64,000 nt of DNA from Octopus vulgaris (lineage: Eukaryota), in the NCBI GenBank assembly GCA_951406725.2, contig OX597821.1:30752001-30816000 (forward strand). Direction: 5' to 3'. The notes beneath the pieces were generated by a model. The model made no database searches. It was given only the letters and a program-made list of their open reading frames with translations, and was not told the DNA's origin. Position numbers and translations under genes: made by a program. Below are positions 1 through 64,000 of this stretch, one piece after another; position 1 is the first letter of the stretch, and every line of letters starts with the position of its first letter.

Positions 1-164
1 GTAATATAATGATACAAAATATACCTTTTCCCAGTTTTAAACTAACTCTTGTGATTGATGCGTACAAACTAATGTGAATATACATTCATACCTGCAAAGA
101 ATAAATTCGATTCATACACTTACACGCAAACACGCACACAAACACCTATGTACTTGTACAAGGA

Positions 165-397
165 TCGCGGAGTAGATGAAACAGAGGCGGCTGAAGAAGG
201 GGAATGTTCCTTGTGTTGTATGTCTTGTACTCTATTTTTTCGTTAAGAAAAATGTCCATTTCCTTGGTTCTGTTTTTATGTTTTCGTTTCTCATTGTTCG
301 ACGTTTTTTTTGGTGTCCCGTACCCATATATGCATGTATAGATGTAGGTACCTACATATATGTATGTATATATGCATATATTTTATTTATTATTTTG

Positions 398-400
<3 letters not shown>
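165..400 (+). repeat. Unclassified dispersed repeat (family A), also at 48971-49190 and 49660-49850
   Basis: Shared block tgaagaaggggaat(g/a)ttcc...gtactctattttttcgtt...gttttcgtttctcattg...cccatatatgcatgtata at three loci. Confidence 0.75.
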
Positions 401-441
<41 letters not shown>

Positions 442-486
442 AAAGAATGGAGTTGAACGACGAATTAACAAAATTCCTTTATTTCA

Positions 487-569
487 TTTTCGACATATGT
501 TTCGAAGGCCGCATATTCCTAATTTCGAAGGAATAAGGGGTGCATTATGCCGCCTTCTCATCAGGAAAA
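487..569 (-). ncRNA. Type I hammerhead ribozyme motif in a PLE-like terminal repeat fragment (437-600)
   Basis: Minus strand reads TTTTC CTGATGA GAAGGC...GCCTTC GAAA CATATG TC GAAAA: intact core, stem I TTTTC/GAAAA, long stem II, palindromic stem III ACATATGT, GUC triplet. Confidence 0.8.
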
Positions 570-578
570 GTAAGGAAC

Positions 579-619
579 TTATGTCAGCATCAAGATGCAC
601 AGTGCATCTTGATGCTGAC

Positions 620-623
<4 letters not shown>
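579..623. repeat. Perfect 22-bp-arm palindrome
   Basis: ttatgtcagcatcaagatgcac-a-gtgcatcttgatgctgacataa. Confidence 0.95.
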
Positions 624-667
<44 letters not shown>

Positions 668-896
668 CACATTTATATATCTGCATAAATTATGTATACC
701 TATATACACACACATACATGTACAAGTACATATTCACATGTACACAAACGTACACACACACACACAAACACAAACATATGTATTGCTTTCTATCATAATG
801 TGGGCCATTATTACGTTCACCTGAACCTGCACACTAGATGGGTAAATTTTATTTGCTATTTAACTGTGACGAATAATTTTATTTAAAGGAACATTT

Positions 897-1290
897 CGGC
901 ATGCCTGGGTGGTAAGAACTTTACTTCTCTACCACATGCTCCCTGGTTCAGTTCCACTTCGTAACACATTGGGCATGGGTCTTCTATTAAAATCTCGCAC
1001 CAACCAAAGCATTGTGAGTCAATTTGTTTGAAGGAAACTGAAAGAAGCCCGTCATTCACTCACACACATATGTGTGTGAGTGTGTGTCTTTGTGCTTGTG
1101 CTTATTTCCACCACTACTTGACAACCGGTGTTTGTGTGTTTTCGAACCCGTAACGAAGTGGTTCGCCATAAAAGACCGAGGCAATAAGTACCAGGCTTAC
1201 AAAAACACGTTCTAGGCTACATTCTTTCGACTAAACTCTTCAATGTAGTGCTCCATCATGGCCGCAGTCATATGACTGAAACAAATAAAA
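897..1290 (+). mobile_element. Diverged CORE-type tRNA-derived SINE
   Basis: Aligns along its length to the copies at 18070 and 29696 (ggaaactgaaagaagcccgtc; catggccgcagtca..tgactgaaacaa). Confidence 0.8.
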
Positions 1291-1725
1291 TATTTATTGA
1301 CAGTGTGTGACTAAAATGCATATATATATAAAGAGAGAGAGAGAGAAAGAAAGAAAGAGAAAGATAAAGAGAGAGAGGGTGGGAGAGGGATATTTTACGA
1401 TTACGCAGATACCCGAATCATAAATTTTACTGTGACGAACGAAAAGAAGATTAAGAAGGTTATCTAAAATTTTACGGCATTCTAATATTATCATCCTCCT
1501 GTGGTGGTCCATGGTGAAATATTGAATCTAATAACTGATGATCTACACTTTGAAAACAAGCGTGAAATAGAGAGTAATTAAGCGAAATGAATTTTCAATT
1601 AGTGGATTCTGTGATATGTATTAAATTATGTTTTACACGTAATCATATGTAAATATGTGTGCTTGTAGGTGGGTATTACTTTACGTACTAGGTATATATA
1701 CACATTATATTCATATCTATGAGTA

Positions 1726-1779
<54 letters not shown>

Positions 1780-2060
1780 CACTTAGAGAACACAGGGGCA
1801 AAGCATTCGTCAGTACTCTGATAATTATCACTTTAAATTTACGCAGAAGTGTCTAATGAATGTAAGGTATTTCATAGTAATAATATACGGTGTATTAAAA
1901 ATTCATTGCTTTGGGGATCATAAGGAAGACTCAAGGGCGATTCACCTCCTTAATCAGCATTGAATAAAACACAGGTACTTGATTTGCTACGGACTAAACA
2001 AATGCTGACACCTCGCTGGAATAGTTATCAAACAGTGTTGATCAAAGGACGAAAGGAACG

Positions 2061-2486
2061 GGATCTTTTCGGTTTCAATGTCAGTTTTTCTAGCGGTGTC
2101 ATATGAAATTGTCACCCATAATTATGTATCGATCTATTGCATTTCAATCTCTTTTAGGGCTAGGTTTAGTTAGGGTTAGGGTTAGGGGTGGGGGGAAGGG
2201 TATCTTTTTTTCTTCACAAATGTAAATAAACCCTATCTGTTTCTTAAACGAGGGACATATTCATACGGCACATAATGTTTTTCTATCTCAATAGACGTCA
2301 CTGATTGGTTGAAATTGCAGAAATTGAAGAAAAAAACAACATATATCTTACAAACTATAGAATTTTCTCAATAAAGCCAAGAGAAAAAGATGTTTTATAA
2401 ACACATTCTACAAGTATACGAAGTTTAAAATTTTTTTAGTTACCTAAAAATTACGTTAAAAACTGCCGTTCAAACCGAAAAGATCC
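2061..2486 (+). mobile_element. Merlin-like MITE with internal (TTAGGG)n, copy 1
   Basis: TIR GGATCTTTTCGGTTT.../...AAACCGAAAAGATCC; 8-bp TSD aaggaacg/taggaacg (1 mismatch). Confidence 0.85.
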
Positions 2487-4446
2487 TAGGAACGAAACAG
2501 CCATATCAAATATCAGTAAGAATTGCGAACAAGTTGTATGAAATATCTTCAGAATTATTAAATTTGTATTGAATAATTTACTATACTGTTGATCATTGAT
2601 GAAAATGCTACATAGCTTTCGAAACGTTTTACTTTTTTAAATATACAAGGCTGAATGTTAAATAAGGCCGATGTATAAAATATTGAACTTGAGAATGATT
2701 TAAGATTGCTTTTGATTGCAAAATATTTAGAAGTAAGGAATTACACTTTAACAGCGATGGTAACATGAAATGTAAAACATTATTTTTTTTTATTTACTCC
2801 AAAATGAATGATCTGCGTTAATGTTTGAGAGCAGTTCAGCAGGTCTTGATGAGACATACTCAGTAGATCTGTTAACCAGCGTATTTCATGAGAATATTAC
2901 AATGCATTTACATTTTTCTAGAGAAAGATTTATGATATATTACTAGAGAAAGTAATATATCAAAGGGTAGTATTAGAACGTAAACCATTCAAACGCCTTT
3001 AATTATAGAGATTATTCAATGTTGCTAGGAGAAAAAGCAGATATATTTTTGCAGTTAATGTAAGTTGCAGACTCAGGTATGTTTATTTTACAACTTTTTG
3101 TTTAAAGTAATATTGTTAATGTTTACTTAGAAAGGGAGCGAGAAATTGATGATTACATGTTTGTTTGTGGGTACTGTGATTTCAGTAATGTGGAGTGTTA
3201 TAGATAGACACTATTTACATGACGGTCATATATTCTGAACGGTTGAGCGGCGATTTTTGTAGTATTAAATGATGGATGATATCCAAGTGCATGTTCGCGC
3301 TTATTGAGAGTTGATTAAATAAACCATACTTCTTGATTGAAACTTTAATTTAGCAGACCCTGAAGGATGAATTGACTTTCACAGCAGTTGAACTCATAAT
3401 GTTGAGACAAATACATTTTTCTATACTGCCAATATACCGCTTAAATTTTGTAATCTCTGTACAAAATGACACTGAGGTTTAAAAATGTGCAAATAGTTTG
3501 TACGTGTCTTGTCATAATAATTCGAAATGTTGGGAGAAAATTTGGAATGCTTCCATACGTAAGTGAAAAGTAAATGAAAGTAGTAAGATTTTATGTAATC
3601 TTAGAAAGAATAGCATAATGACAAACTAGAAATATAACCTTTTATCAAACCACTTAATAAAAGTCTAATACACATTCCATCTCCTATTTTATTAATACTA
3701 TATATGAATTTTAAATATTTACAGGCATTTCAGAAATAATAATTTGTATGCAAATCGAAATTCAATTTTAACTGGATAGATTCGGTAGACACTTGTGAAA
3801 CAGCCTATAAAATTTAGATTGTTTCTTTTGACAGGGTTTGTGCTGAAGGTGAAATACAATCAGCAGATTAAAGTGAAGATAAATAATAAGAATTAAAAAT
3901 GGATGCACATCTATCAAATGTAAGACATATTTTCATAAACAAATGTATTTTAAAATATTCTTTTATATAAATGGAAAACTTATTTAAGTAGTGCATGGCA
4001 AGGAAATCGCAAGTAAAAATACTCCGCATAAAGATATAATCAGAATATTCTTGACTTACAAGAAAATTTGACAAATGCAACATTAATGAAGGAAGGATAA
4101 ATACAAAAAGAATAAATAGCACTGATAAAGCAAAGTCGGTCAATTACACGTGACGAAACTAATAAAATTAGAAATTAGTAAAACTAGAAATTTGTATTTT
4201 ATATTTGAAATAAAAGTAAATGAATGATTGAATTATATGATACATTCTACAAAAAGTATTCTATTCTAGATACTTGAAGACAGTAGGTTAGAGATCGCTA
4301 ACTTGAAATAAGTAAATATACAAAATGGAAATTCTCTGCTAACGGTATGTATTATCTTCCAGGTACTATCTTCCAGTATATTAAGATAGTAACAAAACAG
4401 TCAGGTATTCTTGACCAAACGAAAGACACCTGATAATAAACATTTC

Positions 4447-4865
4447 AGATCTTTTCGGTTTGAACGGCAGTTTTTTCTAGAGGTGTCATATGAAATGGTC
4501 ACCCATAATTATGACCCTAGTATCGATCTATTGCATTTCAATCTGTTTTAGGGTTAGGGTTAGGGTTAGGGGTGGGGGAAAGGTATCTGTTTTCTTCACA
4601 AATGTAAATAAACTCAATCTGTTTCTTAAACGAGGGACATATTCATACGGCACAGAAGGATTTTTACCTCAATGGACGTCACTGATTGGTTGAAATTGCA
4701 GAAATTGAAGAAAACACAACAACTATCTTACAAACTATAGAATTTTCTCAATAAAGCCAAGAGAAAAAGATGTTTTATAAACACATTCTACCAGTATATG
4801 AAGTTTAACATTTTTTAGTTACCTAGAAATTATGTTAAAAACTGCCGTTCAAAACGAAAAGATCC
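4447..4865 (+). mobile_element. Merlin-like MITE with (TTAGGG)n, copy 2
   Basis: Same TIRs; perfect 8-bp TSD aacatttc. Confidence 0.9.
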
Positions 4866-6392
4866 AACATTTCATTGTACTACAGTATTAAAGCAATAGA
4901 GTGTCAAAGAATATGAAAAATATAATGTGATTACACATAGAATGTCATAGTAAACTGTAATAAGACGACAGATATCATATCGAAATATATCGAGTACTGA
5001 TTACTGAACTTCCAACTACGAAACTTGTGCTAAAATCCGTATCTCAGAATTCCTCATTATATAGAAAGAATTAATATTTGATTGATGGTACTTTAAAATT
5101 TGCCGAATTATTGTGCTGCAATATAACAAAGGAAGCAACAGATTCAGGCAGGTAGGATGGTTACGACAGTTTCGCTTAATATTCTAAGTTATATCCAGTT
5201 AAGATATTCTAAGATAAACGAATATTACTACAGGACTTTAAAAGAGGGGAGACAACCGTCCGCAAACGTCACGAAGCAGGTTTAGAAATTTGAATTCCTT
5301 CTTTCATTTTAATCGAAATATTGATATAGAATAAACTGAATTTTTAATTTAATATCTTGGTACATCTAGTCGAAATTTCAGGTAACGTTCTATGTATGAG
5401 TATTGCAGTGTGTTGTTAATTAAATATAATTCGCAAATAATGATTAGAAGATTAAAGGTGACGTGTTTGCAGAATTGTTAGAGCATCGGGAAATATGCCG
5501 TGGTATATCTTCCGACACTTCGAATCCTACCTTGGTTAAATTTCGCCTTTCGTTCTTTTCGGGATCAATAAATTTATGTACCGGTCAAGTATTGATGTCA
5601 ATGGGTTTATGCTTAAATCGGATAATAATTATTTGAAGACTCGCATTTGACAGTGATCCTTTGAGAACAGTATATTTTGTGCCAAATCCCTCCCACTCAA
5701 CTTCCCACTAAAATTCACCTGGAGTAGCTTCTTGATCCTAGGACGAATCAACAGTCTAGAGAGTCGAACGATGCATGGTCAGATTAGCGGAAAATATTGA
5801 TATTTCATTTTAATTCGAAATGCTTCCTCTTACCCTCGTGATTTAGCAGCAAACCGCTGAAATTTTTGTGTCTCATTTCATTACATTTTCCTCTTTTTAC
5901 TTCTCCGTTTCATCGTAATTCATAAAACGGACAAACCTGAGGTCGAAAATTTCAAAGTGACAATAAAGTAAAATTTCTGCTGTATTAAATTTAAATAGTT
6001 ACGCCTTTGTAATCGATTCAATGTAAGCGATACAATTCTTCAAAATAACCCTCAAAAACCACTCGAAAAATAGATATGCAAACTTACATATATGCAGATG
6101 TGCATGCATAATTTGCGAGTGTGTGTGTATGTGACTACATATTCAGGAACACACACAAACGCAGACATATTTCAAATAATTATGCATATTCCTTAAGTCG
6201 GCATAGCTCTAAGCGTTTGAAATTCTCTTTCGCATTTTTCCTTCATGTGATTGTGTCCCACACAATCAATCCCCTACTAATAATAATCGGTTTCCTTTGC
6301 CAAGCTTAATTAGAAAACGATAAACGTTTTTAATTGCCTAAATATCTGGGTTTATTTTTTTTCTCGGAAGAACAGACAACACAGGTTTAACC

Positions 6393-6650
6393 AAGATCAA
6401 TAACACTGATCATAGAGTGTTCTTTTAGATCGATAAAGAGATCGAAGGGTAGAATAATTGCATCAATAGTAAAGATCACAGTATCCCATTAGATCTAACT
6501 TCAAATATTAGAGAGGTGTCCTGTCCCGATCAATAGCAAATATAATCAAACAGTGAAGTCGTGTCAAATCAATAACGAAGATCACAGAGTATCCCATTGG
6601 ATTAATAATGGAGATTATAGTCTATATAGTCGGATCAATATCTGAGTATT
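6393..6650 (+). repeat. Degenerate ~33-bp minisatellite
   Basis: Recurrent gatcaataN...gatcacagagtatcccatt-like units. Confidence 0.5.
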
Positions 6651-8948
6651 ATTGTTGAGTTCCGCGCCAGAACATTGTATGGTATTAGAGCGGTCAAAGG
6701 CAGAGTAACCAGTATTTTATTTGCTCCACCTTAAACATCAATATGAACATTTGTGTCCAATAATTCAATGAAATGAAGAATATGTTGATAAAAATAAACG
6801 AACGATGAGAAATCAGATATGATACAGATCATATTTCAAAAGTATATGAAGCCATAATCTTCTGTCAGTTATTTCACTTTGTAATAAAAAAAATCGTTAT
6901 AATTACATCTCGTAAAAAAAATTAAATTTCAGTTTCATTAACGTGGAATGATATGCTGCCTTCTATGTTGAAAGGGAATGTGGACAAAATATTTGTTTCT
7001 GTTTGTATATGTGGTGGTTCTTAAATCAATTTGTGTGAAAGGAAAAAAAAGACTTTGTATAGTTTATAATTATATTATCCCTTCTGCTGAGGTTTTATGT
7101 CAGATTCAAAGGAGCGAGAGCAGGTATTGTAATGTAATTGATTGCTTCGTATCGTAGGGAGATGTTTACGGCCGAAAATGAGTAAACATTACCGCATGTA
7201 GCAGTAATAATTTTATGTTTATGCTATACTTAATGCGCTAATGATACTGAAATATTTTACGCAATCGAAATCATTGATTAAGCATGAAATAAATGTCATA
7301 TGATGTTAGCAAATTTGTTAGAGTAGCGAAACGCAATCGTAAGGGATAACTCGCTCGTATTCTGGATCCGGCACTCCAAGTTATGCTTAGCATAAGCATT
7401 TACTTATTAAAAGCTGTTGTAGGGTTAACTTGTCAAAAGCACACATGATAGCATGTTGCTCTATGTAATAGGACAAGATTGATTTAGCATTGAATCGGTC
7501 ACCTTAAAGCGCTCAGATCAATTGCTTGCTCTCTTTAGAAACTATCGGCTTATCCCATCTTTCTCATCAATCCTACAATAACGAACGATAAGCGGTAGAC
7601 AAACTGCATCGCATTGATTTGAGAACAATGACACAGAATGAGAAGAAACTAACAGCATTATTGAAACATATTATGCATTACACATTATAACAAATGAAAT
7701 GCAGATATATTTATTTGAGGTCTTAGTTGAAATATATTCTCTTCAGCACTGACCTACAACGAAGTTACAACTCAATCACATACGATCTCAGTGGCAATGG
7801 AACTCAGAATTCTCAAAGCCGGAAGAAATGCCGATAATCCTATCGTCCAGCATGCTAACCATTCAACAATCTGTCCGCCTTCCTGGAGAAATATTAATAT
7901 TGATTCTAATATCACTGTATGAAATGATTCTTCATGAATTCTCAGAAACTTGTTACAAATACATCTCAGTTGACATAATGTTGACTTACTAGTTTCAAAA
8001 CTTTGATTCACAAGAAATTTCCCGAGGAAGCTAATTCCATATAGTCCTAAGTAATTCAGCACAGCCACTTTAAGATTATGTAAAGCCAAATAAATAAATA
8101 AATAAATAAACTAGTTAAATCGCAATTTCTATTGTTGAAAAGAGTTATTAACAGTGGCAAGCTAACTTTTAATATTACTCCTTCGTGTATTACGCCGCTT
8201 TCGAATTGTCTTTCATCTTTTGGTGTCTATCAGACGCACAGAATAATACAATTAGTTTCAAATATTGCCACAAGACTACCCATTTCATGGAAGGGTTAAA
8301 GTCGAGTGCATCGATCCCAGTACTCAACTCGTACTTGTTTTAGAAGCATCTTGTATTTCCAGTAGCCTTACATTAACTTCAAATTGTTTGTTCTAATACT
8401 TGCACAAATTCTTGACATCACTAAGATATATTTTTTTCAATATTTCATCATTTTGATAAGTATTGTTTTTGTTGGAATCATTTAGTCCAAAGTTATAATA
8501 CAAGTAGACTTGTTAATATAGGAGAAAAATTTATCTCATGACTATAAATATTATTGAATTGGAATGCCGAAATGCGAGACCACAAATTACTCTGGCAATA
8601 ATTGAAAGAGAAATAAACGCGTTATGTACATTAGAAAGAAGTTTACTAAACAGTTAATGCACGTTTTCAACAGCATGTCTAATTTAATCGGATTAAATGG
8701 CCACATATATGGTTCATATATTATGGTCGTGTTAGAGAAATTACAAGCGATATGCACTCTTTCAAAGTTCTGCATACACACACGCACACACACACACGCA
8801 CACATACACACACACATGTAAAAATTACTTCTATGGATCAGAAAAGTGACTGGTGTAAAATAAGTAAACCGTTCGAAACCCATTCCTGAGAGGAAATCTT
8901 GAAAAGCAATAGCATTATAAAGTCATATAATAATATTTAAACTATGTT

Positions 8949-9180
8949 AAGGCGGCGCGCTGGCAGAAAGGTTAGCACGTCGGACGAAATGCGTAGCCGT
9001 ATTTCGTCTGCCGTTACGTTCTGAGTTCAAATTCCGCCGAGGTCGACTTTGCCTTTCATCCTTTCGGGATCGATAAATTAAGTACCAGTTACGCACTGGG
9101 GTCGAGTTAATCGACTTAATCCGTTTGTGTGTCCTTGATTGTCCCCTCTGTGTTTAGCCCATTGTGGGTAGTAAAGAAAC
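8949..9180 (+). mobile_element. MetaSINE-type SINE
   Basis: Head ggcggcg..ctggcagaa, B-box-like gagttcaaattcc, central gcctttcatcctttcggg.tcgataaattaagtacca (Meta-domain-like); the flank aatatttaaactatg is duplicated on both sides (TSD). Confidence 0.85.
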
Positions 9181-9520
9181 AAATATTTAAACTATGCTTG
9201 TAATCGTTTAATGTCGTACATCATATTACTTGCTAGCTCCTGCACAACACTTACCATAATACTCTTAAGAAACTCAATATTTATCTCATTTATTTGGAGA
9301 CTAATTTAGTGTAATTTCGCTTATGTTGGTAATATTTATGCAGCTTTCTATACATTAGAAACGTTGAAGTAATTTATTTTCGATTTTGTTTGAGGAGCCC
9401 AAAATCATATGATTGATTTGAGGGCAAAAGATAGATCGTACCATTTGACTACCATGTTCTGAGGCTGATGATTAAAAGGCGTTTGAAGTATTGCACCAGT
9501 AATATCAACGCATATATTTT

Positions 9521-9576
9521 GTGATAACGGTAACGATGACGATTACCATGATGATGATGTTGATGATGACGATGAC

Positions 9577-9618
<42 letters not shown>

Positions 9619-9787
9619 AGTGGTGGTGGTGGTGGTGATGGTGGTGAGGATGATGATGATGATGATCAGGATGATGATGATGATGATCATGATGATGATC
9701 ATGATGATGATCATGATGATCATGATCAAGATGATGATGATGACGATGATGATGATGATGATGACGATGATGAAGATAATGATGATA

Positions 9788-9819
<32 letters not shown>

Positions 9820-10085
9820 GGTGATGGTGGTGAGGATGATGATGATGATGATCAGGATGATCATGATGATGATCATGATGATCATGATCATGATGATCAT
9901 GATCATGATGATCATGATGACGATGATGAAGATGATGATGATAATAATGATGATGGTGGTGATGGCGGTGGTGAGGATAATGAAGATGATAATGATGATC
10001 ATGATCATGACGATGATGATTATGATCATGATCATGATGATCATGTTCATGATGATTATGATGATGGTGATTATGATGGTGCTGT
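9521..10085. repeat. Compound (GAT)n/(GGT)n/(GATCAT)n trinucleotide array
   Basis: Directly visible; source of the poly-Met/poly-Ile ORFs. Confidence 0.95.
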
Positions 10086-10586
10086 AAATGGTGGTGCCCT
10101 GTTCTGATATAGATACAATTCTTGCAATTTTGAAGTGAGGCGTCAAGTCCAAACCATTGACATCAGAACATTTGACTACTACTTCACGGACGCCAGGAAG
10201 GCAAAGACAAAATTGAACTCGGCAGGATTTCAGCTCTGAATTTAATGTGCAGCAGCAGGCGTCTTAAGGCACTTTTATTCCCATGCTGTAACGATCCCGT
10301 TAACTGAACGGTTTTTTTAACGACAATAACAACAACAAAAGCGACAAAATCTGAAATTTGAGTGAAGAGTTAGTCAATTACACCGGCCTCAATGTGTGAC
10401 TGGTACTTATTTTATACACCCTGAAATGTTCATAGGCAATGTCGATCTCTGTATTATTTGAACTGAGAACGGAAAGAATCGGATGAAATGCTAAACATTT
10501 TGTCCGGTAAACTACTCAGTGTTGGTATGACAGAATGCTAAAAGAACTTCATAATGAACCTGGGGTGTCTGGGCTTTAATACATAC

Positions 10587-10619
<33 letters not shown>

Positions 10620-10854
10620 CGTGTGTGTATTAAAGAGTCATTGTTTCGTTTCCTTGTCTTTTGTCATCACACACATGCTAATCTTGTAACTTACAAATGT
10701 CCACATCGGCTAAAAGCTAGAAATAATTTGAAGTTTTTAAAGATATTTGCAAAATCTGAACTGGAGATAGATTTACCGGTTAATCCATTAAATTTTGGTT
10801 GCATTGATTATCAGATGGAGTTTCGTGTATTGAAACGTGCAACTTTGAGCATGC

Positions 10855-10888
<34 letters not shown>

Positions 10889-12439
10889 GGGGAGGGAAGG
10901 AGAGAGGGGGAAACGGACAGACAGGCAGACAGACAGAAACAAAGATAGACAGACAGCCAGAGAAGGAAGCATCTTTTGAGGGAGTAAAGTTAATGGGAGA
11001 ATAGATTTAAGATCCGATGACAATGGATACAATATCAAGCAATAGAGGAACTCGATGTTATGCATACAGAAATACAGGAACAATGAAAACAATGATTTCA
11101 AAGAGATTAATATTTGTATTGAAGTCTAAATTTAATTCATAGAATCTGAGGAATACGAGCAACGCATGGACACTTGATGCTATGCGCTATAGTGCAGGTA
11201 TATGGGACTGGACAGCAATTGAAATAGAGACAATAGACAGATGAAGGAGAAAAGCCTAACTAGATATGGAACACTTCTTCCAAATGTAAATATCTCCTAG
11301 TTACAGAGGAAACGGAAGATTGGACCGAGATGTCTTATCCGGGTTTCTTAATTGAGCGATATAGTACAAAGTCGAATAAGCCACTTCCTTGTAATAAGAT
11401 GGTCAGATATATTGGATTTATGTCTGTAGAGCTTGGAAAAAGGAAATGATACAAATCAGAATAATTTGTGAAAAGAAGTGCAACAAAAATGCCAGTTACG
11501 ATGAAAATTCCAGACAGAGTAAGGCAGTGAAAACGGTGACTCATTTTCGAAGTTGCCTTACAGTGGAAACCGAAAGACAATAACTGAATATTTGTCACTG
11601 GCTGCCGAAGATCAAGCTCCAAAATTATTTTAGTGGAAAATATATTTATTTCGCTACATCAAAAATTAGTATTGCTTCTGTAATCAGCCAATGGAAAACA
11701 TTGTACATATTTTAGCAAGCTACAAGAAATTTGTACAGAAATAATGTAAGAATTTAAAAAATAATGTTTCACATAATTTACATCGGTTACTTTGCATTAA
11801 ATAAAACACGTATTAAGCAGGACTGTAAATAAGCGGGGTAAATAAAATATTATGTGATTTTGTAATCTAGATTGATAGAATAAATATATATCGCAGACCA
11901 AGCATCATTACACGTGTAATTAAAAACTGAATGCCTTCACTGGGGGGGGGGTCGTAATTATTTCATTCAAAAACATTGCAGATGAGGAATTAGAAAAATC
12001 CTGAAGGTATGAAAAATGGCGGGATAAATTGTTGTAAAAGTGAAGCTAATAACAATTATCATCGGATAATTGTGTTCATCCTTAACTCATAGAGAAAGAC
12101 TATCAAACCACTTAGAACAGTTGAAGTTAATGACATAGAAGGCTACAGTCCAAAAGTCTACTCTCTTTCGAAAATCACATATTCCTAGAAAATTACTTTC
12201 CATCTGACAGTTAACTTACAGAAGGAACTTGTACATTATAACCATATTACGCAACGAAATCCCACAATAGTCATAATAATACGGAAAATTATCGTTATGT
12301 TAAGGTGGAGTAAATGAAATCAAAATCATGAACATCTCTTTGTCTAGTGTTCGAAGTGATATCAAGATTCTACTAACGCGACAAAAGAGCACTGTTATCA
12401 TTTTTACCATTAATAGTTGCATCAAAATAATGATGTGCG

Positions 12440-12644
12440 TCCTCCTCTCTCTTATCAACATCATTACCATCGTCATAGTCGTCAACAGAATCACTATTAG
12501 CCTCTTCCTCATCGACACCATCGCGTTGGCCGTCATCATCCTCATCAACATCTTCATTAGCGCCGCCAACACATTCATCCATGTCGTAGTCACCGTCGAC
12601 CCCGCTATGATCACCACTTCCACCACCGTCACCATCACCATCAC

Positions 12645-12695
<51 letters not shown>

Positions 12696-12885
12696 TATCA
12701 TCATAATCATCATCATCATCCTCACCATCATAATCATCATCACCATCATCATCATCATCATCATCACAATCCTCATCATCATCATCACCATCCCCATCAC
12801 CATCATCACTATCACCATCACCACCACCATCATCACCATCACCATCATCATCATCATCATTATCATCATCATCATCATCACTATA
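12440..12885. repeat. (CAT)n/(CAC)n trinucleotide array with a decayed left part
   Basis: Directly visible. Confidence 0.9.
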
Positions 12886-13296
12886 AATGTTTCGTTGTTG
12901 GTAATGATTTTATATCATATTTTTTAAAGTTTTTTTTTTCTTTTCGCCATGATACTCTTTTATTTAGAGACCGCCAATTATGTCCTGAACAGAAATATCT
13001 TAAAACATTATATCTGTTAGCCATTACAACCAGCATCGTCAGAATCCTACATTTGTTTTTGTTTTTTTCTCTAAAAGTTATATCCACTCGTCATTTTTTT
13101 TTCCTGATCATGGTCATTAAGGAGAGCATCAACATCCTTTAATAACCATTTCCTAAATATCACAAACACTATTACAGTTCTTAGTTTCCTAATCACCATT
13201 GCCGTCATCGTGATGTGTCGTCACTACATTCACAATTACCATATCTGAAACATCACCGTCAACGGACTTTTACATGATTATCGCTAGATGCATTAA

Positions 13297-13555
13297 AAAC
13301 AACAACAACAACAACAACAACAGCAGCAGCAGCAGCAGCAACAAGAACAACAATAAAATATCATCACTTTCACTCTACCATCACCATATTACTCCGTCTA
13401 CTCCACGACCGCCTCCATCACCAAGACTACGATCAAGACCTCCGCAAGACCGTCACCGTCAACGCAAAATAATATTAATACTATCACTTCCCTTACCATC
13501 ACAGTCACCATCAGCAGCAGCAGCACCATCATCATCATCATCATCATCATCATCT

Positions 13556-13588
<33 letters not shown>

Positions 13589-13660
13589 GTCGTCGTCGTC
13601 GTCGTCGTTGTCGTTGTAATCATCGTCATCATCGTTATCGTCGTCGTCCTCATAATCATC
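13297..13660. repeat. Mixed (AAC)n/(CAG)n/(CAT)n/(CGT)n low-complexity region
   Basis: Directly visible. Confidence 0.85.
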
Positions 13661-13848
13661 GCCTTCGCTATATTTGATCATTTGAGTCTCGTATGCACTG
13701 AAAATTTTTTTTTTTATATTTTCAATAACCTTAAATTTTAACTGCAAAACGAATTTTATTTTTCTGTTACAATTTTTAGTCGCCTACATTCTGTTTCACA
13801 CCGATATTATTTGCCTTAATAAAACATAGCAGAACAGCAAAAAAAATC

Positions 13849-13884
<36 letters not shown>

Positions 13885-13887
<3 letters not shown>

Positions 13888-14085
13888 GAATCGTTAGCTC
13901 AACGAGCGAATTACTAAGCGGTATTTTGTTTGCCGCTACGTTGTGACTTCAAATCCTGCAGAACTTGCCTTTCATCCTTTCGGGGATCGAGAAATTAAGT
14001 TGCAGTGTAACACTGGGGTCTATGTAATCGACTAGTCCTCGACCGCAACTTTTTGGCCTTGTACCTGTAGTTGGAAGGATTGTTA
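13885..14085 (+). mobile_element. Diverged MetaSINE-type copy
   Basis: gcctttcatcctttcgggg..cactggggtc..taatcgact. Confidence 0.7.
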
Positions 14086-14092
14086 TTATTAC

Positions 14093-14150
<58 letters not shown>

Positions 14151-14263
14151 GAGTGAGAGAGCAGTGCATGCCATCAAAGTGACACCGGGGTAAAATATAA
14201 GAAACCCAGTATACCCATCATGACTACCCGTCATGATGGGTATACTGGGTTTCTTATATTTTA
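14151..14263 (-). mobile_element. 3' end of the (TAA)n-inserted element (same family as 23299-23853) ending in a fold-back hairpin
   Basis: gagtgag.gagcag.gcatgccatcaaagt.acac.ggggtaaaatata matches 23299 onward; 34-bp perfect inverted arms 14191-14224/14230-14263. Confidence 0.8.
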
Positions 14264-14352
14264 TTAATCGACCAGTCCTCGACTCCAAATTTCACGCCTT
14301 GTATCCGTAGTTGAAAGTATTTTTATTATTATTATTATCATCATCATCATCA

Positions 14353-14492
<140 letters not shown>

Positions 14493-14499
14493 ATCATTT

Positions 14500-14884
14500 A
14501 AGGCACCGAACATTACCACACCGTACGAAATGCTTAGTCGTATTTTCGTCGGTCTTCACATTCTGAGTTCAAATTCCACCGAGGTCAGCTTTAACTTTCA
14601 TCTTTTCGGGGTCGATAAATTAAGTATCAATGAAACACTGGTTTTGATGCACACGACTTACCTTCTCCCGACAAATTTCAGGCCTTATGCCATCAGGAGA
14701 AAGAACTGGCAGAGTCGTTAGGACACCGAGCAAAATGCTTTCCATTACGTACTGAGTTCAAATTCCGCTGGAGTCGACTTTGCCTTTCACCCTTTCAGGG
14801 TCGATTAAATAAGCACCAGTCATGCAATTTAATCGATTTAATCCAGTTCCCCAAATTCTAGGCCTTCTGCCTACAGCAGAAAGA

Positions 14885-14885
<1 letters not shown>
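14500..14885 (+). mobile_element. Tandem diverged MetaSINE-type copies
   Basis: Two units with ctgagttcaaattcc and tttca.c.tttc.gggtcgat.aa.taag. Confidence 0.75.
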
Positions 14886-14923
<38 letters not shown>

Positions 14924-15390
14924 GTTGCTGTTGTTGTTCTTGTTGTTGTTGTTATTGTTATGCACACAACACACCCACACACATAAGCACTCGCATACAT
15001 ACTTAAACACGTACAATCACACTCAAATATAGAAACAAATATCGTTAGTGAACCAATGGCAAGAAAATGAGTTCTTAGACAAACAAGAAATAAAATGGGA
15101 AGAGGATTCCGTCTACGAATTGGCTTAAACCATCGATTCGCTGTGCACAAACTTTTCCTTCAGATTTACTACTACCCGCCTACGAGGCATTCACAAAGGA
15201 ATAGAGACACAGACAGACAGACTGAAGACTATGGAAAAAACTACAAACATTTTACTGAATTTTTTTTTTCCAATTTAATTGTTTTTCTTATTTCACTCTT
15301 AGTTGAAAAGGTCTAAAAGGGGGAAACCGGTACTGAAAAGTACTTGATGGTAAAATTATTTTAGCATTTTCTATTTTGTCTTATTTTACT

Positions 15391-15481
<91 letters not shown>

Positions 15482-16138
15482 TGTGTCTGTGTCTGTGTGT
15501 GTTTGTGTGTGTGTGTATTTATATTATATATATATATTATATATTATATATATATAAATATATATACATATATACATAAATATGTATATATATATATGTA
15601 TGTGTGTATGTGTTTTTGTATCATCTATGTATCTCTCAATAAATATATATACATACAGAGAAAGAGAGAGAGGGAGAGAGAGAAAGAGAAAGATGTAAAA
15701 ATATAGATTTGTTTATGTATATATATGAACGAATTTACGTTGGATAACAAATATAATTTTGAAGAATATATTAATACGAGAAACGATATTGATTATTTAT
15801 ACACACTTGTAAAAGAAGACATAAGAAAGAAATCAATATTAAAATCGTTAAAATGAATAGCAACATAATGAGGCAAATAAATAGCTCTATATATATATTT
15901 CCCAATTATCTCAAATAGCATCGAATGTAAATAGGACTTTATAATTGGTTAGTTAACAAAACGATTTTTACCTATATTAGTTGTAGTTAGAAAACGTTCG
16001 TTCGGTGAATGTATAGTTGATCTTGTTTACCATGAAATTAAATTAAGCAGCAAGACTGATTGTAACGCCAAGAATTCAGATACTTTCATACATACACAAA
16101 CATATATACATGTATATGTTTATATGTATGCATGTATG

Positions 16139-16186
<48 letters not shown>

Positions 16187-16210
16187 CATATATGTATACA
16201 TATAAGTGTA

Positions 16211-16276
<66 letters not shown>

Positions 16277-18069
16277 TGTATGCATGTATGTATGTATGTA
16301 TGTATATATATGTGTGTATATGTATGTGTATATCTATGTACGCATGCATTGCTCTGTTGATTTCACTTTCTGGTACTAGCTGTTCGAACGTTCGTGATTC
16401 TTCCATTGGAAGAGGGTTTATTTTGTTTTTTATTATGAGAGCTCATATCCAAAAATAATCCAAGAAAAATTGATTGTAAAAATATGAACCAAGATAACGT
16501 ACATTTTTATGAAATAAATCAAAACATTTTACGTATAGAGAGAAACATATATTACTGCCTCCCCTCTTTCCATAATTGCCATTCATATAGTCACACCTAC
16601 ACAGCAAAACAAAATCTCTTAACGATTTTATGAAGTCAAAACAACCAAAGTTTGACAGAGCTTAATGAAGGTGAGCAAGACAAAATTTCAATGTTACTGA
16701 AAACGTGCACCTTATAAAAGTTAATACACGTGCACACACGCACATACATACTGTACGTAGCTGGTATGTTTATCTTTCCGTTGTTGCACACTCACGCGCG
16801 TACACAGACCTAAATGTGTCTAAGCGCTATTACTTGCTCGTATATTCAAATATTCATTAATAAATCTATCTACACCATTCAGTCTATAGAATTGGTAAAG
16901 GAGTGGATACAGGAAGACGTACAATGTTGATTTCAGTGTTTAGTAAATATTATGATAACCTTTTCCAACGCTAATGAAGATAAACAGATTCTTTTTTTTT
17001 ATTTATAAATTAAACCAGATTTGTATTTGGTTCTTCAAGATAATATCCTCTTCATTAACGTTACCACGAGTAATATTCTAGATTAAGTTTGTTATCTGAG
17101 ACGTATCAGATTTAATAAACACGTACAAGTTAAGATTCTTATGTAAACAGCAAATCATGACTGTGATACATAGAAAAAACTGAAGTAGAATGTTTAGACC
17201 AATACATAGAATATATTCATTAAACAAATAGCTACAAGCTGTACTTCTTAAGCTGTAAATATCTACAAACTACGATATTCAAAATTTATTTGCATATATT
17301 CCAGGGTTATGCGAATATTGGATTCAAATTTTTACACATCGCCACCAGATTTGGGGGACCTGCTAAGCTGTTTAAATTGTTCACAGTGTTCAACAGAAAC
17401 ATTTTATCGGCCCGAAAGTATGAATGTCAAAATGGACATCGAATGAATTTGAATTAAAAACGTGAAGACGGACAAAATACCGCTAAACATTTTGCCTGGC
17501 GTGCTAACGATTCAGTCAAAAGAGTCATGTGGATATTAGACATGGTAGGATCTATAACGTAAAAATAAAAATACTGTTTCACAAACACTGTTTAACATAC
17601 TTTTGAGAAAATATGGGCCGCACACGTTTCTGTGGCTAATACATAAGTATGTACACGTTTATATCTCAGTGCATGTTGTTACTTCAGCAATTAAAAACAA
17701 TCACTATACTGAATGTGTCAGTGATTTTTTATATTCATCAACTTTATATTTTAAACAACTGGCGACGAAAATATTAGGTATGCTTTGTAATAAAACTTGT
17801 AGCTACTAAGTTGTCTCTCTCATAACACAAAAATTATCATCATCAATGCAGCAGAGATCTCAAAATATTACTATAAAAACCAGAAACTGCCCACTACTTT
17901 CTTTTGTTTTCCTTCATATATTATCACAAATATTATCATATATGCACTGAAACAACCTAGTGATTCTAGCAATCGAAATGTCTCTCCTTTAACACAAAAC
18001 AGGTCAAGCATTTTCATTTCTATCGTGAAACTTGTATTGCCTCAAATATAAACTCATATTATACATATA

Positions 18070-18452
18070 GGCACAGCAGTGGCTGTGTGGTAAGTAGCTT
18101 GCTTACCAACCACATTGTTCCAGGTTCAGTTCCACTGCGTGGCACCTTGGCCAAGTGTCTCCTACTATAGCCTCGGGCCGACCAAAGCCTCGTGAGTGGA
18201 TTTGGTAGACGGAAACTGAGAGAAGCCCGTCGTATATATATATATGTGTATGTACATGTTTGTGTGTCTGTGATTGTCCCCCCAACATCGCTTGGCAACC
18301 GATGCTGGTGTTCCCCGTCATATAGCGGTTCGGAAAGAGTGAATGACGGAATAAGTACTAGGCTTACAAAGAATAAGTCCTAGGGTCGATTTGCTCGACT
18401 AAAGGCGGTGATCCAGCATGGCCGCAGTCAAATGACTGAAACAAATAAAAGA
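18070..18452 (+). mobile_element. CORE-type tRNA-SINE with internal microsatellite
   Basis: A-box tggctgtgtgg, B-box ggttcagttcc, CORE-like gcaccttggccaagtgtc, shared 3' part. Confidence 0.9.
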
Positions 18453-19290
18453 GAAAAAGGAAAGAATAAAAACAAAAATGGCAGAATCGTTGCAAAATAT
18501 TTAGCGGCTTTTCGTAAGTTTTTACGTTCTCAGCTCAATTATTGTCGAGGTAGACTTTGCCTTTTATCCTTACATTGTCGATAATAAAAGTACCAGCTCA
18601 GTCATGGCGACGACGTAATCGACTTAACATCTTTCCAGAATTTGATAGCCTTGAGCCAAATGTTGAAGTACATAGAACAGACATGCACATTCTCCTTCAG
18701 ATACGTATGTCACACTCTCAAATACGCATATATTAATTGAACGTGTGATTTCTGGCTTCCTTTTTTTAGCACCTGCAAATTTTAGTAAACCGCCTCCTTA
18801 TTCGTAGATATCTATAAGAATTATGTTAGCTGTAACTTTTTCGTAGATTTTTGCTTTTTTGCTTCTTATCCAAGTCAAATTTCTGAGATCAGTATAATAC
18901 GTTCTCATAGTCTTATTTCGTTCTTCTCTAACTGAAGATATAAAATGCACAATGACTAAATCAGAAGAAATCTATCTTACATCCTACACCTCTTAACCAG
19001 CAGGTGTGAGCGTCTTTCTATTTCCAGTTTTGCACCCCAAATCCAGTAGGAGCCCTAGGGATGGTTTATTACTTGAATCCAAAATGCCATACAAGCCATT
19101 CCTTTTTACGTTCCTTCTTTCTCACTTGCTCTAATTACTTTTCTCAGAATCCATGAGTATCTGTTTTCCATGACGGTGATCAATTCTCTGTTTTTACAAA
19201 GTCTCCTATCCTCAGTGAGTGAAATGTTTTCTATCGTAACAACAGTCGATTTCTTAGCGCTACTTCCCACACAAAGCAACAGAAGGTTCA

Positions 19291-19727
19291 GGATCTTTTC
19301 GGTTTGAACGGCAATTTTTTCTAGCGGTGTCATATGAAATTGTCACCCATAATTATGACCCTAGAATCGATCTATTGCATTTCAATCTCTTTTAGGGTTA
19401 GTGTTAGTTAGGGTTAGGGTTAGGGTTAGGAGTGGGGGAAGGGTATCTTTTTTTCTTCACAAATGTAAATAAACCAAATCTGTTTCTTAAACGAGGGACA
19501 TATTCATACGGCACAGAATGCTTTTTAACTCAATAAACGTCAGTGATTGGTTGAAATTGCCGAATTTGAAGAAGAAAACAATAAATATCTTACAAACTAT
19601 AGAATTTTCTCAATAAAGCCAAGAGAAAAAGATGTTTTATAAACACATTCTACCAGTATACGAAGTCTAAATTTTTTTAGTTACGTAGAAATTATATTAA
19701 AAACTGCCGTTCAAACCGAAAAGATAC
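19291..19727 (+). mobile_element. Merlin-like MITE with (TTAGGG)n, copy 3
   Basis: TIRs; 8-bp TSD aaggttca/aaggttta. Confidence 0.9.
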
Positions 19728-20017
19728 AAGGTTTACCTTATTTGAACATAGTCCGGTAACTGGCTTGTGTGAATCATACAAAGTATGACACCTTTAAAAG
19801 CTTATGCTCGAAGACCGAATTTATATTTTGATCGTGAAGAAGAGGGGCGGGAGCTGCTGATTTTCGCATGCTTGTTTATCTAGGAGAAAATATATGCCTT
19901 ATCAGAGGACCCGGAACTGGGAATAGGATAAAAGTGAAATATATTTAAAGATGTAATCATATAAAATCAGATAAAAGGGGAAACCGTCCTTTGAATCTTT
20001 GCAAAAAAAAAATTATA

Positions 20018-20018
20018 A

Positions 20019-20052
<34 letters not shown>

Positions 20053-20064
20053 GTAATGATGATG

Positions 20065-20110
<46 letters not shown>

Positions 20111-20115
20111 TGATG

Positions 20116-20184
<69 letters not shown>

Positions 20185-20390
20185 TTAATAATAATAATAA
20201 TGATGATAATAATAATAATAATAATGATAATAATAATAATAATAACAATAATAAAAATAATAATAATAATAATAATAATATTAATAATAATAATAATAAT
20301 AACAATAATAATAATAATAATAACAATAATAAAAATAATAATAATAATAATAATAATAATAGTAATAATAATAATAATAATAATAAATAT
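20018..20390. repeat. Long (AAT)n microsatellite
   Basis: Directly visible. Confidence 0.95.
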
Positions 20391-20994
20391 AACTATAGAC
20401 GGGGATTACGCTTACTACATACACTTAACCCGTTGAAAATTTAACTCTACGTTACCTTTCTTCTCTTTTCATCGTTATCCGATTTCCGTTGTTTTGTTTT
20501 CTTTCGTAACCTTCCTGCCCGAGGGAAAACAATTATCTTTTATTTATCACACAATCAAAAGCAGATGAATGAGACGTTTATATTTTGTTCCGACACGCGA
20601 CAAGATTATTACCATCGTCATAGGGTAAGGAATGGATGTTGTATTCTGTATGCCTGTATTATTTATGAATGCGAATAATGTAGGAAAATAACGTTAATCA
20701 AGAGAATGAGAAGCGGTTTCCAGATAGGACTCACTACATTCGTACAAACCATAATATAAACTGTATATTTTTCGTTCATCTTTTACATGTTTCAGTAATC
20801 TAACAGCGTTCCCCCTGGGGCACCACCTCGAAATATTTTAGTCAGATGAATCAATCCCAGAGCAAATTTTTCTAAAAGCCTTGTACTTACTTGTCGGGTC
20901 ATTTTGGGCGACCCACTATGTCACGGGGGCGTAAATACGCATATCCCGGTTCTCGAGCGGTGATAGGGTGGTGGGGAACAAAGACATATCCTAC

Positions 20995-21017
20995 CACACA
21001 CATGGGTACACACACAT

Positions 21018-21052
<35 letters not shown>

Positions 21053-21095
21053 CATATATATGTATATGTGTATATATATATATATACATATATAT

Positions 21096-21131
<36 letters not shown>

Positions 21132-21170
21132 GTGTATATAAATATATATATATATATATATATACATATA

Positions 21171-21242
<72 letters not shown>

Positions 21243-21407
21243 TATATAGGCGCAGCTACATGGTTTCGGGTTCAGTCTCACTGTATGGTGCCTTGTGCAA
21301 GAGTCTTTTTCTATTGCTTCGGGCCGACCAAAGACTTGTAAGTAGATATGCTTGACGAAAACATACATACATACATACACATATACAGATATATGTATGC
21401 ATATATG

Positions 21408-21461
<54 letters not shown>

Positions 21462-21545
21462 AATATATATATATACGTATATGTATATATATATGTATAT
21501 ATATATATGTACGTATATATATATATATATTATATGAATATATAT

Positions 21546-21620
<75 letters not shown>
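20995..21620. repeat. (TA)n/(CA)n block enclosing a SINE head fragment (21249-21360)
   Basis: Directly visible; the fragment matches the CORE-SINE 5' part. Confidence 0.85.
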
Positions 21621-21822
21621 GAAATATTACACATACAGGAGCGGTAAGAAGCTAAGTATTGACAGTTGTATATATAATATATTTCTGTTTTGGAGTAATT
21701 TATAAAATAAGATCCAACATAGAAATACAACGGACTGAAGTCAATATGCCTATTTTCACTTTCAGATTCCATACTTAATACTAATCTCGTCAAAAATCAA
21801 TTTTTGTAACAAAATTTTAATA

Positions 21823-22220
21823 GATGCAGGAGTGGCTGTGTGGTAGGTAGCTTGTTTACCAACCACATGGTTCCGAGTTCAGTCCCACTGCTTGGCACCT
21901 TGGACAAGTGTCTTCTACTATAGCCTCGGGCCGACCAAAGCCTTGTGAGTGTATTTGGTAGACGGAAACTGAAAGAAGCCCGTCGTATATATGTATATAT
22001 ATGTACGTGCGTGTATGTTTGTGTGTCTTTGTTTGTCTCCCTAGCATTGCTTGACAACCGATGCTGGTGTGTTTACGTCCCCGTCACATAGCTGTTCGGC
22101 AAAAGAGATCGATAGAATAAGTACTGGGCTTACAAAAGAATAAGTCCCGAGGTCGAGTTGCTCGACTAAAGGCAGTACTCCAGCATGACCGCAGTCAAAA
22201 TGACTGAAACAAGTACAAAG
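21823..22220 (+). mobile_element. CORE-type tRNA-SINE
   Basis: Full-length match to the family. Confidence 0.9.
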
Positions 22221-22439
22221 AGAAAAAGAGAAAGAGAGATAATTTTTTCACTGTACATAAAACTGAGATAAAATATAATAACGAACAAAATAACTTGCAG
22301 AAAAAATGGCTAGATAAAATAATTATATTAAATAAGAACAAGCGTAATCGAAGAATTAATGTGTAGAGAGCTATCATATGTAGAAGTGAGAAAGTATGTG
22401 GTATATTCCTAAAAATCTCTTTTGCAGATAAGATCACGA

Positions 22440-22483
<44 letters not shown>

Positions 22484-22529
22484 TCACACACACACACAGT
22501 CACACACTCACACGCACAATTTATTTTAT

Positions 22530-22732
22530 TCTTTTATTTGTTTCAGCCGTTTGACTGTGACCAAGCTGGAGCGCCGCCTTTTTAGTCGAACAACTCGACC
22601 CCCAGGATTTATTCTTTGTAAACCGAGTATTTATTGAATCGGGCTCCTTAGCCGAACCACTAAGTTACGGGGACGTAAACATACCAACATCGGTTGTAAA
22701 GCAAAGGTTGGGGGACAAACGTAAACACACAA

Positions 22733-22800
<68 letters not shown>

Positions 22801-22952
22801 GGGCTTCTATCAGCTTTCGCCTTCCCAATCCACTCACAAGGCTTTGGTCGGGCCGAAGCTATAGTAGGAGAAACTTGCCAAAGTTGTCATGCAGTGGGAT
22901 TGAACCCGGAACCATATGGTTGGTAAGCAAACTACATACCACAAACCACTCC
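22530..22952 (-). mobile_element. CORE-type tRNA-SINE
   Basis: Reverse-complement match to the family, with an expanded central (TA)n. Confidence 0.9.
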
Positions 22953-22994
22953 TTTAAAAATATACATGATATGATAATTACTATTTCATTTTCC

Positions 22995-23209
22995 CATTAT
23001 TTACATTGTTTATACTTGACAGGTATTTCTCCTCATCTTTGTGTTAACAAAACAAACGTTGTGTTAACAAAACACAAGGTTTCGCCTGATATACCTTCCA
23101 GCCTTCATCAGGTGTCTTGGGGAAATTTCGAACCTGGGTTCTCATTCCTATTATTATTATATTATTATTATTGTTGATGTTTTTGTTGTTGTTGTTGTTA
23201 TTGTTGTTG

Positions 23210-23285
<76 letters not shown>

Positions 23286-24139
23286 CATTATTATTATTGA
23301 GTGAGCGAGCAGAGCATGCCATCAAAGTTACACTGGGGTAAAATATACGAAGCCCAGTATACCCATCATGACTACCCGTCTGATAAGGGTACACCAGGCA
23401 CATACATCACAACCATATGTGCGCGACATGGTGATCTCATATCAAGATAAACAGCACATGACCTTGCAGGTGGAGCCCAGTTAGAATTTTCTTCAGATCG
23501 AGTAACCCATCCCGTTCAAAAGGTCCCTGAATAAGGGTTGTTTAAGGACGTTGAACGAAACACCTATGTTTCCAGAGGTGAATTATTCAAACCCCAAAGA
23601 ATCCTTCTCAACACATGGCTATGATGCTCCCCCACTACTTCTGCTCGTGAGCAGAGATGCACATATCGTCAGCCACTAAGGGGCATGCTCAACTGGTTAA
23701 GGTCAAACAACTGACAAGCAAATCTGTGGTATTGAGCAGAATATTTGCTGTAGCCCATCTTTTATACCAAGACAAAACAATGTACATGATAACACTTCCA
23801 ATCAGTTAAGATCAGAAGCCATGAGAGCCACTGCCTGGTACTGCATCAGGGCTATCATTATTATTATTATTATGAATATTATTATTATTATTCAGGTCAC
23901 TGCCTAGAATCTTAGGGTTAGTTACCCGCGCTCTTAACCACTGCGCCATAAGCCCGTGGAATGAGAACCCAGGTTCCAAAATTCCTCAAGACATCTGATG
24001 AAGACTGGTGGGTATACCAACCGAAACGTTGTGTTAACTTCAAACAAGATGAAGACAAATATCCGTCAAATGTAAATAATTTAAATAACGTAAATATTGT
24101 AACTAATGTACATAATTCCTCATCTCTTAAATATAGAAC
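22995..24139. mobile_element. Inverted pair of tRNA-head/hammerhead/PLE-tail SINE (minus arm 22995-23959, plus arm 23959-24139) with a nested insertion
   Basis: Hammerhead motifs at 23071-23116 (-) and 23990-24035 (+); tRNA-like head 23891-23959 (-); flanks atttcattttcc/atatcattttcc duplicated. Confidence 0.8.
23299..23853 (-). mobile_element. Non-autonomous non-LTR-like element inserted in (TAA)n
   Basis: ~555-bp higher-GC segment bounded by (TTA)n on both sides; the same end recurs at 14151, also next to (TTA)n. Confidence 0.65.
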
Positions 24140-24237
24140 AATATCATTTTCCTATGTTACGTACATCTGGTATAAGTAATATCATCTGAGCAGGGGTGGT
24201 AGTAGAAGATACTACAGAAGACGTGTTATATTCGTTC

Positions 24238-24293
<56 letters not shown>

Positions 24294-24776
24294 AAGGTAT
24301 GCTCGTGTGTATATATGCACGTCTTTGTGTGTGTCTCTATGTGTGTGTGCGCGCGGGTGTATATCTTATCTAGAATCATTTCCCGGTGTGTCTTCTGTTG
24401 CTCTTTATATCTCATATATTTTTCTCTTTTGGTGCCTCTATTTGCAAACAGCATCAACATCTGTCAATACCGGTTTTTAATGAACAGCATAGCCTTTTTT
24501 GAAAATATGCACCGAATTGAGAATAAGGATTAAGAGGTCAAAAATGAAGCCTGATCCACAAAAAAAACAAAAAACAAAATAATATAAGCAAACGAAAATC
24601 CGGACATCTTTCTGGAGTACAAAAAGAATGAGTCAAGTAGGAAAGTATATCTATTTCTGAAATTATGTCTTTTAACAATCTTTATAGTACAGCCGCTGTT
24701 AGCGTTACTATTTTTTTTCCCTTATGATTACGCATGTTATTACTACCCATATTATCATTGTTGGGTGTTGTTGTTG

Positions 24777-24816
<40 letters not shown>

Positions 24817-24817
24817 G

Positions 24818-25232
24818 AAGGCGGCGATCTGGCAGAATCGATAACATGGCGGACGAAATACTTAGCAGTATTTCGCCTGTCGCTACGATCTCAGTTCAAA
24901 TTCCGCCGAGGTCGGTTTTGCTTTTCGTCCTTTCGGGGTCGATAAATTAATTGCAAGGTGTGTACTGGGGTCGATCTAATAGAATGCCCCCCTCCTCCTC
25001 CAAAATTTCGGGCCTTGCGCCTAGAGTAGAAAAGAATCAATAACACGCTGGACGAAATACTTAATGGTATTGCGCTCGTCGCGACGTTCTGAGTTCAAAT
25101 TCTGCCGATGTTGACTTTGCCTTTAATCATTTCTGGGTAGATAAATTATGTACCAGTGAAACACTGCGCTAGAGTAATCGACTAGTCCCCTTCCACAAAT
25201 TTCAGGCCTTGTGCCTATCGTAGAAAGGCTTA
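24818..25232 (+). mobile_element. Two tandem MetaSINE-type units
   Basis: ggcggcgatctggcagaatcg head; two gttcaaatt boxes; tail ggccttg.gccta..gtagaaa. Confidence 0.8.
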
Positions 25233-25259
25233 TGATTATTATTACTTCATGTACGCACA

Positions 25260-25523
25260 GAAGTTTAGACAATTGAAACAAATGCTTTACATCGGACTAG
25301 AGGTGACATTAGAGGCTAAGGACCTTTTTACGTATCTTAGTTCTCCCTATTAATATGGTATCTGGAGCTGCACTCTTCGTCTGTTCAGATCTTTAGGATT
25401 ATTTCCTAATGCACCTATAACTACAGGGATATATTTTATCTGCATTTTCCATAGCTCCTGTAACTCAATATCTAGGTCCTGGTCTTTTGCTGTTTTCTTT
25501 ATACCACTCTAATTTCAATCGTA

Positions 25524-25558
<35 letters not shown>

Positions 25559-26700
25559 TAAGGCAAAAAAAGAAAATGACACTCCCCAGGCACAACAGAA
25601 TATGCTTCAACACACGAACTCATATAAAGAATCTTGCAAACCAAATCCCAAAACAAAAAATGAAATTGCATGATTTGAGTTTCTGGTGGCTTTATAGGTT
25701 TTCATTTGCTTTCTATGTAAATCAATCTAGCGATACGTCAAGCAGATTAGCTAATCCGTAACTTTTTATATTGCTATGGATAACGAAAGAATTTAAAAGA
25801 TATAGGTTTTTCCTGTCTTTCTAGTTTTCCTGCGCTACATCTATATTAAAGAGAGTGTCTTCTCTGCTTCAATTTCGGAGGCCAGAACTCCATTTGGAAG
25901 AGATCAGTAATATATGATGAGTTCTTTTACTACGGGTTGAGATTTTCTTTCATAGACCATTAAAATTGTACGTGCAGCATCTCAGCTTGATAAAATAGAT
26001 TTTATTTTTATGCCAAATATCAAGGCCTTATTTAACACTATCGAATTATAGAAGGATAGCAGCAAGATACATTAAGCTATATGAATATCATACGTTATTT
26101 ATATTCTAGCACTTATGAACGTAATGAAAGTTGTATTTTAGAGTAGAGAACAAGTAGCACCCTGCTCATAATTTTCTTCCTAACCCTACCTTTCAGATTT
26201 AGATGAGCATATTAGTTAAACCGTTGATTTACTTTCAAAACTAAACATGTGATTCTTAACGTTACTAAGATATTTCTTGTGGAAGGTGGGTTATATAGCT
26301 CGGTCCTATCATCTAATCTTAGTTTACACACAACATGTAGAACAGATTTTATTCAATTTTGTAACTGCGAAAGATGTGTTCATAAAAGTTCTATATAATT
26401 CCTTCACAGTTAAGTTATAATAGGAATCTATACGAACCACATATTAGTTACCGGTCTTATCTGCTGGTACCAAAATTTCCGGTGCTACCCTCACTTTCTC
26501 AAGGATCTGATCCAATGTTTCCTCTGGTGAGGCTTTTGTCGAAAGGGAAATTTACTAAAATTTATGGTTCCATATGTTATACAATTCCTCTTCAAAAAAG
26601 GGCCAGGTGTTAATTAGTTGTGGGGTTATCTCAAGTTTTGAATTCCTACTTATATACATTCTTCGAGTCCTTTGGTATTATCTTCATTCTTTCTTTTGTT
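25260..26700 (-). pseudogene. Decayed Penelope-like reverse transcriptase
   Basis: Interrupted minus-strand translations ILVPADKTGN, KNH..F...RL...KSE.GR, (FD-like)..YPSI and NLLDVSLD, in PLE RT order. Confidence 0.6.
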
Positions 26701-26775
26701 AACTAAAGGAAGATGATCTCTATCTAAGTGAATGAATGAAGGATCTTTTGTTCGCTGTTAATTGTTTAAGTTGCA

Positions 26776-27135
26776 AGGCGGCGAGCTGGCACGTCGGGCG
26801 AAATGCGTAGCCGTCACGTTCTGAGTTCAAATTCCGCCGAGGTCGACTTTGCCTTTCATCCTTTCGGGGTCGATTAAATAAGTACCAGTTACGGTATAAT
26901 CGACTTAATCCGTTTGTCTGTCCTTGTTTGCCCTCTCTGTGTTTAGCCGCTTGTGGGTAGTAAAGGAATATGTATTTCGTCTGTCTTAACGTTCTGATTT
27001 CAAATTCCGCCGAGATCGACTTTGCTTTTCATAATTTAGTGGTCGATGAATTTAGTACCAGTTGCGTACTGGGGTTAATCTAATCGACTGGTTCCCTCCC
27101 CCAAAATGTCGTGCCTTATGCCCAGAGAAGAAAAA
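26776..27135 (+). mobile_element. MetaSINE-type dimer (full unit plus headless unit)
   Basis: Two Meta-like domains. Confidence 0.85.
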
Positions 27136-27758
27136 ATAGTTTAAGGTGCATCATTTTCATTAGTATAGGTATACATTTAATTGAAACATCATGTTTCGTT
27201 GTTTCCGCCTCAAAGGTAAACTTGTGGGTGTATGTATATGTATATAAGCTCATATATAGCCGGATGTAATTCAATTACGTTAATTAACAGTTCAATACAT
27301 ACTTCAAAATAGCAAACTACACCAAACGTAATCGTGAAAATATGAACTCATTGTGTATTGTCTTTCTCTTAGGGCATTTGAAGTCGTGTAAGATTTTTGA
27401 AAGAGAAATGTTATTAATGATAGTGTTCTAATATATGCTTTCTCTATATTTTTATACTAAACATAATAGTCTCCATCAATTGTTGAACATGCTAGTATGC
27501 CACTTAAACTTAACAAGACATGCACATTTAAATTACGTTCTATTTTTATGGAGCTCGATGTCTATATTTCCTTACTAAAAACATGTATATTATATAAGGA
27601 ATTCTAATCACGCATGTAAACATCAAATTTTGTTATGCATTATTATCATGCACTAAGCTCGTTGCAAGATCAAACTTATAGTTCCAAGGTACACCGTTGC
27701 AACGTAAGTCGAAGATTATAATTTAAATCATGGCTCCAGCTGGAACAAAAAAGGCAAA

Positions 27759-27827
27759 CTAAAACTCCAGAATAGTATTTTCTCTCTCTAATCTCTCTTT
27801 CATCACCAGTAACATTGGTGTCAGCAC
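27759..27827 (-). CDS. Candidate terminal coding exon (VLTPMLLVMKERLERENTILEF*) of an unidentified gene
   Basis: Pyrimidine-rich acceptor ttttctgttatattgttcag, open phase-0 frame to TAG, unique AT-rich sequence downstream. Confidence 0.35.
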   Translation of the reverse strand: MLTPMLLVMKERLERENTILEF

Positions 27828-27976
27828 CTGAACAATATAACAGAAAACGTAATGAATTATGTATGTATGTATGTGTGTATGTATGTATGCATATGTGTGT
27901 GTATATATATATATATAGTGAGAGAGAGAGAGAGAGAGAGAGAGATAGATAGATAGATAGATAGATATATATATAT

Positions 27977-28030
<54 letters not shown>

Positions 28031-28031
<1 letters not shown>

Positions 28032-28513
28032 TGTTTTTATTAGCCACACAGGGCTGCACACAGACGGGACAAATTACAAGGTAGAGCTTTTCTTTTTGGA
28101 GTTAAAAAAGGGGTTTCGGCTTTCGATCAAAAGGGATCGTAAAAGGAAAGAAAGAGGAAAGCAAAAAAAAAAATAAATAAATAAAAGTGGGGGGATAAAA
28201 ATAAAAGGAAAAAGAAAAAATCGATCAATAGGGATCGTTATCACAGAAATGTCAATATAGAGTGTAAAGCGTAGGACAGGTGAGGTTTACCCGTGGGAAA
28301 ATAGCCTACGGAAACGACCACGATAACCTCGGTCAATGAAGTCACATGTTATATTTTTTATACAAATAAGCAACTCTCTGTATTAATTTTTACGGTTCAT
28401 AGGATCATAGTGAAGGTGGCTTCGTCATTCATACGTGCCATCCTTGCTACATTCACCCATCTTTTTTTAAAACATTCACTAGACAAAACTTGTCTCTGTA
28501 CTTTCACTTTCCT
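28031..28513 (-). mobile_element. 5'-truncated 3' end of an L1/Tx1-like LINE inside a (GATA)n microsatellite
   Basis: Minus frame RKVKVQRQVLSSECFKKRWVNVARM...* (F..RW C-terminal motif), 3' UTR ending ctaataaaaac, (ATCT)n on both sides. Confidence 0.6.
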
Positions 28514-28545
28514 AGATAGTTCGATAGATAGATAGATAGATAGAC

Positions 28546-28684
<139 letters not shown>

Positions 28685-28990
28685 AGAAGTAGCTCCCGTT
28701 AAGTTGTAGAAGATTCAAATAAGACCAACAAACACAACTATGAGCTCCCATTTCTAAAATGGGACTCTTTCTAAGATTACACCTACTGTACTGAAGAGAG
28801 AAAAATTTGATTAGACATTGGTAAAAAAAAAAAATTCAACTTAAAATAATCTCGAAGTTGAAACTGGGAAGTCTAGAAACATAGATGATGTTCTTACGAA
28901 CATTACATATTGGAAAATATGAACAAGCCTGATAAAAGCGAAACTATTATTGCTTGATTTTAATACGATTCACATATGCTTCCCCCACAC

Positions 28991-29077
<87 letters not shown>

Positions 29078-29695
29078 TACACTTGTGTATGCTATCATTC
29101 AGGCGCACACGTATATATCATATATAACTTTTCATCGTTTTCTTATTGCTTTATAGCCAATGGGGGTGACATAATCGATTAATAAAACCATGTACTCTTC
29201 CAACGTTTTGCTTATCTCAACCGGATGCATGAATGCATACATCATAGAAAATTTGCCATATATCATATATCTGCCCTCGGTATATTTTTTTGTATAGCAT
29301 AAGTGTGACATATTCTATTCATCCAACTTGTATGGATTGCTGCAGCATTAGAATTATCTGCACCGGATGTTTGAATGCATATAAAATAGGAACTTTGCCA
29401 GAAGATAGGAAACTACATTCACATCTCTGTAATATATTTCAATATAGATTTCTTTCACATCATAAAATTTCTTCAAATGACAAATAAAAAAGAACTTAGT
29501 GCATTGAAGTATAGTTTTGCAGCTGTTTGTATCTAGCTGTCAAATATATTCTTACCTCCAGAGTGATAAGATAAACATAATTCTTTCAGGTATTTTCAAA
29601 ATGACTACACCCATATCCTGTCCTCATTTATTTTCGGTTATCGATATTCTTTTTCTATTAAACTTTGAACACGCTACGCGTATTTGATGTACGTA

Positions 29696-30100
29696 GGTGC
29701 AGGAGTGGCTGTATGGTAAGTAGCTTGCTTACCAACCATATGGTTCCGGATTCAGTTCCACTGCGTGGCATCTTGGGCAAGTGTCTTCTACTATAGCCTC
29801 GGGCCGACTAAAGCCTTGTGAGTGGATTTGGTTAACGGAAACTGAAAGAAGCCCGTCATATATATATATATATATATATGTATATGTATGTGTGTGTTTG
29901 TGTGTCTGTGTTTGTCCCCCCAACATCGCTTCACGACCGATGCTGGTGTGTTTACGTCCCCGTCACTTAGCGGTTCGGCAAAGAGACTGATAGAATAAAT
30001 ACTGCGCTTACAAAGAATAAGTCCCGGGGTCGATTTGCTCGACTAAAGGCGGTGCTCCAGCATGGCCGCAGTCAAATGACTGAAACGAGTAAAAAAAAAA
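29696..30100 (+). mobile_element. CORE-type tRNA-SINE
   Basis: Full-length match to the family. Confidence 0.9.
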
Positions 30101-30299
30101 AGATATTATTATTATTTATGTTTTCATCCAAAAATGTACGATAGATTTTTGTGGAATTCTCCAGATAATTTATCTTGAGTTGAATATGTTATAATCATAT
30201 AGATTGTAAGCGTCTATTCAGAATTTAGTGTATTGCATTTCTGTCAGTATCTCGTATAATCAACTATCATAAAATTGCTAAAATATTAAATTTCAAGCT

Positions 30300-31150
30300 G
30301 TTAAAAGTAAAAGAATTTTTTTTTTAATTCGCACTAACCTGTTTGTATATGACACTAAATACTTAATTATTACAAAATCTATATGTTGTCATCAAAGCTT
30401 TAATATTTAATATATGGAATACTTTCACACAAGGCAGAAAAAATTCAATAGAGGAAATTTACCGATCTAAACTAGAGTAAAGCGCTAGATCACCAAGTGT
30501 TTTTATTTTTTATTATCGAACGTGACATGCTATTCGGATAAAGTATTATACCATTTCAATTTGGTAGAAATCCTTGTTTTGTTCCATAAAGGGTTTAACA
30601 TACATCAGTATTTTGTAGGTTCCTTTGTATGGGCCTTATATACATCGACATTAATATTCAAACCCATAACATCAAATGCAATGAAATGACATGATTGATT
30701 CTCAGCCACGATAAGGTTTAATAAAATGCCTGTTATATTTATATATCGCTTGTGTTACATCAGATGCGTTACCATGATTCTAAGTGGTGCAATTCATTTG
30801 GTTTTAGGGGAGCTGTTTAGGAAAATTCTTCTGAACACCGGTAATTGCCAGGAAATAAATTAGGCATGAGGATACTTCATATTCTTAACGTTATATGGTG
30901 TTTAGATTTTGGTAAATGCAAATACCATATTAGCATTTAATGGCCACAGTTTTACAGGCTTAATAAATGCATACTCTATTAAATAGAGAAATGAATATAA
31001 AATTATTAGAGATTCTTTTTCACAGATATAATAAATTTTACCCATATGTCGAAAAAGAGTGGTTCTTAGTGATACGAAGGCTAAAGTATCGTCACTCAAA
31101 ATTTTGTAAAATCCATTGTAAAAGAAGCATTGTATAAAATGATAAATATA
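30300..31150 (-). pseudogene. Highly decayed Penelope-like RT
   Basis: Motif remnants in order: KILSDDT, (L)PKI, IAFDVMGLNINV, FYQI..GI, FDDNI. Confidence 0.45.
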
Positions 31151-31479
31151 TCTCTTCAATATGCGGAGGGAAAATACATTTTAGAAATATTTAATTCTAT
31201 TTTCGAAATAAATATCAGTCGGCATTTAAATCTAAGATAACAGGTGATGTCTTTGAGCTGTAGTACTCGATAAGCAGCTCAGAGCAAATTTCTAAATACG
31301 GCATAATCAGTAAAGCGTTCACTTTATCGTGAATTTTGCATTATAACCAAGGACAATCGTGTTGGTAATAAAACGTAGATCTATTTCTAGATACTCGGTT
31401 GTAGACTACGAAGGAAATGAAATCAAACGACTTCGAGCAATAACGAGGCAATGTGTGAAGTTTCGACAAGTAAACTATT

Positions 31480-31696
31480 GTTCTATATTTAAGAGATGAG
31501 GAATTATGTACATTATTTACATTACTTACGTTTGAGGGATAATAGTACTCCCCTTGTTTGTTGTTAATACAACATTTCGGCTGATATATCCTCCAGGCTT
31601 CATCAGGTGTCTTGGGTAAATTTAGAACCTCGGTTCTCATTCATAAGATATTTTTCGTTGTTGTTGTTGTTGTTGTTATTATTATTATTGTTGTTG

Positions 31697-31767
<71 letters not shown>

Positions 31768-31964
31768 GTTGTTGTTGTTGTTATTATTATTTTATTATTA
31801 TTCAGGTTACTACCCGGAATCCAACTCTGAATCCTGGGGTTAGTGGACCGCGCTCATAACCTCTATGACATATACCCGCGTGCTTATGCCCACGGGTATA
31901 TGGCGTAGTGGTTAAGAGCGCGGGCTACTGACCCCAAGATTCCGAGTTGGATTCCAGGCAGTGA

Positions 31965-32056
<92 letters not shown>

Positions 32057-32205
32057 TCGAAAAATATCTTCGGAATGAGAACCCAGGTTCGAAATTTCCC
32101 CTAGACACCTGATGAAGGCTGGAGGGTATATCAGCCGCAATGTTGTGTTAGCAACAAACATGACGAGGACAAATATTCGTCAAATGTAAATAATGTAAAT
32201 AATGT
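31480..32205. mobile_element. Head-to-head inverted pair of tRNA-head/(AAT)n/hammerhead/PLE-tail SINE
   Basis: Minus arm 31480-31883, plus arm 31888-32205; A-box TGGCGTAGTGG 31901-31911, B-box-like GAGTTGGATTCC; hammerheads 31566-31611 (-) and 32104-32149 (+, GAAA>GCAA); TSD aagtaaactattgttc/aagtaaattattgttc. Confidence 0.85.
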
Positions 32206-32749
32206 AAGTAAATTATTGTTCACTATCTCTTTGGGGTTCGTTATTGGTACTTCGTTGAGAGTGTAGCTTTTGTTTTTTTTCCACACTTGTCACCATGAAA
32301 AAACAGCATAGTATTAGTATTAGACGGTTATTGAATAATGTAACTGTGTACCGTACGCATTTATTCTGGATGGAAAACTAAGTTTCATATTAACCAACGT
32401 CTGGAATGAATGATATCCGCAGCACTTATATTGAGATATATTCTTTAGCACGATCGTCTAGATTGGCTTTTATAAAGCGAAGAATTCTGGTATTTTAGTT
32501 CACCTCCGTATGTTATGGGTTATATCAAATCTTTGATTTCAGGATTTGATAAGATAATTGATTGTTAGTTATTGGAGTTAATTCACCTGATTCCATATTA
32601 CTCATAGGATAGATAACACTGAGTGTCGATATTATAAATTATTGATACATCGATTATTCGTGTCATTCATACGAATCATATCGATGAGGTCATACTTATG
32701 GGAAGTAAATAGAATGTGTCTCGCTTCGTAAGAATTCGTTGAAGTAACC

Positions 32750-34330
32750 ATATTTCAATATCAAACGTTTATTGTAAGTGCGTACGATCCGACTTGTATG
32801 CAATAGAAAGAAATTCAGGCTGGAAAAATATCCAAAACAACTATCAGAGTGAATTAACAATGAATTTGTAATTAAAGCATGAAGATTTATCCTCCAGAAC
32901 AATTTACTTACTGTTTGATACAAATTACTACTGGTCAGATGTAGAATTGTGATGGGATCCAAAGCAGCCCTAATTCTTGCACATCTAGTTATGGGTGGAT
33001 TTGGAATTGACTACGTATCACGCATCATTACAAAAATAGAGATACTCATTTTATCATTATATAAGAGAGAGCCGAAAAATATATCTGAAAGACCGGTTTA
33101 TCCTTTTGGATACTCGTAAACAATTCTAATGTAAAACACTGCTCAATTGCATAAATACTAACATTCAATTTACAATTGTAAACAACGAAGACTCTTCTGT
33201 TTCTTGTTATTTTAATGAAATAAAACCGAAAAAAAAAATAGCTCGTAATCAAACTGAAACCGACTTCTCTTATAAAATACAGATTTGAAACAATACTTAC
33301 TATTTATCTGAAGCCACATGAAAGTCATTAAAATAATTACTTCACTGAATGTAGTGAAAAGGATTTGCACAATATTGTCTGATGAGATTACATGGGGACT
33401 ACGTATTTATGAACTTAAATTCATACTAGTCGAGAAAGCTTATCCTCCTTCACTAATAGATGATGAGATAAAATGTAAGAAAAAAAGAGATTTCGAAACA
33501 CTATGGGAAACAAAACAAAATAACACACCCGATTAAAAAAAAAACACTATGCTATATTTCTACCCACAACCCTAGAAGCATATAACATATAAAATTTACC
33601 TATGCTCACTAAGGTTCTAAGGTTAACCAAATCCTACGTCCAGATAAATCCAGCAAAAGTAGAAATAAACAAAATCACTAAAGAAAATACTGACATGTGC
33701 GAAGTTATCGTCAACAATAACAATAACAACACAACACACAATTAAAAATCCGAAGCATGCCCGAAGCTATTTGAAGGTTTAAAATTCCACTTTAAACAAG
33801 GACAAAATTTCAAAATTAAGACTGAGTTTGCTTGTGCAGCCGAAAACTTAACCCTTTTGTTACTGTATTTATTTTGAGATGCTCTGTGTTTCTTTCAATT
33901 ATTTTAAATATCACAAAGAATTTAGTAAAATAACTTAGTTATCATTCAGATAGTGTTTGGAACATAAATTGTGACTAAGGCTTGGTGGAATATTTTAATT
34001 CAAAACTTATGAAAACAAGACATTTATACTACAGAGCCAGAGCCGGTTTTGGCCGGGTTGGTAACAAAAGGGTTTGTAGGTCATAAAATATTCAGTATGT
34101 TGCGACAACTATATAGGTCAAACAAAAATATCTTCCAGGCAGTGAACAAAGGAGAAAATTCTTTTATGTAGACACAGGCAAATACCGTTTAGCGAACTCA
34201 AAAGAGATGTGCAGGGAGGATCTAAGCAAACTTTACAATTTTCCCCAGAAGCAATGCAATACACAACCTCTACACAACAATATTTAAATAAAGAGAGGTA
34301 TTGAAAAATAGCAACCGTGCCTGAATATGA
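32750..34330 (+). pseudogene. Decayed Penelope-like element ORF (RT, thumb, GIY-YIG endonuclease)
   Basis: IVMGSKAA.ILAHLVMG; NVVKRICTILSD...YPPSLID; FKIKTEFACAAENL...CCDNYIGQT. Confidence 0.75.
33852..34072. mobile_element. piggyBac-like MITE inserted in the PLE endonuclease region
   Basis: TIR CCCTTTTGTTAC/GTAACAAAAGGG; left flank TTAA, right flank degenerate (TTTG). Confidence 0.65.
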
Positions 34331-34553
34331 CTACATAATCAATTTTAGACTACGTAAATATGTTAGTTCAGAAATATACATCATTCTTTTTTTATCTACA
34401 TATAATCAATTCACCTGAAAAAAATCGTAATTACGTGTTCTGCTTCTAATTTTAGCAATGACTGATTATATCCCGTAAAATTTGCTTATCCCTGATTCAT
34501 TTACAAAATATACTTCCTCCTAGTAATATGGAATGCCAACTTCTCATGATAGC

Positions 34554-34733
34554 ATGAACTTGTAACATTATCTCTAACTATATAGGCGTGATTAGCATAA
34601 GCTAAGCCTTCTACCATGTAAAAGATTTATGTCATATATATATATATATATATGGCATAAATCTCTCACATTAGAGAAGGCTTAGCTAATGCCAATCATT
34701 TCTATGTAGTTAGAGATAATGTTACAAGTTCAT
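34554..34733. repeat. Imperfect ~180-bp palindrome centred on (TA)n
   Basis: atgaacttgtaacattatctctaacta.../...tagttagagataatgttacaagttcat. Confidence 0.9.
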
Positions 34734-34737
34734 AAGC

Positions 34738-34881
34738 TTCAGAATTTTTGCCCTGTACCAATTCAGGGACGATACAACCTGGAGCCAAAGAATCAGTAAA
34801 GAGACTCTCTTTATTACAAAATACAGACCCCTTTTGAACGTGTCTACAACAAACGACATATCTACCACGGCCTTAGAATAA
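34738..34881 (+). pseudogene. C-terminal fragment of a second PLE GIY-YIG domain
   Basis: FRIFALYQFRDDTTWSQRISKETLFITKYRPLLN, a PLE-type R..KE..FI....P.LN ending. Confidence 0.6.
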
Positions 34882-35270
34882 CACAAACACATGCAAATAT
34901 TATAAATGATACACTCAAGATATTCCCAAGAATTCATTAAAAAACAGTTCCAATCACTGCTATAATCCATAACGAGCCAACTTTAAGCCATTTTACTATT
35001 TAACACTTTACTACTTTCATACTACCTACATTCCTTCTTATTCTCCTTTCTCTTTCTTCTTCTTTGTCTTCTTCCTCCTCCTTCCAAACTTTACCGCTAT
35101 TGCTGTTTAGAAGAACACCTACGCAAATTTTATATACAAAACATTCAAAAGAGATGTTTCAGGAATTCAACAATTACTACTACCAACCACAGTGAGTCAC
35201 TTGACCATTCTACTACCATCCATAGCGGGCAGTTGACCATTTAACATACTACTGCCATGGCACTCCCACT

Positions 35271-35432
<162 letters not shown>

Positions 35433-35689
35433 CTTTTCTTCTTCTTTTCTTCTTCCCTACTAAGAATTCACAACGACCTCGAACCCACAAGAGTAAACAA
35501 GAGAGATAGAAACAGGCAGAAACAAGGAAATGCCACTTGTATTTGAATATTATGCAAATATTCTTTTATAAAAACGTTTTTAATTTTTCCAAAATTTAAT
35601 TGTTTTCCATACTTACAGTTGAAAAAGTCTCCATGACTGAAACCGGTACTGAAATGCTTTTTATAAAATTATTTTAGCATTTTCTATAC

Positions 35690-35900
35690 TCTTTTACTCT
35701 TTTACTTGTTTCAGTCATTTGACTGTGGCCATCCTGGCACACCACCTTCAGTCGAGTAAATCGACCCCAGAACTTATCCTTTGTAAGCCTAGTACTTATT
35801 CTATCGGTTTCTTTTGCCGAACCGCTAATTTACGGGGACGTAAACACACCAGCATCGGTTTTCAGGCGATGTTTGGGGGGAGAAACACAGATATACAAAC

Positions 35901-35968
<68 letters not shown>

Positions 35969-35972
35969 TATA
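35690..35972 (-). mobile_element. CORE-SINE 3' half interrupted by mariner (head remnant at 37068-37098)
   Basis: Reverse-complement family match up to the (CA)n; gttgggaagcaacctcgttaccatacagcc after the mariner matches the SINE head. Confidence 0.8.
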
Positions 35973-35974
35973 TA

Positions 35975-37065
35975 TAGGATTTGCAACTAAGTTTCCATGG
36001 TTTTTTAAATTTTGGAATCTATTTTATTTAGAGAATTCTGTTTTTGAATCATTTTGGAATCTATTTTGTTATTTTTTCTAGTTAATTTTTGTTAATTTTT
36101 GTTTATTTACAGAACATTAAAATGAAATGTCAAGTTAAGAAAATCGAGCATTTTCAACACCTTCTCTTTGCTTTTAATCAAAGTTAAAGGCCGCAAATGC
36201 TATCACGACATTTTTGTTGTGTATAGAGAGGGTGCTCTAACTGAAAGAACCGCTCGTGATTGGTATGCCAAGACAAAACATGAAAATTTTGACTTCAAAA
36301 ATGCACCAAGTTCTGGCCGTCCAGTTGAGTTCGATGAAGAGCAATTGAACCAACTTTTGTTCGAAAATTCTCGGCAAATGACAAGGGAAAAAGCAACGAT
36401 TCCTTTACCGAATCGTTACTGGCGACGAAAAATGGTGTTTGTAAATAGATATGAAACAGCATAAGGAACAGCTTAGCTCCGGTAAACAAGCGATACCGCG
36501 AATGAAACAAGATCTTCATCCGCGTAAAATGATGTTGTGCGTATGGTGGGACTGGGAAGGGATTATCCATAACGAATTGCTTGAACGGAACAAAACGGTA
36601 AACGCGGAACTCTATGTTCAACAGATTGAACGACTCAACACGGCTATTCAAGAGAAAAGACCTAATTGGCAGCAAGGCGTTCTTCTGCTGCACGACAACG
36701 CCCGCCCTCATATCGCCGGTATGACCAATGAAGCCATTCAAACGCATGGCTGGGAAGTGCTGCTACACACCGCCGTACTCTCTTGGTTTGCCACCAACGG
36801 ATTTCGACCTCTTTCGATCGCTTTCCAATCCAATGAGCGGAGATTCGTTCAATACTGATGTAGAACTGAGAGCTTGTTTGCATCAATTCTTCGAGTCGAA
36901 ATCGGATGATTTCTACCAACGAGGTATTTGAAAACGTTGGGAAGAAATTTTAAACAACAAGGGTGAATACATTATTGATTAGTTAGTTGTTATTTTTTTT
37001 TTATTAAACCATTTAAAAACTTTAAATTAAAAAAAAAATCGGCGCGAACTTAGTTGCCAACCCAA
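35975..37065 (+). mobile_element. Internally deleted mariner transposon (mellifera-subfamily-like)
   Basis: TA TSDs; right TIR reverse complement TTGGGTTGGCAACTAAGT; frameshifted transposase inside. Confidence 0.9.
36122..36982 (+). pseudogene. Mariner DD34D transposase pseudogene
   Basis: SGRPVEFDE, RIVTGDEKW, KMMLCVWWDWEGI, HDNARPH, PPYS...PTDF.LFRSL; frameshifts and a deletion between the HTH and catalytic domains. Confidence 0.9.
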
Positions 37066-37847
37066 TAGTTGGGAAGCAACCTCGTTACCATACAGCCTCT
37101 TATTCTTCAATCCCTTAGCTTTTCTTCCTCATTTGCATCCTTTGTACCTTTCTCTCTCTGTTTCTGCCTCGTGTGTTCCTCTGCCTCTTTCACTCTTCAG
37201 ACCTTTTGATTTCTTTCCCGTCTTTCCTATTCCTTAGTCCCTCTGCTCTCTTCAACCCTTTCCTTCTCCTACCACGTGATTGCTGTATGTCTATCATCGA
37301 CTAGCCGCCGTTCAGGCAGGTCACTTTCGTTTGCTCTTCCACTTGGTCTCTTAAGATATTTTATTTTTTACTTTGCGCCATTTACTACGTTTGTATGATA
37401 GTCGAAAGACCCATTCTATTATTTATGTCGCATATATTTTCCTTTCGTTGTATAACCCAAAGGTGTTTGTCCGTTCTAGGTGTATAATTCTTTTTCTGTT
37501 GCACGAACGTTATGCTCGTCTGATAGTCGAAAGACCCTTTCTGTTACCTATGTATTCGTATTTATAAATATACAATTATTTTCCGTCTGTTGTAAAGCCA
37601 AAATGCGTTCCGTTGCATGTATATAATTCTACCTTTCCCGTTTAATTTTCCGTTCTTGTTTTGTTGTTGTATACATTCGTTTGCTTTTCTCAGAGGATTC
37701 ATGCTTTTAGCTTAAGTCCTTGGCACCAGCTGGATTTGAACTCGGTATTAAGGGGTGGGAACGTATAATGACTTCCAGGAACCGATTGAGGAGGAAATCT
37801 GCTGCGAATGGTCCATGCGTCTTGATTCTGTCTTTGTTATGTTGCTA

Positions 37848-37941
37848 CTGCCGCTAAATGACGGGGACGTAAACACACCAGCATCGGTTGTCAAGCGATG
37901 AAGGAGGGACAAAGAGACACATTAACATACACACACACACA

Positions 37942-37986
<45 letters not shown>

Positions 37987-38142
37987 GACGAGCTTCTTTC
38001 AGTTTCCGTTTACCAAACAAACTCACAGGGCTTTGGTCGGCCCGAGGGTAGGGTAGAAGACATTTGCCAAAGATGCCACGCAGCGGGATTAAACCCACAA
38101 CCATGTGGTTGGTAAGGAAGCTACTTACCAGACAGCTACTCT
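37848..38142 (-). mobile_element. CORE-type tRNA-SINE, 3'-truncated
   Basis: Reverse-complement family match. Confidence 0.8.
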
Positions 38143-38154
38143 ATATGTGTGTGT

Positions 38155-38192
<38 letters not shown>

Positions 38193-38202
38193 ATATATAT
38201 AT

Positions 38203-38534
38203 AGACCCCCTTCGGTCAGGCACTGACCATGGGTTTGCACCTAGAGAGATACCCTCTGAGGCAAAAGTCTGGGCAAGGTTGTTTTATGGAAGACCAGCAG
38301 TCGCCCATGCATACCGGCCTCCCCTCTCCACGTCACCGATGTTGTCCAAGGGAAAGGCAAGGGCCGATACAGCTTGGCACCTGTGACGTCGCAACTCATT
38401 TCTACAGCTGAGTGAACTGGAGCAACGTGAAATAAAGTGCCTTGCTCAAGAACACAACACGCAGCCCCGTCCGGGATTCGAGCTCACAACCTCACGATCG
38501 GAAGCTCGACGCTCTAACCACTGAGCCATGCGCC
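38203..38534 (-). mobile_element. tRNA-derived SINE with V/MESC-like central segment
   Basis: Minus head ggcgcatggctcagtggttagagcgtc...tcgaatccc, then gtgttgtgttcttgagcaaggcacttta; closely similar copy at 58861. Confidence 0.85.
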
Positions 38535-38585
38535 TATCTATCTATCTATCTATCTATCTATCTCTCTCTTCTATCTATATATCTA

Positions 38586-38665
<80 letters not shown>

Positions 38666-39168
38666 ATGTATGTATTTATGTATGTATATATATATATTTA
38701 TATACTCTATCAGAAGCACTATAATATCAGGTTATAATATGGCTGAAAGGTTTAAAGGTCATTTAATAGATGGATATATATTCCCAAATCAAAGGAAAAA
38801 ATTCAACAGCAAGAAGCAACGAAGTCAAAAGAAATTTTGATCACGGATCAAAAGAAAAATGCTTCAAAAATAAGATGTGCTTCAGTGATTCCTGTAATTT
38901 ATGTTTATCCGTATATTTCAATTAGCAAAACCTTACTCATTTGTATGCATTTCTTCAGTTCTATTTGCATAATGCTTTGAAGATTTTGTCAGCAAAAATC
39001 ACAGTAGCGATTCTGTAATAAATTTGACATGCACTTTAAATTACTCCTTAAAGTATCTTTTTTTTATTTAAATTTTATTCCTCTAAATACAGAAACCATC
39101 TTTAAAAATACAATTTCGTATAATGTGCATCGTGTATATGCATAAGTATTGCAATATTTGTCATGCTT

Positions 39169-40080
39169 AAGGCGGCGAGCTGGTTGAAACGTTAGCACGC
39201 CATGCGAAATGCTTAGCGGTATTCGTCTGCCGCTACGTTCTGAGTTCAAATTCCGCCGAGGTCGACTTTGCCCTTCATACTTTCGTGGTCGATTAAATAA
39301 GTAAGTTAGGCACTGGGGTCGATATAATCGACTTAATCTGCTTGTATGTACCTGTATGTCCTCTCTGAGCTTAACCCCTTGTGGTTAATAAAGAAATAGG
39401 TATTTCGTCTGCCGCTGCGTTCTGAGTTCAAATTCCACCGAGATTGACTCTGTCTTTCATCCTTTTTTAAGATGGCGAGCTGACAGAAGTGTCAGTACTC
39501 CGGGCGATATACTTAGCAGTATTTTTTCTGCCTTTACGTTCTGAGTTCAAATTCCATCGAGGTCGACTTTGCCGTTCATCCTTTCGGGGTTGATAAATTA
39601 AGTACCAATTGCGTACTGGCGTCGATGTAATCAACTGGCCCCTCCCCCAAAATTTCGGGTCTTGTGCCTACATTAGAAAAGAATAGTTTTTTATGCATAA
39701 GGCGGCGAGCTGGCAGAAACGTTAGCACGCCGGACGAAATGCGTAGCCGTATTTCGTCTGCCGTTACGTTCTGTGTTCAAATTCCGCCGAGGTCGATTTG
39801 CCTTTAATCATTTCGGGGTCGCTAAATTAAGTACTAGTTACGCACTGGGGCCGATGTAATCGGCTTAATCCGTTTGTCTGTCCTTGTTTGTCTTCTCTGA
39901 GTTTAGCCCCTTGTGGGTAGTAAAGAAATAGGTACTTCGTCTGTCTTTACGTTCTGAGTTCAAATTCCTCTGAGGTTGACTTTGCCTTTCATCCTTTCGG
40001 GCTCGATAAATTAAGTACCATTTGCGTACTGGTGTCAATCTAAAAGGACTGGCCACCTTCCCCAAAATTTCTTTCCCTGT
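39169..40080 (+). mobile_element. Tandem array of about five MetaSINE-type units
   Basis: Five g(a/t)gttcaaattcc boxes; heads at ~39169, 39469 and 39699. Confidence 0.9.
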
Positions 40081-40178
40081 GCTTAGAGATGAACAGAATA
40101 TGTTATACTTAAAACTATTCTCAACGGATGACATCGTTTTACATTAATAATCAATGTTTTCATAAGTATCACTATATA

Positions 40179-41602
40179 CAGCTTTGGCCAAATGTATTAG
40201 GACACCCCAATGTTTTTGGTTTCTATCTTAATGTTAATGAAACTCGTGCACATGGTAGTTTATGGTATTTTTCACAATATTCATTAGTTTCAATAGCTAG
40301 TCGATCCTCCTTTAGCATCAGTTACTGCTTTTATAGTGTTAGGCATTGAATCAACTAGTTTCTTGCAGGTGGTAGGAGCAATTTTACTCCATTTTTCTCT
40401 CAACGTTTTGTACAAATTCTCTTTATTTTTTATTGCTGTGTTCTTGATAGCTGCACCAAGCGTTCCCTATAGATGTTCGATCGGATTTAGATTGGGTCTT
40501 TCAGCTAGCTAGTCCCTGTGTCTCAAACTATTGACGAGAATTATTTGCTGTATGACATAGAGCGTTGTCCTATTAAAAGGTATCACGGTTTTTCAACACT
40601 CCTGGTTGCAGTTTAGCAATTGATGTGTCTAAAACATCCGATAACATAGAAACATAGGTAGCTGTCATAAGAACATTTCTCCGGGTCCTGTGGCAGACCA
40701 TGGTAGAACCACCCCCATATTTATTCAGCTTTAAATGCTTCCTCAACTCTGCGACGCACGAAAGTTGCACCAGATGTACCGAAAACCTGAGTAAATGCAT
40801 GAGAGTTAATATCAGCTTTATGTTGGATACTTTTTTTTAAATATATTTTGGGCAACAAACCTGTTACATTAAGTTTATATGTTGATTGAATTCATGTACT
40901 ATCTTAACTCATAGTTACTTTCATCAGACCATATGGCTTTCGACCATTGCTCACTGGTCCAAGTTCATTGGTTTTTGGCCCACGGAAGACGTTTTTCCAT
41001 ATTCGCTTCAGAAACGAATGGCTTTACATCCTTTCAGACAGTACTCTACGAGCCTTCTTCTAACAGTTCTGGTTGATATTTGTGAAGTACTTGCCTCGAT
41101 GAAATCCGCTGAAAGCGCAGACGATGTTTTTGTCGTTTCTGAGCGACTTGCGGATGATGGATCTGTTATCACGAGATGATGTAACCATTTTTGCTATGTG
41201 TATTGTCTTCACATCTTTTGCCTTTCTGAAGCGTTTGAGAGTCGTTTGCACCGCACATCGAGAACATTTCATCTGACCAGTTTGCCTTTGAGACATTCCA
41301 TCTTCATGATGAGCTACGATTTGACCTCGCTCACACTCACTCAACTCCCTTGTTTTAAGCATTTTAGTGTTTATTAAATGTATCTACAACGTATTTTAGC
41401 ATAAAACTCTGAAATAATCACGGAAACACAAGCTAATTTTACTCATAATTGATTGCATATGTAGAGTACAGTGTAAAAGCGGTAATTGATGCTAAAGGAG
41501 GGTCAACCAGACATTAAAACTAATGAATATTGTGAAATATACCATGATCTATAATGTGCACGCGTTTCGTTAACATTGAAATAGCAGAACACCAAAACAT
41601 TG
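40179..41602 (-). mobile_element. Decayed Tc1-like transposon with long (~200 bp) TIRs
   Basis: TA|CAGC left end; 40210-40340 is the inverse of 41468-41602; MLKTRELSECERGQIV... paired-like HTH; PNLNPIEHL (SPDLNPIE motif) near 40470-40510. Confidence 0.85.
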
Positions 41603-43649
41603 ACTGAAAGAGGTAAAACAATAAAAAATATATACTCAGCTTTTACCCCACGAACTGGCAGAATCGTTAGCACGTCGGCCCATATGCGCAGTGGTATTTC
41701 ATCTGTCTTTACGATATCCGTTCAAATTCCTAAGGACTCATCTTAGTCTTTAACGTTTCGGATTCCATAAAATAAGTACCATATCAACACTAAAGTTGGA
41801 ACAATCGACTTACTCTCTCCACCGAAATTGCTGTCCATGTGCCGAAATTTGAAACCAATATACACAATGACTTAAACCATACTTTGAAAATTCATTATTA
41901 AACAATGGAGATTATAAGTGATTAAAACCTATGGGTGTATTTTATGGACTACTATGGACCCTAATTATAATTATGTTAATGCAGAAAATTATTTCACTAT
42001 AATACCTATTGTAAAAAAAAATCAAGAAATGAAACAAAGAAGATCCGGTGGAAATTTCACATTTATAAACTTAACATCATTACATTATGTAACAGCTTTC
42101 GATATGTCAACGTATTTATTTAACAGCAAACCTAATTAAAGCTTCTCACCCAATCTCCTTTATGTTAAAAATCACACTTGTGTCACGGTGTTCATTCTAG
42201 TTATCAGGACCACGACTGTATTTCTGAGGTGTGAGCGGCATTGACTTTCGGAGGTATAGTTATATTTCCTTTTATTGCATCAAACCTGTTCTTATATTAC
42301 GTCCTTCACCATCCAAAAATGTCCAGTTGTGTTTTAATTATCTCATTAATAATATCAAGAGACTACGCCGTTTTTCTCTCTTTCACGAGTGAAGCGTAAA
42401 GTTAAAGAAATCACAGTAAACTAGGCGTTGAATTAAGCGCATTATCAAATTTAACGTGTAATATTGCCTTTATAATTGATGCAATTTGTATGATATTCCT
42501 CTAAAGATATTAAGTGATTAAAACGAAGTTCAGTCGAAGAAAATATAATAGGCTACGATGTACTTTACAAAATATCATCGTGTTATTACTGTGGATTTGC
42601 TGACCTTGCAATTTTTATGAGCTTATTTCAATGCTTTCGTAATTACTTTTGAATAAAGTAACTGCTGATATACATTTGGCAATAAATATTTAATGGCGTT
42701 GTATAAAGCCTCCTTTGATTTTACTACGGAATCTTGCATACCATTATATAACATATGATGCTTGTTGACTCGTGGAAACAATACAAGAAACGAACTTCAA
42801 ATATAACAGCGAGACTTTACTCCTCCGTTAAACAGTACAGCGGACCAAATAAAAACATCACGATTTCTGGTGGTTATAGGGTTCATCCATCGTTTGGATA
42901 ATACAGATCGGACCGTCGTTGGCTCCACGCGCACCGTTAAAAAATGCTCACCCTCCTCATAGATGATTTTGTTACATCAATTTATAGGAAGCGGATAGGC
43001 TCCAGAGTGCATTCAGATTAATTCCTTCAGGAATCACGCGCAATGTGATTGGGTCTTCGATCCAAATCCTGCGCAATGCTCAACCAGTCAAAGTACAGGA
43101 CTGAAGCAATGTTCGGAATTCACATGAGAGGTAAAGCGACCAATCATTACAGATTAATGTGCTGAGCCTATAAAAGGTTGATCGTCTTCAATATGCCATA
43201 ACAGAAATTGATCTCGACGCAAATACATTTATGTTTTGTATAAGAGATAATATAAGAATCTGTGAGAGATTATACTGGGTATGATATATGATGAAGAAAA
43301 CTATCAAACAAATTGATAAGAAAAGAACGGAGGACGATACAAGAAATAACCGATAAAATATGTTGGAGAAGAAAACAGTAACAAGAATTAGAAGAGAAAC
43401 GTTCGGAATACTATATTCATTCATGATATGTTTTCAGTTATACTGGCATATTCGTTCATGAATACTGGCTTTCTTGTTCATAATAATTCATTAAAGAACT
43501 AAATAAACGAATATATGAATTGGAACACTCTACAATTACCCGAGTTATTTTTGAAATAACTGAGAACGTATCGTAAATAAAAGTGTGTTTTTTTGTATGT
43601 GTAGTGTATTATACACAAGTGGTGCACGCACACGCACTACAAACACATA

Positions 43650-43704
<55 letters not shown>

Positions 43705-43777
43705 GTATGTATGTATGTATATACTTATATACGTATATGTATATATGTATATATATATACATATATATATTCATGTA

Positions 43778-43808
<31 letters not shown>

Positions 43809-43879
43809 TTATATATATATGTATATATATGTATATATATTTATATATATATTTATATATAAATATATAAATAAATAAG

Positions 43880-43969
<90 letters not shown>

Positions 43970-44829
43970 TACACGCACACGCACAGACAAAGAGAGGGAG
44001 AGAAAACAGATAATGAAAGTGCTATTGATTACACGTACCGCACATAAATTTATATATATGTGTGTGTGTGGTGTGTGTGTGTGTATGTGTGTGTATTTGC
44101 ATGCATACATATATATATACAGACACGCACAAACACGTACATACACACGTATATAAATAATTCTTACCATGTATGTATGTAACCGGTTTTTATCTAGGTT
44201 TTACCGCATGTATATATTTATTTAGTCTTATCTGTATGTATGACGTTATCTAAGAATCTATGATTACAGGGTTTTCTTTTTCATCTTTTTCATCGTCTTA
44301 CTGAACTTTCCTTATTGATCTTTAGAAATGACAGAGAATGAGTCCAAAAGATAAATAGACACATTGATTTAAATATATATATATATATATATATATACGT
44401 TACAACTATAGAAAGAAAAGTACCTGTTTATCGCGTGTAAATCATTAACAACTAAAAGACATTGTCAGTCATGATTGATAAAGTCCTTCCTTCTATAATC
44501 TCTGTAATAGTGGTATTATAGATGAAAGAAACAGAAATCCTGGGGAAAAAATCAGTGTACTGCTAGTAGTGAGGTATAAGGTAGGAAATCTAATCTTGAT
44601 TTAGTAATATTTTCAAAACTCTGGCGGAAAACCCTCTCAGAGGGCTTTCACAAGCACGATCAAAATTCTCAAAATATAATCCATAATGCCTCGAACAATA
44701 TTTACCTATGCGTTGCTTTCTCCATTTCGTTTATCGTTCATTCTGAATGTTTAACATTTACGGTCCTTTAAAAAAGAATATATAGCTGTATATATGTAGA
44801 AAAACACATAAACACACAGAGACACATAT

Positions 44830-44868
<39 letters not shown>

Positions 44869-44870
<2 letters not shown>

Positions 44871-45279
44871 CGTAGGAGTAGCTGCGTGATAAGTAGTTTG
44901 CTTACCAACCACATGGTTCCGAGTTCAGACCCACTGCGTGGCACCTTGGGCAAGTGTCTTCTACTATATCTTCGGTCCGACCAAAGCCTTGCGAGTGTAT
45001 TTGGTAGACAGAAACTGAAGGAAACCTGTCGTATCTATGTACATGTATATCTGTGTGTGTGTCTGTGTGTATGTCTGTGTGTCTATTTGTCCCCCCAACA
45101 TCACTTGCCAACCGATGCTGGTGTCTTTACCTCCCCGTAACTTAGCGGTTCAGCAAAAGAGACCAATAGAATACGTACTAGGCTTACAAACAATAAGTCC
45201 TGGGATCGATTAGTTCGACTAAATGCGGTGCTCCAGCATGGCCGCAGTCAATGACTGAAACAAGTGAATTAGTAAAAGA
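44869..45279 (+). mobile_element. CORE-type tRNA-SINE
   Basis: Full-length match to the family. Confidence 0.9.
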
Positions 45280-45286
45280 GCATATG

Positions 45287-45467
<181 letters not shown>

Positions 45468-46401
45468 TACATACATACATGTATATATGTGATCTATAAG
45501 TATCGGGATTTTGCCATGGTAACGAAGATGAAGCACACAAAGTGAATCTACTGAGCACAAATTGACCTTGAAATCTGTTGTGCATACACGCTTATTTTTG
45601 CCTGTAGCGTATGAGTATCTCATTATTAAGACACAGAATGTTTGAGCAGAGAATTTATGTCAAATTTAGCCAAAACCTTGGCGATACCTGCCCAGAGACC
45701 TCTCCATACTCTTTCAGCAACTTTGGGTAGGCTTGTGACCAGGTATTTGCATAACTATGTTCTCAGTCATGGTCAATGCGACGATCACACGCTACACACC
45801 TTACTTCTAAGCACTGCTGTAAACAGCGTAAGTGAGCCAGAAGATTAAAACTTAATGTGCATCCACAAAAAAGTTCAAGGTTACTATTTACCAAGCAGCT
45901 CTACTCTGCATGCTTTAGCTTCATTACCATGGTAACATTCCCAATACTTATTGATCACACCTCGAAAAATACAGCGTACACTGTATACTATTTTCCTTGC
46001 TGTGTTAAAAAGATATCTTGTGTATATCTTTGCGGTTATTTTTGTAGTTATATTACTAACCCAATTGCATTATATGGAGTTTTCAGGAACATAGGCATGA
46101 TTATGGTAGTATTCCGACCATCTCCAAGGGACTAGAATTGAACTGGCCCATTGTTATAAAATAAAGAACTGTGAGCGAGTGGGAGTTCGGATTTGTAAAG
46201 GAGCTCAGTGTGAGCTGTTGATTTAGAACGACGAGTCTCAAGTAATAGTGATTGTATTGCTTCGTGAAAATACTTACTTTCCTTCTTGCCTCTTTAAATT
46301 ATTAACACAACAGCAGATTATAAAATTGCAACGAGTTCTTTTTGTTTGGTACGAAATCAAAGAAAAACAATCGTTTTCGCACGGAAGATTTTTTAGCCAC
46401 C

Positions 46402-47320
46402 ATGGTGCCGTTACAAAAGCAACAGGAGCAGGAACAGCAACAACTGCATCAGCAACTGCAGCAGCAACTACGTCAGCAACAAGAACAAAACCAACAGTTG
46501 CTGGAATTAATGTTTGAAGACGTCTGAAAATACTTCCGGTTCGTACTCGCCAGACAGCATAGCAAACTCAATTGAAGAATTCAGCTATAATCCAGAAGAT
46601 GGGATTACCTTTTCTATCTATTTTCGAAGATGCGTAGAAATCTTCAAAGGAGAGTATAAAAGTTGGTCCGCCGAGGAAAAATGTACGACTACTTTTAGGA
46701 AAATTATCTCCTACCGAACACGAAAAATATAGAAACTATATTTTGCCAAAGAAATCAGGTGGGATTTGTTTCCATGAACCAATTTTTTATCGAAAAGTTT
46801 CTGTGAAAGAATTATCGGTATATTACTCGCTGGCAATATTTAAATTTGGTCAAAAAAGTTGACGAAGTGTTCGTCCCTTATGCCGGAGAGGTTAACATAG
46901 AGTGTGAGCAATTCAAATTGAATATGTTTACCCCGGACATGTTCAAGTGTTCAGTTTTTCTTGAAGGCCTTACAGCAAGCAAAGATGCAGATATACGTTC
47001 TCGAATATTAACAAAATTTTAACAGGACCAAATATTAACTCTACAGACAGTAGCAGAAGAATGTCAGATGATTATAAATCAACAACACGACATGTAATAT
47101 TGAAGAGAAAGATTGTTCTCATATTAATGCTTGTCAACCGGTATCGACTAAGAAAAATTTCAAGACCAAATCCATGTTATGGATGCGGTGGTCTGCATGT
47201 TAAAAGTAACTGTTCATTTAAAAATATAAAGTGCTTCAAGTGTGGTAAGATAGGTCATAAAAAGTCACACTGTAAAACAAAGCCTAAAGATATGGTAAGG
47301 AAAGCTAGGAGGACAGTGTA
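46402..47320 (+). pseudogene. Ty3/gypsy-type gag remnant
   Basis: Gln-rich N-terminus, IANSIEEFSYNPEDGITF..YFRR, tandem zinc knuckles CYGCGGLH...C and CFKCGKIGHKKSHC; stops and frameshifts. Confidence 0.75.
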
Positions 47321-47507
47321 ATTATTAAACAAATTGGGAGAATGATATTCCTGGTAAAAAGAAAAAATGTCGAATATGTTAACCAGCCTAGGAAAAGATT
47401 CACGGAAAATATAGTCACGAGAAATGAAATCCCCATGGAAGTACACATTTGAGGTACCAACATCCAAACAATTTGATGTATTGTGATATGACACATATTG
47501 TTTTATA

Positions 47508-47925
47508 CAATCATTTCGGTTTGAACGGCATTTTTTTCTAGCGGTGTCATATGAAATTGTCAACCATAATTATGACCCTATTATCGATCTATTGCATTTC
47601 AATCTGTTTTAGGGTTAGGGTTAGGGATGGGGGGAAGGCTATCTTGTTTCTTCACAAATGTAAATAAATCCAATCTGTTTTTTAAACGAGTGACATATTC
47701 ATACCTCACAGAATGTTTTATTTACCTCAATAGACGTCATTGATTGGTTGAAATTACAGAAATTGAAGAGAAACAGCAACAAATATCTTACAAACTATAG
47801 AATTTTCTCAATAAAGCCAAGAGAAAAAGATGTTTTATAAACACAGTCGACCAGTATACGAAGTTTAAAAGTGTTTAGTTACCTAGAAATTGTGTTAAAA
47901 ACTGCCGTTCAAACCGAAAAAATCC
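47508..47925 (+). mobile_element. Merlin-like MITE with (TTAGGG)n, copy 4
   Basis: TIRs (left end eroded); TSD gttttata/gttttatt. Confidence 0.85.
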
Positions 47926-48266
47926 GTTTTATTTTATTTCAACATTGTATATTGTAAAACCAAGTGATTCCCTTGATAGGTATGTTTGGCACGAACTTAT
48001 AAGCGCGTGTATTCGGATTTCCGATCGGGCGGCGTATGTCATCTTGTGCACGTCAGTACGTATGTTGTTCTAATTTCTTTTGTTTAAAATGCGTACCAAT
48101 CTAGTTCTTGTTTGGATCTCTCTTTTCGCCTCCATTGATCCTAACCATATTATTTGTTCGAGAGTGGAGCAGCTGAGATGCTCATTCTTTCCTTCTTTCT
48201 TTCTTTTTTTCTTTCTTTCTTTCGGTTTGTCTGTCTGTTTGTCTCTCTCCCTCTCCTTCTATCTCC

Positions 48267-48355
<89 letters not shown>

Positions 48356-48404
48356 GTGAATTGAAGAAATGGAGCTGAACGCAGATTGAACAGAAATCGT
48401 TTTA

Positions 48405-48494
48405 TTTCATTCTACACGTGTTTCGAAAGGCACAAATTACCAAAATCCGATTGAATAATGGGACCATATTGTGTCTTTCTCTTCAGGAAGAAAA
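48405..48494 (-). ncRNA. Type I hammerhead ribozyme motif (left arm)
   Basis: Reverse complement of 48619-48708. Confidence 0.8.
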
Positions 48495-48618
48495 TAGGAA
48501 ATCCGTTGGAAAAAAAAAAATAGCCGAAACTCAGTTTCGCCATGGGCCCTTAGGAGCCTAGTTCGATTTGTTTTCGCTCCGCCTCTGTTCTGTTTTTTTT
48601 TTTCCAACGGATTTCCTA

Positions 48619-48708
48619 TTTTCTTCCTGAAGAGAAAGACACAATATGGTCCCATTATTCAATCGGATTTTGGTAATTTGTGCCTTTCGAAACACGTGTA
48701 GAATGAAA
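48619..48708 (+). ncRNA. Type I hammerhead ribozyme motif (right arm)
   Basis: TTTTCTTC CTGAAGA GAAAGACAC...GTGCCTTTC GAAA CACGTG TA GAATGAAA; palindromic stem III, GUA triplet. Confidence 0.8.
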
Positions 48709-48916
48709 TAAAACGATTTCTGTTCAATCTGCGTTCAGCTCCATTTCTTCAATTCACCAATAATATTTTAATTTCAATTATCCGCACCAACGCACGGTTG
48801 CAACACCATATGGTTGTACCTCCAACCGTGCTGTTTACTGCTGTGATTTTTGCTACTAAGGTATCGGTTAAACTTTTGATTAATCTACTACAAGATTATT
48901 CATCTTTCTATTTCAC

Positions 48917-48974
<58 letters not shown>

Positions 48975-49190
48975 GAAGGGGAATATTCCGGGTGTTGTAT
49001 GTCCTGTACTCTATTTTTTTCGTTGTTTAAGAAAAGTGTCCATTTCCTTGGTTTTGTGTTTATGTTTTCGTTTCTCATTGTGTTCGACGTTTTTTTGGTG
49101 TCCTGTAACCAAATATGCATGTATATATACATCTAGATGTAGGTACGTACATATATGTATGTATATATGCATGTTTTATTTATTAATTTG

Positions 49191-49259
<69 letters not shown>

Positions 49260-49866
49260 TATGTATGTACGTATGTATACATATATGTGCGTGTGTGTGG
49301 AGCACTCTTCTATCTTTACTATCTCTTCTCCTCTCATCTTCACCGTTCCCTCTCTAACTCCTCTCCTCCACGCTCACGCCGCTGACACGTGACGAAAGAG
49401 AATTTATCTTTTTGCACATTACCTTTCTAAAAACTACACGTGTTTATACTGTCTCCTCTCATAAGCTCGTCTTCCTCGCGTTCATAATAATTTTTCTATC
49501 GTCTTGGCTTAACAGCCCTCACCATTTGTTTTTACTATTTTGTACTCACTGACCTGTTCTTGTTACCACTTTCACCCTCCACAAAAAATACCAAATTTTA
49601 TTTAATTTGCTTTGCGGGAAGGACTGTTTTAACAAAGTTGTGTATTGTCCTTGCCTTCAGCACGCGGAATAGATGAAACGGAGACAACTAAAGACGGTGA
49701 ATATTCTTTATGTAGGATATTTCGTTTCTCTGTTTTTTTCGTTGTTCGTTTCTATGTTTTTATTTTTATGTTTTCGTGTTTTCGTTTCTCAATGTGTTCA
49801 AAGTTTTTTGATGTCATGTACCCATATATGCATGTATATATGCATATTTTTATATAGTATATATAT

Positions 49867-49955
<89 letters not shown>

Positions 49956-50800
49956 TTCCGAGTTGATACTTACAAGAACTAAATAGCACACGGTACACGC
50001 TACCACGAAATAATTATTTAGAAGAAATCCCTACGCTCTACATCATATATTAATACACATCCGAATGTGTCATTCTTTGAGACATTGCGGATTTTCTACT
50101 GCTATGTTGCTGTCTTTCTAAATTTGGTCGTACTTCTCCGATCCTACAGTGTTTTAGCACCAATGCATTTGTACATTATCTTCAAACCTAAGCAACTACA
50201 TTAGTTTCTTTGAAAGAGTAAATACATTTAAACGTACTTTCATTCATTCATTCACTCATTCATTCATTCATGCATTTATTCTTTCTTTCATTCATTCTTT
50301 TATTTACACATCTGTATCTTCAAAGTTGTATTTCATTTCGTTTCTTGCTTATCATTTTACTTTCACTTTTAATTCATATTAAAATACTCACTATTGGCTT
50401 TCCTCTCTCTTCCCGCTAAATTCATTATTTAGCATGTCAAGCTATTATCCTTACCTATCATTAAACAGAATTAATACTATATAGAATTCAATCCGCATCA
50501 CTTCAAAGCCCGTGGTTATCCATGTTCCATGATCTAAGTAGAGTATTCACGTTGTGCTGCAAAATTTCTTATGATGATGTATAAAATAATGTAGTGAATT
50601 AAACTTACATAGATGCACTTAGACACATGCATACACATACATATGTATGTGTGTATATATGCATGTAGGTGTGTGCATACATGTGTATGTGTATGTATAT
50701 AAGTATATATGTACATATGCATATACATGTATATACGTAAATAGACATGTCTCTCTCTATATATAAATAAATATATATATATGTACATATGTATATAGAT

Positions 50801-50845
<45 letters not shown>

Positions 50846-51509
50846 AATATATATGCATATATATGTATATATATATGCGTGTGAGTATGTGTGTGTGTGT
50901 GCGCGCATACACATATATGTATATATATTTATATATAACCATACATATATATATATACATATATATATGCACACGCACACACAAACACACACACTCATAT
51001 ACATACAGACGTATGTGCTTCATAGTGTATAAATTGAAATGTCTGACTAACAAAGTAACATACCCATTAGCAAAAGTGAAATTTGAAAGCTGTATGTTTT
51101 ATAACAGTAACGCTTATGCGTATGGTTCCTTCATCTTTCTCTGTATTGATATAAATATGTAAAATTCAAATTTATGTCCCTCAGGCAATTCAAATCATGA
51201 TATTTGTATGCTTTGGATGTTGACGAATCTATGTTGCTCTAAACGTATCATTTAACGTTTGCGATTGCCTGACAATTTGAATTTATATTTTAAGGCTAAA
51301 AATTACATGAACAAGATGTGCAAATATGTATACATAATCATATCGCAAGTATCATGAATGTCAGCACTTTGTCTGGTTAAATACCGTCGCTCAAATTCGC
51401 TGCAAATTTTAAGCATTGTGTTTTTGTAATTATCGTAGGAGGATAGTATGGGTAAAATACCAGCGGTTCTCTTCATACATGCATACATGCGTACATATAT
51501 ACGTACATA

Positions 51510-51947
51510 GGATCTTTTCGGTATGAACGGCAGTTTTTAACATAATTTCTAGGTAACTAAAAAATTTTGAACTTCGTATACTGGTAGAATGTGTTTATAA
51601 AACATATTTTTCTCTTGGCTTTATTGAGAAAATTCTATAGTTTGTAAGATATTTGTTGTTTTTTTCTTCAATTTCTGCAATTTCAACCAATCACTGACGT
51701 CCATTGAGGTAAAAAAAACATTCTGTGCCGTATGAATATGTCCCTCGTTTAAGAAACAGATTGGGTTTATTTACATTTGTGAAGAAAAAAGATACCCCTC
51801 GCCCACCCTTAAGCCTAACCCTAACCATAACTAACCCTAACCCTAAAACAAATTGAAATGCAATAGATCGATACTAGGGTCATAATTATGGGTGACAATT
51901 TCATATGACACCGGTCGAAAAAACTGCCGTTCAAACCGAAAAGATCC
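51510..51947 (-). mobile_element. Merlin-like MITE with (CCCTAA)n, copy 5
   Basis: TIRs; perfect 8-bp TSD cgtacata. Confidence 0.9.
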
Positions 51948-52399
51948 CGTACATATATTATACACACGTATGTGTGTGTGTGTATGTGTGTGTGTGTGTG
52001 TGTGTGCGTGCGTGTGTATGTATGCTCTCTCAAATCATACACATAAAAAGCAACGATCCATCGTTTTGTACAGTTTCCACAATCCTTTTACACATCTGTA
52101 AAAGAGATCGAAAATAAAATAAAAGAATTCCCAAGATCATTTCATACTTTACACACGCACATTGGAAGCCATATTTGTCAACGGACATAGCGCACCAACT
52201 AACTCAATGCAAAGCAGGTCAGGAGTCACTTCCACAACCCGTTAGCCAGCAACAATAAACATCCTCATTGACAATCGCTGTCTGACCTAATTCCACAGTA
52301 GCAAACCAGGACTAACAATCGCAACAATAACAGCCTGCTACTGTTACTACATTGGAAGCACCTTGTTTGTCACCACTATCTGACCTGATTTCACCTAGC

Positions 52400-53800
52400 T
52401 CTACTGTTGCAAGTCAAGTTTCACTGCCACTGCAACAACAAGTATGCTACAGCTACTACAATAGGACCACTCTCCAATGAGCCTGCCAATATAGAAAAAC
52501 CTCTACTATACCCACGTCAAAACCCTTGTCGTTACCATTCTCAAGGTAACTGTAGATTTGCCCCCAGCGGCAGCAACAAGGGATGATGTGCTTTTTTTTT
52601 CATTCTACCTTATGCCGTACACTTGTTAAGGGCTCCTGTCCATATGGTATAACCGGAAAAAACTGCCCTCAACTCCACCCCAAATACTGTCCTAAATACA
52701 TAGTCCATGGCCCTGATCCTGAATATAGATGCACAAAAGGCAATGGATACACCTTCTTCCAGCCTAAACTGTGCCAGACCTCTCTGTATCACTAAGGATG
52801 TGCTTGAACCCAGAATGCAACCAACACCATCTGAAGGGCACAAAATGATCGAAAAATAATTATAAATAACAACAGAGTAAACCTACGACAACAACAAAAC
52901 AAAATTCAATCACATTGCACCTCCTACAACCAAACCACGAAGACAGAACTATGGAAAAACCATAACACCAAATAACATAAACATGAACTATGTATCATCT
53001 GAACAAGTGGCAAATCAAAGAGGCAACTGTGTTTTACTAACTTATGTAGAAAATATGAAGGCCGACGTAAACCAGAAGATCCAAGGAGCTATCAGTAACG
53101 ATTTATTCAAAACACAAGGAACACCCACCCACCACCAAGTAGAAAATCATATACACATAACCCCATACAAAAATTACCCTCATTGCCACATCTGAACAAA
53201 ATAAAACATAATTTAGGATCTTTTCCTCTTGAACGGCAGTTTTCAACAGAATTTCTAGTCAACTAAACACTTTTAAACTTCGTATACTGGTAGAATGTGT
53301 CAAAATAAAACATTTTTTCTCTTGACTTTCTTGAGAAAATTGTAATTTGTAAGTTTAACGTAGTTTAATTTTTCGAATTTTAACCAATCGATGGCCTCTA
53401 TTGAGCTAAAATAATTTGCTGCGTCTAAAACTGAGACAACATCCTGTCACTAACCCTAACCCTAACCCAAACCCTAAATTTTAGCCTTTCGTTTTATTTT
53501 CTTAATTGTTATCCTTAAATTAATTTAACAATTAAGAAAGAAAAACGAAAGGCTAAACCGAAAGCAAAAACACAAAACAAAAACAAAACGAATAATTTTA
53601 GACACGCTTAACAATTAGATCCATAATTTAGAACAATGCAAACATGAATCATCTTTACCTCCACATTCCAGTTAAATGTACTTGGCATCAATCCATCACT
53701 CATTGCCCAAAAATGGAAGACCTCATATATAAAGAGTTGGTTTGCCGCAACGGCACGTTGCTTCCCCCTTTTTTTTTATCCTTACTGAAACTGACCTAAA
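52400..53800 (+). pseudogene. Decayed LINE (CR1/L2-group-like) ORF1 with CCCH-type fingers and the start of an APE endonuclease, interrupted by a MITE
   Basis: CRYHSQGNC; CPYGITGKNCPQLHPKYC; CTKG...PKLC; later FFILTETDL (APE E-T motif). Confidence 0.55.
53216..53622 (-). mobile_element. Variant of the telomere-repeat MITE with a replaced end and an internal hairpin
   Basis: GGATCT.../...AGATCC, perfect TSD ataattta, (CCCTAA)n, hairpin ttagcctttcgtt.../...aacgaaaggctaa. Confidence 0.85.
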
Positions 53801-54142
53801 CGGCGAGGGTTCCAGTTGATCCGATCCACGGAACAGCCTGTTCGTGAAATTAACGTGCAAGTGGCTGAGCACTCCACAGACACGTGTACCCTTAACGTAG
53901 TTCTCGGAGAGATTCAGCGTGACACTGTGACAAGGGGCCCCCTTTGAGAAACATGTAAAGTGAAATAGGAAGAAAAAGTGAGAGAACGAGCGCAGCAGGG
54001 TTCGCCACCACCCCTGGCCGGAGCATCGTGGAGCTTTAGATGTTTACGCTCAATAAACGCAAACAACGCCAGATCTGGCAATCGAAACCGTGATCCTACG
54101 ACCGCGAGTCCGCTACTCTAACCACTGGGCCATTGCGCCTCC
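53800..54142 (-). mobile_element. tRNA-derived SINE (Arg-like head) joined to the tail of another SINE family
   Basis: Minus head ggaggcgcaatggcccagtggttagag...ggtttcgattg; 53800-53955 matches 58270-58440 and 60900-61040. Confidence 0.75.
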
Positions 54143-54512
54143 ACTGTGAAAGTGCTACTAATACTTATATTCAGCAAGCTTAATCTAAGTAATGAAGGTC
54201 TTTATTTCTATATATTATATTCTATGTACTATCACATTCGACTAATCATTTCAATATTAGTACTATCCCATGTATTCATAACCAGATAAAGTTCTGTGCT
54301 TAGATTACTTGTTTATTTATTTTAAATATGTAAGACTGATAAATATAATCTTACTTTCAAGATAGGTTAATCGTATAATCGTGCAAAAATATGTTCTGGA
54401 AGTCAAAATATTTATATTATCATACTCAGTTGATTTTGGTCCTTGACTATGTATGTATTTGTTCAAGTATATATGTATAACTATGTGGGTGCATGCATTT
54501 AATATAAATATA

Positions 54513-54947
54513 GGATCTTTTCGGTTTGAACGGCAGTTTTTTCTAGCGGTGTCATATAAAATTGTCACCCATAATTATGACCCTAGTATCAATCTATTGC
54601 ATTTCAATCTGTTTTAGGGTTAGGGTTAGTTATGGTTAAGGTTAGGGTTAGGGTTGGGCGAGGGGTATCTTTTTTCTTCACAAATGTAAATAAACCCAAT
54701 CTGTTTCTTAAACGAGGGACATATTCATACGGCACAGAATGTTTTTTACCTCAATGGACGTCAGTGATTGGTTGAAATTGCAGAAATTGAAGAAAAAACA
54801 ACAAATATCTTACAAACTATAGAATTTTCTCAATAAAGCCAAGAGAAAAAGATGTTTTATAAACACATTCTACCAGTATACGAAGTTTAAATTTTTTTAG
54901 TTACCTAGAAATTATGTTAAAAACTGCCGTTCAAACCGAAAAGTTCC
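54513..54947 (+). mobile_element. Merlin-like MITE copy 6, flanked by a 182-bp direct duplication
   Basis: TIRs; 54331-54512 repeated at 54948-55129. Confidence 0.9.
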
Positions 54948-55523
54948 TAAGACTGTTAAATATAATCTTACTCTCAAGATAGGCTAATCGTATAATCGTG
55001 CAAAAATATGTTCTGGAAGTCAAAATATTTATATTATCATACTCAGTTGATTTTGCTCCCTGACTATGTATGTGTATGTTCACGCATATATGTATAAATA
55101 TATGGGTACATGTATTTAATATAAATATACATATATCCATAGACGGCTCTGCATAATTATTCGTATAAAGACTTTGATATGCATGTTTATGTGAACATGT
55201 TTATGTAGGTGTTCGGGTGGGTGTTTCTGGATGTTTGTGTATAAGTGGGGGTGCGGTTATGTATAAGAGTTTAAGTTGAACTTTGAAACCACTGAAGCGT
55301 AAAATTTCCAGTTCGTTACCTCCACTTGTCATCAACCCTTTCAGTAGATTTATTTCTACTAACTGCCTCCCTGCAGCCTAGAGATTCCAGTGTCTCAAAA
55401 ACTTGTTATATTTTTTCTTTATAAATCATTTACTTCTCCATCGCATTGTGGGAGTATTTTCTAGCTAAGTTCGGATACTGTTACTGTTTATTTACATTAT
55501 TTTTATTTTATTTTATTCTTTAT

Positions 55524-55831
55524 GATACTACTTGAGAACAGTGGTCCTGGTGCGTGCACTCGCGTACTCGCGCATCCGCGCTAGCTAGTCATGACTAGTC
55601 GATCCTTACTTTGTGTTTTTGTGAGTTGAACTTTATTCAAAAAATTATTTACTTTGTGTTTTTATGTTTTAGTTACTTTGTTTAACAAAAATTATTTAAT
55701 TTGTGTAAAAAAATTATTTATTTTGTGTTTTATTTACTTTACTAGGTAGTCGTTGTAGAATCGACTAGTCACGACTAGCTGACGCGGATGCGCCACTACA
55801 CGCACCGGGACCACTGTTGTCAAGTAGTACC
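55524..55831. mobile_element. Second Merlin-like MITE family with long GC-rich TIRs
   Basis: G(G/A)TACTACTTGA.AACAGTGGTCC.GGTGCGT TIR of ~75 bp; TSD attctttat/gttctttat. Confidence 0.8.
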
Positions 55832-56304
55832 GTTCTTTATTTTATTTTTACAATTTTTAATATTCGTGACATGCTACTGCATAATGGGCTTTTCTAAAAT
55901 TTAAATATTTACTCTGTATATGAAAATAACTTTCTCTATTATGTCAATAATGTAAACTGAATCGACCCAGCATCATTTGACAATGTTAAATATTTAGTTC
56001 CCATAAAATGTTCTAAAGAAAAATTCTCCTTTTTATCTTACTATACAACTTTATGTATACGTCTGCATATATTCTCATACGTGGGTAGCACGCAGCAAGA
56101 ATTGTTTATTAATAATATGCAACGTATTGCTGACTTTGATGATGTAAAATATGAACAACAAAACACCAGTAAATATATGCAATACATATTTTTTATTTCT
56201 CAAGTTTATCAAAATTTTATTATTTATATAGAAGCTTTTATATAGCCATGTGCTGGTATTTTATATTTCATGATATTCAATATTCTGAAAAAATGATAAG
56301 AAAA

Positions 56305-56458
56305 TGTGGTTGCGTGCTAAGTAGATGGCTTCTCAACCACATGGTTCCGGGTTCAGTCCCACTGCGTGGCAACTTGAGCAAGTGTCTTCTACTATAGCCT
56401 CGGACCAACCAAAGCCTTGTGAGTGGATTCGGTAGATGGAAACTGAAAGACGCCCGTC

Positions 56459-56522
<64 letters not shown>

Positions 56523-56710
56523 TTGTTCCCCCAACATCGTTTGACAACCGATGCTGGTGTGTTTATGTCCCCGTAACTTAGCGGTTCGGCAAAAGCGACC
56601 GATAGAATAAGTACTAGGCTTACAAAGAATAAGTCATGGGGTCGATTTGCTCGACTAAAGGTGGTGCTCCAGCTTGGCCGCACTCAAATGACTGAAACAA
56701 GTAAAAGAGT
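56305..56710 (+). mobile_element. CORE-type tRNA-SINE
   Basis: Family match. Confidence 0.9.
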
Positions 56711-56739
56711 AATAACGGGAACGGTTTAGTTTACATTAG

Positions 56740-57330
56740 CAATCTTGGCGCACAACGTACAAAAATTATGACATACACTATAGTCTGCTTCTTTACAGGC
56801 AATAGCAGATCAAATGTAACACTGTGGCCGAAAGCAAATGTTATAGAAATACAATAGTTTTGTTATTAGGGGTTCATGGGTCTCGTACGCAGAGTTAGGT
56901 CCGACTGAGCAAATTGCCGCCTTGTAGGAATATCCTTTACCTGTGATCTTCAGTTCAGAGTAAGTTAGAGAGTAACTTATTACCATTATTGGGTTCAGTT
57001 TTGAATTTGGCGATGTCATCATTGTTATTATTGTGATTTGTGTCGGTTTAACAGGTGCAAACACTCTATGTTCACGCTTGTCTATATACGTATGACTAGT
57101 AGGCCTAGTAGGTTTAGATCTACTGACAATCTTACAGAGGACCACTGAGTCGAAGATATGTATTGCTTGCGAAGATTGCCAGTTTGCAGATATTCGAGAG
57201 TTTAAAAGGAAGCAGTAAAATTTGCTAAACCCCCGAAGCCGATATTAATCTAAGTATCGAACAGAACTAGTACTGAAATGCAGAGGGAACAGACAGCCAT
57301 GTCGAAGCAGCATCACTTCCGATTTCATAT
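56740..57330 (-). pseudogene. Possible decayed L1/Tx1 ORF1 (gag-like)
   Basis: Higher-GC unique stretch; ITGK...C....H...PQCY.C remnants resembling zinc knuckles. Confidence 0.35.
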
Positions 57331-58563
57331 AATGCTGTCTTCTTGTATAGTTTATCAGTATGAAGATGTTCAAGTGCTATCTAGTTGTATGTTTTCAATA
57401 AATCTAACAAAATTATTTCCAGTTACCTGAAGTGCGATATATGTGTTGTTTTTTTTTTATATCATGTATTCTGGAAAATAAGAGAATAGAATTGTGTGAG
57501 ATTACAAGGTAGAGATGCGAGTCCTCAAAATGTTAAATAAAGAGTATTTATATCTACCTATTAAGCACTGGTTTAGAGATTGTGACTAGAGGAGATGCAG
57601 TGGCCTGTTAAAGTGGTAAATATAAAATCTAGAAAAGAAAGAAGTTGAATTTAAAAAAGATGGAGAAGAAGTAGTGGAGAAGAGGAGGAAGAAAAATAAA
57701 CAAGACTCATTTTACAGATCACAAACAATAGACTCAATGCTCTTCTTAGCATATAACCAAATGCTTAAAGTTGCATATCAAATAGGCGCAAGAAATGAAA
57801 CATATATGTAGGTTTTTTCACATTTCTTGAACTTAACAAGTTATAATTTATTTGTAATGTTATATATTTAAAATATTTCAACGTCTTCATATCATACAAA
57901 TAAATAATTCATACGTCCATTTTTCCCCATTTTCTTTCTTTCACTATTAATAATATGTATTACTACACTAATGGCAGAATTTCGCATTATATGATAGTGA
58001 TTAACCAGTGGACCTTTACAGAAAAAAACGGCTCTGAGCACGTTTACATGTATTTTTTTATAGTCATTGAATGAGATATAGTGGCATGTGGACGCGTCGA
58101 GCGGTCCGCACTTAGAAGTGTGGATAGGTTTTTTTTCGTTCGGTTCTTATGTCATTCTATGTAGAGGTATTGGTTTCCTGGTATGTTTCCACGTTTGTCG
58201 CGGTGAGTGTTCCCTTTAATTTGCTAACATTCCACTGAAAGACACCTGAGTTATTACTAGTACTCAGTCGGTTACGACGGACGAGTGTTCTAGTTGATCC
58301 GATCAACGGAGCACCTTGCTCACGAGATTAAGGTGCAAGTGACTGAGCAGTCCACAAACACGTGTACCCTTAACACATAGTTCTCAGGGAGATTCAGCAT
58401 GACACAGAGTGTGACATGGATAGCTCTTTGAAATAAAGGTGCTAGAGATTAATAAACAAAACCTCAGCCTGCTAACAATTCGTTTGAATCGCCTATTTCC
58501 CTGTAAGAACATAGCGGTAAGCTAAGTTCCACAGCATTAAAACAAAGTTGTATATATACTTAC

Positions 58564-58674
58564 CAAGAGATGCTTACAATCTAAAACCTGTCTTGGAATG
58601 TCTCCGATTTGCCATTCTTCTACTTGTGGGGAGTTGAACCCAGGAAACTTTGAGTCATGTCGAGCTGAGTTAAA
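58564..58674 (-). CDS. Candidate internal coding exon (FNSARHDSKFPGFNSPQVEEWQIGDIPRQVLDCKHLL)
   Basis: Consensus donor TTG|GTAAGT at phase 0; AG acceptors giving starts at 58674 or 58664; open frame of normal amino-acid composition. Confidence 0.4.
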
Positions 58675-58778
58675 CTTTTGATAACACACACACATACACA
58701 CACACACACACATACACATACACACATACATTCACACGCATATCCATATACACATATACACATATATAAATAAATATA

Positions 58779-58828
<50 letters not shown>

Positions 58829-58860
58829 TACATATATATATATATACATACATATATAAG

Positions 58861-59445
<585 letters not shown>

Positions 59446-59947
59446 TCACAGATACCGAGAGAAACAGAGGAGAAAGGGAGAGGTAGGAATTTTTTTTTCT
59501 GTTTTCAAAACCTATAATCTTCTTACAATTTTTTTTCGTTATTTATTGTATATGAATGCCATTTTTATTAGTTGGTTTCTAAATATCATTGTTGTTGTGG
59601 TGATATCCTTTTGATCGTTAACGTACTTCCGCTTTCAGTTGTGTATGTATTTCTTTCGTCTCTTTACATTGATTTGGCTATTATATCTTAAGTCGCAACG
59701 ATTTCTTACATTTTTCATTCTTAAAATCGGTAAAGGTTGACTGATTCACTGACCTGCTGGCCTTTTCCATTCTGTATTGTTCGATTTTTTCTATTTCTGT
59801 TGGCGTTTCTATAGAGGCCTCTAAGTTACCTATTATGACTCATTTTGTCTTTCTTTAGCATCCGAATATTATCTGTAATATTTTCGTCGTTCTGTATTCG
59901 ATTTATGGCTCGGGTATTTCATAATTGCCTATACATGTAGATGTGTA

Positions 59948-60033
<86 letters not shown>

Positions 60034-60155
60034 CATATACATATATGTATGTATGCATCAATCTATTTATCCTTCTATTTATACATACATTTGTGTGTGT
60101 ATGAATGTGTGTGTATGTGTGTGTGTTTGTGTGTGTGTGCGTGTGTGTGCGTGTA

Positions 60156-60214
<59 letters not shown>

Positions 60215-60259
60215 ATTTATATGAAAAAATAATAGGGATGGGCTGAAAATGCACATGAA

Positions 60260-60700
60260 TTTTATATATTTATTTCAATAAATCAAGTTTCCGTTTTTAA
60301 CAATTAACTATATATGTGAAAACAAAGGTACAAATTTAGATTTAGGTTTTTACATTGAAAATTATTTCATGTAAAATTTTAGCAGTAAAAATTTCTGATT
60401 GTTTGAATTACAAAGAAAAATTGTTTGCATTTTGAAAATAGTACCCTCTTTGAAGTGGGATTCGGGATCTCCTGGTAGGAAGCTATATATTTCACAGGGG
60501 CTGGATGCATTTTCTGAGTTTAGGATCGTTATCTAGTGTATATATTTATCAATATTTATTTCGGTTTTTTTTCCGATTGTATTTTGTCTCATAGCTAGGG
60601 ATTTTTCGTGTAATTGTTCTAAAATAGGTTGAAAGATTTTACAGTTGTGGGTGGAAATTTTTAGCTTCTGAGTTTTAATTGTTAACATATATGTATTAAC
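60260..60700 (-). pseudogene. Decayed PLE linker/GIY-YIG fragment
   Basis: Minus frame SHFKEGTIFKMQTIFLCNSNN resembles FHFKQGQNFKIKTEFACAAEN at ~33790. Confidence 0.45.
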
Positions 60701-60730
60701 ACTTTTGCCCTTGTTGTTAGAATCTATTGA

Positions 60731-61045
60731 AGATGCATGGCTTAGTGGTTACGGTATTTCGATCACGATTGTAAGATAGAGAGTTCAGTTCTTAGCGGCG
60801 GGTTATGTCTTTGCGCAAGACAATTTATTTCCAGTTGCGCCACTTCACCCAGGTAGTAAAGCTGTGTAGTACATGTATTTCAGAGCAACAACCTTGTCCC
60901 GTTGTGGGTCATGCCTGAATCTCCATAAACAACGGTAAGGGTAAACGTTTCTGTGGCGTGTTCGGTCACTTGCATGTTAGTCTTACGTGCAGAGTGTTCC
61001 GCTGATCGGATCATCTGGAACACTCGTCATATAACCAGCAGAGTG
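60731..61045 (+). mobile_element. Diverged tRNA-SINE (V/MESC-like head, tail shared with 53800 and 58270)
   Basis: gcatggcttagtggtta head; gatcggatca.ctggaacactcgtc tail. Confidence 0.7.
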
Positions 61046-61131
61046 CCAGGTAGAAGCTCTCACATGTAGATTTTATTGGTTTTCTCAATTCCATTATTAA
61101 TCAGCTATATATACGCTTACGCTTTACTCAA

Positions 61132-61584
61132 TTTTACTTGTTTCAGTCATTTGACTGTGGCCATACTGGGGCACCGCGTTTTTAGTCGAGCAAATCGATC
61201 CCAGGATTTATTCTTTGTAAGCCTAGTACTTATTCTATCGGTTTCTTTTGCTGAACCGCTAGATTACGGGGACGTAAACACACCAGCATCGGTTGTCAAG
61301 AGATGTTGGAGGTACAAACACAGACACACAAACATACACATACATATACACACATACGCATACATACATACATACATATATATATATATATCTGTGTGTG
61401 TGTATACACATACATATATACGATGAGCTACTTTCAGTTTCCGTCTACCAAATCCACTCACAAATCTTTGGTCGGCCCGTGGCTATAGTAGAGCACACTT
61501 GCCCAAGTTGTCACGCAATAGGACTGAACCCGGAACAATGTGGTTCGTAAGCAAGCTACTTACCATACAGCTACTCCCACGCGT
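61132..61584 (-). mobile_element. CORE-type tRNA-SINE
   Basis: Reverse-complement family match. Confidence 0.9.
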
Positions 61585-61789
61585 ATAACAGTATTTTCAA
61601 CACAAATATTATTTCAAATATCCGCTACATCCCTGATGTTTTGTTTTAGGATTTGACACATTTCTGCGAATACTTTTCATAAGCTGAATGCAACGTGACT
61701 CTGAATGATAGGGTTTTTCTCTCTTTACAGCGGTTTTCGAACGGATATTTTTTTAGTTTTACTATTCTTTTTTTCAATAGGGAGCGTAT

Positions 61790-62227
61790 GGATCTTTTCG
61801 GTTTGAACGGCAGTTTTTTCTAGCGGTATCATATGAAATTGTCACTCATAATTATGACCCTAGAATCGATCTATTGCATTTCAATCTCTTTTAGGATTAG
61901 GGTTAGTTAGGTTTAGGGTTAGGGATGGGGGAAGAGTATATTTTTTTCTTCACAAATGTAAATAAGCCCAATCTGTTTCTTAAACGGGGGACATATTCTT
62001 ACGGTACAGAATGCTTTTTAACTCAATAGACGTATTTGATTGGTTGAAATTGCAGAAATTGAAGAACAAAAAAAAACCAGCAGATATCTTACAACCTTTA
62101 GAATTTTCTCAATAAAGCCAAGAGAAAATGATGTTTTATAAACACATTCTACCAGTATACGAAGTTTAAAAGTGTTTCGTTACGTGGAAATTAATTTTAA
62201 AAACTGCCGTTGAAACCGAAAGCATCC
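61790..62227 (+). mobile_element. Merlin-like MITE with (TTAGGG)n, copy 7 (no clear TSD)
   Basis: TIRs and body match the family. Confidence 0.85.
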
Positions 62228-62983
62228 CGCAAGAACACGTATAGATATATTAAAACATATATGCATACACACTCACACGCATAACAACAAAAGTGAAAGG
62301 AGAGGAAAGGAAAATTAAGTACATCAAGAAAGAACGAATGCAATAGCTTAGTGTGGTCATTTTGTATGATATGGTTCTATAAAGCCCTGACTTACTGTTT
62401 CGAAGAAAGAGGCACTAAAAGGAGGCATTAAATATGAACTTTACTGAACTTTTTTGACCTTTCTGCTTTCTCCTATTGTCGTTTTTTCTTAATCTGTTTT
62501 CTCTCAATCCGTACGTTGTTACTTTGCATCTCTCTCTTTCTCTCTACCTTTCTTTTTCCTTTTCGTCTCCTCTTCTCCCTTTCTCTCCGTTACGTCTTTC
62601 TTTCTTCTTCTTCCTTTTCTAATTTTTTTTTCTCCTCTTGCCCCTTGCACTTTTTTTCTCTTCACGCCTTCTGAATTTCTTTTTGGATCTTTTCAATCTG
62701 ACCGACATGTTTAATTTTTTTATTAATTTTTTTTTAAAACTTCACACTTTGAAACTTCGGATACTGGTAGAATGTGTCACATAGAACATACAAACATGCG
62801 TGCACATGTATACATGTGTACATACATTGATCTGTACAAATATATATCCATGCATATCTTTTTGCATATATGCACATACTATACAACGCTAATATGTATA
62901 GGCTTATCTTATTCTTGTTCACTACACAAGAGCAAATGTCTCTCAGACACATACACACACACATACACACACAGACATTCATA

Positions 62984-63033
<50 letters not shown>

Positions 63034-63158
63034 ATATAAATGCATGTATATATATATAAATATATATGAAGTTTTATCTTGTGTGACAACAACGTTCAAG
63101 ATATACAACGGACTGGAAATAGTAGTGCTTTAATGAGCTGTATATACTTTTTATATCC

Positions 63159-63260
63159 GAGGGAGGCAATGTGAGCAACAACTAAAGGAACATTTAAAAA
63201 TCCACAGAATCTGTGGATTTTGCAATGTTCCTTTAGTTGTTGCTCGCATTGCTTCCCCTC
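63159..63260. repeat. ~100-bp near-perfect hairpin
   Basis: ggcaatgtgagcaacaactaaaggaacatt..aaaatccacaga/tctgtggatttt..aatgttcctttagttgttgctcgcattgc. Confidence 0.9.
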
Positions 63261-63296
63261 AGATGAAAAAAAAAATATATATATAAGCATATATGC

Positions 63297-63344
<48 letters not shown>

Positions 63345-63798
63345 CATATGCATATACATACATGAGCACATGTCAATGGAACATGTAAACTGATCAGAAC
63401 GTTTTATTATTACATTATTTATATTTTACTATGATTTTATTTTACAGCTGAGGGAATTCTGTCAGATTGTATTGTCTCTATTAATGTCCACAAAGTTTTA
63501 CAATGAAACACGTGATAGGAATACCCATACTGCAATAGAGCAATATCCTTGGCATAATACACACACACACGCAAAGACACACGCACAAACACAGGTACAC
63601 ACACACACATATACAGTAATGCCTCGATATACTAATGTGTCCGGCTGTTTTATGTTTCTGCAGGTTATCTTCACAATTAAGTTTTCGTTATGTGCGCATA
63701 TATGTAAAACACCAAGGTTGCTGCTGATGCTACTGCAACTACAACTATTAATGTTACTGCTATTGCTAATACTGCTGCTGTAGCTGTCACTGCCACTT

Positions 63799-64000
63799 AG
63801 GCGGCGAGCTGGCAGAAACTTTAGCACACCGGGCGAAATGCGTAGCCGTATTTCGTCTGTCGTTACGTTCTGAGTTCAAATTCCGCCGAGGTCTACTTTG
63901 CCTTTCATCCTTTCGGGGTCGATAAATAAAGTACCAGTTTCGCACTGGGGTCGATGTATTCGACTTAATCCCTTTGTCTGTCCTTGTTTGTCTCCTCTGT
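63799..64000 (+). mobile_element. MetaSINE-type SINE running off the window end
   Basis: Near-consensus family match. Confidence 0.9.

What the first reader, a model, noticed from the sequence alone, without database searches (positions are those of the whole stretch)
22981..24152. Second independent inverted insertion of the same hammerhead SINE with the same geometry
The minus arm (head to the AATGTAAAT repeat) and a headless plus arm ending at ...aaatatagaac are enclosed by atttcattttcc/atatcattttcc. Again only one arm carries the last ~30 nt. Here it is the plus arm, whereas at 31.5 kb it is the minus arm. Two loci 8 kb apart with the same asymmetric breakpoint point to a reproducible integration mechanism rather than chance juxtaposition. 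The plus-arm core (23990-24035) is intact: CTGATGA...GAAACGTT.
Basis: partly seen in the sequence, partly recalled or inferred. Interest (0 to 1): 0.75.

Follow-up and report, generated by a model that had tools for sequence, protein, structure and literature searches.

The report
Penelope retrotransposon end with tRNA promoter
This back-to-back pair is the end repeat of a very common protein-coding jumping gene (a Penelope-like element), inserted in the lopsided shape already published for that group; the less ordinary part is that the repeat begins with a tRNA-like segment that likely serves as its promoter.

Summary
In detail: two head-to-head arms at 22995-23959 (-) and 23958-24139 (+), a 12-of-14 target duplication, and a ~31-nt extension on one arm only. 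The repeat is not a free-standing SINE. It is the pseudo-LTR of a Penelope/Poseidon-type element: the hammerhead body and tail are the first ~55 codons of an 835-codon RT + GIY-YIG frame, and the tRNA-Arg-like head lies ~30 nt behind its stop. The geometry is the family norm (about 30,000 loci). Of 41 two-arm loci not selected for the tail, 38 pair one long with one short end and none has two long ends; target duplications far exceed shuffled controls. This layout is published for Penelope elements. Corrections: the minus arm holds a nested 556-bp repeat and has lost its B box; the plus-arm hammerhead keeps its core letters but stem II is broken; no empty site was found. The unusual trait is the tRNA-type promoter in the pLTR: 53 of 87 head-bearing pieces start at it, which suggests RNA polymerase III transcription (untested). 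The scan reached the same reading earlier on other DNA of this genome.

The parts
22981..22994 (.). Left copy of the target-site duplication (core 22983-22994)
22995..23150 (-). Minus arm body: start of the Penelope frame, decayed minimal hammerhead (about 23072-23117; stem II mismatch, stem III palindrome broken), a ~21-nt local duplication, short 3' end inside the 9-nt repeat
23151..23297 (-). (AAT/AAC)n linker of the pLTR, 3' part, expanded
23298..23853 (-). Nested, unrelated 556-bp repeat that sits in (AAT)n runs (11 of 12 full-length hits flanked by them on both sides; one hit is this locus counted twice); later insertion (inferred)
23854..23892 (-). (AAT)n linker, 5' part
23893..23959 (-). 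tRNA-Arg-like head of the minus arm: A box kept, B box deleted; arm starts 4 nt upstream of the head, at the family's pile-up of 5' ends
23958..23959 (.). Inner junction, 2-nt overlap (GG) of the two arms
23958..24104 (+). Plus arm body, 5'-truncated just before the ATG (23961) of the Penelope frame; four 9-nt repeats at 24069-24104
23989..24035 (+). Minimal type I hammerhead motif: CTGATGA 23995-24001, GAAA 24023-24026, palindromic AACGTT, predicted cut after 24030; stem II broken in this copy
   Evidence: motif definition from PMC4209133
24105..24139 (+). Penelope 'tail': extension found on the long arm only, ending at ...TATAGAAC; continues into the reading frame in full-length copies
24139..24152 (.). 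Right copy of the target-site duplication (core 24141-24152)
31468..32217 (.). Companion insertion of the same family: long minus arm (3' end 31480), short plus arm (3' end about 32206-32211), head-to-head junction near 31887, duplication 31468-31479 / 32206-32217

Best explanation
The locus is one old insertion of two end repeats (pseudo-LTRs) of a Penelope/Poseidon-type retrotransposon, likely made when the element's enzyme nicked both target strands about 12 bases apart and copied element RNA from each nick, starting at the long site on one strand and the short site on the other, with the RNA likely transcribed from the tRNA-like promoter at the front of the repeat. Shown here: the unit's place in an RT + GIY-YIG element, two discrete 3' ends, the one-long-one-short rule, target duplications, short overlaps at many inner junctions, and the pile-up of 5' ends at the tRNA head. 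Inferred: both arms are cDNAs primed from opposite nicks on two RNA templates (or one used twice), joined at the centre by short overlaps; the promoter is read by RNA polymerase III. A second repeat later landed in the (AAT)n linker and both hammerheads decayed.
For: Head lies ~30 nt after the stop of a frame ending in a GIY-YIG-type domain (GIY-YIG recognised from recalled motifs, Pfam gave no hit for it); RT domain matches Pfam RVT_1, E 1.8e-8; body and tail run on into the frame in full copies; majority frame of 835 codons from the ATG in the body. End pairs: 38 long+short, 3 short+short, 0 long+long of 41 callable pairs in sets not selected for the tail, binomial P 5e-9, while single arms are long or short about equally. 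Duplication score median 9.5 in 56 pairs against 4.5 in 1370 shuffled pairings; 34 of 56 reach 9 against 1.1%. Either the long or the short arm can be the longer one and both can reach into the frame. 43 of 62 listed inner junctions overlap (BLAST overlap, inflated at palindromes). In vitro, an anole Penelope protein cuts and extends both strands and starts at two sites that bound the tail (PMC11167929). Promoter: canonical A and B boxes 45 nt apart; best match tRNA-Arg among 35 host tRNA sequences, score 63 against a shuffle maximum of 44.5; 53 of 87 head-bearing pieces start within -20..+9 of the head and 11 pass it; 4 of 5 direct tandem joins onto a head start at -4 to -11; no T4 run in the 2.66-kb majority unit, against 2-14 per frame in 13 copies of another Penelope-type family of this genome.
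Against: No empty site was found: the one orthologous contig seen (organism C, 17 differences in 105 nt) already joins the tail to this flank. 3 short+short pairs break the rule and one long+short pair (L103) is doubtful. The T4 absence is weak: P 0.004-0.03 against codon-level shuffles but 0.10-0.27 against Markov models, and 26 related elements without a tRNA head show only 0.64 of the codon-shuffle expectation, 3 of them with no run, which leaves P near 0.1. Rfam and ARAGORN at default thresholds do not call the head a tRNA or the motif a hammerhead. A weak hairpin at the head's 5' edge could also stop or turn the polymerase. The Drosophila Penelope uses a LINE-like internal promoter (PMC2377424, abstract). 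No RNA start sites were measured.
Confidence: 0.8

Rival explanations
1. Fold-back self-priming: a single cDNA reaches the hairpin at the head's 5' edge (or another palindrome), folds back and copies itself, and the second end is resolved at the other tail boundary. This is the self-priming idea proposed for rotifer Penelope elements.
For: Palindromic head-to-head junctions are common (L018, L029, L034, L037, L106); the parent sequence has an imperfect inverted repeat centred just before the head; PMC3846280 (passages) argues for self-priming from such palindromes; the two arms of a locus share variants somewhat more often than arms of different loci (0.55 against 0.24 per pair, 42 pairs).
Against: Many junctions join unrelated positions hundreds of bases apart with 1-6 nt overlap, including this locus (head -4 to body 18) and L139, L223, L051; the tail can sit on either arm, and a fold-back copy cannot add a tail that the first strand lacked.
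Confidence: 0.15
2. The tRNA-like head is a passenger: a tRNA-Arg SINE once landed in the 3' UTR of this Penelope lineage, the element is transcribed by Pol II, and 5' ends pile up at the head because of RNA structure.
For: T4 absence is only weakly significant; 11 pieces pass the head into the upstream frame; known Penelope promoters are Pol II type (PMC2377424 abstract; PMC3846280 passage); a TTAG|G just before the ATG could be a splice acceptor (sequence, untested).
Against: Ends pile at the 5' edge of the head, not at its 3' edge where a folded tRNA would stop a polymerase; both boxes are canonical in the family majority; direct tandem joins start at -4 to -11; none of 9 head-bearing 5' pLTRs that run into the frame extends upstream of the head (small number).
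Confidence: 0.35
3. A separate tRNA SINE family with its own integration mechanism, or two chance insertions back to back.
For: Most copies hold only head, linker and body, and look like a SINE.
Against: The same sequence is the pLTR of full-length RT + endonuclease copies at 90-95% identity; one duplication encloses both arms and no long+long pair occurs.
Confidence: 0.05

Closest known systems
Penelope/Poseidon PLEs: Adineta vaga Pen2a (PMC3846280, passages) and the general PLE layout in Craig et al. 2021 (PMC8557442, passages)
   Same: Single frame of about 835-840 codons with RT then GIY-YIG; pLTR includes the first codons of the frame; adjacent inverted 5'-truncated pLTR; ~31-bp tail on one end only; 8-10-bp duplication; palindromes at inverted junctions.
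   Different: No tRNA-derived segment is described in their pLTRs in the passages read; here most copies are pLTR-only pairs that start at the tRNA head, about 30,000 loci.
Poseidon_Ac of the green anole (Frangieh et al. 2024, PMC11167929, parts 1-2 of 4)
   Same: Hammerhead overlaps the start of the frame; two reverse-transcription start sites bound the tail; both strands are cut and extended; hammerhead cleavage is not needed, and here 5' ends do not pile at the predicted cut.
   Different: That study is biochemical and does not count long/short pairing in two-arm insertions; no tRNA promoter mentioned in the parts read.
Minimal type I hammerheads of animal PLEs (Cervera and De la Pena 2014, PMC4209133, parts 1-2 of 4)
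   Same: Extra base between positions 9 and 10.1, G10.1-C11.1 pair, palindromic 15.2-16.2, short helix I, most copies being truncated PLEs, opposite-strand pairs 100-700 bp apart already noted.
   Different: Both copies at this locus have broken stems; cleavage not tested.
tRNA-derived SINEs (octopus OR1/OR2 and Schistosoma SMalpha are recalled; Ohshima and Okada 1994 not held) and tRNA-bearing non-autonomous LTR elements Helenus and Ajax (PMC10886601, listing and two passages)
   Same: tRNA-like head with A and B boxes followed by a 3' part taken from an autonomous retroelement.
   Different: Here the head is part of the autonomous element itself, and the partner is a PLE, not a LINE or LTR element. 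OR2 is listed as a CORE SINE (PMC4758252 passage); identity with OR1 could not be checked.
L1 twin priming (recalled; listing only)
   Same: Both target strands prime, giving an inverted arm inside one duplication with microhomology at the join.
   Different: In L1 the arms are mostly different parts of one RNA; here both arms repeat the same 3' region and differ by a fixed tail.

Membership tests
Penelope-like elements (Penelope/Poseidon type) | Single frame with RT followed by a C-terminal GIY-YIG endonuclease | tested here: met
   835-codon majority frame, RVT_1 hit, PF26215/PF00078 on 54-68% identical homologues; GIY-YIG read from recalled motifs, no Pfam hit for it
Penelope-like elements (Penelope/Poseidon type) | Pseudo-LTR made of the 3' end plus the first codons of the frame | tested here: met
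Penelope-like elements (Penelope/Poseidon type) | Inverted 5'-truncated copy and 30-40-bp tail on one end | tested here: met
   38 of 41 callable pairs long+short, none long+long
Penelope-like elements (Penelope/Poseidon type) | Minimal hammerhead in the pLTR | tested here: met
   Family motif fits the published descriptor; decayed at this locus; Rfam does not detect it
Penelope-like elements (Penelope/Poseidon type) | Placement in the Penelope/Poseidon clade on an RT tree | not tested
   No named reference set at hand; clade assigned from domain order and recalled motifs
tRNA-derived SINEs | tRNA-derived head with A and B boxes | tested here: met
   Boxes in the family majority; tRNA-Arg best match, far above shuffles; B box deleted in this copy
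tRNA-derived SINEs | Non-autonomous family distinct from its partner and mobilised by a LINE | tested here: not met
   The whole unit is the pLTR of frame-bearing copies; no LINE 3' end, no poly(A)
tRNA-derived SINEs | Transcription by RNA polymerase III | tested here: inconclusive
   5' ends pile at the head; T4 absence weak; no RNA start data
Non-LTR retrozymes | Head-to-tail tandem arrays of non-coding units with canonical hammerheads | tested here: not met
   Copies are single or inverted; short tandems are rare (L405/L407); definition from 10.64898/2026.07.22.740005

The most novel reading that the evidence does not exclude
An autonomous, protein-coding Penelope retrotransposon is transcribed by RNA polymerase III from a captured tRNA-Arg promoter in its pLTR, keeps its 2.7-kb sense strand free of T4 terminators, and turns every inserted end repeat into a ready-made SINE; its insertions follow a strict rule of one long and one short priming site per target cut, which points to an asymmetric two-RNA integration complex.
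Probability: 0.4. Interest if true: 0.7.

Novelty: new variant of a known kind. Interest (0 to 1): 0.42.

Why it matters
The geometry itself is known, so the finding as posed is ordinary. Two things add value. First, tens of thousands of copies make the open question of how Penelope elements form inverted ends and a one-sided tail countable: the one-long-one-short rule, with either arm longer, constrains models and can be tested in the existing in vitro system. Second, if the tRNA head is the working promoter, it would be a protein-coding retroelement read by Pol III and a direct route from an autonomous PLE to SINE-like copies; repeats annotated as SINEs in such genomes may partly be PLE ends.

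Tried and rejected
Rfam at gathering and E-value thresholds and ARAGORN at default found neither tRNA nor hammerhead. Empty site: laying four runs on the whole locus was swamped by other copies and showed no join across it among the rows shown; a narrow lay found one filled orthologue in organism C and no cover of the right flank in three other runs, which proves nothing; the flanks match nothing else among the DNA fetched. Hammerhead cleavage as the source of 5' ends: rejected, no pile-up at the predicted cut. Twin priming on the 5' and 3' pLTR of one unit-length RNA: disfavoured, both arms can reach into the frame's 3' end (L119, L122, L177, L183). T4 depletion as strong proof of Pol III: downgraded after calibration. 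A cluster of 5' ends near the ATG was inspected and gave no common upstream exon. No tRNA boxes were found behind the 26 related elements from metagenome contigs that were long enough to test, of 80 fetched. Phage collection: no match. Literature: ten searches showed no paper on a tRNA promoter in a PLE pLTR; Repbase, Dfam and SINEBase entries, Ohshima and Okada 1994 and Albertin 2015 were not available, and no supplements were read, so the family may be catalogued there.

Full report
1. Observation. The window lies at G000:C8:30752001-30816000 in a 2.8-Gb genome, probably a cephalopod (my inference, not checked). The 31.5-kb locus is the mirror case. Three additions: a 556-bp unrelated repeat sits in the minus arm's (AAT)n linker (23298-23853); the minus-arm head has lost its B box; the plus-arm hammerhead has two of five stem II pairs broken and folds like shuffled sequence, and the minus-arm one has lost the stem III palindrome. 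The arms are 90% and 94% identical to the family majority and 84% to each other.

2. What the repeat is. DNA upstream of the head in L102 and L092 is the end of a reading frame. In 30 loci fetched with that stretch it is followed, about 30 nt after the stop, by head, linker, body and tail in most copies. Upstream lies an RT domain (Pfam RVT_1, E 1.8e-8; homologues at 54-68% identity carry PF00078 and PF26215). In full copies the body and tail run straight into the frame, and the majority frame starts at the ATG in the body and has 835 codons. The C-terminal GIY-YIG domain is read from recalled motifs; Pfam gave no hit there. The 'SINE' is therefore the pseudo-LTR of a Penelope/Poseidon-type element, and the 9-nt repeat keeps the frame. 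Ten loci in 91 spaced 10-kb stretches give roughly 30,000 loci (Poisson range about 15,000-57,000); a 46-nt motif has 848 exact matches.

3. Geometry across copies. An inverted partner piece is present in 20 of 30 loci taken by the hammerhead motif, 16 of 29 by the body, 16 of 29 by the endonuclease (L111 dropped as a duplicate of L102), 20 of 29 by a tail-bearing query and 3 of 10 in the spaced stretches. 3' ends fall into a long class at the end of the tail and a short class in the 9-nt repeat; contigs of four other organisms show loose ends at the same two places. In the four sets not selected for the tail, 41 pairs had both ends callable: 38 long+short, 3 short+short, 0 long+long (P 5e-9 against random pairing); five more pairs had an uncallable end. 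Single arms are long or short about equally. Duplication scores: median 9.5 in 56 pairs (L051 left out; L111 and one mispaired locus, L042, still in) against 4.5 in 1370 shuffled pairings; 34 of 56 reach 9 against 1.1%; this locus scores 10.5. The inner junction varies freely, often with a few shared bases, and either arm can be the longer one. No empty site was seen; one orthologous contig from organism C is already filled, so the insertion is old.

4. Mechanism. The simplest reading is that the endonuclease cuts both strands about 9-14 nt apart, each 3' end primes reverse transcription of element RNA, one at the long site and one at the short, and the two cDNAs join at the centre. This matches the anole protein, which cuts and extends both strands and starts at two sites that bound the tail (PMC11167929, parts 1-2 of 4). 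Fold-back priming, proposed for rotifer elements (PMC3846280, passages), explains the palindromic junctions but not joins between distant positions such as the one here. These steps are inferred from DNA, not shown.

5. The tRNA head. The majority head has canonical A and B boxes and best matches host tRNA-Arg among 35 distinct tRNA sequences sampled, scoring 63 against a shuffle mean of 20 and maximum of 44.5; default Rfam and ARAGORN runs miss it. Of 87 head-bearing pieces, 53 start within -20..+9 of the head, 22 in the next 30 nt, one further in, and 11 pass upstream. Four of five direct tandem joins onto a head start at -4 to -11, and none of nine head-bearing 5' pLTRs that run into the frame extends upstream of the head. 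The 2.66-kb majority unit has no T4 run, while 13 copies of another family in this genome have 2-14 per frame. Against this: the T4 result is P 0.004-0.03 on codon-level nulls but 0.10-0.27 on Markov nulls and near 0.1 after calibration on 26 related elements (of 80 fetched) that lack such a head; a weak hairpin lies at the same edge; known Penelope promoters are Pol II type (PMC2377424, abstract). I put Pol III transcription of the short copies at about 0.65 and of the whole coding element at about 0.4.

6. Comparison and novelty. Inverted truncated pLTR, one-sided 31-bp tail and 8-10-bp duplication are described in PMC3846280 and PMC8557442 (passages); the minimal hammerhead in PMC4209133 (parts 1-2 of 4). 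Retrozymes differ (10.64898/2026.07.22.740005, parts 1-2 of 5; PMC7229834, passages). Ten literature searches showed no report of a tRNA promoter inside a PLE pLTR, but Repbase, Dfam, SINEBase entries, the 1994 octopus SINE paper and supplements were not seen. PMC13282606, PMC10886601, PMC3531059 and PMC4758252 were seen as passages only. Two earlier AI notes on other DNA of this genome reach the same reading; I read them after my own tests, and they are not independent support.

7. Verdict. A real, single, old insertion with the published Penelope signature; a new variant through its tRNA-headed pLTR. Interest 0.42.

Noticed in passing
window 23298-23853 and 14147-14263; L013, L028, L070, L100, L108, L150, L200, L247, L280, L387: A 556-bp non-coding repeat with fixed ends that sits in (AAT)n runs (11 of 12 full-length hits); 12 3' ends in 910 kb of spaced samples. 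Partner element not identified.
   Followed up: partly
L094, L101 (upstream of the body): The (AAT)n linker of the pLTR also hosts 3' ends of a LINE whose frame looks like an R4/Dong-type endonuclease end (recalled motif); the linker is a landing pad for other elements.
   Followed up: no
window 22520-22953 and eight more places: Another abundant SINE-like repeat, usually split by a (TA)n run at the same point; its 3'-facing half starts with a tRNA-like stretch best matching tRNA-Ala among the tRNAs sampled.
   Followed up: no
window 51713-51960 and 54500-54747: 248-nt inverted repeats, 95% alike, 2.5 kb apart; possible DNA transposon.
   Followed up: no
L208-L220 (G000): A second, young Penelope-type family with intact frames up to 1008 codons, a Cys-rich linker before the endonuclease, normal T4 content and no similarity to this family at DNA level.
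   Followed up: partly
L393, L403, L415, L419, L405/L407: Partial tandems in which a unit starting at the head's 5' edge or in the body follows a unit cut 50-250 nt into the frame: likely template jumps.
   Followed up: partly
window 23951-23963 equivalent in the family majority: TTAG|G directly before the ATG resembles a splice acceptor; the Drosophila Penelope intron ends near its hammerhead (PMC4209133). Untested.
   Followed up: partly
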